Positions 1 to 64,000 are shown, counted from the stretch's first letter. The stretch is 64,000 nt of DNA from Candidatus Xenobia bacterium (GCA_045863235.1 BTUM01000004.1:32001-96000); one strand, 5' to 3'. Notes: generated by a model not told the origin, from the sequence alone. Program-made: numbers and translations.

Positions 1-339
1 GAGCTTCAGCAAGTCATCACCAGCCTTCTGCAAAATGCCGGTCAGGCGGCCCTGGACCCGGCCGCGAGCTCGCGCCAGGTTCGGCTTTCGACCCGGGCAG
101 AGGGGGGGATGGTGGTGCTGCGGGTGGAGGATGACGGGCCGGGAATTCCGCCAGAGATTCGGGAGCGCATTTTCGAGCCATTCTTCACCACCCGCCCACC
201 CGGTCAGGGAACAGGGCTGGGGCTGACCCTGAGTCTGCAGATCGCGCAGGCCTGCGGGGGCAGTCTCCAGCTCGTGCCCGGGACTGGTTCTGGAGCCATC
301 TTTGAACTGGTCCTGCCGGCCCTGACGACGCCCAACTGA
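1..339 (+). CDS. Sensor histidine kinase, C-terminal HATPase domain (5' truncated by window edge)
   Basis: Frame open from base 1: ELQQVITSLLQNA (N box), VEDDGPGI (G1), IFEPFFTT (F box), GTGLGL (G2). Confidence 0.9.
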   Translation, partial: ELQQVITSLLQNAGQAALDPAASSRQVRLSTRAEGGMVVLRVEDDGPGIPPEIRERIFEPFFTTRPPGQGTGLGLTLSLQIAQACGGSLQLVPGTGSGAIFELVLPALTTPN

Positions 340-377
340 TGGTGCTCGAAGTCCACTCCGAGGACTTTTATCCAGGG

Positions 378-432
378 CTCCAGGTTTCTTTAGGAATTCC
401 TCAGGTAAGTGCACCTGGGGGGAGGGTATGAT
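378..432 (+). promoter_or_regulatory. Putative OmpR-family operator repeats plus -10 element
   Basis: CTCCAGG (378), CTTTAGG (388), CCTCAGG (399) at 10-11 bp spacing, then TATGAT at 427-432. Confidence 0.45.
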
Positions 433-484
433 GACGCCGGGTAGTTCATTCGACCTACCCACTCTCTCTGGAGGTTTTACAAGG

Positions 485-790
485 ATGCTTCGCAACTTCG
501 TTCTCGCCGCCGCCGCCGTCGCGGTCACTTACCTGCCCGCCTCGGCCCAGGTCGGCGTCACCATACAACTCGGCAATCCCTACCCCCCCCCGCCGGTCTA
601 CTATCCCGTGGCTCAGCCTGTCGTGGTCCAACCGCGACCGGTCATCGTGCAGCCACGGCCGGTGCTGGTGCAACAGCAGCCCGTCTACTACCAAACCCCT
701 CGTTACTACGGTTCCGACTGTCGACCGGTCAAATACAACAAGAAGCACCATCGCAAGCAGCGCGGTCACCGGGGGCACTGCGACGACTGA
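485..790 (+). CDS. Small secreted Pro/Val-rich protein
   Basis: GGAGG RBS before ATG 485; signal peptide ending ASA-Q; PxPV-like repeats; His/Arg-rich tail. Confidence 0.75.
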   Translation: MLRNFVLAAAAVAVTYLPASAQVGVTIQLGNPYPPPPVYYPVAQPVVVQPRPVIVQPRPVLVQQQPVYYQTPRYYGSDCRPVKYNKKHHRKQRGHRGHCDD

Positions 791-827
791 TGGGAAGTCC
801 CCCATCCAGCGTCGAACCACACCCTGA

Positions 828-1514
828 GTGACCGACAAAACCGAGACCCGAGTCCGCATCCTGGTCGTCGACGATGAGCCTTCCATCGTCGACTACATCA
901 GTCTCGGGCTACGCTACGAGGGCTTCGAGGTGGGCTCAGCCGGGGATGGACGACAGGCACTGCAAACCTGGAGAGACTTCCGCCCGGACCTGGTGGTGCT
1001 CGACCGGATGCTTCCCGACGGGGATGGGCTCAGCGTCTGTCGCGAGCTGCGCGCCCTGAGCGAAGTTCCGGTCCTGATGCTGTCAGCCCGGGGCGAAGTT
1101 GAGGATCGGGTAGAGGGCCTGCAGTGCGGGGCCGATGACTACCTACCCAAACCGTTCAAGTTCGAGGAGCTGCTGGCCCGCATCCAGGCTCTGCTTCGCC
1201 GCACCGGGCGTCATAATGACAGGCTCCTGCGTTATGCCGACCTGGAGCTCGATCCATCCACTCGCCGACTCCGAAAATCCGGCGAGGGCATCGAGCTGAC
1301 AGCCCGCGAGTTCGACCTGCTCGAAGCTCTCATGCGCCGCCCCACTCAGGTCCTCACCCGCGAGCAGTTGCTCAGCCAGCTCTGGGGTTTCGACTTCGAG
1401 GGCAACACCAACGTGGTGGAGGTCCACATCAGTTCCTTGCGACAGAAGCTGGGAGACACGGACCGCACCTTGATAAGAACCGTGCGCAGCGTAGGGTATG
1501 CTCTCGGGGGCTGA
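828..1514 (+). CDS. OmpR/MprA-family DNA-binding response regulator
   Basis: ILVVDDE, LDRMLP, GADDYLPKPF receiver motifs; winged-helix C-terminus (VEVHISSLRQKL, IRTVRSVGY). Confidence 0.95.
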   Translation: MTDKTETRVRILVVDDEPSIVDYISLGLRYEGFEVGSAGDGRQALQTWRDFRPDLVVLDRMLPDGDGLSVCRELRALSEVPVLMLSARGEVEDRVEGLQCGADDYLPKPFKFEELLARIQALLRRTGRHNDRLLRYADLELDPSTRRLRKSGEGIELTAREFDLLEALMRRPTQVLTREQLLSQLWGFDFEGNTNVVEVHISSLRQKLGDTDRTLIRTVRSVGYALGG

Positions 1515-2970
1515 TCCCGGACGCCTCTCGCTGCGCTGGGTTCTGGCCCTGGGTCTGGCGGGGCTGCTGCTTCTATCGCTGAGCGTTCTGGGATTCTCTG
1601 TCCACAGCCTGGTGGCCCGCCACCTCGTTCGAACCGGTGAGTATCGGCTGTCTCGAATGGTAGCCGAGGGTCTGGTGGACGAGTTCGGTCCGCGCGACTG
1701 GCGCCCCGAAGGACAGTTCGAGGCCCCGGCCGAGATACTGACCCGAGCAGACCGATTGACCGAGGCAGTCTCGCTCGTCGAACCCTGGGCCTTTATCCAG
1801 GTCTTGCGACCGGACGGGGCCCTGGTGGCCGAAGCCGAGCCCCGACGCTTTCGGGATTCTGAGCCGTACTCACCTCAAAGTAGCCAGCTGGCCGCCCTGA
1901 TCCCCCTGGCCGAGAACCGGCGCAGCCTGCTCGTTCGCTCGGGCCCACGCACCTGGCAGGTATCTGTTTTCACCCTTGCTCGTAACGGACAACCCAGGGC
2001 CGTAGTGGCGGTCGGCCTGCCCTGGGACCTGTCCCGCGAGCTGCTCGACGCTCTGGCCTGGTACTTCGTGGTGGTGGGTCTGAGCACGCTGCTGCTCTCG
2101 GTAGCGGTGAGTCACTGGCTCGCCTCTCGCCTTTCGCGCCCCCTGGAAATCCTCACCGGGGCGGCCGAGCGGGTTGCTTCAGGCGACCTGAATCCGCCCG
2201 GCCCGCTGGTCGAAAGCACCCGTGAGGTGGCCCGACTGTCCCTTGCTTTCTCGAGAATGGTCGAGAGCCTGCAAAAGTCTCGCGAAAACCAGAAGCAGTT
2301 CGTGGCCGACGCTTCTCACGAGCTGAAGACGCCGCTGACAGCCATCGGAGGCATGCTGGAGATGCTCCGTCGGGGAGCCGACAAGAACCCGCAGGATCGA
2401 GAGCTGGCCCTTTCAACCATGGAGCGAGAGGTGGAGCGAATGGGCCGCCTGGTTGGCGATCTGCTGGCGCTCTCGCGGGCCGAGCAGCGCACCGCCACCC
2501 CGCCGGGAGTGGTGATGCTCCCCCCCTTCCTGGAGGAGATCGCGAGCTACGTGCGCCTCAAACGCATGGATCACATCGTTGAGGTGGACTGTCCTGCAGG
2601 TCTGGCAGTGCTGGCTCAGGCCGAGTCGCTCGACCGAGTGGTCCGAAACCTGGTCAACAATTCGGCCAAGTACACTGCCGCTGGCAAGCGTATCCGCCTT
2701 TCAGCCCGCCGGGAAGGGGCTTTCATTCGCCTGATGGTCGAAGACGAGGGAATCGGGATCGCGCCCGAGGATCTGGAACGGGTCTTTGACCGCTTCTACC
2801 GGGCCGACCCGGCTCGCTCCCGAGGGACAGGGGGCACCGGTCTTGGCCTGCCCATTGCGCGCGCGCTCGTGGATGCCATGCACGGCTCACTTTCCCTGGA
2901 AAGCGAGCCGGCACGCGGAACTCGCGCCATCATCCTGCTCCCCGCCGGAATGCGCTCTGAGGATCTTTAG
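1498..2970 (+). CDS. HAMP-domain sensor histidine kinase
   Basis: Two TM segments, HAMP, H box FVADASHELKTPLT, NLVNNSAKY, DEGIGI, FDRFYR, GTGLGL; overlaps the regulator gene. Confidence 0.95.
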   Translation: MLSGADPGRLSLRWVLALGLAGLLLLSLSVLGFSVHSLVARHLVRTGEYRLSRMVAEGLVDEFGPRDWRPEGQFEAPAEILTRADRLTEAVSLVEPWAFIQVLRPDGALVAEAEPRRFRDSEPYSPQSSQLAALIPLAENRRSLLVRSGPRTWQVSVFTLARNGQPRAVVAVGLPWDLSRELLDALAWYFVVVGLSTLLLSVAVSHWLASRLSRPLEILTGAAERVASGDLNPPGPLVESTREVARLSLAFSRMVESLQKSRENQKQFVADASHELKTPLTAIGGMLEMLRRGADKNPQDRELALSTMEREVERMGRLVGDLLALSRAEQRTATPPGVVMLPPFLEEIASYVRLKRMDHIVEVDCPAGLAVLAQAESLDRVVRNLVNNSAKYTAAGKRIRLSARREGAFIRLMVEDEGIGIAPEDLERVFDRFYRADPARSRGTGGTGLGLPIARALVDAMHGSLSLESEPARGTRAIILLPAGMRSEDL

Positions 2971-3289
2971 ATTTTCTTCAGGAAAGCTCCGGGCAGCCTT
3001 CAGCCCTTCCGGTTAGGATGACCTTGCTCAGGTTCGTACCCGCGAACCGAGCCCAGCTGCCCCGGTGGTCGCCAGGAACTCCCCAACTGGCGGCCTCCGG
3101 GCCGGCGCCCGGTGACCAGAACCCTGGCCCTTTTGCTCCTCATGGCAGCAAGGGCCGAAAGTGGCGTACGGACGCCATTTCGGCCATCAAAACTCAGCCA
3201 GATGGTCACAATTCGGCAATAATCCTCTAACAAGGAACTGTTACTTTCATGCTATGGGGAGATACACACCCGGAATGGGAGGTCTTCCT

Positions 3290-5533
3290 ATGCTTGCCAA
3301 GAGTTTTTACAGGCTCGCCCTGGCCTGTCTGATCGGGGCGGTCTGCTGGGCCGGCCTGACCGGACGGGCGGGCGCCCAGGAGCTCTATACCGCCGATGAG
3401 CTCGACCAGATCGTCGACTCCATCGCACTCTATCCCGACCCGCTTTTGTCCAACATCCTCAGCGCCGCGGCCTATCCGGATCAGCTTGCCCAGGCCCAGA
3501 AGCTGGTCGCGAGCGGCCAGGGACCGGACGCGGCCCCCGAAGGATGGGACCCGGCCGTCAAGGCCCTGATGGACTTTCCCGAGATCCTGGAAACGCTCAA
3601 CGAGGACAGCCAGTGGACCTCAGCCCTGGCCTTCGCAGCCAGTCACCAGATGAGCGAACTCATGGGGGCGGTCCAGGGGGTGCGTCAGCGAGCCCTTCAG
3701 GCAGGAGCGCTCCAAAGTGGTGACCAGATGCGGGTCCTCCAAGAGGACGGCCTGGTCACCATCCAGCCTACCGATCCGACCCGCGTCTACGTTCCCTCCT
3801 ATGACCCCGACGCCATCGGCGGGATGGACCTGGGCTACAATCTGGTCGACCCGGACTACAATGACTCGGCTTACACCTCTGGTTTCACGAGCGGATTTGC
3901 CACCGGCGCCGTGACCTTCGGGCTGGCAGTGGTGGTTTCGGACTGGTTCTTCAACCGCAACTGCGACTGGTGGAGCGGCTCCATCTGCACCGGCTACTGG
4001 CCCGCCTACCGGCCGACATACGGCTACTGGAATCCCGGCTGCCAGGGCAACTTCCGCCCCTGGCGGCCGGCCGTCAACTACACCTATCGCCCGGCGGCCT
4101 GTCGACCGGTTCGGGTGGTGCGCAACAATACGGTCGTTCGCAACACGAACATCGTGCGCAACAACAACGTGGTTCGCAACAACAACATCGTGCGCAACAA
4201 CAACGTGGTTCGTAACAACAACGTGGTACGCAACAACAACGTGGTTCGTAACAACGTGGTGAACTATGACCGCCGCCCCCACAAGGGCGGACGTCCCGAC
4301 ATCAACAGGCCCCGCAAGCCCGGAAATCGTCCCCACGCCAACTGCGGCAAATGCGGCCGGCAGCACTCCGGCGATTGTGACCGGATCGGCTATGACCGCC
4401 CCGGTCGCCCTGACCGCGATGACAAGCCCGGCTACGACCGGCCCGGTCGCCCCGACCGCGATGACAAGCCCGGCTACGACCGCCCCGGTCGCCCCGACCG
4501 CGACAAGCCCGGCTACGACCGCCCCGGTCGCCCCGACCGCGACGACAGGCCCGGTTACGACCGCCCCGGTCGCCCCGACCGCGACAAGCCAGGAAGCATT
4601 GGCCACGACCGCCCGGGCCGTCCCGACCGCGATGACAAGCCCGGCTACGACCGCCCCGGTCGCCCCGACCGCGACAAGCCCGGCTACGACCGCCCCGGTC
4701 GCCCCGACCGCGACGACAAGCCCGGCTATGACCGCCCCGGTCGCCCCGACCGCGACGACAAGCCCGGCAGCATTGGCCAGGACCGTCCCGGACGTCCCGA
4801 CCGTGAAAAGCCTGGACATGACCGCCCGGGTCGCAACGGCGATGGACTTGCCAATCGACGTCCAGAGGACTGGCGCCGACAGGGCCAGCGTCCCGACTGG
4901 AGCAACCGACCTGATCGGGGCGAGAACCCGGGTGCCCTCGTCAGCATGAACCGTCCCGAGCGGAACAACCAGATCTTCCGCTCTGACCGAAACAAGAACG
5001 ATTTCAACCGCGTGAATCGTCCCCAACGCGGCATGCCGGGCGAGCGCCCTCAGCGCGACTTCAACCGACCCGAGCTGCAGAACTTCCGTCCCAATCGGAT
5101 CGACCGTCCCCAGCGCGACTTCAACCGACCCGAGCGACAGAACCTGCGTCCCAATCGGATCGACCGTCCCCAGCGCGACTTCAACCGACCCGAGCGACAG
5201 AATCTGCGTCCCAATCGGATCGACCGTCCCCAGCGCGACTTCAACCGACCCGAGCGGCAGGACCTCCGTCCCAATCGGATCGACCGTCCCCAGCGCGACT
5301 TCAACCGACCCGAGCGGCAGAACTTCCGTCCCAATCGGATCGACCGTCCCCAGCGCAACATCAACCGTCCCGACCGGCCGCAGCGCCAGGTCGAGCGGCC
5401 TCAGCGCAATTTCAACCGCCCCGTGCGGCAGGTCCAGTCCCGTCCCCAGCGCTCCCCGCAGGTTCGCCAGCCAAGGCCCCAGCGCCAGCCCAGACCTGCA
5501 CGTCAGCCAAATCAGCAACGCAGAAGACGCTAG
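3290..5533 (+). CDS. DUF3300-domain secreted protein with a long repetitive C-terminal tail
   Basis: GGAGG RBS, signal peptide, ELDQIVDSIALYPDPLLSNIL and WDPAVKAL motifs typical of DUF3300, then low-complexity repeats. Confidence 0.85.
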   Translation: MLAKSFYRLALACLIGAVCWAGLTGRAGAQELYTADELDQIVDSIALYPDPLLSNILSAAAYPDQLAQAQKLVASGQGPDAAPEGWDPAVKALMDFPEILETLNEDSQWTSALAFAASHQMSELMGAVQGVRQRALQAGALQSGDQMRVLQEDGLVTIQPTDPTRVYVPSYDPDAIGGMDLGYNLVDPDYNDSAYTSGFTSGFATGAVTFGLAVVVSDWFFNRNCDWWSGSICTGYWPAYRPTYGYWNPGCQGNFRPWRPAVNYTYRPAACRPVRVVRNNTVVRNTNIVRNNNVVRNNNIVRNNNVVRNNNVVRNNNVVRNNVVNYDRRPHKGGRPDINRPRKPGNRPHANCGKCGRQHSGDCDRIGYDRPGRPDRDDKPGYDRPGRPDRDDKPGYDRPGRPDRDKPGYDRPGRPDRDDRPGYDRPGRPDRDKPGSIGHDRPGRPDRDDKPGYDRPGRPDRDKPGYDRPGRPDRDDKPGYDRPGRPDRDDKPGSIGQDRPGRPDREKPGHDRPGRNGDGLANRRPEDWRRQGQRPDWSNRPDRGENPGALVSMNRPERNNQIFRSDRNKNDFNRVNRPQRGMPGERPQRDFNRPELQNFRPNRIDRPQRDFNRPERQNLRPNRIDRPQRDFNRPERQNLRPNRIDRPQRDFNRPERQDLRPNRIDRPQRDFNRPERQNFRPNRIDRPQRNINRPDRPQRQVERPQRNFNRPVRQVQSRPQRSPQVRQPRPQRQPRPARQPNQQRRRR
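4121..4261 (+). repeat. Coding tandem repeat, 18-bp unit (RNNNVV)
   Basis: About 8 copies of a cgcaacaacaacgtggtt-like unit. Confidence 0.9.
4388..4834 (+). repeat. Coding tandem repeat, 39-48 bp unit (GYDRPGRPDRDDKP)
   Basis: About 11 copies of ggctacgaccgccccggtcgccccgaccgc...aagccc. Confidence 0.92.
5045..5370 (+). repeat. Coding tandem repeat, 60-bp unit (RPQRDFNRPERQNLRPNRID)
   Basis: Five near-identical 60-bp units plus a partial copy, visible as aligned sequence lines 5101-5341. Confidence 0.95.
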
Positions 5534-5571
5534 GAATTCCGGCCGCACGGCCGGATGCGGAAAACAGGCCT

Positions 5572-5604
5572 GGGAGCCCGGCCACCAGCCGGGCTCCCTC
5601 TTTT
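5572..5604 (+). terminator. Rho-independent terminator
   Basis: GGGAGCCCGGC-cacca-GCCGGGCTCCC followed by TCTTTT, just downstream of the DUF3300 gene. Confidence 0.85.
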
Positions 5605-5693
5605 CATGACCCGAGCGAATGACACAGATCATCTCGGTCCGAGGGAACATGCCCTAACCTGAGAGTACATCTTACCTGAATAGGGAGGCTCGC

Positions 5694-6254
5694 ATGCCGA
5701 TTCCCCTGGAAATCACCTTCCACGGTGTGGAAAAAGTGCCCGCTCTGGAAGAGCTCATTCGCGAGAAAGCCGAGCGCCTCGAGCACATCAACAAGCGACT
5801 GATGCGCTGTCGGGTCGCCATCGAGAAACCCCACCGCCACAAGCGCCACGGCAGCGGCTGGCGGGTCCGGATCGATCTCACCCTGCCCCCCCGGCAGGAA
5901 CTGGTGATCAAAGAAGAGCCCGGCCTGGGAGCCCCTCCCCAGGAGGACCTCTACCAGGTGGTCACGGAGGCCTTCCACACGGCCGAGCGCAAGCTACGCA
6001 AGATGACCGACAAGATTCGCGGCGAGACCAAACGCCATCCCGCAGCCGAGCCCAACGGAGTGATCAAGCGGGTCTTCGTCGACCACGGCTTTCTGCAAGG
6101 CGAGGGTGGTTATGACGTCTACTTCCACCGAAACAGCCTGCTGGGGATCCCCTTCGAGGAACTGACCGTCGGCACCGCGGTGCACTTCACCGAAGAGGAG
6201 GGCGAGGACGGCCCCCAGGCCTCCACCGTCCACGTGCTGGCACGAGCACGCTGA
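5694..6254 (+). CDS. HPF/RaiA-family ribosome-associated protein fused to a cold-shock domain
   Basis: PLEITFHG...VRIDLTLP...DLYQVVTEAF (HPF fold); GFL...DVYFHRNSL...GPQASTV (CSD). Confidence 0.9.
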   Translation: MPIPLEITFHGVEKVPALEELIREKAERLEHINKRLMRCRVAIEKPHRHKRHGSGWRVRIDLTLPPRQELVIKEEPGLGAPPQEDLYQVVTEAFHTAERKLRKMTDKIRGETKRHPAAEPNGVIKRVFVDHGFLQGEGGYDVYFHRNSLLGIPFEELTVGTAVHFTEEEGEDGPQASTVHVLARAR

Positions 6255-6303
6255 GCCCAGGTTGAACTTCGCCGCATCGCCGTGTCACCTCATGCGGCGA
6301 AGT

Positions 6304-6633
6304 TCAAGGCAGCCGTTCCAGTCGCACCCGCACGGAAGCTGCGTCAGGCACCTCGGAGCCGTAATGGCGGCCCAGGTATTCCACCAGGCGCGTCTTCTCG
6401 TGCTGGCTCAACACCGCTCCCCAGCTCTGCATCTTGGTCAAAACCTTATCCCATTGAGCTTGCGAGAGTCGCTGGGCCTGGATCAGCTCAGGGCCGTGGC
6501 AGGCCACGCACCGCGTCACCACTTCCTGTCCCGGGCCCGGGGGCCAGGCGACTGTGGGAGCATTGACCCGAAAGCGCGTCTGGGCCAGCACCGGCAAGAA
6601 CAGGAAGGTAAGCACAATGAGAGAGCGCTTCAT
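6304..6633 (-). CDS. Small exported c-type cytochrome (SorB/SorU-like)
   Basis: Signal peptide, CVACH heme motif, W..VLTKM..WGA; 4-bp overlap with the upstream molybdoenzyme gene. Confidence 0.85.
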   Translation of the reverse strand: MKRSLIVLTFLFLPVLAQTRFRVNAPTVAWPPGPGQEVVTRCVACHGPELIQAQRLSQAQWDKVLTKMQSWGAVLSQHEKTRLVEYLGRHYGSEVPDAASVRVRLERLP

Positions 6634-7760
6634 CCCACCTCCAAAGTGAGGCTGTCAGCGGTGTTCCACTGGTAGCCTGAGGGGTTCCAGGGGGAGGGAT
6701 CGAGCGGTTGAACCGCTCCCCGGTCGTCGGTGGCCCGCGAGCGCAGAGTGTAGCGCCCCGGCCCGGGGGGCCGCCAGCGGTAGCGAAAGATCCGCCAGCC
6801 ATAGGGAGCCGGCTCGCCCTCCAACTCGGCCATATGCCAGTCGCTCTCTGCCATACCCACATCGACCCGGGTCACCACCGCTTCTCCCCCGCTCCAGGCC
6901 ACCCCCTGGATCTCGACCGTACTCCCTGCCGGGACCCGCGTCCCCTGGGACGGGGTGGCGAACAGTGACTTCACGACCATCTCGGTCATAACGGCCATTT
7001 TCTCAGGGGGGACTTTGGATCCGGGTTCGACCGGCTCGGTGGGATAGCGATAGGCGGTTCGGTAGTAAAACTCGTCAGGTTCCTCGGCAGTCAGGGTGAT
7101 CTTTGAGAGCCACTTGACCCAGTCGTCGCCCACCCAGCCCGGCACCACCAGTCGGGCCGGGTAGCCGTGCAGTTGGGGAAGAGTCTCGCCGTTCATCTGG
7201 TAGGCCACCAGGGTATCCGGGTGAAGGGCCCTCTCCAGCGGGATGGCGCGCACGAAGGGGGGAGCCTTGACCAGCGGCTGATCCAGCCCGCGCAAGACCA
7301 CCCAGCGAGCCTCCGGTCTGGGGCCGGCGCGCTCGAGCAGTTCGACCAGACGGGCGCCGGTCCATTCGGCGTTGCCAACCGCACCCTTCTCCCAGGGAAC
7401 TCCGGCCACTCGGGGGCGAAAGAAGGCCCGCCCGTTGCCCGAGCACTGCAGCACGGCGGTGACGGCGGCTCGAGGAGCGGCCTCCAGCTGGGCCAGTTTC
7501 AGCTCGAATGGTCTCTCCACCAGCCCATCCAGACTGAGGGTCCAGTCGGCAGCTGTCACGGCCGGCTCTGGGTGGTGCGAGCGCAGAAAGAACAACTCGT
7601 TGGGCGTCAGGCGTGTCTGAAATGCCTCCACAGGGGTCTCCAGGTCGAAAGGACGGCTGCTGCGCAAGAGGAGCTCGCGTGGCACGGGAGCGGTGCCGGG
7701 CGAACGCGAGCATCCGGTAAGGGCCAGGGCCGATAGCTTGAGGAACTCGCGACGGTTCAC
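6630..7760 (-). CDS. Tat-exported sulfite oxidase-family molybdoenzyme
   Basis: NRREFLK Tat motif, FFLRSH, LQCSGNGR Mo-ligand Cys, HGYPARLVVPGW, C-terminal dimerisation domain; probable GTG start at 7760. Confidence 0.92.
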   Translation of the reverse strand: MNRREFLKLSALALTGCSRSPGTAPVPRELLLRSSRPFDLETPVEAFQTRLTPNELFFLRSHHPEPAVTAADWTLSLDGLVERPFELKLAQLEAAPRAAVTAVLQCSGNGRAFFRPRVAGVPWEKGAVGNAEWTGARLVELLERAGPRPEARWVVLRGLDQPLVKAPPFVRAIPLERALHPDTLVAYQMNGETLPQLHGYPARLVVPGWVGDDWVKWLSKITLTAEEPDEFYYRTAYRYPTEPVEPGSKVPPEKMAVMTEMVVKSLFATPSQGTRVPAGSTVEIQGVAWSGGEAVVTRVDVGMAESDWHMAELEGEPAPYGWRIFRYRWRPPGPGRYTLRSRATDDRGAVQPLDPSPWNPSGYQWNTADSLTLEVG

Positions 7761-7823
7761 CCCTCGCCCTTCGACCAACCCGGGGAAGGAACCCGCCGAA
7801 CCGGCTGGGAAGGGCCGGCCCTG

Positions 7824-8891
7824 ATGAAAGCGCTGCCCGGACTGGCTACCTCGATCTTGCTGATGCTCATCGCCTTACCTGTGGCCGATGGGCTGGGCCG
7901 CCTGGTGCTGAGACTGACGGGGGTAGAGGGAGGCAGCAGCCCCATCTCGGGAGTGCTGGTGGCCATCTTGCTGGGCCTGCTGGCCCGCAACCTGCTGCCC
8001 TTGCCGGAGCGCCTGGATGCGGGCATCAAGCTGGCCACCACCACGGTGCTGCGCCTCGGGATCGTGCTCGTGGGCATCAAGCTGAGCTTCTTCGACCTTC
8101 TGGTACTGGGAGCGGTGGGCATTCCGGTGGTGGTGACCGCCATCGTCACCGCCTTGATTTCGGTTCACTGGCTGGCGGCTCGCCTCGGACTGAGCCAGCG
8201 TCTGGGCACCCTGATCGCGGCCGGCACCAGCATCTGCGGGATTACCGCTATCGTTTCCACGGCCCCGGCCATCGAGGCCAACGAGCAAGAGGTGGCCTAC
8301 GCCGTGGCCAATGTGGCCCTGTTCGGGCTGTTGGGAATGCTCACTTATCCCTATCTGGCCCACGCCGTCTTCTCCACCCCCGAGCAGGTCGGGCTCTTTC
8401 TGGGCACGGCCGTGCACGATACCTCCCAGGTCATCGGCAGCGCGCTGACCTACAAGGAAGTCTACGGGGCCGATCAGGCCCTCAAGGTGGCCACCGTCAC
8501 CAAGTTGACTCGCAACCTGTTCCTGGCCCTGGTGGTACCTTTCCTGGCCTGGATGCACGCTCGTCGCCAGCAACGTCCGGGTCAGAGAATCGACTTCAAA
8601 AAGCTCCTGCCCACCTTCGTGCTGGGCTTTGTGGCCATGGCGCTGCTGCGAACCGTCGGCGACGCGATGTGGGGGGATGCCGCCACCTGGAAGGTCGTCA
8701 CCCACCAGATCGGGGATGTGTGGGGGTCGAAGTACTGCCTGGGCACCGCCCTGGCGGGCGTGGGGCTCTCGACCCGTTTTGCCGTGTTCCGAGGGGTGGG
8801 GCTCAAGCCGTTTCTGGTGGGATTCTTCGCCGCGGCTCTGGTGGGATTGACGTCCATGACGCTCACTTTGTTCTTAGGAAGAGCACTCTAA
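7824..8891 (+). CDS. YeiH-family putative sulfate exporter
   Basis: Polytopic membrane protein with GTSICGITAI, GTAVHDTSQV and KLTRNLFL motifs. Confidence 0.9.
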   Translation: MKALPGLATSILLMLIALPVADGLGRLVLRLTGVEGGSSPISGVLVAILLGLLARNLLPLPERLDAGIKLATTTVLRLGIVLVGIKLSFFDLLVLGAVGIPVVVTAIVTALISVHWLAARLGLSQRLGTLIAAGTSICGITAIVSTAPAIEANEQEVAYAVANVALFGLLGMLTYPYLAHAVFSTPEQVGLFLGTAVHDTSQVIGSALTYKEVYGADQALKVATVTKLTRNLFLALVVPFLAWMHARRQQRPGQRIDFKKLLPTFVLGFVAMALLRTVGDAMWGDAATWKVVTHQIGDVWGSKYCLGTALAGVGLSTRFAVFRGVGLKPFLVGFFAAALVGLTSMTLTLFLGRAL

Positions 8892-9084
8892 AGCGCAAGG
8901 CCTCTGGTCGTGCACTTTACAACGCGCCGGAACTGCGTTCCGGCGCGTTCGTCAGATTGTGCCCATGTGCAAGACCAGAGTGCGAGCACATGAGTCCGAC
9001 CTCTACAGTCTTCTCGGGCGTCTCCCATCCAAAAACGGTGCCAACAGGATCCGACTGCAACGAATCCTGTGGGTGCAGATTGGC

Positions 9085-9112
9085 TTGATTTGTTAAAATT
9101 CTGTGACATACT
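9085..9112 (+). promoter_or_regulatory. Putative sigma70-type promoter of pilin cluster 1
   Basis: TTGATT, 16-bp spacer, CATACT with a TG extension, followed by GGAGG RBS. Confidence 0.5.
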
Positions 9113-9130
9113 GGGGGAGTGGAGGTTGGC

Positions 9131-11341
9131 ATGCGCCTGATAAGTTCGTCTCGAAGAGCCTTCTACTTCCCGTCGCTGCTGATGCTGTCGGTGCTGTTGG
9201 CGATGTTGACCACGGCAGCCATCTCGCTGGTGACGTCGGATCAACGGGCGTCCAGCAAGCTGACCGGTAATGACGCGGCCCTGAAAGCGGCCGACGCGGG
9301 CCTGCGCTACGCCCAGGCCCGCCTGGGGGAGGACCCGAGCTGGCGAGGAGATGGCAACACCCTGGTGGTCAACACGCCCGACCTGGCCGTGCGCGAGAAC
9401 TACGGCAACGTGATCGGGGCCATCCGAGCAACGGGCGGGGAATGGGCCCAGTTCCGCATTCGCTTCAACTACCAGGATGATGCGGTGGGCAACCAGGACG
9501 GCCTGCCCGACCCCGTGATGTGGGTCGACAATCCCTTCGTTTCAATCAACAACGTGCTGGGCGGGGCCGCGGCTCCCGTGCCCCGGGCCGATGGTGCCAA
9601 CTTCGCGGTGACCCCGGCCAGCCAGACCCCCTATGAGGTGCCGCTGGGAACCGTCTGCGTGCTGGTGGAGGGAAGGGCCGGACCGGCTCTGCGCCAGTTG
9701 GACTCGACCAATCTCGATCCACCCCTGGCCGCCGGTCACGGGGTGACCCGCCGGGTGGTGGAGGCGTATCTGCGCGTCAACAGCGTCCCCAATACCGACG
9801 CCGCGGCCATGGCTGCCGGCAACATCCAGGTCGACCTGAACACCAAGGAGATGACGGTCGAGGACGACTCGGCGGGCGTTCCGCGGCTGCGCAGCAAGTC
9901 GGAGATCTCGGTCAACGGCGGAGCCGCCACCAACCTCAAGGCCGACAATGGCGAAACCCAGTCGGGCAGCGGCAACCTGACTGCCAACTACGACGCGAAC
10001 AAGGTCACCCCCAAAACGGAGGATCCGAACGCGGGTTTCTATCAGCTCACCTGGAACGACGTGAAGAAGGCCACCGCCTCCGACCCCACCATCGCGGCCG
10101 GGACCTACGTGCTGTGGCAGGATGGCACGTTCCATTACTATGACATGAATTACGACGCTTACAAGGCCTACATCGAGGGGAACCCCGGTGACGTGGGGCA
10201 GGTATTGACGGCCACCGACCTGCCATCGAGCTTCCAGGTCGATACCAACGACCCCCTCAAGCCCAAGCTGACCATCACCGGCAATACTTTCGTGCAGCCC
10301 ACCGGAGCCTCCGACCAGTTCAACCTGATCCCGCGCGAGGGCGCCAAGGAGGATCCGGACTCGGCCGGCGGCGGCGGAGCCCTGACCTACGCCCAGCAGC
10401 AAGATGCCGTCATCCAGAACGTTTTACCCGGGCTGTCCTTCAACTATGTGAGCACACCCAGCCACAACGTCAGCTGGACCGTGCCCCTGGCCGGCCCGGT
10501 CCCGGGAGGCATTCAAGAGTACATCCATCCCTCTGGCACCGGGCAGGGCTGGGCAGGCTACCTGCGCTTGACCGACAACGGGGATGGAACCGGAACCCTC
10601 GTGCTGGATGATCGCGCCACCCTCGACCTCAACCCACGCCTGAACACCAACCCGGTGGGCGCGTTGCAGCGAGCCATGACCATCGCCAACGGAAATGGCG
10701 ACCAGGCCGTGCTCCAGGTCGCAGCCGCTATCGCCGGGACCACCGGTGGCGCCGCCGTCAGCCAGGGCATTGACCTGGGAGGAGCCATCACCGATACCCT
10801 CAAGCCCGACAACATCAAGATCGAGTTCAAGCCCCCCAGCGGCACCTCGGCCATCCTCTCGGCCAACGGCGATGTGCGGCTCGGCAGCAACGTCACCGGC
10901 GAGGGCGGCTCCATCACCTCCGGTGGAACCATCCGTCTCATCGGCGCCGGCACCGACCTCTCGGCCAGCCTGACGGACGGACTGAACCTCTACGCCAAGG
11001 GCGACATCGTGCTCTCCTCTCTCAAGCAGAAGTCGGACACCGAGTACGAGTTCAAGGACTTCAAAATGAAAGGGGTTATCTATACCTGGGGCAACTTCAC
11101 GGCCAAGGTCGGCCTGGAGAACAATGCCCAGGTCACCAAGTGGGGCAAGTTCTCCCTGGAAGGAGCCCTGGTGGCTTACGGCGGCGACCCCGCCGGCTCG
11201 CCGGGCAACCTGGGCGGGGGCAACATCTACATCAAGGCTGATGAGGCCAAACTGAAGTTTGATCCGGCCTACCTGGTGCAGATCAACCAGAATCCTCCCC
11301 CGGGGGCACTCTCCCAGTCCTTCTATGCGGTCTACCGTTAG
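9131..11341 (+). CDS. Large PilX/GspK-like minor pilin with extended C-terminal domains
   Basis: Basic leader RRA|FYFPSLLML with hydrophobic helix and no Glu+5; A..AADAGLRYA PilX-like motif; Gly/Thr-rich beta-type C-terminus. Confidence 0.7.
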   Translation: MRLISSSRRAFYFPSLLMLSVLLAMLTTAAISLVTSDQRASSKLTGNDAALKAADAGLRYAQARLGEDPSWRGDGNTLVVNTPDLAVRENYGNVIGAIRATGGEWAQFRIRFNYQDDAVGNQDGLPDPVMWVDNPFVSINNVLGGAAAPVPRADGANFAVTPASQTPYEVPLGTVCVLVEGRAGPALRQLDSTNLDPPLAAGHGVTRRVVEAYLRVNSVPNTDAAAMAAGNIQVDLNTKEMTVEDDSAGVPRLRSKSEISVNGGAATNLKADNGETQSGSGNLTANYDANKVTPKTEDPNAGFYQLTWNDVKKATASDPTIAAGTYVLWQDGTFHYYDMNYDAYKAYIEGNPGDVGQVLTATDLPSSFQVDTNDPLKPKLTITGNTFVQPTGASDQFNLIPREGAKEDPDSAGGGGALTYAQQQDAVIQNVLPGLSFNYVSTPSHNVSWTVPLAGPVPGGIQEYIHPSGTGQGWAGYLRLTDNGDGTGTLVLDDRATLDLNPRLNTNPVGALQRAMTIANGNGDQAVLQVAAAIAGTTGGAAVSQGIDLGGAITDTLKPDNIKIEFKPPSGTSAILSANGDVRLGSNVTGEGGSITSGGTIRLIGAGTDLSASLTDGLNLYAKGDIVLSSLKQKSDTEYEFKDFKMKGVIYTWGNFTAKVGLENNAQVTKWGKFSLEGALVAYGGDPAGSPGNLGGGNIYIKADEAKLKFDPAYLVQINQNPPPGALSQSFYAVYR

Positions 11342-11822
11342 CAGCAAGCCCAGCGGACTCTCCCTGGCCGAGCTGATGGTCGCGGTTGGCTTCTTTGCGG
11401 TCGCCATCCTGGCCATCCTCGGCCTGACCGTGTCGGTGCTGCGCACCGATAGCAAGTCCAGCGAGAGCGCGGCGGGAGCTTTGATGGCCGACCGTCTGCT
11501 GCAGCGAACCATCGCCCGGGTCAAGGGGGACGCGGCAGCGCGCGCCAATTTCTGGGACAACGAGCACCTGACCCCCCCCTGGGAGCAGGGCGTGGCCAGG
11601 AGCACCAGCGGCAACGACTTCAACTACGTCATCTATGCCACCACCGTCGTCGGGGTGGGAGGCGCTCCGGTCGGGTCGGTGGCTCCCAACAACCGCCTCA
11701 AGAAGGTGGATGTGCTGGTCTGGTGGTTCAACGCCAACCCGACCGACCGGGCGGGCTACGGAAAGCTCAACACCCGCATCACCCAGCTGGTATCGGAGGC
11801 CGAGACCGTTGCGCCCCCGTAA
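11325..11822 (+). CDS. PilV-like minor pilin
   Basis: Class III signal KPSG|LSLAELMVA; LKKVDVLVWW C-terminal strand. Confidence 0.8.
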   Translation: MRSTVSSKPSGLSLAELMVAVGFFAVAILAILGLTVSVLRTDSKSSESAAGALMADRLLQRTIARVKGDAAARANFWDNEHLTPPWEQGVARSTSGNDFNYVIYATTVVGVGGAPVGSVAPNNRLKKVDVLVWWFNANPTDRAGYGKLNTRITQLVSEAETVAPP

Positions 11823-12621
11823 TCGCGGGGCCTCGCTGGTGGAGCTGGCGGTCGGAGTGGCCATCTTCATGCTGTTGAGCCTGCTGATGGTAGCCGCTCT
11901 CAAGACGGGCAATCAGGTCTGGACGCGCAGCATGGCCAGTTCCTCGGGCCAGACCGAGTTGCGCAAGGCCTATTCGAGCCTGAGCTCGGACCTTCGCCGC
12001 AGCCGCTTCGACAGGGTGGCCCGCCGCACGGTTCCCGCCAGCCTGGGCGGCGGGGGCTTCGACGGGGATGCCATCTGGTTTTTGACCTGCGAAGATCCAA
12101 ACACCGGGCTGATGATGAAGAAGGCGGACGGAAGCGCCTTCTGGCAGCGCAACATCCTCTACTACACCATCGTTCCCACCGGCCACAATGCTCTCTATGG
12201 CTTCACCTGCGGGGGCGGCGCCGACGCCGATGGCTACGACGACCGCTGCCCCCACAAAATGTTGATCCGGCAGGTCATCGATCTGCCCCCGGCCACCAAT
12301 CCGGCCGACGAGACGACGGAAGAGCCCCTGCTGACGGCCGCCCAGGTTGCCCCCTACCTGATTGCCCCGGTAGGGTTTGACGTCTCCGGGATCGTCGGAC
12401 CGGGCACCGAGCAGGTGGAGGTGCGAGCCCACAGCCTGCTCTGTTTCAAAACGGCACTGGCACCCGATGCAAACTTCCCGGGCGAGGTTCTGGTCGACCT
12501 GCGGGCTGCCCGCATCCAAGAAGCGCGGCGAGCCGTCCAGGTGGGCAGCGCCCCCCTCGACGGGTATGACATCAGCCTGGAGTTCTCTGTCTTCCCTGCC
12601 CCGGCTCCGCCGGCTCCCTGA
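11809..12621 (+). CDS. PilW/PulJ-like minor pilin
   Basis: GGAGG then TTG 11809; RNRG|ASLVELAVG prepilin motif. Confidence 0.8.
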   Translation: MRPRNRGASLVELAVGVAIFMLLSLLMVAALKTGNQVWTRSMASSSGQTELRKAYSSLSSDLRRSRFDRVARRTVPASLGGGGFDGDAIWFLTCEDPNTGLMMKKADGSAFWQRNILYYTIVPTGHNALYGFTCGGGADADGYDDRCPHKMLIRQVIDLPPATNPADETTEEPLLTAAQVAPYLIAPVGFDVSGIVGPGTEQVEVRAHSLLCFKTALAPDANFPGEVLVDLRAARIQEARRAVQVGSAPLDGYDISLEFSVFPAPAPPAP

Positions 12622-12631
12622 GCGACGCAGG

Positions 12632-12922
12632 TCAGGACGACTTCGGCAGACACCCCTGGGCGCAGGTCACCTTCTTGGTGCCGAAGCGCGAGCAGCGGCT
12701 CACGCAGACATGCTCGGGGGCGTCGGAGGTGACCAGTAGCTCCCAGTAGTCGGGCCGCCTGACCACCTCGATCTGGACGTCCTCACCATTCTCCGGGCAG
12801 CGAACGCGCTGCTCCTCACGCACCCACGGCAGCTCATGTGCGGACAGATACCAGACAAGGCCGACCCCTGCCGCCACCGCCGTGATAGCCACCCCGAGGG
12901 GAACAAAATAGACAAGCGACAT
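12632..12922 (-). CDS. Small membrane-anchored Cys-rich hypothetical protein
   Basis: N-terminal TM helix, then RCPENG...CVSRCSRF...TCAQGCL; purine-rich RBS before ATG 12922. Confidence 0.65.
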   Translation of the reverse strand: MSLVYFVPLGVAITAVAAGVGLVWYLSAHELPWVREEQRVRCPENGEDVQIEVVRRPDYWELLVTSDAPEHVCVSRCSRFGTKKVTCAQGCLPKSS

Positions 12923-13024
12923 CTCGCTCACCCCTTCCGCCATGGTGATCGTCATGGTAACCCCAGCCGGCGGGCGAGTCATTGATCCCTCTCAAACTTG
13001 GTCCGAAATCGCGAAGCTGACCGG

Positions 13025-14554
13025 TCAGGGCAACTCGCCCAGCCCGAGGAGCCCGAACACCTGATCAAAGTAGAGCAGGTAGTGTTTGGGCATCTCGTTT
13101 CCCACATTGACGATCTGCCCATTGACATCGACGGCGTATCCATGGACCTTCTCGGTCAGAAAGATGGTCTTCTCGCCCTGAGTGGTCGCCATGCTCGCCG
13201 TGATGGTGTTCTGAAGAACGGAGGCATCGTTGCGGATCAGATAAGAAGGGAAAGGCAGCGACTGCACACTGCTACTCGCTCCTGTGTCCAGCAGCGAATT
13301 CCACAAAGCCGGGGCCGGTCCGCCTGAGAACTGATAGGTAATGGGCACGGCGGCGTCATCCCAGAACAGGGTGGAGGCAGGCGGCGTGCCGCCGGTCAGG
13401 CCCGAATCATCGCTCTGGGTCGGGGGCAGTTGCACAGTAGCAAAGTCTGTCGGATTAAAGGAGCCAAAGCGGATCTCGTGCCCGGGGCGATTCAGGACGA
13501 AGCCCTGGTTGTAGGGCTCGGGGAAGAAGATGCGGGGGGTTACCGAGCTATTCAAGCGCAAACCAAAAATCGCGTTGTTGCGGCCTCCCCCGCTCACGAC
13601 ATCGTCCTCCACGACCAGGATGGGGATCATCGCCACAGTGGAGAGCACGGTGTCTTCGCTGTTGAGCAGCTCGACCCGGGCGTAGCCCAGCTTTCCGGGA
13701 CGCGGATTGGTACCGTGGGCATAGGTGATGGTTACATTCGTATCGGTCATGGTCACATCCGGGCCGATGTGGCTCTGACCCACCACCAGGGCTCCAGAGC
13801 CCGTGTCCAACTCGGTGAAGACGCGTTTACCGCCCCCGACGCGAATGTGGATCCCGGTTTTGTGGCCATAGTCCAGAGTGGGGACGGACACGAAGCCCTG
13901 ACCGATGGTGAGAACCGCCTGAGCTTCCAGTGCGCCAAAGCGAGCCAGGATCAGGGCGCTCCCGGCAGCCAGTGCCTGGGCCTCGCCCAGTTCATTGACC
14001 CTGGCCACGTTCGGCTCGCTGGACTCCCAATCCACCCCATGGCTGACGTCCACCTCGTCGCCCCCTGGCAGAGTGGCCCGTGCTTTGAAGGTGGTCCTGC
14101 CTCCCACCTCGGCCTGGGAAATCGGGGGTGTGACACTAAGGGACTCAGGTTTCTGAAGGTGGGAAAAAGTCACCCTGGACGTGCTCCCACGGGTGACGGT
14201 CACCCGCTGATGGCCCGCTCCCACGGCCTTGCCGGAGCGGTCTTTGAACACCAACACCACGTGGTAGTCGGCCGACTCGTCGACCAGGAGATCGACCTGT
14301 TGAACGGAGCTGGCATTGCTCAGAGTGAGCTTGCGCTGGACCAGCGCGCCGTCTTCCCTGCGCAGCGCCACATCGAACTGGGCCACCTGGCGGCCAAGAT
14401 CCACCTTGACAATGGTGAGCGAGACCAGCGCCGGCGGTGCAGCTGTCAAATTGGCGGGATCGGCGGGGAGGTCGCCCCCGCAGGCAACCACCAGTACGAT
14501 GAGAGCAATCAACAGGCTTCGCACTTCAAACCTCGCATCAGGCAGCCCGTTCAC
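13025..14554 (-). CDS. Lipoprotein with Ig-like (Big_2) domain and pepsin-like aspartic protease domain
   Basis: Lipobox LVVAC; VDWESSEPNVARV Big_2 motif; two catalytic-type motifs ELDTGSG and LLDTGAS; late NVGN...YLLYFD...LLGL strand pattern. Confidence 0.75.
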   Translation of the reverse strand: MNGLPDARFEVRSLLIALIVLVVACGGDLPADPANLTAAPPALVSLTIVKVDLGRQVAQFDVALRREDGALVQRKLTLSNASSVQQVDLLVDESADYHVVLVFKDRSGKAVGAGHQRVTVTRGSTSRVTFSHLQKPESLSVTPPISQAEVGGRTTFKARATLPGGDEVDVSHGVDWESSEPNVARVNELGEAQALAAGSALILARFGALEAQAVLTIGQGFVSVPTLDYGHKTGIHIRVGGGKRVFTELDTGSGALVVGQSHIGPDVTMTDTNVTITYAHGTNPRPGKLGYARVELLNSEDTVLSTVAMIPILVVEDDVVSGGGRNNAIFGLRLNSSVTPRIFFPEPYNQGFVLNRPGHEIRFGSFNPTDFATVQLPPTQSDDSGLTGGTPPASTLFWDDAAVPITYQFSGGPAPALWNSLLDTGASSSVQSLPFPSYLIRNDASVLQNTITASMATTQGEKTIFLTEKVHGYAVDVNGQIVNVGNEMPKHYLLYFDQVFGLLGLGELP

Positions 14555-14621
14555 GGGCCTCGGGCTCTCGGCCTGTTTGGCTGATCCGCAGCGCGGCCGG
14601 CCAGCACCCAGGCCCCACCCT

Positions 14622-15191
14622 CTAAGGCCGAGCCAGAGCCAGCTCCGGATACAGGTTGCGATACTGCTCCCGGTGCACCAGAACCGAACTCACGAAGGCA
14701 CGGGTCTCGGGGTAGCCGATCTCATCCAGGCTCAAACGTCCGTCTGGGCCGCGCCAGCGCTCGACGTTGGACGGGCCTCCGTTGTAAGCCGCCAGGGAGC
14801 TAACCAGGTCGCCCTCGTAGCGGTCGAGCAGGGTGCGCAGGTAGCTCGTACCCAGGCGCAGGTTCAGGTCGGGGGTAGCCAGGTTGAGGGGTCCGTTCAG
14901 GCCCTGGCGGCGGGCCATCTCGTCGGCCGTGCCGGGCATCAGCTGCATCAACCCTACAGCTCCCACGGGGCTTACGGCCCGGGGCGAGAAGCGACTTTCC
15001 TGATACACGACGGCCGCCACCAGGTAGGGGTCGAGCTGGTTGGAACGGGCCTGGCGTATCAGCTCGCTGCGGTAGGCCAGGGGATAGAGACAACGCTGAA
15101 ACGAGGGGAACAGGGTGAGCAGGGGGAGCACACACAGGCCGAGCCAGAATCCGTGTCGTCTGTTGAGCAACCGCAAAAGCCGCCTTTTCAA
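14622..15191 (-). CDS. Soluble lytic transglycosylase (SLT domain)
   Basis: QESRF, GAVGLMQLMP, LAAYNGG, ETRAFV; TTG start overlapping the coaE stop. Confidence 0.92.
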   Translation of the reverse strand: MKRRLLRLLNRRHGFWLGLCVLPLLTLFPSFQRCLYPLAYRSELIRQARSNQLDPYLVAAVVYQESRFSPRAVSPVGAVGLMQLMPGTADEMARRQGLNGPLNLATPDLNLRLGTSYLRTLLDRYEGDLVSSLAAYNGGPSNVERWRGPDGRLSLDEIGYPETRAFVSSVLVHREQYRNLYPELALARP

Positions 15192-15778
15192 GCCTCCACC
15201 CGCTGCAGCCACGTGGACTCGATCTGGCGCACCGTCTCCTCCGGCGAGCCGGAATTATCGATCACCACGTCGGCTCGCTGGAGCCGCTCGCCGGCGGACA
15301 TCTGGGCGCTTCGCCGGGCCTCGGCCTGTTGAGCTGAGAGACCGTCACGTCGCATGAGACGCTCGAGTTGCACCTCAGGACGAACGTGAACTACCCAGAC
15401 CTGATCGACATACCGTTCGCCCCCATGCTCGAGGAGGAGGGGCGCTACCAGGACCACAACGGGATGGGTACGTGAATGTTCTCCAAGCTGGTGATGAATT
15501 TCCTTCCAAATCGCAGGATGGGTAATCTGGTTCAGGCGCTCCAAGGCCTGCGGATCACCGAAAACCCTGCCAGCCAGGCCCTTGCGATCGAGCTGGCCGT
15601 CGCTTTGCAGGATGTCGGGCCCGAAAGCTTCAACCAGTTGACCCAGCACCGGACTGCCAGGCCCGGTCACCTCGCGGCTGACCTGATCGGCATCGACCAG
15701 GGCCGCGCCACGACGAGACAACTCATCGGCCACCAGGCTCTTGCCGCTGGCAATCCCCCCGGTCAGCCCGATGATCAC
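15188..15778 (-). CDS. coaE: Dephospho-CoA kinase
   Basis: IIGLTGGIASGKS P-loop, DAD, LDRKGLA, ITHP, PLLLE, VIDNSG. Confidence 0.96.
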   Translation of the reverse strand: MIIGLTGGIASGKSLVADELSRRGAALVDADQVSREVTGPGSPVLGQLVEAFGPDILQSDGQLDRKGLAGRVFGDPQALERLNQITHPAIWKEIHHQLGEHSRTHPVVVLVAPLLLEHGGERYVDQVWVVHVRPEVQLERLMRRDGLSAQQAEARRSAQMSAGERLQRADVVIDNSGSPEETVRQIESTWLQRVEA

Positions 15779-15783
15779 CTGCG

Positions 15784-17283
15784 TCAGGCGTTCTCTTCGG
15801 CGGGTGCTTCCGACGAGGGTTCCTCGGCCGGGGCCGCGGACGCAACTTCGGGCTCCATCGCTTCAGCTTGGGGTTGGACGGTTGTCTCGACGAGCGGAAC
15901 CTCGACCACCTCAGCCACCGGAGCCGGAGCAGGCTCGGGGGCCGACTCCGACCTGGGGGCAGGTTTGGGCTTCTCCTCCTGGGCCGCGCTCTGGCCCAGC
16001 AGCTGGGCCTTCAAGGCATCCGGCAAACGATCGCCCAGAGTGAACCCGGTCGAGGAGTCTCCACCCCGATCCCGGTACTCGGCTGGCATGGCCATGCCCG
16101 GGTTCGCCTGACGCAGGGAGAGCGTGATCCGACGCGTGTCGGGGTTCACGTCCAGCACCTTCACCTTGACCTCTTGCTCGGGTTTGAGAATGTCCTGGGG
16201 CTTTCCCACCCGGAAGTCGGCCAGCTCATTGATCGGGATCAAACCCTCCACACCATCGGCAATCTCGACAAACACATAGTTCTTGACCAGCTTGCTGACC
16301 TTGCCGGGTACGATACTGCCCTCTTTGAAATTCTCTGTGATGGTCATCCACGGGTCCGGACGAGCCTGCTTGAGCGACAGCGAGATGCGCTCCTTGGACT
16401 TATTGATGCTGAGGATGCGCACATCCACCTTCTCGCCCACCCGCACCACCTCGCTGGGGTGCTTGATGCGCTTCCAGGCCAGCTCGGAAATGTGCACCAG
16501 GCCGTCCACGCCGCCCAGGTTGATGAAAGCGCCGAAGTTGGTCAGTCGAGCCACGGTTCCACTGACGATCTGGCCCTCGTCCAGGTCGCCCATGGTGCGC
16601 TCCTTCATCTTGGAGCGCTCCTCCATCAAGGCGTTCTTGCGAGAGAGCACCACCTTGCGGCGAGCCTTGTCCACCTCGACCACCTTCAGCTCGAGCACCT
16701 CACCGACGTAGTCGGACAGGTCGTGCACCGGGCGCAGGTCGACGTGGGAGGCGGGCACGAAGCCGCGCAGCCCCAGATCGACGATCAGTCCGCCTTTGAC
16801 CTGCTCGGTGCAAGTGGCCGTGAGCGTCTGGCCCGTTTCCTGGGCCTTGAGCACGCGCAGCCAGGCTGACTCGAGGTCGGCCCGCTTCTTACTCAGGATC
16901 AGGACGCCCTCGGAGTCTTCCACACGCTGGACCACCACGTCGATGGTCTCGCCCACTTTGACGACTTCCTCGGGCGGCAGGTTGCGATGGCTCAGCTGGC
17001 CAACCGGGATCTTGCCCTCGGTCTTGTAGCCCACGTCGACCAGGACGCCGTCTGCGTCGACCCTCACCACCACGCCCGACAGGAACTCTCCAGGCGCGAT
17101 CTTCTTGAACGAATCCTCATAGGCCATGGCCGAGGCCATATCGGCGCCCGGAGTGGTGCCCTCCTGGGGGGCCGGAGTCGCTGCCTCGGCGGCTTCCTCG
17201 GTGGCGGCCGGAGTTTCGGCGGCCTGCGCGACGGCTTCGGCCTCGGGCTGCTGCTCGGTGGATTCGGTCTGGGTGTTGGTCAT
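15784..17283 (-). CDS. rpsA: 30S ribosomal protein S1 (four S1 domains, acidic/Pro-rich termini)
   Basis: VDVGYKTEG, GLRGFVPASHV, FGAFINLGGVDGLVHISEL, GVEGLI; AAGGAG RBS. Confidence 0.96.
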   Translation of the reverse strand: MTNTQTESTEQQPEAEAVAQAAETPAATEEAAEAATPAPQEGTTPGADMASAMAYEDSFKKIAPGEFLSGVVVRVDADGVLVDVGYKTEGKIPVGQLSHRNLPPEEVVKVGETIDVVVQRVEDSEGVLILSKKRADLESAWLRVLKAQETGQTLTATCTEQVKGGLIVDLGLRGFVPASHVDLRPVHDLSDYVGEVLELKVVEVDKARRKVVLSRKNALMEERSKMKERTMGDLDEGQIVSGTVARLTNFGAFINLGGVDGLVHISELAWKRIKHPSEVVRVGEKVDVRILSINKSKERISLSLKQARPDPWMTITENFKEGSIVPGKVSKLVKNYVFVEIADGVEGLIPINELADFRVGKPQDILKPEQEVKVKVLDVNPDTRRITLSLRQANPGMAMPAEYRDRGGDSSTGFTLGDRLPDALKAQLLGQSAAQEEKPKPAPRSESAPEPAPAPVAEVVEVPLVETTVQPQAEAMEPEVASAAPAEEPSSEAPAEENA

Positions 17284-17569
17284 GGCGCTGGTTGCTCCTT
17301 TCGATGTGGCTCTGCTACGACAGAGCCGGTCAGTTGTTACTGTGGTCGGCGGTGGGATTGCTGCGAAGCGTGCAGCGCTCGCCCGGGAAGTTCCCCTCGA
17401 AGAGAAAATTCGCCCCGCTTCTCGTTTTCCTGTCTAACGCGACGAAAAAATCGCGTTGGGACAAATATTCAAGCCAATTTTGCCGCTCCATTGTGCGCGA
17501 ACGACCAACCGATCTCCTGCTAGGAGCGCAGCCGGAAACCCCCTTGACACGGTTTTCCGGCTGCGCGAC

Positions 17570-17615
17570 GCCCAACATGTTGTGCTAGAAGTTCGGCGCC
17601 TACAACATCTTGTGG
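17570..17615. promoter_or_regulatory. Tandem NrdR-box-like palindromes
   Basis: GCCCAACATGTTGTGC (17570) and CTACAACATCTTGTGG (17600), 30 bp apart. Confidence 0.5.
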
Positions 17616-17717
17616 TGGCGGAGGTTCCCTCCGACACCACAGGGGGTTTGCGGCCGGACTTCTAGCGGCGCAAACCCTTTGACAAAGTTTACCGGCCGCG
17701 GCGACGCCCGAAAGCGA

Positions 17718-17753
17718 AGAAGTCGGGCCTCCCGTTCAGGAGCGCCCGACTTC
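17718..17753 (-). terminator. Probable terminator hairpin downstream of the polA-like gene
   Basis: GAAGTCGGGC...GCCCGACTTC inverted repeat, followed on the minus strand by a short T-rich run. Confidence 0.55.
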
Positions 17754-17774
17754 CCAGCCGTCTCCAGAAAGAGG

Positions 17775-20579
17775 CTACCGACGTGCCACGGGCTCGGCCT
17801 CGATACGGCGCGGCTGAGCCCAATTGGGACCGTGCAGCACCTCGACGGCCACCGGCACATCCAGTTGCCGCACGCTCTCCATGATGCGGGCCACTTCGCG
17901 AGCCAGCGACTCCTTCTGCTTCGGCTCGATCTCGAAGATCAGCTCGTCGCGCAGTTGCATCGCCAACATTCCGGGCAGGCTACCCTCACGCTGACGATGG
18001 ACGATCTGCACCATGGCCGTCTTGAGCAGGTCGGCGGCCGAGGCCTGCACGGCTGCGCCTCGAGCAGTGCGCTCAGCTGTGTCTCGAATGTCGGAGTTGC
18101 GGCTGGTCAGTTCGGGCATCGGACGGCGTCGACTCTGCAAGCTGGTTACCCAGCCCCGAGTGCGAGCCTCCTCCAACTGCTGGTCCAGGAACCGCTTGAG
18201 CTGAGGATACTTCTCGGCGAAGCGTCCCTGAAACTGCTCCAGACGACTGGAGGCGTCCGCGGCGGTAATGCCCTGGCGCCGGGCCAGGCGGTGCACGCCG
18301 GCCAGGCTCAGGGCCACTTCGCGGGCGTCCTTCAGCACGTCCTCGTCCACCTCTGCGGGAGCCACTTCCAGGAGCTCGGAAGCCAGCTTGCGCGCGGCAT
18401 CCTCGGAACGGGTGAAGCTCTTGAGCAGACCGCTCTCCTTGGAAAGGTGGGCAGCCAGGCGCAGGTCAAGTTGGGCGTAGCGCACGCCCAGCAGAATGCG
18501 CTTGCGGTCACGCGGGATCAGCGCGCCCTTGAAGTGGGTGCGCAGCTCGTCTCGAATGCTCAGGTTGGGCAACTCTTCCACTTCAGCCAGAAGCCGGTTG
18601 AAGGTGGCGACCGCTCCCCCTACCAGGCTCGGGCCCATCCACTGGATACGCTCGGAGGAGGTGACCAGGTGGTCAGCCGAGCGCAACAGCCAGCCGTGGC
18701 GCGGGTGCACCAGCCGGGGCAGGGCTTCGAGATAATAGGCGCGCAGCTCCTTGAGCGCCCGCCAATCGCGAACCAGGTTGCCAATCTCGTGCTGCTCGGA
18801 CACCTGAACCAGCAGCTCAGGGCCGACGGTGGCGCCGTTCTTGGGCCGGTTCAGGACCTGCAGGCCCATCCGATCGAAGAGCACCTCGGTGAGGTCCTTG
18901 GGTGACTCGAGGTCGAACTTCTCGCCTGCGTAGGCGAAGATCTGGCTCTCCAGATCGCGGGTCAAGCGATCGATGTGATCGGAGAAGTCGTCCAGACGGC
19001 CCGCGTCCAGCCCGACTCCGTTCTTCTCCATCGAAGCGGCCACCCAGACCATCGGCATCTCGATCTCTTCGAACGACTCGAGCAGATCGCTCTCGGCCAG
19101 CCGGTCCTCGAGAATTCGGGCCAAGCGGCCCAGACCAAGCACACGGAGACCGGCCCAGGGGGTCAGCTCGTCGGCTGGCACCTCGGACAGGCGGCGGGCG
19201 CCAGGGCCCCGGCCGAGCAACTCGGACTCGCTGGGGATGTCCACCCCGTAGCGGCGTCCAATCTCGTCGAGCCAGAAGTTGCCTTCCACCGAATCGAGCT
19301 GGTGGGCGGCCACGGCTACGTCGAAGAAGCTGGACTGAGGCCAGTCGCCCTCCACTCCGTCGAGCAGCAGGGCCCCACGCAGGTTGTGGACGTACTTGCG
19401 ACGATCCTCGCGCTCCAAGGCGGGACGCAGGAGCTCGATAGCCGCAGCGGGCTTCATATCCGTCTTGCGGGTGCCCAGCGGGACCACCAGAGCTTGCTGC
19501 TCGTTGGCGGACACAGCCAACCCGACCAGGTCGCTGCCGCTTCCCAGCCACAGGATGGACAGCGGTCCGTCGCCTTGAGCGATGCGACCGAGCGACTCCT
19601 TGGCCTCTGCGCCCTTGGCAAAGCGGATCTCGACCGGTAGAACTTCAGCGTGGGAGCCATTCCCGTTGCCATTGCCGTTGCTATTGCCGTTGCCATTGGC
19701 CGCACCCGACTCGAGCGATTCGAGCAGCTCCTCCACCTCCAGGCGACGGAAGACGTCCTTGACGCGAGCCGGGAAGTGCAGCTTGTAGCTGAACTTCTCC
19801 CAGCAGACATCCAGCTCGAGATCGGTGCGGATGGTTGCCCGAGTCTTGAAATCGAGCGCCAGATCACGGTTCTCCGAGAGCGGGTTGCGCCACTTGGCAG
19901 GCAGCAGCTGGAGCGAGTTGAGCAGATCCTCCAGGCTGCCGTGCTGAGAGAGAAGCTTCTTGGCGGTCACCTCGCCGATACCAGGAACGCCGGTGATGTT
20001 GTCCGAGGAGTCGCCGGCCAGAGCACGCAGGTCGGCCAACTGGGCCGGGCTCAGGTTGAAGCGCTTGCGCACGAGATCATCATCGTAGACCAGCATGTCC
20101 GAGATACCGCGCCGGGTCGTGAGCACGCGCACGTTGGGGCGAACCAGTTGCAACAGGTCGAGATCACCCGAGATGATCATCACCTGCATCCCCTCTTCCG
20201 CGGCCATGCGCGAGAGGGTCCCGATGCAGTCGTCGGCCTCGTGGCCGCGGACCCGGTAGACCTGCACCCCGAAGGCGCGGATCAGATCTTCGATGAGAGG
20301 GAGCTGATGTGCCAGCTCTTCAGGCATCTCCATCCGCTGCGCATTGTAGTCTTGATAGCTGCGCACCCGCTCGGTGGGCACGCCTTTGTCGAAAGCCACC
20401 GCGACGTGCGTGGGCTTTTGCATCTGCACCAGCTTGATGAACATGTCGGCGAAACCGACCACGGCGTTCGTGGGGGTGCCAGAAGTGGTCTTGGTCGGAG
20501 GAACCGCGTAGAAAGCGCGATAGGCCAGACCGTTGCCATCAATGAGAAGCAGTTTCCTGCTGTCGGACTCCATATGCAT
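17775..20579 (-). CDS. polA: DNA polymerase I homologue with degenerate polymerase active site
   Basis: 5' nuclease domain (LLIDG, EADD, SGDLD, GDSSDN..GVPGIG), vestigial 3'-5' exonuclease region and family A polymerase fold; motif A reads GVRYAQLDLR, motif C reads QLRDEL. Confidence 0.9.
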   Translation of the reverse strand: MHMESDSRKLLLIDGNGLAYRAFYAVPPTKTTSGTPTNAVVGFADMFIKLVQMQKPTHVAVAFDKGVPTERVRSYQDYNAQRMEMPEELAHQLPLIEDLIRAFGVQVYRVRGHEADDCIGTLSRMAAEEGMQVMIISGDLDLLQLVRPNVRVLTTRRGISDMLVYDDDLVRKRFNLSPAQLADLRALAGDSSDNITGVPGIGEVTAKKLLSQHGSLEDLLNSLQLLPAKWRNPLSENRDLALDFKTRATIRTDLELDVCWEKFSYKLHFPARVKDVFRRLEVEELLESLESGAANGNGNSNGNGNGNGSHAEVLPVEIRFAKGAEAKESLGRIAQGDGPLSILWLGSGSDLVGLAVSANEQQALVVPLGTRKTDMKPAAAIELLRPALEREDRRKYVHNLRGALLLDGVEGDWPQSSFFDVAVAAHQLDSVEGNFWLDEIGRRYGVDIPSESELLGRGPGARRLSEVPADELTPWAGLRVLGLGRLARILEDRLAESDLLESFEEIEMPMVWVAASMEKNGVGLDAGRLDDFSDHIDRLTRDLESQIFAYAGEKFDLESPKDLTEVLFDRMGLQVLNRPKNGATVGPELLVQVSEQHEIGNLVRDWRALKELRAYYLEALPRLVHPRHGWLLRSADHLVTSSERIQWMGPSLVGGAVATFNRLLAEVEELPNLSIRDELRTHFKGALIPRDRKRILLGVRYAQLDLRLAAHLSKESGLLKSFTRSEDAARKLASELLEVAPAEVDEDVLKDAREVALSLAGVHRLARRQGITAADASSRLEQFQGRFAEKYPQLKRFLDQQLEEARTRGWVTSLQSRRRPMPELTSRNSDIRDTAERTARGAAVQASAADLLKTAMVQIVHRQREGSLPGMLAMQLRDELIFEIEPKQKESLAREVARIMESVRQLDVPVAVEVLHGPNWAQPRRIEAEPVARR

Positions 20580-20889
20580 TTGATTCTCCCATAGCTCACC
20601 CGCGTGTTCTGACGCTTCTCGATTACAGAGCGTCAGACTCCGGCGGGACGGCAAAGGCCCGCGGTGAGACCCCCCACACACGGGCCAGGGCGCAATCTCA
20701 ATAAATTGCGTGCCGGGCGATATTTGCGATTGTAGATTCTGACCTGGACCCGGACAAGGGGCCCCCGTCAGGGGCGCCTATGTTCTGCGACCGAGGGGGT
20801 AATCCCTTCCCCCCGGGAGAAACTCGCCTGCACCAGCGGGGGCTTGGCGTTCAGGCCTCAACCGCCCAAAAAGGTGTTCGTAGCGCCCC

Positions 20890-22947
20890 TCAGGAAGCCG
20901 GGGCGACCATGGTTTCTTGGTTCTCCAGGACCAGGGCGTCGGCCACGATCTCGGCGATGTCGCGGGTATCGATCTCGCCCGCCAGATCCTTGCGTCCCAG
21001 GGCATCGCTCATCATCGTCAGACAGAACGGGCAAGCCGAGGCGATCATCTTGGGCTTCTTGGGCAGATCGAGGGCGTCTTGCAGGCGCAGGTCGTTGACC
21101 TTCACCCCGTGCTCCTCCATCCACATCCGCCCGCCGCCGGCGCCACAGCAACGACCTCTCTCGCGGGACAACTCCATCTCCTCCAGGCGCACGCCCGTGG
21201 CCGCCAGAACCTCCCGGGGCTGCTCATAGATGTCGTTGTAGCGCCCGAGATAGCAAGAGTCGTGATAGGTGGCCTCGGTAGGCTCGCCAAAGCGCACTTT
21301 GATTCTGCCTTCCTTCATCAGGTCCTGGATCAGCTGGGAGTGATGCTGCACGACGTAGTCCCCGCCAAACTGGGGATACTCGTTCTTGATGGTGTTGAAG
21401 CAGTGGGGGCAGGCCGCCACCACACGCTTGACGTTGTAGCGGTTCATGGTCTCGACGTTCTGCTGGGCCAGCACCTGGTACAGAAACTCGTTGCCGATGC
21501 GGCGGGCGGGATCGCCGCTGCAGCCCTCCTCCTTGCCCAGAATGGCGAATTTCAAGCCAGCCGCCCGCATGATCTTGACCAGGGCCATGCTGACCTTCTT
21601 GTTACGCTCATCGAACGATCCAGCGCATCCCACCCAGTAGAGCACGTCAATCTCTCCGGGCTCGTCGGCCATCTCCTTGACCTCGAGGTCCTTGGCCCAG
21701 TCGGCCCGCTGCGAAAAGCCGATCCCCCAGGGATTGGAGTTGTTCTCCATGTTCTTGAAAGCTCGCTGCACCTCTTGCGGGAAGCGGCCTTCCACCTGGA
21801 CCAGGTAGCGACGCATGTCGACGATCTCTTGCACGTACTCGATGAAGACCGGACAGGCCTGCTCACAAGCGCGGCAGGTGGTGCAGGCGAAGAGAGCCTC
21901 TTCCGACACGGCCGGTATCGAATTCTGCAGCACCCTCAGCTCCTGGGTGGGCTCCTTGCCAGCCCGCTTGTCGATGACTCCCTGCCCGTGCTCGACCAGC
22001 TCCTCGCGCAGCTGCTCGGAGATCTTCTTGGGGTGGAGAGGTTTTTCGCTGGCAAAGGCCGGGCAGACCGAGGTGCAGCGCCCGCACTCGGTGCACGAGA
22101 GCCAGTCGTGGTAATTCTTCCAGGTCATCTGGTCGAGAGTGGAGGTTCCGTATTCCTCGTTCTCCAGGTCGAGCTTGGTCAGCTCGCCGTAAGGGCGTTT
22201 CTTGTTGAAGTAGACGTTGGGGATGCCGGTGATGATGTGGAGGTGTTTGGAGTAAGGGAGGTAGGCTCCGAAGCCGAGCACCAGAGCCAGATTGATCCAC
22301 CAGGACACCTCGCGAATCGTGCTCAGGGTGGCCGGGTCTCCTCCCGCCACGCCGGCAAAGCTGGCGTAGAGATTGGAGGTAATGGGGTGGGTGCGCATCA
22401 TCAGGGTGTATTCCTCGGGCGTGAGGGAGGACATCAAGTGCACGCCCACGTCGGCCGCTCCCCAGACCAGCTCCACTACCATCAAACTCCAGATCAGCGC
22501 GAGGATGAGCAGAGCGTCGCCGGAAGGCTCGGGGAACTTGGGCCGAATCACCACCCGGCGCCAGACCGCCATGAAGACGCCGACCATGACCAGCACGATG
22601 AAGCACTCTTTGATGATGGAGTAGAAGGCGCCCAGGGGCTCGTTCACGGCCAGCAGCGGCAGATTGAACTCAGGACCGAAGAAACCTCGCAGGATCAAGG
22701 TCGAATTGGCGATGACCAGAACGCAGAAACCCCAGAAGATCAGGGCGTGGAGGATACCTCCGTAGGCCCTCTTGAGCAGGCGCTTCTGGCCGAAAGCGAA
22801 CACGAGCACATCGGCGATCCGCTCACCGGGTTTGTCAAAGCGGTTGTCAGGCTTGCCCGCCTTGATGAAGCGATACAGCTTCAGCGCCTGACGAAGAAAC
22901 AGAGTAGCGGCAACCGCCACCATCAGGGTCGATACTAAGATTCGCAT
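20890..22947 (-). CDS. FadF-like membrane Fe-S oxidoreductase (heterodisulfide reductase-related, CCG domains)
   Basis: N-terminal TM domain, CTECGRCTSVCP and CTTCRACEQACP, ACPHC, YHDSCYLGR, CCGAGGG, ACPFC. Confidence 0.92.
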   Translation of the reverse strand: MRILVSTLMVAVAATLFLRQALKLYRFIKAGKPDNRFDKPGERIADVLVFAFGQKRLLKRAYGGILHALIFWGFCVLVIANSTLILRGFFGPEFNLPLLAVNEPLGAFYSIIKECFIVLVMVGVFMAVWRRVVIRPKFPEPSGDALLILALIWSLMVVELVWGAADVGVHLMSSLTPEEYTLMMRTHPITSNLYASFAGVAGGDPATLSTIREVSWWINLALVLGFGAYLPYSKHLHIITGIPNVYFNKKRPYGELTKLDLENEEYGTSTLDQMTWKNYHDWLSCTECGRCTSVCPAFASEKPLHPKKISEQLREELVEHGQGVIDKRAGKEPTQELRVLQNSIPAVSEEALFACTTCRACEQACPVFIEYVQEIVDMRRYLVQVEGRFPQEVQRAFKNMENNSNPWGIGFSQRADWAKDLEVKEMADEPGEIDVLYWVGCAGSFDERNKKVSMALVKIMRAAGLKFAILGKEEGCSGDPARRIGNEFLYQVLAQQNVETMNRYNVKRVVAACPHCFNTIKNEYPQFGGDYVVQHHSQLIQDLMKEGRIKVRFGEPTEATYHDSCYLGRYNDIYEQPREVLAATGVRLEEMELSRERGRCCGAGGGRMWMEEHGVKVNDLRLQDALDLPKKPKMIASACPFCLTMMSDALGRKDLAGEIDTRDIAEIVADALVLENQETMVAPAS

Positions 22948-23117
22948 GCTCGAGATACTCCGCCGGATGGCCCGAGAGATCGGTCAAAGTGAAGTGTTGA
23001 AGGTTTTGCAGGAATCTGCCATGGAGGCGCCCCCCGAAGGAGAGGCAAAACCCGTAACGCTCAACACATTATCGCGGGTTTGCTGTCGGGGCGCGTGAGT
23101 CCTTTTCCAACTTGGAC

Positions 23118-23147
23118 TTGTCATCGGGCGGGTGCGGTCCCTATACT
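23118..23147 (+). promoter_or_regulatory. Putative sigma70 promoter
   Basis: TTGTCA, 18-bp spacer, TATACT, 8 nt before the TTG at 23156. Confidence 0.6.
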
Positions 23148-23155
23148 GAGGCGAT

Positions 23156-24061
23156 TTGTTGCCCGGAAAGCCCGTCTGGCGCAGCCCCAATGGCTCGCTC
23201 TACCTCGCCTCGCTCTTCTTCGCTTTGATGGGGGTCTGCATCAAGCTGCTGACAGGTTCTGACGCCTCCACACACGGGTTGGGCTGGCGCCTGGCTGGAA
23301 GCCACGACATGGATGCGGTTCCCATCGCCTTCTACCGCTCCCTGTTTCCGGCCCTGGCGCTGCTGCCCTGGCTCTGGCACGATCTCTTCAAGAGCGAGAC
23401 CCGACGCCATCTCCCCGTGCTCATCCTGCGAGGGCTGGCGGGCGGGGGAGCCATGGTGGCCTACTTTGTGGCGATCGACCGCACCGAGCTCTCGACCGCG
23501 GTGCTGCTCAACTACACCTCCCCGGTCTGGGCCGCCCTGCTGGCCGGCTACTTCCTCAAGGAGAGCGTGCCGCGCAACATCTACCTGGCCTTTCCGGTGG
23601 CCTTTAGCGGGGTTTACTTCCTGACCGGAGGGGCCGGGGACGCGCCCGAGCCAGGCCGCATGGTGGGTTACCTGGCGGGCCTGGGCTCGGCTGTGCTGGC
23701 CGGTATCGCCTATACCTCGGTCCGCCAGCTCAGCTCCCACGTCTCGGCCCTCATGGTCGTCTTCTGGTTCTCGCTCGTGAGCTGCGTGATGTTGCTGCCC
23801 TGGCTACCTGCCCACCCTCTTCCCTCCCCCGGCGAATGGGTGCTGTTGCTGCTGGCCGGGATCTTCGCGGGTGTAGCTCAGTGGACCATGACCATCGGCT
23901 ATCAGCTCAACAAGGCCGCCCGGGCCAGCACCATGAACATCGCCACGGTGGCCATCACGTCTTTGCTGGCCATCACCCTGCTCGGTGAGCGTTTCACCCC
24001 TCGCGACGGGGTGGGGATGCTTTTGATCCTGCTCGGCCTGGTGATCGCCTCGCGGCGCTAA
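23156..24061 (+). CDS. DMT/EamA-family transporter
   Basis: About ten TM helices in two repeats; LNYTSPVWAALLAGYFLKE and LLGERF motifs. Confidence 0.9.
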   Translation: MLPGKPVWRSPNGSLYLASLFFALMGVCIKLLTGSDASTHGLGWRLAGSHDMDAVPIAFYRSLFPALALLPWLWHDLFKSETRRHLPVLILRGLAGGGAMVAYFVAIDRTELSTAVLLNYTSPVWAALLAGYFLKESVPRNIYLAFPVAFSGVYFLTGGAGDAPEPGRMVGYLAGLGSAVLAGIAYTSVRQLSSHVSALMVVFWFSLVSCVMLLPWLPAHPLPSPGEWVLLLLAGIFAGVAQWTMTIGYQLNKAARASTMNIATVAITSLLAITLLGERFTPRDGVGMLLILLGLVIASRR

Positions 24062-24324
24062 CCCACTCGGGACGCTCTTGGGTCAAGGGACCGACCTGCC
24101 TGGCGGCCTCGAAGGGGTGCCCAAAGCAGACGTAGACGACCACCACACCCATTGCCAGAAAACGGAGCCCTGAGGGAAGAAGCCCCGGTTTGCAGAGCTC
24201 GAGCGAGCCCCCTAAAACGGAAGCATAGCATAACGCCCGCCAGATCGTGCTCATCTTGTGAGCAGGATAGCTGACGGGCAGTCAAGCCAGCGGCAAGGCC
24301 CCTGCAGCAGGGGTCAAGGAGCCG

Positions 24325-25581
24325 TCAAGCCGCAGCCGAAGCAGCCTCCGACTGAGGAGCCGCCTGCTTGGCAGCCTCGGGCTGAGGAGCAGCTGACTGC
24401 TTGGCAGCCGCCTCTTCGGCCTGCTTCTTCATCTCCAGGGCTTTGCGCACGGCCGCGCCCGGATCGACCAGGCCCTTGCCCTGCAGGATCGGCATCATGT
24501 CGGGGCGCGGCTCGGCCGTGTCCTTGAGCACCTGGATGACCTCGCGGGCGCTCAGGTTGGGGTTGGCTTGCACCACCAGGGCGGCCACGCCGGCAGTCAC
24601 CGGGGTAGCCATCGAGGTGCCCGAAAGCAGCACGTAGTAGTCGCCCAGCTTGGCCACGTTGGCGTGGTCGATCTCCGAGCCCGGCGAGCGGTGGGAAACC
24701 ATGTTCACGCCCGGGGCGGCGATGTCGGGCTTGATGTTCTTGTCGCGAGTGGTCGGGCCGCGGCTCGAGAAGAAGGCCATGGTGTCGTCGTCATGCGTGG
24801 CCGTGTTCTTGTCGTCGTAGGCGCCCACCGTGAGCACCTCGGCGCCGACGGCCGGGGTGCCGATGGTCTCGCGGGCCGGCCCGGAGTTGCCAGCGGCCAC
24901 CACGGGCACGATGCCGGCGTCCAGGGCGGCCTTCACGGCCAGCACCACCACGTCGTCTTTCTCCTTGAGGTTGGAGCCAGCGCCCAGGCTCAAGCTGATG
25001 ACCTTGATGTTGTAGCGGTCCTTGTTCTCGATGGCCCACTGCACGCCCTTAATGACGTTGGCCAGCGAGCCCCCACCCTGTCCATCGAGCACCTTGACGC
25101 CGATGATGTTGGCCTCGAAAGCCGGGCCCTTGAACTTGCCGTTGGCCTTGGTGCCGTCGCCAGCTACCAGGCCGGCGCAGTGGCTGCCGTGCCCATTGTC
25201 GTCATAGGCATTCTCGACGCCGTCCCGTCCATTGCAGTAGTCTTTGAAGGCCACCAGGCGGTCGCCCAGGTCGGGGTGGGGATACACGCCCGTGTCCACC
25301 ACGGCCACCCCGATCCCCTTGCCGGTGAAGCCCAGGTCCCAGGCGTCCTGCACCGTGAGCACTTCCTTGACCGCGTCGATGCGGTCAACCGGGCGCGGCA
25401 GCTTGCTCGCGAGCGGCGTCAACTCCATCGGGGTGACGTAGCTGACGGTGCTCTGGGTGACGATCTCCGGGGCCGAGCGCGTGAACGACTCCTGCGGCTG
25501 CTCTTCGGCGCGAGCCGAGTCGGCGCGCTTGGGAGCCGTGAATGCGACTCGAGAGATGTCGTTGATCGATGTGCAAGTCAT
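24325..25581 (-). CDS. S8 subtilase, AprX-like, no signal peptide
   Basis: Catalytic triad VDTG, HGSH, GTSMA; AAGN oxyanion motif; CAGGAGG RBS before ATG 25581. Confidence 0.92.
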   Translation of the reverse strand: MTCTSINDISRVAFTAPKRADSARAEEQPQESFTRSAPEIVTQSTVSYVTPMELTPLASKLPRPVDRIDAVKEVLTVQDAWDLGFTGKGIGVAVVDTGVYPHPDLGDRLVAFKDYCNGRDGVENAYDDNGHGSHCAGLVAGDGTKANGKFKGPAFEANIIGVKVLDGQGGGSLANVIKGVQWAIENKDRYNIKVISLSLGAGSNLKEKDDVVVLAVKAALDAGIVPVVAAGNSGPARETIGTPAVGAEVLTVGAYDDKNTATHDDDTMAFFSSRGPTTRDKNIKPDIAAPGVNMVSHRSPGSEIDHANVAKLGDYYVLLSGTSMATPVTAGVAALVVQANPNLSAREVIQVLKDTAEPRPDMMPILQGKGLVDPGAAVRKALEMKKQAEEAAAKQSAAPQPEAAKQAAPQSEAASAAA

Positions 25582-25652
25582 AGCCGGATAAACCTCCTGA
25601 GGGTGGGTGGACCTCTGCGCAGAGAATCTAGCACGGGAGGGTGGTCTGGTTG

Positions 25653-25717
25653 GGTAACAGGTTGTTACCAAAATGCCAGAGAGTTCGCTTGACGCCCGGG
25701 AGGCCCCCATGCATAAT
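25653..25717 (+). promoter_or_regulatory. Inverted-repeat operator candidate and glgB promoter
   Basis: GGTAACA-ggt-TGTTACC (25653-25669); TTGACG-17 bp-CATAAT (25689-25717). Confidence 0.6.
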
Positions 25718-25752
25718 GCAGGCAACTCTGATAGTGTAAGGGGGACAAGGTA

Positions 25753-27705
25753 ATGACCTTGCTCTTGGAGAAGCCCATCGTGATGGGTGAGTTGGACAAG
25801 CACCTGTGGTGCCAGGGAAATCACTTCCGCGCCTACAACAACCTGGGCGCCCACTTCATTGCCCCCTCCACCGTGCGCTTCGCCGTCTGGGCCCCCAACG
25901 CCCACTACGTTTCCGTGGTAGGCGACTTCAATGGCTGGAACCCGGGAGCCCACCCCCTCTCTTTGGACCGGGACACCGGGATCTGGAGCGGACTGGCCGA
26001 GGGACTGAGCCAGGGGCAGGCCTACAAATACTGGGTGCAGGCCACCAACCGCCGCCACTCCGAGCGTTGCGACCCCTTCGGATTCTGGGCCGAGAACCGG
26101 CCCAGCACCGCCTCACGCCTGTGGGACCTCAAGGGCTACTCGTGGAGCGACCAGGAGTGGATGACAAATCGGGCGGCCACGCCCATCCTGGAGCAGCCCC
26201 TGAACCTGTATGAGGTCCACCTGGGCTCATGGATGAAGGACATCTTCGCCAACCGCTGGCTGACCTACCGCGAGATCGCCCCGAAACTGGCCGAGTATTG
26301 CCGCTCGATGGGCTACACCCACGTCGAGCTCCTGCCCATCACCGAGCACCCTTATGACGGCTCCTGGGGCTACCAGTGCACCGGATACTTCGCCCCCACC
26401 GCGCGCTTTGGCAATCCGGACGACTTCCGCTTCCTGGTGGACACGCTCCACCAGGCCGGCATCGGCGTAGTGCTCGACTGGGTGCCGGCTCACTTCCCCC
26501 GCGACGGCCACGCCCTGGCTTACTTCGACGGCACCCACCTCTACGAGCACTCCGACCCCCGCCAGGGCGCCCATCCCGACTGGGGCACGCTGATCTTCAA
26601 CTACGGACGCCACGAGGTGCGCAACTTCCTGATCTCAAGCGCCCTGTTCTGGCTCGACCAGTACCATATCGACGGGCTGCGCGTGGACGCGGTGGCCTCC
26701 ATGCTCTACCTCGACTACGGACGCGCCCACGGCGAGTGGGTCCCCAACCAGTGGGGCGGCCGCGAGAACCTGGAGGCGGTGGAGTTCCTCAAGCGCTTCA
26801 ACCAGGCCGTGGCCGAGCACCAGCCCGGCACCTTCACCCTGGCCGAGGAGTCCACGTCCTGGCCGGCGGTGACCCACCCGGTCGATCAGGGCGGACTCGG
26901 CTTCACCTTCAAGTGGAACATGGGCTGGATGCACGACAACCTGGAGTACATCCAGAAAGACCCCATCCACCGCAAGTACCACCACCGCAACCTGACCTTC
27001 GGCATGATGTATCACTACTCGGAGAAGTTCATTCTGCCGTTCTCGCACGACGAGGTCGTGCACTTGAAGAAGGCCATGCTGGCCAAGATGCCCGGCGACC
27101 TCTGGCAGCAGTTCGCCAACCTGCGCTTGCTCTACGGCTACAAGGCCGGCTTCCCGGGCAAGAAACTCGACTTCATGGGCGGCGAGTTCGGGCAGTGGAA
27201 CGAGTGGAACCACGAGCGCGAGCTCGACTGGCACCTCCTGCGCTTCGACGAGCATCGCCAGCTGCGCGACTGGTCGGCGGCCCTCAACCGGCTGGTGCGC
27301 GACGAGCCCGCGCTCCACCAGGCCGACTACCATTGCGAAGGATTCGAGTGGGTCTCCTGCGACGAGTGGGAGCAGAGCATCGTCTCCTTCCTGCGCTATC
27401 CCAAAGACCAGCAAGAGGCACTGCTGTTCGTGGCCAACTTTACGCCGGTGGCCTACACGGCCCACCCCGTGGGCCTGCCCTGGGGCGGCGAGTGGATCCC
27501 CGTGCTCAGCTCGGACTGGGAAGAGTTCGGAGGCAGCGGCCTGGGTCATCGCCAGCCGGTGACCGTGGAGCAGACCCCCTGGAACGGGCGCCACTGGTCG
27601 ACCCGGCTGGTGGTTCCGCCCCTGGGAGTGGTCATTCTGCGCTCCCAGCGTCCGTTGCTGGAGGTTAACAAAAAGGTCGAGGACCCCCAGCCCGTTCAAG
27701 CTTAA
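25753..27705 (+). CDS. glgB: 1,4-alpha-glucan branching enzyme
   Basis: [61 protein letters not shown]. Confidence 0.97.
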
Positions 27706-27715
27706 ACTCCGGCCT

Positions 27716-28900
27716 GTGAACGTGATCGTGCGCGCCGCCGATCCGCGCCGTGAGGCCGGACTGGCTAACGAGCTGAAGCGAGCGGGGGCCACCGCTCTGG
27801 TGGAGCTGCCCCTGGTGGACGGCTATGCCGCCCGGGTGGACGATGCGCAGCTCGACGAGCTGCGCAGGAGTGGCCTCAAGGTCGTGCCCGATCAGGCCTT
27901 CCACCTCGAAGAGCTCCCCCGGCCCGAGCAGCCCGGCCTGGAGATGGACTCGGCCGCACGCACCCTCGGTCTGCAGCAGCTCTGGGATCAAGGGCTCACC
28001 GGCAAAGGCGTGGCCATCGCTGTCATCGACACGGGGGTGGCTCCCCATCCCGACTTCTCAGGCCGCATCAGCGCTTTTGTGGACCTGGTGAACAACCGCA
28101 AGGACCCTTACGACGACCGCGGTCACGGCACCCACGTGGCTGGCATCGCGGTGGGCAGCGGCAAGGCCTCCCAGGGCAAATACTCGGGCGCGGCTCCGGA
28201 AGCGAACCTGGTGGCCCTCAAGGTGTTCGACCACGAGGGCAACACGAACTCCTCGCTGATCATCAAGGCTATCCAGTTTGCCGTCGAGAACAAAGAGCGC
28301 CTGGGCATCCGGGTGCTCAACATCTCGATTGGCGCCCCGCCCCAGATGAGCGCCCTGGACGATCCGGTGGTGCAGGCGGTGGAAGCCGCCACCCGTTCCG
28401 GCCTCCTCGTGGTTTGCGCGTCCGGCAATCGGGGACCCTGGCCGGACACCATCGACACCCCGGGCATCGCCCCCTCGGCCCTGACGGTGGGAGCCACCAA
28501 CGACATGAACACTCCCGACCTGAAGGACGACAAGGTCTCCCGCTTCAGCGGCTCGGGGCCCACCCCGATCGACAAGATCATGAAGCCCGATCTGGTGGCT
28601 CCCGGCGAGAACATCGTCTCCACCGGGCTCAAGGGCGACTACGTGGAGCAGTCGGGCACCTCGATGGCCACCCCGCTGGTCTCGGGCATCGCCGCCCTGC
28701 TCTATCAGGCCCACCCCCAGGTGCAGCCCAAGCAGATGAAATCGACCCTCAAGGGCACCGCCCAGAGGATCCGCAGCTACATCGAAGAGGTGCAGGGCAA
28801 GGGCGTGATCCAGCCGCTCAAGGCGAAGGCCGCCCTGGCCGGTACGCCCACCAGGGTGGCCGCAGACGTGCTCGCAACTCGGGTGGAGCCCCCACGGTAA
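27716..28900 (+). CDS. S8 subtilase, AprX-like, with short I9-like propeptide
   Basis: IDTG, HGTHVAG, GTSMATP; no signal peptide. Confidence 0.92.
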   Translation: MNVIVRAADPRREAGLANELKRAGATALVELPLVDGYAARVDDAQLDELRRSGLKVVPDQAFHLEELPRPEQPGLEMDSAARTLGLQQLWDQGLTGKGVAIAVIDTGVAPHPDFSGRISAFVDLVNNRKDPYDDRGHGTHVAGIAVGSGKASQGKYSGAAPEANLVALKVFDHEGNTNSSLIIKAIQFAVENKERLGIRVLNISIGAPPQMSALDDPVVQAVEAATRSGLLVVCASGNRGPWPDTIDTPGIAPSALTVGATNDMNTPDLKDDKVSRFSGSGPTPIDKIMKPDLVAPGENIVSTGLKGDYVEQSGTSMATPLVSGIAALLYQAHPQVQPKQMKSTLKGTAQRIRSYIEEVQGKGVIQPLKAKAALAGTPTRVAADVLATRVEPPR

Positions 28901-28929
28901 GCCTGCGGCTCGAGCCTCGTTTGTGCTGA

Positions 28930-29110
28930 CGCGACCAATTCTACGATCTCGACCAGGACGGTCGCTCCCGTCCCGAGGAGGTCAGAACGCTGGCCGAGCT
29001 GGGAGTGGTGGAGTTGAGCTGTCGCGGCCGCCAAGGCCGCTCTGACGAGGGGGTTCGCTTTGCCGACGGCCGAGTTCGGCCGACCTATGACTGGGTGGGC
29101 GAGGACCCTG
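28930..29110 (+). pseudogene. Fragment resembling the EF-hand-like Ca-binding module of RTX-type proteins
   Basis: Start-less frame DLDQDGRSRPEEVRTLAELGVVELS...FADGRVRPTYDW, preceded by an in-frame TGA at 28927. Confidence 0.45.
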
Positions 29111-29121
29111 ACCGGCGCAGG

Positions 29122-29480
29122 CTAGATCGGCCGCCAGCTCGCGCTGGCGTGCCTGACGCATCGCCTCGTCGGGAACTTGATCGCCTCGAAGTCGCTCCAG
29201 GCTGCAGCCACCACGCACTCCAGGCCCTCGGCGGTCAAGAGGCCCATCCGATTCAGTTGGATGGCCGCTCCCACGCAGGTATCGAAGAAAAGCAGTCCTT
29301 GCCGCTGGCATCGCTCGAGCCGCTCGGGGTCGAGCGGCCTGACCCGGTGGATCAACCCCGCCCGCACGTGCTCGGGAAAGCGCTCCAGGGCCTGGCCGAT
29401 GAACTCCGGGTCGGCCTGCCCGCGGTCTCCGAACATCACGATCGGCATCTCCGGGTAGAGTTTGCGGTTCCTGGCGGTAG
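29122..29480 (-). pseudogene. C-terminal fragment of an App1/DUF2183-like phosphatase
   Basis: RKLYPEMPIVMFGDRGQADPEF...FPEHVRAGLIHRV resembles the GDSGxxD..E motif region; no intact N-terminal half seen. Confidence 0.5.
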
Positions 29481-29870
29481 GGGGAGTTCGGCTCCCCGTC
29501 AGGGCCCTGGAGCTCCAGTCGAGTTGACCGACTGCAGCTGCTCACGAATGGCGAAGGAGCCTGGCATGAAGCTCAAGCGCATGTTCCGCCGTCGGCTGGG
29601 CGCGCTGGGGGCGTGCGCCAGGCTGCCGGTCAGCATGCTCGCCTCCGGCGCACGCAGGCAACGGGCCACTTTCTCACGGAGCTGCGGTAGCGCTCGAAGT
29701 TGCGCCACTTGCGCCGCCGGACCCAATCTCAGCGTCAGATTCCTTCAACAAGGGCTCTCCAGGGAGGCCAGCGGGCCGCGCTCCCGCCAGCAACCCCACT
29801 CAAACCGATCGGCCCAAGAATCTTCTGACCCGAAGACAGGGGGATCGATTTCCTAACGCCTCTTCGCGGG

Positions 29871-30251
29871 CTACGCGGCTGGCGGCTGCTGCTCGAGCGC
29901 CTCGAGCCGGCGGATCACGGCGGCCAGCTCGTCCTTCGTGGCCACCTGCCGGCGGAGCTCGAGGACCATCTGCTCGAGCGCGCCGAACAGCTTTGCCCAG
30001 CGGTCCTCGGTGTTCTTCAGGCGCGCCTCGGACTTCGACTGCTCGTCAGCTACGCCGTCGACCTTTTCCGAGATTGTCTGCATCTGCTTGCCCATCTGCA
30101 GCATCTGATCGCCGAGCAGGCGCATCATTCCGCCCACTTCCCGAGTCTTGTCCCGCTGCACGACGAGGCCGGCCAGCAGGTCCTGATGGTCGCTGGTCTG
30201 CTGCTGCTTCAGCTCTTGAATCTCTTGTTGCAACTGATTGAACTTGTCCAC
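29871..30251 (-). CDS. Small coiled-coil hypothetical protein
   Basis: AAGGAG upstream of GTG 30251; heptad-rich Q/E/L sequence. Confidence 0.65.
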   Translation of the reverse strand: MDKFNQLQQEIQELKQQQTSDHQDLLAGLVVQRDKTREVGGMMRLLGDQMLQMGKQMQTISEKVDGVADEQSKSEARLKNTEDRWAKLFGALEQMVLELRRQVATKDELAAVIRRLEALEQQPPAA

Positions 30252-30489
30252 ACTGCTGGCGCTCCTTGAACATTTGCTCCAGGACCGACCGCACCCAGGC
30301 AACTCCGCCCTGCTCATGCAACCCAGGCAAAAACCTCTGGTTCTGCGCGAACCATGAGTTGCGGCGCGCCGTAACGGTTAGGCTTTGTTGACGCGTACTT
30401 GCGAGGGCGTCCCCCGCCGCGCTTTGGGAGAGTTACACGGTCGGTCACTCCCTCAGCATATACCTGAAGTCAGAAATTCGGCCTTGCAC

Positions 30490-30587
30490 TTTAATATCCT
30501 CGAGGCGCGATTCATCCTCAGCGACTACCGGCGCAGATACAACGACGAGCGACCCCACAGCTCGCTTGGGTATTTGAAACCAACGGA
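30490..30587 (+). mobile_element. IS3-family transposase C-terminal remnant
   Basis: EARFILSDYRRRYNDERPHSSLGYLKPTE, the YN..RPHSSLGY..P integrase-core end motif; rest of the element absent. Confidence 0.75.
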
Positions 30588-30735
30588 GGCCATCACGGAC
30601 GCGAGCGGGGCTGTCGTGGCCCGCTACGAGTTCGACGCGTGGGGGGCCCAGCTCGGCTCCAGCTCGCCTTCTCGGGAGGGTTCAGCAACGGCTACGTGGG
30701 CGGTACGCACGGACGCGACCACCAGGCTCCTACGC
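30588..30735 (+). pseudogene. RHS repeat-associated core remnant
   Basis: AITDASGAVVARYEFDAWG, then GFSNGYVGG in a shifted frame and VRTDATT. Confidence 0.7.
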
Positions 30736-31079
30736 TCAACGGACCCTGGCCGGAGGCTTAAGGCCATGGAGCACTCCTGACCCGGTCACCATGAAGCCAG
30801 GTCGCCGGGCAGGCCGTCGCGCCCGGCCATCGCTTCGGCCAGGTGGCGCTGGAAGGTCTTGCCCGAAGTCTCAGACAGTGTCACGCTGTCTGCCATCGGC
30901 TCGAGGTCGCCCGGTTGGCCGTCTCGTCCGGCCAGGGCCAGAGCCAGTTGGTAGGTGAAGCGGTCGCGCCCGCCGGGCTGTCCGAATAACGAATTTCCGT
31001 TCACCAAAATGCACCCGCCAGATCCCAAAATCTTGTTCTATCTCTCTCTAAGCAGAACATAGGCAACAAGCCTGAAAGA

Positions 31080-31811
31080 ATGCTGAAAGAGGCGGCGAAG
31101 ATCCTTACCGTGCGGTTCTTTCTCCCCATCGCTCTTCTGCTTCTCGTGGGCCTGGCCCAGGATTGGCGCCGTTTAGAGCCGATTTCCCCGCCTCCAGCGG
31201 GGATGGTGCTCGTTCCGGCGGGCGAGTTCTGGATGGGCAGCGATGACCCCCGGGCCGACGAGGAGTCGCGGCCCCTGCACAGGGTCCGACTGCCGGCTTT
31301 CTACATCGACCGCACCGAGGTGACCAACCGCCAGGTGCGCTCGGTCAAGCCGGACTTCGCCTTCCCCGAGGGGCGCGAGGACCATCCGGCCACTGGCCTG
31401 ACCCGAGAGCAAGCCGAGCAGGTGCTGTCGGCCCTGGGCAAGCGCCTGCCCACCGGGGCCGAGTGGGAGAAGGCGGCCCGGGGCGAGGATGCTCGCACCT
31501 ACCCCTGGGGCGAGCATCCTCCCGAGGGGAGAGCCAACGTGGGGCGCATCGGCGAGCACAAGTGCGCCAGCCTCTCCCTGCAACCGGTGGGGAGCTATCC
31601 TCAGGGAGCCAGCCCTTACGGCTGCCTGGACATGATCGGCAACGCCTTCGAGTGGGTCTCTGACGACCACCCCGGCCCTCCCGTGCGCCACATCCTGCGC
31701 GGGGGGGCCATCGGCTACCCCGAGCGCTACTGCACCACCTACGCCGTGACCATCGAGGACACCGGCGTTACCTGAAACGAAGTCGGTTTTCGCGGAGCGA
31801 AGACACCATGA
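31080..31811 (+). CDS. FGE-sulfatase (SUMF1/EgtB/PvdO) domain exported protein; probable UGA read-through (Sec) at 31773
   Basis: MVLVPAGEFWMGS, FYIDRTEV, RLPTGAEWEKAARG, YPWG, DMIGNAFEWV, LRGG; after TGA 31773 the frame continues NEVGFRGAKTP to TGA 31809-31811. Without read-through the CDS ends at 31775. Confidence 0.85.
31785..31807 (+). promoter_or_regulatory. Candidate bacterial SECIS element
   Basis: GTTTTCGC-GGA-GCGAAGAC stem-loop starting at the 11th nt after the UGA; G-initiated loop 18 nt from the UGA. Confidence 0.65.
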
Positions 31812-32053
31812 CCTTGACAAAGCTGGTTCTGAAGGCGCTCTTGCTGGTGCTCCTGGGTTACACCCTGGGCACCCTGATCGTGTTCTGCCGCCTGCGCCCC
31901 CTGGTGGTGCTGCTCTACGCGGCCCCGGTCGGCCTGCTGCTCTATCTCTTGGCCCGCAAGATCCGCTCGCTGGGGCCGGCCAGGGAGCCCGAACGGGAAT
32001 GGGTGCCGGCCGGCGAGGCTCTGCGCACGACGCGCGGTAGCAAGCTCCTCTGA
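31808..32053 (+). CDS. Small two-TM membrane protein
   Basis: Two hydrophobic helices; ATGA overlap with the read-through stop of the FGE gene. Confidence 0.65.
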   Translation: MTLTKLVLKALLLVLLGYTLGTLIVFCRLRPLVVLLYAAPVGLLLYLLARKIRSLGPAREPEREWVPAGEALRTTRGSKLL

Positions 32054-32097
32054 GACCCGCCTGAAGGACTTTTCCATCCCCCTGCTAACCCTGCGCG

Positions 32098-33396
32098 ATG
32101 GATCTCCCCCGCCGCCTCGGATTGCTCGACGCCACCACGGTCGTGATCGGCAGCATGATCGGAGCGGGAATCTTCCTCAAAGCGGGCGAGATCGCCCAGA
32201 AGCTTCCCTCTCCCTGGCTGGCGGTCTCGGTGTGGGTGGTGGCCGGGCTGCTCTCCATGGCCGGGGCCTTGAGCATGGCCGAGCTGAGCTCGCGCTATCC
32301 CCACTCGGGCGGCCTCTACGTCTTCCTGCGCGAGGCCTATGGCGACAAGATGGCCTACCTGTTCGGCTGGTCGCTCCTCTCGGTGATGCAGACCGGGTCC
32401 ATCGCGGCCATCGCAGCCGGCGTCAGCCAGGGGATCGACGAGTTGCACCACCTGACCCCGTTTCAGTCCAACGCCATCGCCGTGGGTTGCATCGTCTTCC
32501 TGTCCGGGGTCAACATCTGGAGCGTGCGGGCCGTGGGGGCGATCCAGGTGTTCTTTACGGTGATCAAGTGCGGCGGCATCCTGGTCTTGATCGGGGGCGG
32601 ATTCTTGTCGACCGCCGGCAGCCTGGCCAACTTCGCGCCCGGCGAGGTGCCCGTGGGGCTGGCCTTCCTGGGGGCCTACGGGGTCTGCATGCTCAAGGCG
32701 CTCTGGGCCTATGACGGCTGGATCAACGCCACCTTCGTGGCCGGCGAGATCAAGGAGCCCAAACGCAATCTCCCCCTGGCCCTGGGGCTCGGCACGCTGA
32801 TCGTCATGCTCGTCTACGTGGCCACCAACGCCGCCTACCACTACGTGCTGCCGCTGTCCGAGGTGCAGCAGGCCGAGAACGCGGCCACGGTGCTGGCCCT
32901 GCACACCGGTGGGGCCCAGGCGGCCCTGCTGATGACCGCCCTGGTGGCCATCTCCACCTTCGGGGCCTTGAACAGCTCCATCCTCGCCGGGCCGCGGGTC
33001 TACTTTGCGATGGCCCGCGACCGGCTGATTTTCGCTCCCCTGGGCGCCGTCCACAGCTCCTTGTTGACTCCCCATTTCGCCATTCTGGTCCAGGCCGTCT
33101 GGTCGGTGGCCCTGCTGGCCCTGTGGGGCACCTTCGAGCGCATCACCGACAACGTGATGTTCATCTACTGGCTCTTCTATGCGCTGGGCGGCCTGGCCGT
33201 CTTCACCCTGCGAAAAAAGAACACCGACGAGGAGATCCCCTACCGCACCCCGGGTTACCCGGTTGTGCCCTTGCTGTTCGTGCTGGGAGCCATGGGGCTG
33301 GTGATCAACACCGTCATCCAGTCTCCCCGAGACTCAGCTCAGGCACTCGGGCTGATGATCATCGGGGCGGTGTTCTATCCACTTTTGAAGCGATGA
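32098..33396 (+). CDS. APC-family amino acid permease
   Basis: IGSMIGAGIF, AELSSRYPHSGG.Y, WAYDGW, GEIKEPKRNLP, RVYFAMARD. Confidence 0.93.
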   Translation: MDLPRRLGLLDATTVVIGSMIGAGIFLKAGEIAQKLPSPWLAVSVWVVAGLLSMAGALSMAELSSRYPHSGGLYVFLREAYGDKMAYLFGWSLLSVMQTGSIAAIAAGVSQGIDELHHLTPFQSNAIAVGCIVFLSGVNIWSVRAVGAIQVFFTVIKCGGILVLIGGGFLSTAGSLANFAPGEVPVGLAFLGAYGVCMLKALWAYDGWINATFVAGEIKEPKRNLPLALGLGTLIVMLVYVATNAAYHYVLPLSEVQQAENAATVLALHTGGAQAALLMTALVAISTFGALNSSILAGPRVYFAMARDRLIFAPLGAVHSSLLTPHFAILVQAVWSVALLALWGTFERITDNVMFIYWLFYALGGLAVFTLRKKNTDEEIPYRTPGYPVVPLLFVLGAMGLVINTVIQSPRDSAQALGLMIIGAVFYPLLKR

Positions 33397-34705
33397 AGCG
33401 GCGCAGCTCGTCGGCGCTGGCGGGCAGCGTCTGGCAGCGGGTCGGTCGGCCCTCGTAGTTGTCGCGTTCGAAGCGCACCTCGCGCCCGAGCGCCTCGCGC
33501 ACGGCTTCGGGAAACTTGATCGGGTCGGCCGTGGCCAGGCACACCATGGGCTCATCGCGTTCCAGGCGGGCCGCCACCGCCACGCCCGCGGCGGTGTGGG
33601 GATCGATCAGCTTCCCGTATCGCTCGTGGACGTCTCGAATGGTGGCCAGGATGTCCTGGCGGCTGGCCGAGCCGGATTCGAAGAGGGGATCGTCGCCCGG
33701 CACCTCCAGACGCCCGGTGCGGGCGAACTGCTCCATGGCGGCCGTCACGCCCTCCCCCAGGCGATAGAAAAGATAGCGCTCGAAGTTGCTGGCCACCTGG
33801 ATATCCATGGCCGGAGCCAGCGTATTCACCGCCTCGCCGCGCTGGTAGACGCCGGTCTGGAAGAAGCGCGCCAGGATGTCGTTGTCGTTGGTGGCCACCA
33901 CCAGGCGGGCGACGGGCAGGCCCATCCGGGAGGCATACCAGCCCGCCAGCACATCGCCGAAGTTGCCTGTGGGCACGCAGAAACTGACCCTCTCGGCCCC
34001 CGTCTCTCGGCGCACCTGGTGCCAGGCCGCGAAGTAGTAGACTGTCTGGGCCAGCACCCGGGCCCAGTTGACCGAGTTCACCGCTCCCAGGCGGTAGGCG
34101 CGCTTGAACTCGAGATCGGCGGAGAGCTCTTTGAGCAAATGCTGGCAGCCGTCGAAATCGGTCTCCACGGCCAGGTTGAAGACGTTGTCGTCCAGCACGC
34201 TGGTCATCTGCAGCTCTTGCACGCGCGAGATGCGACCCTTCGGGAACATCACGAAGATGCGGATTCGCTCACGGGCGCGCACACCGTAGATGGCCGCCCC
34301 CCCGGTATCCCCGCTGGTGGCGGCCAGGATGTTCAGCTCCTGGCCGCTTTGCCCGAGTAGATGCTCGAACAGCTCTCCCAGAAGCTGCAGGGCCACGTCT
34401 TTGAAAGAGTAAGTGGGGCCGTGGTAGAGCTCGAGCAAAAAGTCGTCTCCCAGTCGGGTCAGGGGGGCCACCCCCCGGGGCCAGCGCTCGGGGGCGTAAG
34501 CCCGGGCCAGCAGCTCGGGCCAGGGCAGGCCGGGGGCGAAGGGCTCGAGCACCGAGCGGGCCAGCTCGGGGTAGTCGGCCTCGGGGGGAGTGAGCGCCGG
34601 GATCGATTCGGGGATCAGCAGGCCGCCGTCCTCGGCCAGCCCCATCATCACCGCATCCTGGAAGGTCAGGCCGGCCGTCCGGCCGCGGGTAGAACGATAA
34701 CGCAC
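33359..34705 (-). CDS. thrC: Threonine synthase
   Basis: MRYRSTRG, GLAEDGGL, ELYHGPTYSFKD (PLP Lys), ATSGDTG, NSVNWAR, VPTGNFGD, DPHTA. Confidence 0.96.
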   Translation of the reverse strand: MRYRSTRGRTAGLTFQDAVMMGLAEDGGLLIPESIPALTPPEADYPELARSVLEPFAPGLPWPELLARAYAPERWPRGVAPLTRLGDDFLLELYHGPTYSFKDVALQLLGELFEHLLGQSGQELNILAATSGDTGGAAIYGVRARERIRIFVMFPKGRISRVQELQMTSVLDDNVFNLAVETDFDGCQHLLKELSADLEFKRAYRLGAVNSVNWARVLAQTVYYFAAWHQVRRETGAERVSFCVPTGNFGDVLAGWYASRMGLPVARLVVATNDNDILARFFQTGVYQRGEAVNTLAPAMDIQVASNFERYLFYRLGEGVTAAMEQFARTGRLEVPGDDPLFESGSASRQDILATIRDVHERYGKLIDPHTAAGVAVAARLERDEPMVCLATADPIKFPEAVREALGREVRFERDNYEGRPTRCQTLPASADELRRFIASKVDRTPPR

Positions 34706-34764
34706 GTTACCCGCGCTTCGTGGCCTTGCGCACCCTCTCCTTGAAGCGGTATAGTCCCCTGACG

Positions 34765-35508
34765 ATGGAATGGATCACCGACAGCGAGATCTGGATCAGC
34801 CTGATCACCCTCACCCTGCTCGAGATCGTGCTCGGGATCGACAACATCATCTTCCTGTCCATCCTGTCGGGACGCTTGCCCGCCGAGCAACAGCGACCGG
34901 CCCGGCGCATCGGCCTGGGGCTGGCCGTGTTCACCCGTTGCCTGCTCTTGCTGTCCTTGAACTGGGTTGCCAGTCTCACCACCCCCTGGTTCACCGTCGC
35001 CAAGCTCTCCATCAGCGGACGTGACTTCATCCTGATCGTGGGCGGGCTGTTCCTGCTCTTCAAGAGCACTCATGAGATCCATCTGCGCCTGGAAGGCGAG
35101 GAGGAGGAGCAGGGCGAGGTCAAGCCGGCCGGGCGCAACCAGTTCCTGCTGGTACTGGTCCAGATCCTGTTGCTGGACATAGTGTTCTCGCTCGACTCGG
35201 TGATTACGGCCGTGGGCATGGCCAGCAAGGTGCAGGTCATGATCGCCGCAGTCATCATCGCCATCGCCATCATGATGGTCGCGGCCGACGCCATCTCAGA
35301 CTTCGTCAACCGCCATCCCACCATCAAGATGCTGGCTCTCAGCTTCCTGCTCTTGATCGGCATGTCGCTGGTGGCCGAAGGGTTCGACCACCACATTCCC
35401 AAGGGCTACATCTACTTCTCGATGGCCTTCTCGGCCATGGTGGAAGCCCTCAACCTGCGCACCAAGAGCAAGCGCCGCCCGACCACGATGCCGGTGAGCG
35501 ATCAGTAA
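34765..35508 (+). CDS. TerC-family membrane protein
   Basis: LEIVLGIDNIIF, DIVFSLDSVITAVG, HPTIKMLALSFL, KGYIYF. Confidence 0.94.
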   Translation: MEWITDSEIWISLITLTLLEIVLGIDNIIFLSILSGRLPAEQQRPARRIGLGLAVFTRCLLLLSLNWVASLTTPWFTVAKLSISGRDFILIVGGLFLLFKSTHEIHLRLEGEEEEQGEVKPAGRNQFLLVLVQILLLDIVFSLDSVITAVGMASKVQVMIAAVIIAIAIMMVAADAISDFVNRHPTIKMLALSFLLLIGMSLVAEGFDHHIPKGYIYFSMAFSAMVEALNLRTKSKRRPTTMPVSDQ

Positions 35509-35903
35509 GTCGGATCGGTGCGTCCGAAGGTCCAGGGGCTGCTCAGATCGACCGGTTTGTGCTGCATCTGCTTCTTGAGCTCGGCCTGGACAAAGGCCTG
35601 AATGCGCTCGGCCTGCTCCTGGCTCAGCTCGAGAAACTCGAAGCCGTGGTCGAACATGCCGCTGACCGTCAGCTCGTTGCGCCAGCAAAGACGTGCCCTG
35701 GTATCCAGAGGAGGCTCGCGGGCATCGAGCTTGAGAGCCACCTGCAGGTCGTCTCCATCCGGCAACGGGCGCTCACAGGTGGCTCTGAAGCCCGAGACAC
35801 TCAGGTTGATGACGAACAGACGCACCTTGAGGCTGTCGTCCCCGGAGCCGATCTCGGCCCCCAGTACCTTGTTGACCCGGGGCTCTTTGCGATTCTCTTC
35901 CAC
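35502..35903 (-). CDS. PilZ-domain protein
   Basis: RKEPR (RxxxR) and NLSVSG ((D/N)xSxxG) c-di-GMP-binding motifs; GFEF. Confidence 0.85.
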   Translation of the reverse strand: MEENRKEPRVNKVLGAEIGSGDDSLKVRLFVINLSVSGFRATCERPLPDGDDLQVALKLDAREPPLDTRARLCWRNELTVSGMFDHGFEFLELSQEQAERIQAFVQAELKKQMQHKPVDLSSPWTFGRTDPTY

Positions 35904-35907
35904 CTGA

Positions 35908-36414
35908 CTAGTGCCGGAAGGGTTGCAGCACCTGGCGCAACTCGGTGAGCACACCCTCCACCAGGGTCTCCATTTCGGCCAGGCTGCCGGGCTCGGTCGC
36001 CCGGTCCAGGCGAATCTGGCGCTGGGCCGTGCCCAGAACGGAGTTGAGCTGATGGCTCAAACTGACCCCCATCTGAAGGGGCGCCTCGGTCAGCTTCTTG
36101 AAGTCGTTGGCGTAGAAGTCGAGCAAGGCCTGAGAGCTGGAGAGGAAGTTCTTGACCTGTCCCGTCAGGCTCAGGGTCACCAGGCGAGCCAGCTTGTTGG
36201 GGGGCCGGTGGAGGGTGGCGGACAGGTAGTAAAGCACCGGGTCTTTCTGCATCCGAAAGCGCACGCTGTGGTGGTCGGGGTCGGAAACGATGCCCACCAT
36301 GGGGAAGCCCTTACCCACCAGTACGGCGATCAACTGGCCGATCAGGATCTCGTCCAGGCTGTCGGAGACCTCCCGACGCAGCGCGAAATTCTCCAACATC
36401 GAAAAGGAAGGCAT
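35908..36414 (-). CDS. Hypothetical protein
   Basis: AAGGAG RBS, co-oriented tight spacing with neighbours, protein-like composition. Confidence 0.7.
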   Translation of the reverse strand: MPSFSMLENFALRREVSDSLDEILIGQLIAVLVGKGFPMVGIVSDPDHHSVRFRMQKDPVLYYLSATLHRPPNKLARLVTLSLTGQVKNFLSSSQALLDFYANDFKKLTEAPLQMGVSLSHQLNSVLGTAQRQIRLDRATEPGSLAEMETLVEGVLTELRQVLQPFRH

Positions 36415-36425
36415 TCTTTGCTCCT

Positions 36426-36998
36426 TCAGGAGGGGGTCAGCTCGAGCCGACCCCGCAAGACTCTCTTCAGGGCGTGCACGGCCGAATCGAGGTGGGATCG
36501 GATCAGCGGAACGTCGACCTCCAGGTCGTGCTTGAGATAGGTTCCGAGATCGAGCAGCAAGGGGATCTGGGCATACAAATATCCTCCCGACAGCTCGGCA
36601 TCGAAGGTCACCACCCCGGGCTCGTCGGTGGCCAAAAACGGGTGGCGCACCTCAGAGCGAAGCGTGCTCCAGCGGGCGCCCAGCTTCTCCACCCGCTCGC
36701 CGTAGCCGACCACCACCTCGGCCAGGTGACCCAGCACCTTCGAGACGGCCAGCTCTTCGGCCAGGTGCCGCAGCCGGAAGATCAAGCGGCTGTGGTCACC
36801 GGGTAATTCAAATCGAACGTAGTGATTGACTCCGTCGGAGTTGAGCTCGAGCATCTGGTAGCCCTCGCGCACACACGAGGCCACCACTGCACCGAGCAAG
36901 ACATCGTCCATCCGCTCGTTGTGGAACAGCTCCTCGTAGCGACTCCAGCTGTGCTGCAAGAGCTCGGCGAAGATGCTCTCCTTCTCGGCGTCATCCAT
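36426..36998 (-). CDS. Hypothetical protein
   Basis: Operon-like spacing and plausible globular composition; no family recognised. Confidence 0.7.
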   Translation of the reverse strand: MDDAEKESIFAELLQHSWSRYEELFHNERMDDVLLGAVVASCVREGYQMLELNSDGVNHYVRFELPGDHSRLIFRLRHLAEELAVSKVLGHLAEVVVGYGERVEKLGARWSTLRSEVRHPFLATDEPGVVTFDAELSGGYLYAQIPLLLDLGTYLKHDLEVDVPLIRSHLDSAVHALKRVLRGRLELTPS

Positions 36999-37031
36999 GG
37001 GCGTGGGGTTCGAAGCCGCCCGGGTAGGATC

Positions 37032-37496
37032 CTACTGGAAGTCGATACCGAACGCTTTCCCCAGGCGCTGCTCCTCCACCCGCAGAGCGTCCATCTTGGC
37101 AGGCCAGGCGGCCTGCAGGGTCTGCATCTTCTTGCTGGCCTCGTCTCGCTGGGCCGGGGTGAGCTTGAGGTCGACCACGTCCCCGATCACCTGGTTGAAG
37201 GTCACAAAGTCCTGCCAGGCGGCCAGAAACTGCTGATGAAACCCGGCCACCGCCTCCGGCGGCCGAATCTTGCCGATCTCTTCGGACATCTTGCGCGACT
37301 CGTCGGCAAGAGAGCGATAGGCCTGGGCCCGTTGTTCGAAAGGGAGGGCCGAGATCTGTGTCATGCGCGACTGGGCTTCCCGCAGCTTGTGCTCGTGAGG
37401 AATGATGGCCTCGAAGTAGCGAATCACGTCGCGCCGTTCGGCCGAGCAGCCGAGGGTCAAGACTCCCAGGAGCAAGCAGAGCAAAATCCTGATCAT
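37032..37496 (-). CDS. Helical lipoprotein
   Basis: Signal peptide with lipobox LTLGC. Confidence 0.75.
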   Translation of the reverse strand: MIRILLCLLLGVLTLGCSAERRDVIRYFEAIIPHEHKLREAQSRMTQISALPFEQRAQAYRSLADESRKMSEEIGKIRPPEAVAGFHQQFLAAWQDFVTFNQVIGDVVDLKLTPAQRDEASKKMQTLQAAWPAKMDALRVEEQRLGKAFGIDFQ

Positions 37497-37606
37497 GAGA
37501 GGAAACTTCTACTCTGGTGGTCGCCTCCCTCTCCCTCTCAGACCAGGGGGATTAGCCTGGAATTACTACAGGACAGGGCTGAAGCTGAGCCGAAAGCAGT
37601 CCCCAG

Positions 37607-40600
37607 ATGAGCAACAGCGTTTCCATCGAACCGGCCCAGGCGTTTCGCCAGATGGGCCGATTCGCTCTGGCCGAGCCAGGCCGATATGTCGTCAACCTTG
37701 TGGCCGCCGCAGTGGCCAGTGGCGCGACCTTCTGCAAGGTCCAGTCCGATTCTTCCGAGTGCACCGTCGAGTTTGACGGTCAGCCCTTCTCCGATGCCGA
37801 GCTGGAGGCGCTCTTTCCGGCCTGCTTTCAAGAGGACTCCTCCCCTCGTCTGCGCGAGCTGGCCATCGGGTTGTTTGGCGCCCTTGAGATCGATCCCAAG
37901 GGAGTCACCCTCGAAACCTGGGGCCAGAACACGGGAGCGCGCCTGAAACTGGCCAAAGAGGCCGGGGCCAAAGTCGAAAAGTTGAGTCGCTCTCCCTTCA
38001 AGGACACCGGCTCGCTGACCCGGATCAAGGTCGGTGGCAAGGGCTTCTTCTCCAAGCTGATCAAGCGTTCGGATACGGTCAACCCGGAAGAGGCCACCCT
38101 CACCGAAACGTCAGCCCACGCTCCTTTGAAGCTGACCGTGAATGACAAGCTGATCTCGTCTCCCTATAATCCGACCAACTGCCTCCTGCATACCGCGCTG
38201 GAAGGCCCGGGCAAGGCGCTCGTGGGTGAGATCGGAGCCAAACTCCAGGAGAGCCGGCCGGCTCGCCATTGCGCGGGAGCCCTGGTGCTGAAAGAGGAGG
38301 AAGGTCAGGAAGGCCCTCCGCTCTTGATCATGGTGCGGGGCCACGCCCTGGAAGTAGCGGTGCCTGCCCTGCAACAGGCTGGAATTCAGGGCCTGATCGC
38401 GGCCGACCGGCTGCGCTTGAGCGACGACCAGAGCGCCATCGAGCCCGACGAGCAATACCAGGAGCTGGTCACCGAGCTCACGGCTCAGGCCTCGAGCATG
38501 CTCTTGAGCGTGATTTCCCAGCTGGACAAGATCAATGAGCTCGAGCGGGTCCTGGCCGAGTGGAATCTCAAGAAGCTGGCTCGCTGGCTCCAGGACCAGG
38601 GTCAGCTCAAGGAAGCCGACACTCTGTACACCCAGCTGTTGAGCCAGCAAGAGAAGAAATTGGGGGCCTCCCATCCGGACGTGGCCGAAACCGTCAAAAC
38701 CATGTTCGACTTCTATAAGTCGCAGGGTCGGGAAGAGCAGTGCCGTCCTCTCTACGGTCGCATGCTGGGCGTCCTGGAGGCGTCCGGGCAGAAGACCCCC
38801 GACCTGGTGATGGCTCTCGGCGCTCAATTGCGAGACGCCGTCGCCCACGAGGAATGGGAGAAGGTCGAGAAACTGGCCGAGAAGGCCCGGCCCCTGGCCG
38901 AGCAGATCCTGGGGGCCAAACATGCTGAGACAGCCTTCGTCCTGAGCGCTCTTGCCTCGTCTTATCGACGCCGTTATCCAGGGCGTCACCCGAAATTCCG
39001 TCAATCGGAGCCTTTGCTCGAGCAGGCCATGGCCATCCAGGAGTCCGAGCCGGGACCGGATCTGGCCGCCACTTTGCTGGAACTGGCCGATATGTGCCGC
39101 GAGCAGCGGCGCTACCACGAATCCGAGCCCCTCTACGAGCAAGCCCTGTCGCTCACCGAGCAGGGAAGTGACCCGCTTCTGCGGGCTCGAGTCCTGGAGG
39201 GTGTGGGCGCGTTCTATGCCGACCAGGGTCTTCCCGATGAGGCGGGCGCTCAGTATCGCCAGTCCCTGGCTCTGTGGGAGGCGAGGTTGGGGCCGGAGCA
39301 TCCCGACGTGGCCAGGCGCCTTCTCTCGTTGGTGGAGCTCTATCGGATCTACGCGCGTTACGGCGAGGCCGAAGAGCTCTATCGAAAGATTGTGGACATC
39401 CGGACCAAGGCTTTCGGCCCGGCGCACCGCGACCTGGTGCCCGATCTGTGCAACCTGGCGCTCTTTTACCAGGCTCAGGGCAAGCATTCCGAAGCCGAGC
39501 CCCTGCTGAGCCGGGCGGCCGAGATTCTGGAGTCGGCCCTGGGTCCGGACCACGTGGAGAACGCCTGGGTGCTCAACCATCTGGGCAAGTCATACGACGA
39601 GGAGGGTCGCTTCGACGAAGCCGAGGCCTTCTACAAGCGAGCCCTGGAGATCTGCGAGAAGACGCTGGGGGCGGATCATCCCGATCTGGCCGTCAGCCTG
39701 GATTGCCTGGTGCTGCATTATCGGCTCCAGGACCGACTGGAAGAGGCCGAGCCGATGGCCCGACGAGCCCTCGCCATTCGCGAGGGGGCGCTCGGGCCCG
39801 ATCACCCGGAGGTGGCCACGACACTCTGCACTCTGGGCGAGATCTATCGCGGTCGCGAGCGTTACGAACGAGCCCGTCCCCTCTACATGAAGGCCAGCGA
39901 CATCCGTAAGCGCCAGTTGGAGGGCGAAGCCAAACTGAGCGATCCCAAGCTGGGCAAGAGCCACTACTACGCCGCCATCGGCGAGGCTGCCGAGCTGCAA
40001 CGAAAAGCCGAGGAGCCGGCACGAACCTACAAACGCTTCCAGGAGGCCGAGCACCTGATCCGACGGGCCACCTTGCTGCTGGAGCAGACCGTCGGTCCGA
40101 GCCACCCGGCCCTCTGCGTCGGGCTCGAGCGCCTGGCCGATCTCTACTGCAGCCACCGCAAGTTCGCCGGCGCCGAAGAGCTGTTGGTGCGGGCCCGCTC
40201 CATCCGCGAGGAGTCGCTTGGGCCCGATCATCCCGACGTCATCATCAGCCTTCAAAGACAGGTCGACCTCTGTCGCCGCCAGAATTTACTGGCCGAAGCC
40301 GAGCCGCTGGCGCTTCGTTGGCTGGAGGTCGCCGAGCAGACCTATGGACCCGAGCATCCTGAGACTGCCCGAGCACTGGCTGCCCTGGGGACGGTCTACG
40401 CCTCGCTGGACATGCTGGAAGAGGCCGAGCCCCTGCACCGCCGGGCGCTGGAGATTCGCAAGGCCAAACTGGGCCCTGACCACCTCGAATCGGCCCTCAG
40501 CCTGGCCGAGTTCTATGCTGTGCGGGCTGAGTACCAGCAGGCCGAAAGCGTGTTCAACCTGGTGATCGCCTCGCGCGAGGACGCTCCCGATCTGTTACCC

Positions 40601-40717
40601 TTCCTGGAGCGCTATGCCGCCATGCTCAGACGATCCGAGCGCAACGACGAAGCCGAGGCCCTGGAAACGCAGGCCACCATCATTCGAGTTTCGAACGGGC
40701 TGGATTTTCCCGAGTAG
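37607..40717 (+). CDS. TPR-repeat protein with degenerate GHKL-like N-terminal domain
   Basis: Many ~42-aa LGPDHPDVA..L..L...Y...G.Y.EAEPLY.RAL repeats; N-terminus resembles a GHKL ATP-binding fold. Confidence 0.85.
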   Translation: MSNSVSIEPAQAFRQMGRFALAEPGRYVVNLVAAAVASGATFCKVQSDSSECTVEFDGQPFSDAELEALFPACFQEDSSPRLRELAIGLFGALEIDPKGVTLETWGQNTGARLKLAKEAGAKVEKLSRSPFKDTGSLTRIKVGGKGFFSKLIKRSDTVNPEEATLTETSAHAPLKLTVNDKLISSPYNPTNCLLHTALEGPGKALVGEIGAKLQESRPARHCAGALVLKEEEGQEGPPLLIMVRGHALEVAVPALQQAGIQGLIAADRLRLSDDQSAIEPDEQYQELVTELTAQASSMLLSVISQLDKINELERVLAEWNLKKLARWLQDQGQLKEADTLYTQLLSQQEKKLGASHPDVAETVKTMFDFYKSQGREEQCRPLYGRMLGVLEASGQKTPDLVMALGAQLRDAVAHEEWEKVEKLAEKARPLAEQILGAKHAETAFVLSALASSYRRRYPGRHPKFRQSEPLLEQAMAIQESEPGPDLAATLLELADMCREQRRYHESEPLYEQALSLTEQGSDPLLRARVLEGVGAFYADQGLPDEAGAQYRQSLALWEARLGPEHPDVARRLLSLVELYRIYARYGEAEELYRKIVDIRTKAFGPAHRDLVPDLCNLALFYQAQGKHSEAEPLLSRAAEILESALGPDHVENAWVLNHLGKSYDEEGRFDEAEAFYKRALEICEKTLGADHPDLAVSLDCLVLHYRLQDRLEEAEPMARRALAIREGALGPDHPEVATTLCTLGEIYRGRERYERARPLYMKASDIRKRQLEGEAKLSDPKLGKSHYYAAIGEAAELQRKAEEPARTYKRFQEAEHLIRRATLLLEQTVGPSHPALCVGLERLADLYCSHRKFAGAEELLVRARSIREESLGPDHPDVIISLQRQVDLCRRQNLLAEAEPLALRWLEVAEQTYGPEHPETARALAALGTVYASLDMLEEAEPLHRRALEIRKAKLGPDHLESALSLAEFYAVRAEYQQAESVFNLVIASREDAPDLLPFLERYAAMLRRSERNDEAEALETQATIIRVSNGLDFPE

Positions 40718-40718
40718 C

Positions 40719-41504
40719 TCAGGCCGCTTGCTCGCGTGCAGGACCATCGGCCGGAGGCTTCTGACCCTCGGCTGGCGGAGCAGGAGCGGCCGGAGGCTGC
40801 TGACCCTCGGCTGGCGGGGCAGGAGCGGGAGGCTGCTGACCATCGGACGGCGGGGCAGGAGCGGGTGGCTGGGCGGGAGGCTCCTGAGGGGGAGCCGGCT
40901 CCTTCTTCAGCAGAGCCAGCGCCTTCTTGGCACCCCAGGTGACCAGGCCGGCGACCGCACCGACGGCGCCACCACCGACCGTGCCGGCCAGGCCGACCAG
41001 AGCCGAGACGCCGGCCACCGCGCCAACCGCAGCGGCCACGGGGCTTCCAAAGCCGACCACGGCTCCGCCAATCCCGCCGGCCAGCGAGCCGGTCAGGGCG
41101 GCCATCTGGTGTTTCTTACTCTCGGGCTCGTCGGCGGTGGCCAGGCGGCCCATCACCTCACCCGTCTTAGAGCCGAGTTGGAACCCGCCCACCAGGCCGA
41201 AAATGGGCACGGCCCAAAGGCCGTGGGTGACCGTCACGGCGACCCCGAGGGGGACCCCGGCCAGATGCCCGAGGTTGGAGCCGACCTTCAGGCCGGAGTT
41301 GAAGCCAGCCTTGATGGACGCTCCCAGGCCTTCGGCGTCACGAAGGCCGGTGTAACCTTCCTTGAGCCCGCTGAAGGTGCCCACGAAGGCATCTCCGTAG
41401 CCTTTCACGGTGTCCTTGAGCTCCTGGCGCACATAGGCTCCGAGCCGGAACTTGTCCTGAGCGGGAGTGGCCTGGGTTTGAGCGGCGGCGACGTCCATCT
41501 TCAA
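40719..41504 (-). CDS. Gly-zipper membrane hypothetical protein with Pro-rich repeat tail
   Basis: GGAGG RBS, GxxxG-rich hydrophobic segments, PAPAPPAEGQQP repeats. Confidence 0.75.
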   Translation of the reverse strand: MKMDVAAAQTQATPAQDKFRLGAYVRQELKDTVKGYGDAFVGTFSGLKEGYTGLRDAEGLGASIKAGFNSGLKVGSNLGHLAGVPLGVAVTVTHGLWAVPIFGLVGGFQLGSKTGEVMGRLATADEPESKKHQMAALTGSLAGGIGGAVVGFGSPVAAAVGAVAGVSALVGLAGTVGGGAVGAVAGLVTWGAKKALALLKKEPAPPQEPPAQPPAPAPPSDGQQPPAPAPPAEGQQPPAAPAPPAEGQKPPADGPAREQAA

Positions 41505-41573
41505 CCTCCACGAGGATACAATGCTTGCCGGCCCATGATACGTCTTAAGAAAGGCTGAAAAATGAACTGACTG

Positions 41574-42818
41574 TTAACGCCTGGCCAAACTGGCCTCGAC
41601 GCAGCGGGCAGTGTCGCGAGCGATCAAGAGCTCTTCGTTGGTCGGGATGACCATAGCTTTGAGGCGCGAGCTGGCCCTGGAGATGGTGCCCGTCCCGCCC
41701 CCCGCCACTGCTTCGTTGGCAACCGGATCGATCTCCAGTCCCAACCATTCCAGCCCCTGGCAGATGCGCTGGCGCACGGCCGAGGAGTTCTCGCCGATGC
41801 CCCCGGTGAAGACCACCGCTTCGGCGCCCCCCATTTCGGCCAGATAGGCCCCGATGTATTTACGAACCCGCAGGCAGAAGACATCGATGGCCAGTCGGGC
41901 CCGCCGGTCTTGATTCTCCCGCTCTTCATCGAGCAGCTCGCGCATGTCGCCAGTCAGTCCCGACAGGCCCAAAAGCCCGGAGCGTTTGCTGAGCATGGTC
42001 TCCACCTCAGCGAGTTGCAGTCCCTCGGTCTCGCACAGGAAGGGAATGATCGAGGGGTCCAGATCACCTGAGCGGGTCCCCATCAAGAGGCCCTCCACGG
42101 GCGTGAAACCCATGGAGGTGTCCAGGGACTGGCCAGCCTTGATGGCGCAGGCCGAGCATCCGTTGCCCAGGTGGAGCGAGACGATGTTCACCTGCTCCTT
42201 CTCCAGGCCGTGCAGGGTGCGATAACGGTAGGCGATGTAGCGGTGCGAGGTGCCGTGGAAACCGTAGCGGCGGATCTTGTAACGCCGGTAGAGCTGGTAG
42301 GGGATGCCGTAGAGGTAAGCGACCTCCGGCATGGTGGCGTGGAAGGCGGTGTCGAACACGGCCACCTGGGGGACGCCCTTGCCAAGCAGGTCGGTGGCGG
42401 CTCGGATGCCCTTGAGGTTGGCCGGATTGTGCAGCGGAGCGAGATCGATGCAATCATCGATGCCCTCGAGCACGGCCTCGTCGATCAGCACCGAGCTCTG
42501 GAAACGCTCGCCGCCGTGCACTACCCGGTGGCCCACGGCGTGCAGGTCCGCCAGGCTGTGGATGTCCACCTGGGAGCTGTCCGACAGGAGCCAGCGGAGC
42601 ACCTCGTCGATGGCCGCCCGGTGATCGCGCAGGGCCAGAGCCTGCTTCACCGGGGGCTGTCCGGTGGCGGTAAACTTGCACAGGGCCTGCGAGCCGATGC
42701 GCTCCACCAGACCGATAGCCTTGAGCACATCGCCGTCAGTTTGGATCTTCTCGGGATCGGTGTCGAGCACCTGAAACTTGAGCGTGGAAGAGCCGCAGTT
42801 GAGGACCAGAATGTTCAT
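41574..42818 (-). CDS. ackA: Acetate kinase
   Basis: [59 protein letters not shown]. Confidence 0.97.
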
Positions 42819-43405
42819 CAGTAACCGGGCGGAGCGTCCTTGTCCTTGGGATACTGCGGGGTGGTGTCATACTTGGGCGCCTTCTCGCCACCCGTGTCGT
42901 AAACCGGCGGAGGGTTGGTGCCTTCGCCACGGTTCTCCTGGGTGGCCAACTGCTGCTTGTCGTGGCTCACGGTCACCCGGGCCTGCACCAGGGCCAGGCT
43001 GGTGTTCTCGAAGGTGGGGGTGTGGTATTCATAGACCTCGTCCGCCGTCAGCACGGCGAGATTCTTGGTGTACTCAGCCAGCTTCTTGTCGGTCAGGTCG
43101 TAGATGGTCACCGTGATGGTGATGTTGTTGAGGTTCTGACCCGAGGTGTTCTTGATAGACGTGGTGACCCGAACCTCGCTCAGGCTGCCCCCGGAGTTGC
43201 CGCTGAGATAGAAGCTGTCGGGGGTGGTATCGGTCAACGTCACGCTGGCTATCTTGACCGGCGACTGGCGGTTGGTGCCGTCGGTGGTGACCTTGGCGGG
43301 CTGCGCGAAGGCCGGGGCGTCCAGCAGACACACCAGACAGGCCAGAGTGGCCGCCATACTCCTGAGTCGCATCCTCGTCAATCCTCCTTCGTCTTTGGCG
43401 GGCAC
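42818..43405 (-). CDS. Secreted beta-sandwich protein (FxLYD-like)
   Basis: Signal peptide ending AFA-Q; IKNTSG...VTIYD...K pattern; true start may be the ATG about 11 codons in. Confidence 0.7.
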
Positions 43406-43508
43406 ACTCCAGCAGGCGGCCCTTCAGGGCCCAGTTTGTGAAGCAAGTGGCCCGGTCCTCCCCGAGCTCAAAAAGGGCTTGACGCGAATGGTCTGGAACG
43501 CGCTGGCT

Positions 43509-44381
43509 ATGCCCAGAGGTGTTTTTGTGCAGAGCGCTGCGATTTTGTGCAGCTCCCCCCCCTCCCCGACCGAAATCCAGCAGCGTTTACCGGGGGCCGT
43601 GCCCACTCAACCAGGCAGCGGCTGGGAGGAGCCCGGACCGGGCTGGTGGGTGCCCTGGCACGGGCAACGCCTGCTGGTGGACTACCAGGCCTCGCGCTGG
43701 CCCGACGAGATGACCGAGCCAGCTGTTCGCTCGGCCTGGGCGGCCGGCTGGCTGGGACCGACGGCCTACCCGGGAGGACTGCAGCGAGCAGTCGACCACA
43801 ACGCTCTCTGGTCGGATGGAGGGGCCGCGGTGGAGGCCCACCGGGGAGTGCTTCGGATCGGCCTGGAAAGCGAACAGGAGCCCAGCCTGGAGCAGATCGA
43901 GGAGGTCACAAAGGTGGCCACTCTGCTGCTCGAGCTGCCCCAGGCCCTGGCCTACTTCAATCCCAATGGAGAAATCTTGCTTTCCCGCTCGCATCTGATC
44001 GAGCTGACCCAGTTCGCCCGCACCAAGGGGCGACCGCCCTACGACCTCTGGTGCAACCTGCGTCTCTTCGGAGCCGGGCAAGATTGGGCCGTGATCGACT
44101 CAGTGGGAATGGGCCAGTTCGGCCAGCGCGATCACGAAATCTGCTTTCCTTCCTCCATCGACCGGGTTGCCGCCGCCAATCTGGCCCACAACCTGTGCCA
44201 CTACCAGGTGAGCAGCCGGCCCGACTTCCACTCGGGCGACACGGTGGATGGTCCGGGCGGGCCCTGGGTCACGCTGGAGAGCCCCGAGGGGTTCCGCTCG
44301 CCGGCCCGGCCTACGTTGCGCTGGTTCTCGCAGGCTTACGACCCCCCCGAGGAGCTGCTCAGCGCACTGGGATCGGCTTGA
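43509..44381 (+). CDS. DUF4261-like protein
   Basis: LWCNLRLF...DSVGMGQFGQRDHEICF...NLCHY...GDTV C-terminal pattern; start uncertain. Confidence 0.65.
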   Translation: MPRGVFVQSAAILCSSPPSPTEIQQRLPGAVPTQPGSGWEEPGPGWWVPWHGQRLLVDYQASRWPDEMTEPAVRSAWAAGWLGPTAYPGGLQRAVDHNALWSDGGAAVEAHRGVLRIGLESEQEPSLEQIEEVTKVATLLLELPQALAYFNPNGEILLSRSHLIELTQFARTKGRPPYDLWCNLRLFGAGQDWAVIDSVGMGQFGQRDHEICFPSSIDRVAAANLAHNLCHYQVSSRPDFHSGDTVDGPGGPWVTLESPEGFRSPARPTLRWFSQAYDPPEELLSALGSA

Positions 44382-44721
44382 GGTCGTCGTCGATGGCGAC
44401 ATAGACCACCTGCGCCTCGGTCACCATGATGGGCGCCCCCCCGGGCGAGCGCCGATAGGCCTCCACGACCACCTTGACCGTGATGGAGGTGCGACCGACG
44501 CGCAGGAGCTCGGTATAAAAACTCACCACGTCACCCACGAAGACCGGCTGATGGAAAACCACTTTGTCCATGGCCACGGTCACGATTTTATGCGGTGTCT
44601 GGCGAGCTGCCTCGACGGCGCCGGCCTGGTCGATGTAGGAAAGCAGCACGCCCCCGAAGATGCTGCCGTTGCCGTTGGTGTCGCGGGGCAACATGATCAC
44701 GCGAATGGAAGGCTCTGCCAT
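44359..44721 (-). CDS. Acyl-CoA thioesterase (hotdog fold, YciA-like)
   Basis: PRDTNGNGSIFGGVLLSYIDQAG, VGRTSITV, YVAID. Confidence 0.93.
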   Translation of the reverse strand: MAEPSIRVIMLPRDTNGNGSIFGGVLLSYIDQAGAVEAARQTPHKIVTVAMDKVVFHQPVFVGDVVSFYTELLRVGRTSITVKVVVEAYRRSPGGAPIMVTEAQVVYVAIDDDLKPIPVR

Positions 44722-44863
44722 GGCCAGCGCTTCGGGCCCCGGCCGGCAGGCCCTTCAGCCGGAGTCCGATGTGGTGAGCGGGCCAGGCACTCTCGCCCGG
44801 TGAGCGCCTGGGGCCCGCCTCCGCCGGAAGGCCGAGCCCGACCGGAAAGAGAATTCTTCCTGG

Positions 44864-45247
44864 ATGGATCCCCGTCGTCACCTCGACCAGCTCGAGAAGG
44901 CCACCGCCAAGCTCAACACCGAGGTCCGCTTCGAGAATTTTCCCGGCGCCCGCGAGGCGGCCGAGAAGCTCAAGAGCGTCCTGGCCTCTGCTCCAGCCGA
45001 CGACGAACGGCTGACCGAGGCTATGGAACGAGCCCGGGAAAGTCTCTCCCGCCTCGAGTCCATCACCCCGACCGCCGCGGGTGAAGCCCGCAAAGTGGCC
45101 CTGAAAGCCCTTTTCTCCATCTTGATGGCAGCCCTGCTGGTGAGCATCTACTTCCTCCTGCCGGGGTTCTATCGGCTCTATTACGTGATCGTGGCCGTGC
45201 CCACCATCTTCCAGATCGTCAAGCTGCACCAGCGCAAACACTGGTAA
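44864..45247 (+). CDS. Hypothetical membrane protein
   Basis: Helical N-terminus and two C-terminal TM segments. Confidence 0.7.
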   Translation: MDPRRHLDQLEKATAKLNTEVRFENFPGAREAAEKLKSVLASAPADDERLTEAMERARESLSRLESITPTAAGEARKVALKALFSILMAALLVSIYFLLPGFYRLYYVIVAVPTIFQIVKLHQRKHW

Positions 45248-45335
45248 TCCCGCTCTGACGGGAAAAAAAGGCCCTCTCCCCCATTGCCAGGGATTGAAGA
45301 ACATGCTAGTATGAAATCGACAGCGTGTTCGAGGG

Positions 45336-46217
45336 GTGGCTATGAATCAGCGTCGTTCCAGCGATCAAGTCTCTTTACCCCGTTTAATTTTTTTTCAAGC
45401 CGTTTTCCTTATGTTTTTCCTGGGTTCGACCGCGATTTCGCAGGGTGAGGAGCCGGTCAGGCTCGAGCGCAAGAAGCTAGCTGGGATATGGGCTAACGTG
45501 GTTACGGTGGATCTGAACGACCCGCGGGTGAGCCTGACTCCAGTGGTGGCCGAGCCGGGTGACCATCGCACCTTCATGAGCCTCCTGAAATGGGGCTACC
45601 GACCGGGAGCGCCCGTCGAGAAGGCCCGCCTGGTCGCGGCCATCAACGGCACGTTCTTCGATCCCCCCAGCGCCACCGTCATCTGCAACCTGGTGGCCCG
45701 AGGTCGACTGCTGACTGAGGGAACGGTAGGCAACACGCTGATTGTCAACCGCTCCAATCAGGCCAACCTGACCCTGACAGCCGGACGAGCCGGCCGTCAC
45801 TTGAAGCTCGACGACGCCCACTTCGCCGTTTCTGCCGGCCCCACGCTGGTATTCGGCGGCGAAGTGATGCTCGACCCTTATTCGGAGGGTTTCTCGGATC
45901 CCGGACTGTTCCGTCAGGCGCGCCGCAGCGCCGTGGGAATCACCGCCCACAACAAGTTGGTGCTGGTCACCGTCAACACGCCCGTCAGCTTGTTGCGGCT
46001 GGCCTGGATGATGCAAGACCTCAACTGCACTGACGCCCTCAACCTCGATGGCGGAAGCTCCACCGGCCTCTACTACAAGGGTCGCATGCTCAGCCAGCCC
46101 AAGCGGCTTCTGACCAACCTGATCGCAGTGCACGTGCGCCACGAGATTCCGGTCGAGGTTCCCGTGCAGGCCGATCCGGCCGGACTGGTGCCCCCCGAAG
46201 CCCTGCTGCTCCCCTGA
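45336..46217 (+). CDS. Phosphodiester glycosidase (NAGPA/DUF2233) family protein
   Basis: AAINGTFF, AGPTLV, RSAVG, ALNLDGGSST. Confidence 0.9.
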   Translation: MAMNQRRSSDQVSLPRLIFFQAVFLMFFLGSTAISQGEEPVRLERKKLAGIWANVVTVDLNDPRVSLTPVVAEPGDHRTFMSLLKWGYRPGAPVEKARLVAAINGTFFDPPSATVICNLVARGRLLTEGTVGNTLIVNRSNQANLTLTAGRAGRHLKLDDAHFAVSAGPTLVFGGEVMLDPYSEGFSDPGLFRQARRSAVGITAHNKLVLVTVNTPVSLLRLAWMMQDLNCTDALNLDGGSSTGLYYKGRMLSQPKRLLTNLIAVHVRHEIPVEVPVQADPAGLVPPEALLLP

Positions 46218-46243
46218 GTGGCCGAAGGTCTGCGCCGGATGGG

Positions 46244-47773
46244 CTATTCCTCTTCGTAGCCTTTGCGGCGCACCCGCACGGCGCCCACCACAACCGCCTC
46301 CTCATGCTCGCGCAAGTTGGCTCGAGCTCCCGACTGAGCGGCCAGCAGTGCCTGCAGGGCGGGGTCGATGCGCTGACGCTTGCCAAGCTCGCTGGCCCAG
46401 GTATCTCGCTCTTTCGCCAGCTCGGTTCGCAGGGCGTTCTCCGAGGCGCGATCCAGGCGCACCTTGCCGATCGGGAGGGTCATGAGGGCGGCCCCTATCG
46501 TCACTCCGATGGTCGGCCCCAGCGCCAATCCGAATGCGCCCGCAGCCAGGGCGGCTCCCGCTCCCACGGTCAGGAAGGGCAGCACCACCAGTCGGGCGAT
46601 GTGCTTCTGGCGCAGCTCGATTTCGCGCGCCTGGTAGCGTCGCAGCAGCTTATCGCGCGAGAGCGAGCAGGCCTCGGTGTAAAAGTCGGCCCGCTGACGG
46701 CAGACCTGCAGGCTGTCCTGAGCCATCGACAGGGCCGAGTCGGGATGGAGCAGACCGGCAGCCGCGCAACCGCCGGCCGTGGCGGCCACGGGTGCCAGGG
46801 CAAACATCTGGTCGGTGGACAGGCCCAGCTGGTGGGCGATCAGGTGGTCGTTGGCCACCACTCGGGCTCTGAGGGTACCGTCGTGCGGAGTCAGAGCGTT
46901 GGTCGCGGCGGCGGTCAAGCCCTGGAGGACCTCCGGGCCGGCTTCGGGATGAAGCCTCAAGACGCGCACAGCGGTGGCGGCGCGCTCTTCCTGGCCCTGC
47001 TGGGATGACTCGCGGTAGACCAGATCGGCCATGGCCTTCAGGCTCTGCGCCGGGATGGTGGGCTGGTGCTTGAAGGCCTGCTCGTAGCCGCGCAGCAAGG
47101 CCCGGCGTGAGGAGAGCTCGCTGTCGCGGTTGACGGCCTCTCCGATGGTCTTGATCCGGTCACTTTCCAGGGTGGGGTAGCGGACCATCATGGCGTTCAG
47201 ACTGCCCAGCTTGAGGCGCCGGTCGGCGGTGGACTTGCCCTCGTTGACGAACACCCGCACCTCGCGCAGGGTTTCGGGAGAAAGGGCTGGGTTCTTCCCC
47301 AGCATGGAGGTGACCTGGTCGAGCACCATCGTGCGCGCGTCGAGACCCGGGCTGTGGTCGACGAGCACGCGCAACTGGGCCACGAAGGCCGGGCTGAGGT
47401 GGGGCTGAATCTTGAGCATCTCGTTCAGGGCCGAGAGCTTCTCGCGGTAGCCCTCGGCCGAGTTGGAGCTCATGAGAAACTTGCAGGTCTCCTCGAGCAG
47501 ATCGTCTGTCAGGTTCGGCTGGCGACGATACAGGCCGGCCAGGCCCTCGAGCTTGGCGGCCTTGCCCTCGGGGCTGGCGCTCCGGCCGAGGGTCCGGGTG
47601 ATGAGCTTCTGCGCCCGCGGGCTGAGCTCGACCGGGAACTCCCGGAACGGACGCCCGGTGGAGCGGGGCACCAGGGTTGTCGCCTGAACCAGCATAACAG
47701 GGCTGAGTATGCCCGCCAGGGTGGCAGCAGATGTGAACTGAGGGTTAACTGTCATGCTCGGTCCGGGCTTCAC
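46244..47773 (-). CDS. Hypothetical protein with helical repeats and C-terminal TM hairpin
   Basis: Long ORF with imperfect ~37-aa helical repeats, two TM segments and a VVVGAVRVRRK end; start may be ATG 47755. Confidence 0.75.
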   Translation of the reverse strand: MKPGPSMTVNPQFTSAATLAGILSPVMLVQATTLVPRSTGRPFREFPVELSPRAQKLITRTLGRSASPEGKAAKLEGLAGLYRRQPNLTDDLLEETCKFLMSSNSAEGYREKLSALNEMLKIQPHLSPAFVAQLRVLVDHSPGLDARTMVLDQVTSMLGKNPALSPETLREVRVFVNEGKSTADRRLKLGSLNAMMVRYPTLESDRIKTIGEAVNRDSELSSRRALLRGYEQAFKHQPTIPAQSLKAMADLVYRESSQQGQEERAATAVRVLRLHPEAGPEVLQGLTAAATNALTPHDGTLRARVVANDHLIAHQLGLSTDQMFALAPVAATAGGCAAAGLLHPDSALSMAQDSLQVCRQRADFYTEACSLSRDKLLRRYQAREIELRQKHIARLVVLPFLTVGAGAALAAGAFGLALGPTIGVTIGAALMTLPIGKVRLDRASENALRTELAKERDTWASELGKRQRIDPALQALLAAQSGARANLREHEEAVVVGAVRVRRKGYEEE

Positions 47774-47955
47774 GTCAGTCGGGGAGCTGGCGAGAGATGA
47801 ACGAAGGCGGGGGTCCGGGTTGTTCGGCAGGAGTTTCGCTTATGTGAAGGACTTCACAGAACGCCAGGCAGCCATCCTACAGCGATTGTTCGGAAGGTTT
47901 TCGTTTCCGCCGGAAAGTCAAATGCGCTGCCCAATGAGCTAGCTGCATCACTCTG

Positions 47956-49464
47956 CTAGATGTCGTGCAGACCATCCAGGAGCCAGCCCCCCTGCAGCCC
48001 AAGGCTGGAGCCCTGAAGACTGACGTCGAAGTGCAACTTGCTCTCGCTGAGCGTGATGAACCTGCCGATCATCGCCCCGAAGACCTCGGAGTCCTTGGTC
48101 ACGGAAGCCACCAGGCCCTTCCCGGCAGTCACCATGGTCACTTTGCTGGCGTCGGCGATCTCCAGTTTGGAGTAGTTGACCACGGTCGCGGGGAGAGCCG
48201 TGTCCGGGACGCCGTCTCCATCGGTATCGACCAGTTCGCCCGGCTCGTCGACCGTCAACTCGTCACACATGTAGACCTGGAGGTCGCGGGGAAATCCGCC
48301 GTCGTTGACCTTGGCCTGGCCGTAGACCTTCATTTCCTCGCCCACGTAGACCACCACCGGGCCCTGACTGGTATCGATCTTGATCTCACCCGAATCCATG
48401 TCGATCTTGTTGAAGTAGTAGCGGCCCGAGCGGAGCGTCAGACTCCGGTTGGCCCCCGACTCGAAGGTAAGATTGTTGTAGTTTCCAGGCGGGAGGCTGG
48501 CCGGGATGGTGTAGGTCTCATCGGGGCCACGCCTCCGTCTTCTGGTGACCACTTCGTCCTGCGGCCAGTTGCTCTGATTGACGTCGCCGTCCACTCCGGG
48601 AGGGTCGAAGGGGCACTTGAACTGCTCGACCGAACGGGGGGTTGCAAGATTCTTCCGGGCGCCCAGAAGGGCGTCATTCGGGTCGAGGAGATAATTGGCC
48701 ACCGGGGTTGTCGTGTCGGGCTTCACCATAACATCGCCCTGCACTTTGCTTACAACGGTCGAATCGGTCTCCTTCTTGAGGTTCATGACCTTGTTGGTGG
48801 TGGCCACGGTGACGAACTTGGTGGGGTCCGTGATGGCCCACATCGGGTCGTAGGTGTTCATGTTGCGGTCCCAGGAATCGATCTCGGAGCTGTTGATGTC
48901 CACCCCTGAGTGGCCCTCAGCTCCGTAGTCGAAGCTGCTGGTCTGCTGGAGAGCAACGCCGGCTGAACCTCCGAAAGCCCGCAAGGCGACCGGGACGGCC
49001 GAATCATAGCCCTGCGCCATCAGGTAGACCTGGCCACCCGGAACAGGGATGCCTCCCGAGGTTCTGAACTTCACGTTGTCCGTGGGGTCATCGTAGGTGT
49101 GAGCGCCGACGACCGTGCCGCTCGTGCCGACCCGGTTGATGACCTTGATCTGATACCTCAACTGACGATCGATGGGGTGCTCGAAAGTGGCGCAGTAGAT
49201 ACCGTTGGAAAAGCTCTCGTTCAAGGCATCAGGGTCGTAAGTGCCTGACTGCCCGTAGTTGGAGTCGAGGCGCAATCGGGCCAGGACTCGTTGCGTGCCC
49301 GAGTAGGCGGAAAAGCGGCCCCGGGCCGAGCAAAGCTCGCGGTGATCATCATGCATGCTTTTACTCACGCTCTTACCGACCGTGGCCATCATCAGCATGA
49401 TCAGGGTGGAGATCCAGAGGATGGTGAACAGCAATGTGCCGCGGTTTCTGGCCAGTCTCTCCAT
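47956..49464 (-). CDS. PilX-like minor pilin with beta-rich C-terminal domain
   Basis: GAGGAGG RBS; RNRG|TLLFTILWI (no Glu+5); PGNY...SGRYYF...GPVVVYV...FGAMIG...LHFD C-terminus. Confidence 0.75.
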   Translation of the reverse strand: MERLARNRGTLLFTILWISTLIMLMMATVGKSVSKSMHDDHRELCSARGRFSAYSGTQRVLARLRLDSNYGQSGTYDPDALNESFSNGIYCATFEHPIDRQLRYQIKVINRVGTSGTVVGAHTYDDPTDNVKFRTSGGIPVPGGQVYLMAQGYDSAVPVALRAFGGSAGVALQQTSSFDYGAEGHSGVDINSSEIDSWDRNMNTYDPMWAITDPTKFVTVATTNKVMNLKKETDSTVVSKVQGDVMVKPDTTTPVANYLLDPNDALLGARKNLATPRSVEQFKCPFDPPGVDGDVNQSNWPQDEVVTRRRRRGPDETYTIPASLPPGNYNNLTFESGANRSLTLRSGRYYFNKIDMDSGEIKIDTSQGPVVVYVGEEMKVYGQAKVNDGGFPRDLQVYMCDELTVDEPGELVDTDGDGVPDTALPATVVNYSKLEIADASKVTMVTAGKGLVASVTKDSEVFGAMIGRFITLSESKLHFDVSLQGSSLGLQGGWLLDGLHDI

Positions 49465-49480
49465 TGTGACCTCCTCGAAC

Positions 49481-50074
49481 CTAGTTCCGGGGCGAGACAT
49501 TGGAATCGATTTTGATGAGATACCGGCCGGAAGGGTCCGCGCCGGTCATCTCGAGAAAAATCGGCTGGGTGTTGGTGACTTTGAACTCCCTGATATGTCG
49601 GGCCACCACTTTGGTCTTGAGGTTGGCGGCGGCCTGCCAGGTCGCCACCTTGTCCCAGGGCGAGTCGACGACGGGCGCCTCGGTGAACTGGCCGATGCCG
49701 TCTCGGTACTTGGTAACCAGGCAGGGCACGCCGTTGACGGTATCGGTGTAATAACAGACCATCCGCTGCCAGTAAGCCTTGCCGTTGGGGGCCAGTTCCA
49801 CCGTGCCGTCCGCTTTGCGGACCGTCCAGAACATGACCCCCGCTGGTGGACCCTCATCGACCTGGGTGGAGAAGTAACTGCCCTCGCTCATCTCGGCCGA
49901 AACCCGGGTGAGGCTGACGAGCATGTTCTGCTGGATCTCCATGGCGATCGTCGCGCTGTTGTAGTACCGGGCCGCAGCAGCCAGGATCTGCTGCACGCAG
50001 AGCAACATGAGAGCGGTCAGGAACATCGTGATCGTCAGTTCCATCAGAGTCGTGCCGCGTTGCCTGCAGCTCAC
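49481..50074 (-). CDS. PilW-like minor pilin
   Basis: RQRG|TTLMELTIT prepilin motif. Confidence 0.8.
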   Translation of the reverse strand: MSCRQRGTTLMELTITMFLTALMLLCVQQILAAAARYYNSATIAMEIQQNMLVSLTRVSAEMSEGSYFSTQVDEGPPAGVMFWTVRKADGTVELAPNGKAYWQRMVCYYTDTVNGVPCLVTKYRDGIGQFTEAPVVDSPWDKVATWQAAANLKTKVVARHIREFKVTNTQPIFLEMTGADPSGRYLIKIDSNVSPRN

Positions 50075-50487
50075 TCTGGTTTCCCGGCAATCTGGGTCTC
50101 GAGTCGGACCTCGCGGTTGTTGCCATTCGGGTCCTTCCAGGTCACGCGCACCTGCACGGTCCTGATAAGGTCCGGCGGATTGACCTCTGGAGGCGGTTCC
50201 ACGTAGCAGTAGTAGGTGAAAGCCACGACACTGGGGTTACCATTGACAGTGGTGGTGATGTTGGTGGTGAGCCCGGCGGTCTCTTCCTCTTGAGCCGAGA
50301 AGCCTTTATAAACGGCTTCCTCGAGCCTTTGCCGGGCCAGAAACAGCCCCAGCACGGCATAGCGCGACTTGCCGACGGCCCGGGCGTGGGTTGACCAGAC
50401 CGCGCCCGAGTAGGCCACCACGAGCGTGAGCAAGAAGGCAGCCAGGATTGCCTCCAGCATGTTCACGCCCGCCCGCCCGCGCTTCAT
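50071..50487 (-). CDS. PilV-like minor pilin
   Basis: GRAG|VNMLEAILA prepilin motif; VQVRVTW. Confidence 0.8.
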   Translation of the reverse strand: MKRGRAGVNMLEAILAAFLLTLVVAYSGAVWSTHARAVGKSRYAVLGLFLARQRLEEAVYKGFSAQEEETAGLTTNITTTVNGNPSVVAFTYYCYVEPPPEVNPPDLIRTVQVRVTWKDPNGNNREVRLETQIAGKPE

Positions 50488-50582
50488 TTGTTAAAATTTT
50501 AGCACAGCGAGAGCTCGCTTTCCATTTGCCTGAAGTCCGATGACTGATTTGTGCACTTCCGCAGCTGGAAAACCAGCTCGAC

Positions 50583-50876
50583 CTACTCCTTGCCCCCATC
50601 AATGGCCTTGAACCCCCGCCGTTTAGGCGGCGGCGCAGGCGGGCGGGGGGTAACGTAGGTCAGCACGACCTCCTCCTTGCCCTGGGGGTTGCGCTTGAGT
50701 TCGACCTCGATCCCTTCGATGCCGTGCTCGCCTGCGTAGCGCAGGATCTCGTCGGTGTCAAAGGCGATCCAGGGTTGCCCCCCGGTCAGCTGGTGGATGA
50801 CGCAAGCCAGGTAGTTGATGATATTGGCGGTGTGCACCTTGGAGTGCACATCTTTGTCCATTCCCGAGAGGTCCAT
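50583..50876 (-). CDS. Small hypothetical protein
   Basis: MDLSGMD...RRGFKAIDGGKE; begins 4 nt after the upstream stop. Confidence 0.65.
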   Translation of the reverse strand: MDLSGMDKDVHSKVHTANIINYLACVIHQLTGGQPWIAFDTDEILRYAGEHGIEGIEVELKRNPQGKEEVVLTYVTPRPPAPPPKRRGFKAIDGGKE

Positions 50877-50880
50877 CGGC

Positions 50881-51855
50881 TTACAGCAGGGGCAGGAAGT
50901 GGAGACCCACCGCCACCAGCGCTCCGATTCCCAGCCCGGCTCCGGCCGCCATGGCGCCCCCCCAGTTGGGGCCGATCTTGGCGGTGTGCTCCAGGCGCGG
51001 GTAGGTGTAGTCGCCCACCTTGCGCCAACTGATGTTGGGATAGAAGTCGTGGTCGTAGCCGCGCAGGGTGGACCAGGTCTCGCATACCTGGCGGTCATTG
51101 CCCTGCGAGTCCTTCTCGGTATGGCAGCGTTGCTCGTGCCACACGTCGGGGGTGATTCGCTCGGTATAGCCCGTCATGGTGGGGTGGGAGATGTTGTCCT
51201 GGTACCAAACTTCGGCGATGCGATCGTTGTCGGTGGTCTTGTATCCGATGGTGGCACCGGCCGCTGCGCCCAGCAGACCACCGAGCACACCACCGGCCAC
51301 CGTCGCCGCAGTGGAGGCTCCGCCAAACAGAGCCAGCCCGCCCAGAGCCGCTCCCGCGCCCAGGGCCAGGCCCAGTCCGCCACCCACGAAGAAGCTCTTC
51401 TTCTGGTCGTAGGTCTTCTCGGTCAGAGTCTGGGTGAAGGGCTCCTTGCGCGGCTCGTTGTTCTCGTCGTAAACGGGCACGTCGCGGTAAACGCTGACGG
51501 GGCCGTTCTCACAGCTGTCGCTGTAGCAACCGTAGGTGCGCTCGGAGGTGTGGTACCAACCGTAGCCGGGCGTGGGCCAGCCCCAGGCGTGCTCATAGTA
51601 GTCGGAGGGGATGCTGCCCATCTTCTTGCTCTCCAGCACCGGCTTGTCCCAGGTGCGGGTGATGGTCACTTCTTCACGAGGGTCGAAGGGCAGAAGCTCG
51701 CGCTTCACCTCCTTGCCGTCGGAGGGGGGGTCGGAGGACGGCAGGGGACTGTCGGCGGGTATCTCCTGCGCTTCGGGGGTGTCGACCGGGGTCGGACGAG
51801 TCTCAGCAGGCGAGTTGGCTCGCGTTGGCTGAGCGATGGCGGCGGTGACTTGCAT
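50881..51855 (-). CDS. Hypothetical membrane protein with Gly-zipper helices
   Basis: AGGGGAG RBS; Pro/Thr-rich N-terminus; GxxxG TM hairpin and C-terminal TM. Confidence 0.75.
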   Translation of the reverse strand: MQVTAAIAQPTRANSPAETRPTPVDTPEAQEIPADSPLPSSDPPSDGKEVKRELLPFDPREEVTITRTWDKPVLESKKMGSIPSDYYEHAWGWPTPGYGWYHTSERTYGCYSDSCENGPVSVYRDVPVYDENNEPRKEPFTQTLTEKTYDQKKSFFVGGGLGLALGAGAALGGLALFGGASTAATVAGGVLGGLLGAAAGATIGYKTTDNDRIAEVWYQDNISHPTMTGYTERITPDVWHEQRCHTEKDSQGNDRQVCETWSTLRGYDHDFYPNISWRKVGDYTYPRLEHTAKIGPNWGGAMAAGAGLGIGALVAVGLHFLPLL

Positions 51856-51955
51856 GGGCACACTCCCCTGTTTGTTGCCCTCCCAGCATATCCAGACAGG
51901 GCTCGAGGAGGTGGCTGAGATGTTAACTCTCAGGCGAGGTCGAAGGAACCACCCC

Positions 51956-52951
51956 ATGCGCGTTCTGACGATCTTCCTGTTGCTCCTGGGGGTGGCTCTG
52001 GCCACCACGGGGAACCTGATCCCCCTCAAGTGCCCCGTATGCCAGACGGCAACCCAGGGCACCCAGCTGTTTTCCACCAACAACGCGGCCGGGGCCGACC
52101 GCGACCTGCTCGAGCGGGCGGGTGGCGGCCAGCCGATCCTGTTGCAGACGGTGACTTGCCCCAGGTGCCACTACTCGGCCGACACGGACGATTTCGAGAA
52201 GAGCGTCGACCCCGCCCTGGCCACCGCGGTCAAGAGCGGGACCTTCAAGATGCCCGCCTATAAGACGTATCCCGATCGCTTCAGCGAGGGCCTGCGGGCC
52301 AAGGACCAGCCCCCCGCCTGGGTCAGCCACGCCCTGATCGCTGAGCAGATGCGTTTTCGAAACGAGCCGGCCAGCAAGTTCTCCCACCGGGACATGGTGG
52401 TTGTCTGGTGCCTGCGCTTCGAGGCCAATCCCTTCACCGACCACGCCAGCGAGGAAGCCTGGAAGCTGATCCTGGAAAAGGTCCCGCTAAACCCGGGCGA
52501 GAGTCGCAACCGGGCCGATGCGGAGGTGGCCGCCGCCCGCAAGGCGGTGGCTGACCTGTCCGCGTTCCCGGCCGACAAACGCCAGCTGGTCGCAGGAACG
52601 GCCGCCTTCCTGCTGCGCAGCCACGGTGAAAACAGCGACCTGCTCAAGTTCCTGGAGGCCTATCAACCTGAGGGACCCATGGCCGACAACTGGCGGTCGG
52701 TGGTGGATGAGACCCGCCAGGTGGTGGCCCTGGAACGCACCTACCAGGAAAAGGCCCTGGCCAGCCTGCAGGACGCCATCGCCCAACGTGGGCAGGACGA
52801 TCAGGTCGTGTTGAACTATCTGTGTGGCGAACTGCTGCGGCGCATGGGCAAGAACGCTGACGCACGGGCTTACTACGAGAAGGCCAGCACCATGAAGCCG
52901 CCTGAATGGCTGCAGGACTGGATCAAGGAGCAGGTCAAACTGGTCTCGTAG
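51956..52951 (+). CDS. DUF2225-like zinc-ribbon/TPR protein with signal peptide
   Basis: CPVC...CPRCHYS..DF; C-terminal YLCGELLRRMG TPR; hydrophobic N-terminus. Confidence 0.75.
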   Translation: MRVLTIFLLLLGVALATTGNLIPLKCPVCQTATQGTQLFSTNNAAGADRDLLERAGGGQPILLQTVTCPRCHYSADTDDFEKSVDPALATAVKSGTFKMPAYKTYPDRFSEGLRAKDQPPAWVSHALIAEQMRFRNEPASKFSHRDMVVVWCLRFEANPFTDHASEEAWKLILEKVPLNPGESRNRADAEVAAARKAVADLSAFPADKRQLVAGTAAFLLRSHGENSDLLKFLEAYQPEGPMADNWRSVVDETRQVVALERTYQEKALASLQDAIAQRGQDDQVVLNYLCGELLRRMGKNADARAYYEKASTMKPPEWLQDWIKEQVKLVS

Positions 52952-52972
52952 CTCGGCTAAGCCCGAGCATAC

Positions 52973-55900
52973 TCAAGGGGGGCTGACCGGCGGCTGGATC
53001 TGGATGGTGGTGCTATCCGTCTGCCCCTGGTAGGACGCGGTGATCGTGAGGTTATAGCTGACCGGGTTGGCCTGACCCGGCTGGCTCAACTCCAGGGTGC
53101 TGCCGACGAACTGCGCGTTAGCTGCGTTCGGTATCGGCGAGACCGACCAGGTCACCAGGCCGGCCAGGCTCTCGATCGTACCATCGGAATAAAAGCCCGT
53201 GCAGTAGTATTGGTAAGAACCCTGAGCGGGCTGCGTCTGGGTCGCCCCGTAGAGCTGGTTCCGGGGACTGATCTGGAGGCCCGTCAGGGTCCGCTGGGCC
53301 GGGTTGACGGTGTAGGTCTGGGTTCCGGAAACGGCACTGAGGTCCCCTGTGAGCAGTCTGGCGGTCACGACCACCGGGCCTGCGGCCAGCGGAGTCAGGA
53401 TCCCACCGACGTAAGGCGCATTCAGCATCGTCGCGTTGGGAGTCAGGTCGCTTGCGCCGGCGTTCGCGACACTCCAATTGATCAACTCCTTGACCCCATT
53501 GTACGAGGCCCCGGACGACTCGAAGTAAGACCAGACCGTGCCGGACGAAGAGCTGGCAGGCGTGGAGACCGACCTGGTGCGCCCGCTCCCGTAGCCGAGC
53601 GTGAAATCCCCGCCGAGATGGATGGTGTACGTGACCTGGGCCTGAAACTGCAGGGAGCCGGGCGGGGGAGTGTAGGTCTCGGTTGCTCCGGTAGAGCTTG
53701 AGACGATGCTAACGGGCCTGGCCGCCACGGGCTCGATGAAGGCGATCGAAGTGGGAATGCCATACTGCCCGTACTCGGCCGGCACGAAGGGCTGGCCTGC
53801 CACCTCGCTGGGGTCGGGTGGGCCGTCGGGGGCGGCATCGAGATCGGAGATGTCGGCATAAGGCGTCACCAGCATACTGGGCCCAAAGGTCCGACACATG
53901 AGGTAACAGTTGGTGTCCGAGCTCTTGCTCTCTTTACTGGTGTTGTTGCTGCTGTGGTTGAGTCGGAACTCATAGGAGTCATCGTGATAGGTGAACCACT
54001 CAGCGCCCGAGTAGTCGGCCTCGTAGTAGCTCATCCAGAGGTCGCCGTTCGACCCGTTGTCGTTAGGGGCCGCATTCAACGCGTTGGCGACATTGTAGAA
54101 CCCGAGACCTGGCAACCCGGCAGTGGACTGGCCGGTATCGGGGTAGTTGTCGCGGGAGTTGACGGGAACATCGTCGTCAGGGTCGTTGTTGGTGTTGCCG
54201 TCGCGGTCGAGGTCGGTGGTCTGGCTGTAAGTGGGATTGTAGGTGCCCCGTGCCTGCAAGGCCTGGTACTCCCCGTACGTGGGCAGTCGCCAGTCGTCGT
54301 AGACCCGCACCGTGCTGTCACAGAGAATGACCTGCTCCGTGGCCGTGGTGGCTGCGCTGTTGGCGGAGTCGTAGCTGACGGGATGAAAGACCGTGTCAAA
54401 CCACATGATGCCGTACTCGTGGTCGGTGATGATGCCCTCGAGGCCGCTCCGGAAGGGCAGCACCTGCCGCTGGGTCTTCTGGGAGGCGATGTTGGCAACG
54501 AAGTCGGGGGTGGCCGCATTGATGCCGTCGACCGGGTCGGGATACTTGACGAAATTATGGGCGAGCTCGGCCTCGAGGTTGAGAGTGGCGGACTGCAGGG
54601 TGCTGAATTCTTGAAAGACCGGCAGGATGCGGTCGAGAACCCGGTTGTGCCGCCACGGGAAGCGCTGGAAATTGGCCGGCTGATCCAGTCCGAGTTGTTG
54701 ATTGAGGACGATCTCCTGGACACCGGCAAGGATGCCCGCATTGCCCGGAAGTTGCTGCTCGGCGTCGCCCAGGATGGTCGGATAATCGGGCGTCTCCAGG
54801 GTGCTAATCAGGTCGGAGATGTCCACCGCCTGGGGAGTATTCAGGGTCAGGGTACCCTCTTGGATGGCTTTCAGGGTGCTGTTGAGATTGTTGATGAGGC
54901 TGCTGGTAGCGCCAGAAGCCAGGCCCGTACTGATGTTGATCTCGAGGACGGGGTTGAACGCCGATTCGAGATTGGTGATCTTGTTGATCACCTCGCTATC
55001 GGTGATCTCAGAGTCGAGCTGGGTGAGGGCTCCTTCGACGGCGGTGAGCTGTTCGCTGATTTCCTGGAGTTGACTCGAGGTTCCGTAGTTCAGCCCCATC
55101 TGGTTGGTCCCCCAGCCCAGTACACCTTTGAGGCCCGCCGAAAGAAGGTTCCCGCCCAGGCCGGTCGTGACGCCCAGAAGAAATTGACCGCCCAGGCTGG
55201 TGGGGCCTTCGAGCAAGATGAGCGGAGGCCCGTAGAAGACCCGGGCGCCGGCCGCCGAGGCCTGCTTGACCCGGTAGCGGTCGGCCAGTCTCAACCGGGC
55301 ATGCTCGGCCACGGCATTCAAGCCCGGCTCGAGTCCGGTGATCGGGCGGTCAAGCTGGTCCAGGCTCAACCAGAAGTGGATGGGACTGACCCCTCTTTGA
55401 GCCTGGAGATTGTTAAAGAGAGCCAGGAGCTCTTGCTTGTAGGCGTTCCAGCCCCCGTGGGCGCCGGTTTCACGCCAGAAGGCGATGGAAGAGAAGACGG
55501 GATTGGGCTCTCCCAGGCTCAAACCCAGTTGCAGGGCGTCCGGCAGCCTGAGTGCCCGCTTGACCAGACCCTCGGCTTCCGGCAGGCTGAGCTCGGGACG
55601 GGCCTGCATGAGCTCGCTGGCAAGTGTGCTCAGGATCGAGATGTGGACCTGCCGGTTGGTGGGATCGAAAGCACGCAGTTGAGCCGAAAAGGACACGTCC
55701 GATCCGGGGACCTGGGCGACGGCTCTGAAATTCGCCGGCAGGCTGAGGTTCTCAAAGAAGACATACCCGTTCTCGCCGGTGGTTCCTGTGGCGAGAACGC
55801 TGCCGTCCAGGCCTTCAATGCGAAAGCTCGCCCCCGAGACGTGAACACCCAGGTAAAGACGGCCGACTACCCTGGTGGGCGGAGACAGAGGACCACCGTC

Positions 55901-55990
55901 CAGGGCCGGGTCGGTCGGAACGGTCCCGGTGCCCGAGCAGGCTACCAGGAAAAGGCTCAGGGCGAAAAGCAGCACTCCATGCCTGGGCAT
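52973..55990 (-). CDS. Large multidomain lipoprotein (helical region, DUF1566-like motif, Ig-like C-terminus)
   Basis: GAGGAGG RBS; lipobox FLVAC; GIMWF...YDDWRLPT..EY motif; LTGLQISP...TGFYSDGT...VTWSV Big_2-like end. Confidence 0.8.
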   Translation of the reverse strand: MPRHGVLLFALSLFLVACSGTGTVPTDPALDGGPLSPPTRVVGRLYLGVHVSGASFRIEGLDGSVLATGTTGENGYVFFENLSLPANFRAVAQVPGSDVSFSAQLRAFDPTNRQVHISILSTLASELMQARPELSLPEAEGLVKRALRLPDALQLGLSLGEPNPVFSSIAFWRETGAHGGWNAYKQELLALFNNLQAQRGVSPIHFWLSLDQLDRPITGLEPGLNAVAEHARLRLADRYRVKQASAAGARVFYGPPLILLEGPTSLGGQFLLGVTTGLGGNLLSAGLKGVLGWGTNQMGLNYGTSSQLQEISEQLTAVEGALTQLDSEITDSEVINKITNLESAFNPVLEINISTGLASGATSSLINNLNSTLKAIQEGTLTLNTPQAVDISDLISTLETPDYPTILGDAEQQLPGNAGILAGVQEIVLNQQLGLDQPANFQRFPWRHNRVLDRILPVFQEFSTLQSATLNLEAELAHNFVKYPDPVDGINAATPDFVANIASQKTQRQVLPFRSGLEGIITDHEYGIMWFDTVFHPVSYDSANSAATTATEQVILCDSTVRVYDDWRLPTYGEYQALQARGTYNPTYSQTTDLDRDGNTNNDPDDDVPVNSRDNYPDTGQSTAGLPGLGFYNVANALNAAPNDNGSNGDLWMSYYEADYSGAEWFTYHDDSYEFRLNHSSNNTSKESKSSDTNCYLMCRTFGPSMLVTPYADISDLDAAPDGPPDPSEVAGQPFVPAEYGQYGIPTSIAFIEPVAARPVSIVSSSTGATETYTPPPGSLQFQAQVTYTIHLGGDFTLGYGSGRTRSVSTPASSSSGTVWSYFESSGASYNGVKELINWSVANAGASDLTPNATMLNAPYVGGILTPLAAGPVVVTARLLTGDLSAVSGTQTYTVNPAQRTLTGLQISPRNQLYGATQTQPAQGSYQYYCTGFYSDGTIESLAGLVTWSVSPIPNAANAQFVGSTLELSQPGQANPVSYNLTITASYQGQTDSTTIQIQPPVSPP

Positions 55991-56164
55991 GCTTCCTCCT
56001 CGTCGGATGATTCTGGCTTCTGCTTGGAACAGACTGGAGACGGCGGTCCATCGGTTCCTCACAACTCCGGGCGCCTTCTTGGGCCTGCCCAAATGCCCTG
56101 CAGCATCACTCTCGCCCGCTGCCTCCAGTTGTCAGCACGCCATCGGCGTGCTATCCTGCCTCCC

Positions 56165-57808
56165 ATGTTGGAAGCCCAGATCCCCGAGAACCTGGCCGAA
56201 GAGGTGCGCCGGCGGCGCACCTTCGCCATCATCTCCCACCCCGACGCCGGCAAGACCACTTTGACCGAGAAGCTGCTGCTCTACGGCGGGGCGGTCAACC
56301 TGGCCGGCTCGGTCAAGGCGCGCAAGAACCAGGCCCACGCCACCTCGGACTGGATGGAGCTGGAGAAGCAGCGCGGCATTTCCATCACCTCCACGGTGCT
56401 GAGCTTCGACTACCAGGGTTACCGCCTCAACCTGCTGGATACCCCGGGTCACCAGGACTTCAGCGAAGATACCTACCGCACGCTGGTGGCGGTGGACTGC
56501 GCGGTGATGATCCTGGACGCGGCCAAGGGCCTGGAGGCCCAGACCCTGAAGCTTTTCGATGTCTGCAAGCGGCGCGGGATCCCCCTGTTCACTTTCGTGA
56601 ACAAGATGGACCGCCCCAGCCAGCCGCCGCTCGACCTGCTCGACGAGGTGGAGCGCACCCTCGGCCTGCGAACCATCCCCATGAACTGGCCCCTGGGCAA
56701 CGGGCCGTCTTTCCGAGGGGTATTCGACCGGCGCACCAGGGAGGTTCACCTTTTCGAGCGCGTGGCCCACGGCTCCAAGGCCGCCTCGGTGCAGGTGATG
56801 GATCCCAACTCCCCCGAGGTGGAACGACTGATGGACGACCAGAGCGCCTACAAGGCGTTCCGGGAGGAGCTCGAGCTCCTGGAGATGGCGGGCGAGGAGT
56901 TCGACGCCGAGGCTTTCGCCACCGGCCGGTTGACCCCGGTCTACTTCGGCAGCGCGGTCAGCAACTTCGGGGTGCAGCTCTTTCTGGACCAGTTCCTCGA
57001 TCTGGCTCCCCAGCCGGCCGCGAGGCGCACCGACGGCGAGCCGGTGCTTCCCCAGAGCCCGGAGTTCTCAGGCTTCGTGTTCAAGATCCAGGCCGACATG
57101 AACCCCCGCCATCGCGACCGGGTGGCCTTCATGCGCATCTGCTCGGGCCAGTTCGAGCGCGGCATGAAGGTGCAGTGCGTGCGCACTGGGGCTACCATCC
57201 GCCTGAGCTACCCCCAGCAGCTCTTTGCCCAGGAGCGACAGACCGTCGAGGAGGCCTACGCCGGCGACGTGGTGGGTCTGGTCAACTCGGGCGAACTCTA
57301 TCTGGGCGACACTTTGCTGGGCGGGGGGAAGAAATTCCGCTTCGAGCCCATCCCACTCTTTCCGCCCGAGCACTTCGCCCGCGTCACGCTGGTCGACCCC
57401 TCGCGGCGCAAGGCCTTCCAGAGGGCCCTGGACCAGCTCAGTCACGAGGGCGCCGTGCAGATTTTCTACCTCACTGACGGCCACAGCCGAGACGTGGTCA
57501 TGGGCGCGGTGGGCCGACTGCAGTTCGAGGTGGTGCAGTATCGCATCAAGAACGACTACTCGGTGGACTGCCGCTTCGAGGTGCTCCCCTTCCAGCTGTG
57601 CCGCTGGCTGGAGGGGCCTCCCGACTCGCTGGCCAAGTTCTCCCCCACCCGCACCACGCGTCTGGCGGTCGATCCAGACAATCGCCCGGTGGCGCTCTTT
57701 CCGGGTCAGTGGGACCTGGACTACACGGCCGAAAAGAACCCTGACCTCATCTTCCACTCGGTCAATCCCAAGGGGTTGCAGGCGCCCGTCACCGAGGAAG
57801 AGGACTGA
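56165..57808 (+). CDS. prfC: Peptide chain release factor 3
   Basis: RRRTFAIISHPDAGKTTLTEKLLL, SDWMELEKQRGISI, DTPGHQDFSEDTYR, NKMD, HRDRVAF. Confidence 0.97.
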   Translation: MLEAQIPENLAEEVRRRRTFAIISHPDAGKTTLTEKLLLYGGAVNLAGSVKARKNQAHATSDWMELEKQRGISITSTVLSFDYQGYRLNLLDTPGHQDFSEDTYRTLVAVDCAVMILDAAKGLEAQTLKLFDVCKRRGIPLFTFVNKMDRPSQPPLDLLDEVERTLGLRTIPMNWPLGNGPSFRGVFDRRTREVHLFERVAHGSKAASVQVMDPNSPEVERLMDDQSAYKAFREELELLEMAGEEFDAEAFATGRLTPVYFGSAVSNFGVQLFLDQFLDLAPQPAARRTDGEPVLPQSPEFSGFVFKIQADMNPRHRDRVAFMRICSGQFERGMKVQCVRTGATIRLSYPQQLFAQERQTVEEAYAGDVVGLVNSGELYLGDTLLGGGKKFRFEPIPLFPPEHFARVTLVDPSRRKAFQRALDQLSHEGAVQIFYLTDGHSRDVVMGAVGRLQFEVVQYRIKNDYSVDCRFEVLPFQLCRWLEGPPDSLAKFSPTRTTRLAVDPDNRPVALFPGQWDLDYTAEKNPDLIFHSVNPKGLQAPVTEEED

Positions 57809-57811
57809 GCT

Positions 57812-58276
57812 TTACTGCTTGAAGCTTTTGACGAACTTGGCGTGATCGCACTGGCCGGTGGTCATGATCACGAACAGCTTGTCCTTTTCGGGAGCCGGAA
57901 CCACCCGGATCTTCATCTGCTGACCGTTGGCGGTCTTCCCCTCCAGGTCGACACTGGAGCCGGGGCCATTGGCCCGTTTGACCCCGGTCATCTTCTGGGT
58001 CATTCCCGTCAAGAAATCCTCGAGGTTACTCTGCTTCTCCTTGGCGCTCATCTCCTTGTAGCCAGGAAAGGACGCGTAACCGGCCATGTAGGCAAACTGT
58101 CCGGGCTCGGATAGAGCCCACAGGTTGAAGCGGGGATCATTTGAGGCCAGGGCGGGCGTGCCGGGGAAGTCGATGCTGAAGCTCTTATCGGGGGGCTGGA
58201 ACTTCGACCAGTCCTGGGCACCGGCCGCGAGGAGCAACTGAAGGCAGAGAATCAGGCAAAGGAGTGGTCGGAGCAT
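57812..58276 (-). CDS. Secreted hypothetical protein
   Basis: AGGAGG RBS, signal peptide AGA-Q, WSKF...FSIDFPG and KFVKSFK motifs. Confidence 0.75.
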   Translation of the reverse strand: MLRPLLCLILCLQLLLAAGAQDWSKFQPPDKSFSIDFPGTPALASNDPRFNLWALSEPGQFAYMAGYASFPGYKEMSAKEKQSNLEDFLTGMTQKMTGVKRANGPGSSVDLEGKTANGQQMKIRVVPAPEKDKLFVIMTTGQCDHAKFVKSFKQ

Positions 58277-58354
58277 GGCTTCCTCCTGACTTGCATCTTG
58301 GGGACACAGAACGTCGAGGCTCCATGCTTCAGTCAGGGCAGAGCCTTCTCCTGC

Positions 58355-59392
58355 TCAAAGGTGCCGCAGCAAACCATCCTCGGCAGCGGCGAAGTAGGGC
58401 TCCAGCGACTCGGCGTGACTGAGCATCTCGCCCTCCACGATGTCCAGGGCCAGGTCCTGGTCGTCCATGGCAAGCGAGTAAAAACGCAGCACTTTTTCAG
58501 CCAGGTAGAGGGCGGCCAGACGGGACAGCACCGAGCTGCCCAGCAGCAGGTACTTCCGAAAGAGCAGGTGCTCGAGGTAGCGTTGGTCAGGCGCTCTGGC
58601 CAGGGGAAGCTGGGCCAGGCTGACCGGGCGCTGGGCCCGGGGAGGCTGCCAGGCCTGGCCCGCCTGCAGGATCGCGGTGCCCGCTTGCATCTCGGCCAGG
58701 TCCCTGCCTTCCAGGGCTCCCATGAGGCCGGCCATCAGCGTGGTCTCGAAGGCCTGCAGCAACTCATTCTGTTCAGGAGTGGGCAGAGTGGTCCACTCTT
58801 CCCTCAAAGTGGCTTCCCAGGGTGCCTGGCTGGCTGCCCGGGCCGGCACCGCCAGCATGCGCCAGGGGTCGGAAAGGCTCTCGCGTGCAAAGGACTCCAG
58901 CGAGAGATAGCCGGCCCAGTCAAGGAAGTGTCCTGGCGTCAAAGGGATCGGGCCCTCCCCGACCCGGGGGTACTGCCCGGTAGCCCGCAGCTCCTCGAGT
59001 TGAGGGCGGTGCACCTCCATCGGCCGGCCCACTTGCTGCTTGACTGCCGTGCAGCGAAAGCTCAGGCCGGCGAATGGGCCGTCCGGGGTCTCCACCAGGA
59101 AGAAGGGGAACTGCCGGCAGGCGCGGGGCTTGGCTGCAGCGCCGAGCTCGGCATGCACGGCGCACAGCATGTCGGACCTGAGAAAAACGCACTTGTCATC
59201 CTCGGGCCGAAAGCCCAGGCGGTGGAGCCCGTCGTTACAGGCCACGAAGGGCTGGTAGCCCTGCTTTCTGGCCTGCTCGGCCAGCTCAGTCTTCTCCAGC
59301 CGCTGGCGGGCCTCTTCCTCCACCAGCACACGCCAGTGCCCGCAGCTCTTGCCGCACTGGATACAGTCGTAGCGGAGGGGGGGAAAGTGCAT
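58355..59392 (-). CDS. YkgJ-family Cys-cluster protein
   Basis: CIQCGKSC, CVFL...CAVH, KPRACRQFPF. Confidence 0.85.
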   Translation of the reverse strand: MHFPPLRYDCIQCGKSCGHWRVLVEEEARQRLEKTELAEQARKQGYQPFVACNDGLHRLGFRPEDDKCVFLRSDMLCAVHAELGAAAKPRACRQFPFFLVETPDGPFAGLSFRCTAVKQQVGRPMEVHRPQLEELRATGQYPRVGEGPIPLTPGHFLDWAGYLSLESFARESLSDPWRMLAVPARAASQAPWEATLREEWTTLPTPEQNELLQAFETTLMAGLMGALEGRDLAEMQAGTAILQAGQAWQPPRAQRPVSLAQLPLARAPDQRYLEHLLFRKYLLLGSSVLSRLAALYLAEKVLRFYSLAMDDQDLALDIVEGEMLSHAESLEPYFAAAEDGLLRHL

Positions 59393-59540
59393 GGTGGCTG
59401 AAAAGCGAGCTGCACCCCATTCCGGCCAAGAAACGCAGGTGCAGCGGGAGGAGCAGTTGCGTGCCCCGCTCATCTTGTTCCGCTCGTTGAATGGCGATTC
59501 CTTCCCAGGGGAGGATTCCCCCCACGGGGAATTAATGCAA

Positions 59541-59611
59541 GCGTAGCGCGCAGCGAGCTTGCGAGCGAAGTCACGAGGTGTGCGTAGCGCGTAGCGAGCT
59601 TGCGAGCGAAG
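59541..59611. repeat. Intergenic 30-bp direct repeat pair
   Basis: GCGTAGCGCG(C/T)AGCGAGCTTGCGAGCGAAG at 59541 and 59582, one mismatch, 11-nt spacer. Confidence 0.85.
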
Positions 59612-59624
59612 GAAAAGGAGTCCC

Positions 59625-60467
59625 ATGTCGGCCGAGAAGTCCACCACCCCCCAGACCGTCGAAATCGACGGAGTGACCCTGCACCTGACCCACCCCGACG
59701 AGCTGCCCATCAAGTGGGTCGGGCAAGACGACCTGATCGCCCAACTGCTCGCCTCCTGGGTCGTGCTCGAGCAGCGCGACCTGCCTCTCAACCCGCGCCT
59801 GCTGGGCAAGCCTGGAGTGGGCAAGACCACCCTGGCCTACGCCGCCGGCAAGAAGATGGGGCGTGAGGTGTACCTGTTCCAGGCCACCATGGATACCCGC
59901 CCCGAGGACCTGATTATCTCGCCCGTGGTCTCGGCCGAGCAGTCGATCCGCTACGTAGCCAGCGCCGTGGTCACGGCCATGGTGCGCGGCGGAGTGCTGA
60001 TCCTGGACGAGGGCAACCGCATGAGCGAGAAATCGTGGGCCTCCCTGGCCCCCCTGCTGGATGCCCGCCGCTACGTCGAGTCCCTGGTGGCGGGCATCAA
60101 GGTCAAAGCCCACCCAGAATTCCGCTTCTGTGCCACCATGAACGACGACTCCTCCACCTTCGAGCTGCCCGAGTACATCCACTCGCGCCTGCAGCCGCAG
60201 ATCCTGGTGGACTTCCCCGACAAGGACGAAGAGCTCTCGATTTTGCAGGAGAACCTGCCCTTCATGGACCTGGCCGTCCTGAGCTATGTGGCCGACTTCC
60301 TCCAGCGGGCCCACCGGGCCGACGAGCGCTACTCGGTGCGCGACGGAATCAACATCGCCCGCTACGCCGGAAAGATCGGCCGCGAGCTGGGTCTGGAGCC
60401 CCCGGTGGCCCTCAAGCGATCGATCGCCCAGGTGCTGGGAGAAGAGGCGCTGGTGTATGGGCCGTGA
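59625..60467 (+). CDS. MoxR-type AAA+ ATPase
   Basis: Walker A GKPGVGKT, Walker B LILDEGNR, ATMN sensor 1, SVRD sensor 2; AAGGAG RBS. Confidence 0.92.
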   Translation: MSAEKSTTPQTVEIDGVTLHLTHPDELPIKWVGQDDLIAQLLASWVVLEQRDLPLNPRLLGKPGVGKTTLAYAAGKKMGREVYLFQATMDTRPEDLIISPVVSAEQSIRYVASAVVTAMVRGGVLILDEGNRMSEKSWASLAPLLDARRYVESLVAGIKVKAHPEFRFCATMNDDSSTFELPEYIHSRLQPQILVDFPDKDEELSILQENLPFMDLAVLSYVADFLQRAHRADERYSVRDGINIARYAGKIGRELGLEPPVALKRSIAQVLGEEALVYGP

Positions 60468-62667
60468 GCCCTTTGCTCTCAAGCACGGAAAGGTACTGAT
60501 CGTTCCGGTCTGCCACTACCAGATGGAGTTCGCCCAGGCGGTGCGGCAGGCCATCCGGGCCTTCCAGCCGGCCCAGATCGCCATCGAGCTGGCCCCCTTC
60601 CTTCGCCAGCGCTACCTGGAAGCGGTCCAACGGCTACCCTACCTCTCCGTGCTCGTCTACGGCACGGAGGAGGCTCCCGAGTTCATGCCCGTGGATCCCT
60701 GCGACGCCTTTACCGAGGCGGCTCGCTCGGCTCTCGAGCGCGACATCCCGCTCCACTTTGTGGATCTGGCCCTGAAGTACCCCGGGATCTTCGAGCCCAT
60801 GCCCGACTCCCATGCGCTCTACCGCATCGGTCTGGAAGAGTACTGGAACGCCTATCACGAGGCCGCCGCCAACGCTCCCAGGGCCCCCGAGGACCAGCTT
60901 CGGGAGGCCCACATGGCCTTCGAGATCGAGCGCCAGCTCGAGCAGGGCTCGCTGCTGCTCGTCTGCGGCATGGCCCACGCCGCGCGCATCCTCGAGCACC
61001 TCCAGGCGGGCACTGGGCGGCGCGAGCGCCACGACCGCGAGGACCAGGTCGAGCTCTACAACATCCACGAGGCCATGTACAGCATGCTGGGCATGGACAC
61101 CCCTTTCTGCGCCACCGCCTACCAGATCGCCCGCAACGGTTTCGGGCCCGACGAGGCCTGGGAGCCCCCTCAGGTCAAGGAGCCCCCCATCCCCGCGAGC
61201 TCCTCGCGACTCGAGCAGCTCGAGCGCAAGGATGCCATCCAATCCCTCGAGCGGTTGCTGGGTATGACCCCAAAGGACCAGAAGGCCGCCAAGAAGGACC
61301 CCCACTGGGCTCAGGAGCTCAAGCGCCTGCTGGCCCTCAAGCTGCAAGAGCTGAAAGAGCGCCAGCTGGATGTCAACTCGCTGCTAGAAGGACCGCTCGA
61401 ACGTCCGGCTGAGCTCGAGAACGCCCCCCAGGTGCCCCGCCACCTGGTGCGGGTCTTCACCTTCAAGACCTGCAAGGACCGCAAGCGCGAACTGCGCCAG
61501 ACCTTCCAGAAACTGGTGGAGCAGTACTGGAGCCCGGACGGCTACCTCGACCGCCACCGCATGTTGCTCGCTCTGTGGGAGATCTCCGGGCGCCATTACG
61601 AGGACAATACCGGCGAGCAGATCAAGAAGTGGCAGAAGCGAGTGATGCTGCAGTTCACCCGCAACTACTGCACCCTCACGGGGGGCATTCTGCCCACCCT
61701 CTACCAATCGGTGGTCGGGGCTCGCGGAGTGGCCGATGACAACTATGCCTGGGAGTTGTGGGAGCTGGGCCTCTTCTATCCCTGGGTGGACGAGAGCGGG
61801 CGCTATGAGACGATCTCGATGGAAGGCGACGAGATCAACGTGGGTGGGCGCCGTATGCGCTTCGAGACCATCTGGTTCCACCGCCGTATCCCGCGGTTAC
61901 GCGAACGCCCCTTGCCCATCAAGTCGCGCAAGAAGGAGGAGAATCCCGGCGAGTGGAGCGAGGACTTCAAGAAGGGCACGATCTGCTCGTATCCCCCGGA
62001 AGACGTGATCATCGAAGACTACGGTCGCTATCTGCAAAAGAAGGCCATCACCGTGCTGAGCGAGGAGCGCACCCGGGTGGAGCCGTTCACCTCCAGCCTG
62101 CTCGACGGCCTGGACATGCGCGAGACTATCCGCAACTGGGCCGATGGCCAGCAGCTCTACGTGCGCGAGACCCAGAAGATCCAGGGCGGCACCGGCTCGG
62201 TGGTGCTGATCTTCGATGAGGACCTGGACGACCGGCGCTTTCCCTGGAAGATGACATGGCACGGCGAGCACGCCCAGGAATCGGACATGGCCTTCTACGC
62301 CACCCCGGCCCAGGCCAAGATCGTAGGCCCGGGCATCGCCCGCTGCGAGTATGGCGGGCTGATGCTCACCTATCCCCCGCGACGGTTGCTCGATGTCTGG
62401 AGCGATCCCTTCTATCGAGAGCAGTGCAAGACCAAAGCCGAGATGCTGCTGCTGGCGGGCCTTGAGTACTCGGAGGACAAACACGTGGCCTACGTGGCCG
62501 CCAAGCCTCCTCGCACTTACTTTCGCACCCTGGCCAGCCGGCTCAACCGCAAGATTGTCTACCTGCCCATCGGGCAGCTCTCGCCGGTCAGCCTCAAGAA
62601 AATTCGCGTCTTTCACGTGCTGTCCGGGCACCGGCTGCGCAAGATCGCCAAGGACTACATCTGGTAG
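60457..62667 (+). CDS. Large conserved-looking partner of the AAA ATPase with a TraB/ChaN-like N-terminal domain
   Basis: PVCH, IAIEL, REAHMA and LVCGMAH motifs; overlaps the ATPase stop. Confidence 0.75.
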   Translation: MGREPFALKHGKVLIVPVCHYQMEFAQAVRQAIRAFQPAQIAIELAPFLRQRYLEAVQRLPYLSVLVYGTEEAPEFMPVDPCDAFTEAARSALERDIPLHFVDLALKYPGIFEPMPDSHALYRIGLEEYWNAYHEAAANAPRAPEDQLREAHMAFEIERQLEQGSLLLVCGMAHAARILEHLQAGTGRRERHDREDQVELYNIHEAMYSMLGMDTPFCATAYQIARNGFGPDEAWEPPQVKEPPIPASSSRLEQLERKDAIQSLERLLGMTPKDQKAAKKDPHWAQELKRLLALKLQELKERQLDVNSLLEGPLERPAELENAPQVPRHLVRVFTFKTCKDRKRELRQTFQKLVEQYWSPDGYLDRHRMLLALWEISGRHYEDNTGEQIKKWQKRVMLQFTRNYCTLTGGILPTLYQSVVGARGVADDNYAWELWELGLFYPWVDESGRYETISMEGDEINVGGRRMRFETIWFHRRIPRLRERPLPIKSRKKEENPGEWSEDFKKGTICSYPPEDVIIEDYGRYLQKKAITVLSEERTRVEPFTSSLLDGLDMRETIRNWADGQQLYVRETQKIQGGTGSVVLIFDEDLDDRRFPWKMTWHGEHAQESDMAFYATPAQAKIVGPGIARCEYGGLMLTYPPRRLLDVWSDPFYREQCKTKAEMLLLAGLEYSEDKHVAYVAAKPPRTYFRTLASRLNRKIVYLPIGQLSPVSLKKIRVFHVLSGHRLRKIAKDYIW

Positions 62668-63035
62668 TGCTCTCGCTGCGCTGGCCCCGGCTCTGCAGGC
62701 TGGTGGAGAAAGCGGGTACGACCCCGGTCTGGCTGCACGGACGGGTGCTCCGGTTGCGCGAGGAGACGGGCGAGTACGAGGGCGACCACCAGTATGCCGG
62801 CCACCTCGACTGGCACTTTGCCGAGGTGCTGGCCCGGGTCGTGAGCCTGAGCCGGCTCACCCCCCAGGGGCCCGACGAGCCCCTGCCGGCGCCCCGAGAT
62901 GTCACCGTCAACTTCGACCCCTTCCCGGACGGACTGCGCTCGGGAGTGGAGTTCCGGGTAGCCGGACGGCTCTTTCCCGACGGCCGCATCGAGCCCGTCA
63001 CCGAGAGCCTGGAGCTGATCAAGCGCGAGCAGTGA
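62667..63035 (+). CDS. Hypothetical protein
   Basis: GTG overlapping the upstream TAG; operon-like arrangement. Confidence 0.6.
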   Translation: MLSLRWPRLCRLVEKAGTTPVWLHGRVLRLREETGEYEGDHQYAGHLDWHFAEVLARVVSLSRLTPQGPDEPLPAPRDVTVNFDPFPDGLRSGVEFRVAGRLFPDGRIEPVTESLELIKREQ

Positions 63036-63088
63036 AGCCGAGTCCGGCAGCGAGGGGAACTCCGCGAAGAAAGCAGAACCCCGCCGGG

Positions 63089-63742
63089 ATGGAGTTCGAT
63101 GACCAGCGCCTGGGTGAGCGTCTGCGCCAGGCCCGCGAGGCGCGCGGCTGGAGTCTTTCGGAGCTGGCCGCAGGGGTAGGCTACCCACCCGAGATGGTGG
63201 CCGAGTGGGAGAGCGGCCAACGCTCCCTCAAACCCCGTCTGCTCTATCGGCTGGCCCAGGTGCTGGGTACCCCCGTGGCCCGCCTTTTCGACGAGGACGA
63301 GAACCGCTTCATCCCCTGGAACCCCAATACCGGACGGCTGGACATCTGCCTTCACTGCGGCGCCCGCGAGCACGCCGCCGAAGCTGCCCACTGCAGCGAG
63401 TGCGGCTACCAACTGGAGACTTCACAGTGCACTGGCGAATTGGAGGATGCCTACCTGGGCATGTCCCGGCCCTGTCTCAACCTGATCCCCCCCGGCCAGA
63501 TGCACTGCCAGAACTGCGGCACCCCCTCGCTGTGGGCCGAGCTCTCCGACCGCCTGCCCCGGCGCGGCCTGCATGCCGTGGAGGGATTGGTGGAGGCTCC
63601 CGCTCGGGGCGAGCTGGAGCTGGCCCTGGAGCGGCTCGAGGAGCTCGAGCATGGCCTTCGCGAGGTGCGCCTGCAGCTCGAGCGTCTGGCCGGCCGGCCG
63701 AGCAAGGTGGAGCGCAGTTCACATCCTGACGCAAAGCGTTAA
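63089..63742 (+). CDS. XRE-family HTH regulator with double zinc ribbon and coiled coil
   Basis: GERLRQAREARGWSLSELA...WESG HTH; CLHC, CSEC, CQNCG; start could be GTG 63032. Confidence 0.85.
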   Translation: MEFDDQRLGERLRQAREARGWSLSELAAGVGYPPEMVAEWESGQRSLKPRLLYRLAQVLGTPVARLFDEDENRFIPWNPNTGRLDICLHCGAREHAAEAAHCSECGYQLETSQCTGELEDAYLGMSRPCLNLIPPGQMHCQNCGTPSLWAELSDRLPRRGLHAVEGLVEAPARGELELALERLEELEHGLREVRLQLERLAGRPSKVERSSHPDAKR

Positions 63743-63802
63743 CACGCCCCAGGCGGGTTCTGGCTTAGAGTCGCCCCATCTCAGAGAGGACGACTCAGAC
63801 CA

Positions 63803-64000
63803 ATGCAGATCAGCCAGCTGACCACCTATAACCTTCCCCGGACCGCCAACGCTCCCGTGGCGGGGAAGTCCGCGCCTCCGGTTCAGGAAGAGCCGGCGGA
63901 CCGTATTGAAGCATTTTACACCGGGGCGGCCAACACCGCCAAGTGGATGTCGCGCATCGACGGCGCCGTACTCGGCGGCGTCATCGGGCTGGCCGTGGGC
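63803..64000 (+). CDS. Hypothetical Gly-zipper protein (3' truncated by window edge)
   Basis: GAGAGG RBS; MQISQLTTYNLPRTANAPVAGKSAPPVQEEPADRIE...GAVLGGVIGLAVG, frame open to the end. Confidence 0.7.
   Translation, partial: MQISQLTTYNLPRTANAPVAGKSAPPVQEEPADRIEAFYTGAANTAKWMSRIDGAVLGGVIGLAVG

Follow-up and report, generated by a model that had tools for sequence, protein, structure and literature searches.

Results

Retention of a native polA gene with a predicted inactive polymerase domain

The polA gene of a Candidatus Xenobia bacterium appears to have been retained as a DNA polymerase I (Pol I) orthologue that has lost the means to polymerize. Sequence comparison shows the loss of its catalytic residues, its retention under selection, its standing as the sole PolA in its genome, and its co-occurrence with a family B polymerase (PolB). 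The gene lies in a window of 64,000 nucleotides (GCA_045863235.1 BTUM01000004.1:32001-96000), the whole stretch of DNA that was analysed, from a genome (G000) that is 97.6% complete. As noted in a preliminary description of the window, the open reading frame is uninterrupted: on the minus strand, positions 17775-20579 translate without a stop into 934 residues, and an alternative in-frame GTG start upstream at 20681 would give a protein of 968 residues. Pfam matches to 5_3_exonuc_N, 5_3_exonuc, and DNA_pol_A are observed, the last being the only PF00476 match in the genome. It scores 244 bits versus ~500 bits for the active PolA of relatives, and the protein falls under the NCBIfam polA cut-offs. 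The order of domains, a 5′-nuclease (FEN) domain followed by a 3′-5′ exonuclease-like domain and a family A polymerase domain, is that of PolA1, the Pol I orthologue.

The gene, hereafter pseudo-polA, was inherited vertically, as it nests among the polA genes of the phylum in trees. On the same strand, it is followed by its conserved downstream neighbour rpsA (15784-17283) and by coaE (15188-15778), also a conserved neighbour, and a lytic transglycosylase (SLT, 14622-15212) that is a conserved neighbour in the order. This neighbourhood is absent at the four loci examined from genera g8 and g9. In other orders, rpsA also adjoins the active polA, and on the same side, which indicates that pseudo-polA is the native gene. 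The proposal that this is the usual polA locus next to rpsA and coaE was thus correct, but its attribution to Actinobacteria or Firmicutes was not: the host phylum is Vulcanimicrobiota. The order is probably Xenobiales, which fits the grouping of a database PolB labelled Ca. Xenobium sp. within the clade of family f3 of the order.

A contig from an independent sequencing run that spans positions 17755-19981 differs from the window at a single base, 19203, and the motifs of pseudo-polA are common to all four congeneric genomes. The substitutions described below are therefore not sequencing errors, a concern that had been raised at the outset. Differences listed for other runs include in-frame 6- and 12-base deletions in an Asn/Gly-rich linker (residues 295-313, positions 19641-19697, minus strand) that varies in length among strains and is modelled with a pLDDT below 50. 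Contigs assembled from RNA runs also span the gene, although contigs cannot show expression. No Rfam match was found within positions 14000-24000 of the window.

Loss of catalytic residues from the polymerase domain

Based on alignment and fold, the polymerase domain (residues 501-920, positions 17820-19079, minus strand, as for all features below) is predicted to be catalytically dead. Residues were counted in 36 aligned full-length copies from the order; the fragments in G015, G021, and G036 and the copy in G026, which is broken into two frames, were excluded. Motif A reads GVRYAQLDLR, with Arg700 (codon CGC, 18480-18482) in place of the catalytic Asp, exactly as first reported; Asp is present at this position in 0/36 order copies and in 16/16 active relatives. 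Motif B on the O helix (residues 748-768, positions 18276-18338), called unrecognizable in the preliminary description, is degenerate and aligns as VLKDAREV and ALSLAG on either side of a three-residue deletion, so that Leu749, Arg753, and Ser758 replace its Arg, Lys, and Tyr, respectively. Motif C (QLRDEL; RDE, residues 877-879, positions 17943-17951) does contain the previously noted LRDE and keeps both Asp878 and Glu879 in the window; the Asp is absent from 15 of the 36 order copies. When the contact positions of Mycobacterium smegmatis Pol1 (PMC7102940) are mapped by alignment, D684 and K737 are conserved in 0/36 copies, the motif B Tyr in one, and D861 in 21, and H713, the dNTP-binding His of that enzyme (PMC7102940), is gone from all 36. 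From these substitutions, it is very probable that the protein is unable to synthesize DNA. The preceding 3′-5′ exonuclease domain (residues 315-500, positions 19080-19637) is vestigial, with no PF01612 match, and is folded in the model.

Retained fold and DNA-contacting residues

The structure prediction suggested in the preliminary description gave an AlphaFold2 model with a pLDDT of 84 and a pTM of 0.82. In Foldseek searches, Taq and M. smegmatis Pol1 were the top matches, and the TM score to the Bacillus and Escherichia coli large fragments was ~0.8. On the strength of this model, the dead domain is predicted to retain a Klenow-fragment-like fold. Several basic residues within it are almost invariant: K580, R676, R817, and R837 are kept in 36/36 copies and R644 in 35/36. 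Of these, R644, R676, R837, and K580 map onto R646, R660, R820, and K582 of M. smegmatis Pol1, which contact the primer end and template (PMC7102940). K580 lies in a thumb loop, RPKNG (residues 578-582, positions 18834-18848), that stands in place of KTKTG and in which the R, P, K, and G are invariant in the order. R817 and R837 bound a fingers segment (positions 18069-18131) that also contains the conserved R827 and R832, and Arg residues 578, 604, and 840 are conserved in the domain as well.

The TGRLSS..PNLQN segment (positions 18573-18644), described initially as lost, is remodelled rather than wholly gone. It contains an order-specific insertion of ~12 residues, which is modelled as a helix (residues 655-668), and is flanked by R644 and R676. 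The register of this motif 2 depends on the alignment, as M. smegmatis R646 corresponds to R644 in the multiple alignment and to R662 (27/36) in pairwise HMMER alignments; the assignment to R644 is backed by an FN-x7-RL spacing in family f3, and the nearby residues 628-641 have a pLDDT below 50. Other contacts in the thumb are lost or have become acidic (N558 to D in 31/36, Q564 to E or D in 28/36, and R615 to E or D in 29/36), changes that could weaken binding of the duplex.

Purifying selection on the inactive domain

In the dead polymerase domain, dN/dS (Nei-Gojobori) ranges from 0.009 to 0.164 in 21 of 22 pairs, with one pair saturated, a range like that of active control pairs (0.042-0.141, n = 6). 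The highest bootstrap upper bound among five resampled dead pairs is 0.227. The FEN domain in the order gives values of 0.009-0.066. Neither a broken frame nor a dN/dS near 1, as would mark a pseudogene, is observed for pseudo-polA. The suggested comparison of orthologues thus returned conserved inactivation rather than neutral decay, and the view of this protein as a selected pseudo-polymerase is borne out by the agreement among 36/36 copies, the dN/dS far below 1, and the intact predicted fold. Across families, the polymerase domains of nine order representatives are 33% identical, as compared with 52% for those of 16 active relatives, which indicates that constraint on this domain is looser or has shifted.

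Distribution of inactive and active polA

All genomes compared are incomplete assemblies, and a low-scoring polA copy is found in 40/40 of those from the order. The motif A Asp and the O-helix Lys are gone, and the arch Lys of the FEN domain is Asn, in every one of the 36 aligned copies. A second, active polA had been expected to accompany the dead gene. In the genome of the window, no second family A gene was detected by family search, by tblastn with dead and active queries, or by a six-frame search with an HMM of 31 active PolA proteins, and none beyond the low-scoring copy was found in families f1 (5/5 genomes) and f3 (19/19). The expectation does hold for family f2, in which 15 of 16 genomes carry an extra, high-scoring polA with intact motifs. 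This extra gene groups outside the polA of the phylum (FastTree), except for the copy in G035, which groups with another part of the phylum, and it lies away from rpsA in the three loci with long flanks; its placement and its distance from rpsA mark it as an import.

Among 218 genomes of the phylum from outside the order, 209, a count that includes nine unpublished outgroup genomes on which none of the sequence claims depend, have a PolA match at an E value of 1.6e-140 or better, and the polymerase motifs are intact in the 18 of these that were read (18/18). Five genomes (G178, G217, G241, G243, and G250) show weaker matches in multiple pieces, with stops in G178. The remaining four (G045, G050, G055, and G059) form a second dead lineage with a single full-length polA that adjoins rpsA and has broken polymerase motifs and an intact FEN domain in which YKAHR is kept. 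The mildest case is G045, which has the motif A Asp and the motif B Lys and has lost the Tyr and the motif C Asp. Three genomes that share a class with the order (G040, G091, and G097) have an active polA, which, together with the different patterns of substitution, favours two separate losses of polymerase function as judged from sequence. AU tests leave a single origin unrejected (p = 0.333 for FEN and 0.063 for PolB), and none of the trees built from FEN, RpsA, and PolB settles the deep branching order. Database matches that lack the catalytic residues (40/269 and 11/120) all belong to these two lineages; these searches were centred on the queries and are not a survey of bacteria.

Candidate enzymes for the replacement of Pol I

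The preliminary description proposed a search for another polA or FEN and implied another route for Okazaki fragment maturation. Candidates for such a route are present: the genome of the window encodes two standalone FEN-like proteins, two DnaE proteins, a DinB-like PolY, a PolX, and a PolB. A standalone FEN is found in 24/24 f1 and f3 genomes, and its catalytic motifs are intact in the 10 order sequences examined (10/10). In the second dead lineage, by comparison, the dead polA holds the sole FEN found in three of the four genomes.

In a 251-genome sample, PolB is present in all 24 genomes that have only a dead polA (three from f1, 17 from f3, with G018 partial, and four from the second lineage), in eight of 13 f2 genomes, and in 20 of 214 others, a count that includes two of the unpublished genomes and of which 18 belong to one family with a distant form. 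This association rests on two lineages, within which related genomes are not independent observations. The polymerase motifs of PolB are intact in 24/24 aligned sequences, and the motif C region in the window's genome reads LEVDTDG. The second lineage and G066 have intact proofreading motifs in PolB, whereas those in the order are eroded. The order PolBs form one clade that tracks the families, and homologues close to the co-occurring enzyme occur in Geobacter and other phyla. Besides an M20 peptidase that adjoins the FEN gene, no conserved functional neighbour of PolB or of the standalone FEN was seen.

In genus g4, PolB is found in 0/6 genomes, an imported polA is present, and the dead gene is kept with a dN/dS of 0.03-0.05. 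The job for which the gene is retained therefore requires neither PolB nor status as the sole FEN, and an obligate partnership with PolB is contradicted. A reduced set of enzymes is seen in G006 (f3, 2.4 Mb, 96% complete), which has one DnaE, a PolB, and the dead polA; PolY was not found in this genome, the only one from f3 searched for it. PolX was considered as a stand-in polymerase and set aside, as it was not found in any of the 19 f3 genomes. In Bacillus subtilis, strand displacement by DnaE serves to repair Okazaki fragments, cells deleted for polA are nearly like the wild type (PMC13082043), and a separate FEN removes primers (PMC10191290), which makes DnaE a real alternative to PolB for gap filling. 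From this gene content, the work of Pol I is probably done by a separate flap nuclease together with either PolB, which is archaeal-like, or the main replicase.

The FEN domain

The FEN domain (residues 8-285, positions 19725-20558) contains all nine acidic ligands of metal sites I and II (D14, D64, E114, D116, D117, D139, D141, D190, and D193), as was recognized early, and R82. Throughout the 36 order copies, D14, D64, D116, D117, D139, D190, and R82 are invariant. The other ligands erode in sub-lineages: E114 is Gln in six copies, D141 is changed in 14 (kept in 22/36), and D193 is changed in 23 (kept in 13/36). Of the conserved Lys losses listed in the preliminary description, one is diagnostic. 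The helical-arch motif YKxxR reads YNAQR, with Asn79 (positions 20343-20345) in 36/36 order copies, as compared with Lys in 189/190 active PolA proteins from databases. The readings GDLD and GEVTA carry no such weight, since Leu140 and Val204 also occur in nine and three, respectively, of 16 active PolA proteins of the phylum. By motif, we take position 79 to be equivalent to K93 of hFEN1. The K93A substitution lowers the rate of hFEN1 from 683 to 0.3 per min, or ~2000-fold (PMC3378889), and FENs that lose site II ligands are weak or exonuclease-poor (PMC2650880). By analogy, K79N favours weak or absent cleavage in the order.

Proposed function of pseudo-PolA

We propose, at about even confidence and from sequence evidence, that the native polA has become a non-synthesizing protein that binds DNA junctions and holds nicks. 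Through its retained Arg residues, the Klenow-like cleft would grip the template and the 3′ end where DNA is nicked or gapped, and the FEN domain, by means of metal site I and R82, would engage the flap or 5′ end and cut slowly or not at all as a consequence of K79N. Pseudo-PolA may thereby keep junctions together and shielded during Okazaki fragment maturation and repair, restrain strand displacement, and pass the junctions on to FEN, PolB or DnaE, and ligase. Primers would be removed by the standalone FEN, and gaps would be filled by PolB and/or DnaE. A precedent comes from polymerase-dead M. smegmatis Pol1, which cuts flaps where the full-length enzyme does, unlike the isolated FEN domain (PMC7102940); its authors speculate that the full-length pattern arises from binding of the primer end by the POL domain (PMC7102940). 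A dead POL domain can thus still act on a junction.

A more tentative extension concerns the history of the system. Two Vulcanimicrobiota lineages, probably separately, may have given Pol I synthesis over to PolB, yielding an Okazaki route with PolB and FEN that resembles that of archaea and eukaryotes. The second lineage, with a dead polymerase and an intact sole FEN, would represent the first stage, and the order, in which a standalone FEN has taken over and Pol I persists as a silent but required nick-holder, the second. If true, such a two-stage handover would reveal a non-catalytic function of Pol I.

Alternatively, pseudo-PolA could be a nuclease-only Pol I, that is, a working flap endonuclease that the dead Klenow part merely aims at nicks. 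The full set of acidic ligands and R82 in the window's protein fit this explanation, as does a FEN domain that is better conserved than in active relatives (mean identity of 62% in the order versus 46%, in addition to the low dN/dS given above), and noncanonical PolX offers a precedent (PMC9226535). For the second lineage, with its YKAHR motif and mostly sole FEN, it is the likely reading. For the order it is rather unlikely, given the universal K79N change, the erosion of E114, D141, and D193, and the intact standalone FEN that accompanies the dead gene in all 24 f1 and f3 genomes.

A role as a protein scaffold, kept mainly for contacts with PolB, DnaE, the clamp, ligase, or repair factors, as is the case for ImuB and for the inactive half of Pol epsilon, seems less plausible still. 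It would account for new invariant features of the order that catalysis leaves unexplained (KWRxPL, RPKxG, the motif 2 insertion, R109, A182, and R247) and for the retention of the dead gene in f2, where standalone FENs and an active, imported polA are also present. However, the best-kept residues of the polymerase domain are the DNA-contacting Arg residues, g4 lacks PolB, and no clamp-binding motif was seen on inspection by eye.

Residual or unusual polymerase activity in the window's protein, with D878, E879, and D705 as substitute ligands, is very improbable: motif C retains its Asp and Glu and R753 is basic, but the motif A Asp is missing throughout the order, the motif C Asp is missing in 15 copies, no substitute is conserved order-wide, and the M. 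smegmatis D684A-D861A enzyme, a double mutant rather than a single change, has <1% activity (PMC7102940). Finally, sequencing error or a neutrally decaying pseudogene, with an active polA missed by assembly, is refuted, in spite of the incomplete assemblies and the split copy in G026, by the agreement of independent contigs, the 36 full-length copies, the dN/dS of at most 0.164, and the absence of a high-scoring polA from 24/24 f1 and f3 genomes when one is seen in 15/16 from f2.

Relation to known polymerases

Pol I occurs in ~96% of bacteria and, to our knowledge, every PolA subfamily described so far is regarded as active. Pseudo-PolA resembles canonical Pol I (PolA1, as in E. coli, Taq, and M. 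smegmatis Pol1, PDB ID: 6vde) in architecture, fold, and the polA-rpsA-coaE locus, in line with descent from the native polA of the phylum. In contrast to these enzymes, it is without the metal- and dNTP-binding residues and has the motif 2 insertion and the arch Lys-to-Asn change. PolA2/APEX, PolA3, and PolA1-like proteins (groups according to PMC12926913) were rejected as its identity, as they lack the 5′-3′ exonuclease domain and keep the catalytic residues, whereas pseudo-PolA has a FEN domain. Each of the 19 PolA clusters is described as strictly conserving its catalytic residues (PMC10201439). In the parts of PMC12926913 available to us, the sole inactivation reported for PolA1 is that of the 3′-5′ exonuclease, and the dead polymerases covered belong to PolX and PolY rather than to PolA1; the portion of its supplement that was searched has no Vulcanimicrobium or Eremiobacter entry, and its per-protein tables may hold cases. 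A literature search that covered mainly titles and abstracts, outside subscription journals, returned no polymerase-dead Pol I orthologue and nothing on the polA of these lineages.

Dead polymerases with other roles are already known (PMC9226535, PMC7544198); what is new here is that the housekeeping gene itself is affected and that the change is fixed across an order. The closest parallel is noncanonical prokaryotic PolX (Prostova et al. 2022, PMC9226535), in which catalytic residues are substituted, the dNTP site carries deletions, and the nuclease domain is conserved. Those proteins are accessory, patchily distributed members of family X, whereas pseudo-PolA derives from a near-universal replication gene, is fixed in the order, and likely has a crippled nuclease of its own. 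Dead polymerase folds with non-catalytic roles also include ImuB, from family Y, and, from family B, the C-terminal half of Pol epsilon (PMC12926913, PMC7544198), but these are paralogues or modules of other families with known partners, whereas pseudo-PolA is the orthologue itself. Like the order, bacteria without Pol I among the Tenericutes and Verrucomicrobia use a standalone FEN (PMC12926913), and a B. subtilis polA deletion matures Okazaki fragments without Pol I synthesis (PMC13082043, PMC10191290), much as would occur in the order. In those cases the domain or gene is lost, whereas the order retains the dead domain under selection, with PolB accompanying it. A natural, order-wide, polymerase-dead Pol I under strong selection would separate catalysis from the other work of Pol I at nicks, in a form that can be tested directly.

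The co-occurring PolB, in which motifs A, B, and C are intact and a Glu precedes DTDG, is a candidate member of the G3 group of PolBs from bacteria (Kazlauskas et al. 2020, PMC7544198), a group marked by a conserved Glu in motif C and by its place in the EpsilonN-like clade. G3 is uncharacterized and is described with an intact proofreading site (PMC7544198), as opposed to the eroded exonuclease motifs in the order, and no link between G3 PolB and loss of Pol I was seen in the parts of PMC7544198 available. The association described here would assign a candidate role to this group of enzymes. Lastly, orthologues of pseudo-polA carry the annotation 'DNA polymerase I' in databases, a name that misleads.

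Co-occurrence of PolB and polymerase-dead polA

In a second lineage, comprising four genomes outside the order (probably Xenobiales), polA adjoins rpsA and encodes a dead polymerase with an intact 5'-nuclease (FEN) domain (loci L112-L115; G055, G045, G059 and G050, respectively). The family B polymerase, PolB, is present alongside this polA in each of the four genomes, and polA of this type is represented by 11 database proteins. Across the order, a motif comparison of PolB, which in the Candidatus Xenobia genome is encoded on contig C27 (L135:1456-3789), revealed invariant polymerase motifs and eroded proofreading motifs. A distant PolB is found in all 18 genomes of family f18, each with an active polA. 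The C-terminal end of this distant protein, EQLSM in the example from G084 (L210), resembles a clamp motif.

Variation among PolA proteins

The active polA of family f2 (L071-L073 and L005-L020), with a motif A of ADWSQIELR, is horizontally acquired. One more polA copy, of a different type, is present in G007, G023 and G035. In G066, a 631-residue PolA (L185:625-2520) lacks the FEN domain, retains intact motifs and has an N-terminal extension; this protein is PolA3/prophage-like. Among the dead proteins, that of G024 (L067:5690-8968) is approximately 120 residues longer than its orthologues and carries an insertion in the middle region. P0236, observed among the 50% cluster representatives, is a divergent dead PolA that has YNALR in its FEN arch and perhaps belongs to a further lineage within the order.

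Surroundings of the dead polA

Immediately upstream of the dead polA lies a membrane Fe-S/CCG oxidoreductase (window 20890-22947, minus strand), which adjoins it on this side in most f1 and f2 loci. A single, weak sigma-70-like site, TTGTCC-17-TACAAT (20729-20757, minus strand; 9/12 consensus match), is located ~150 bases 5' of the polA start. Between polA and rpsA, a dispersed palindromic repeat of ~150 bp (17516-17667) has 24 BLAST matches of at least 120 bases across the genome, counting itself, and a folding z of −5.75. This repeat has no Rfam match and is REP/MITE-like. Finally, the gene at 13025-14554 (minus strand) encodes a fusion that joins a Big_2 (Ig-like) domain with an aspartyl peptidase-like domain of the PE-PGRS type.
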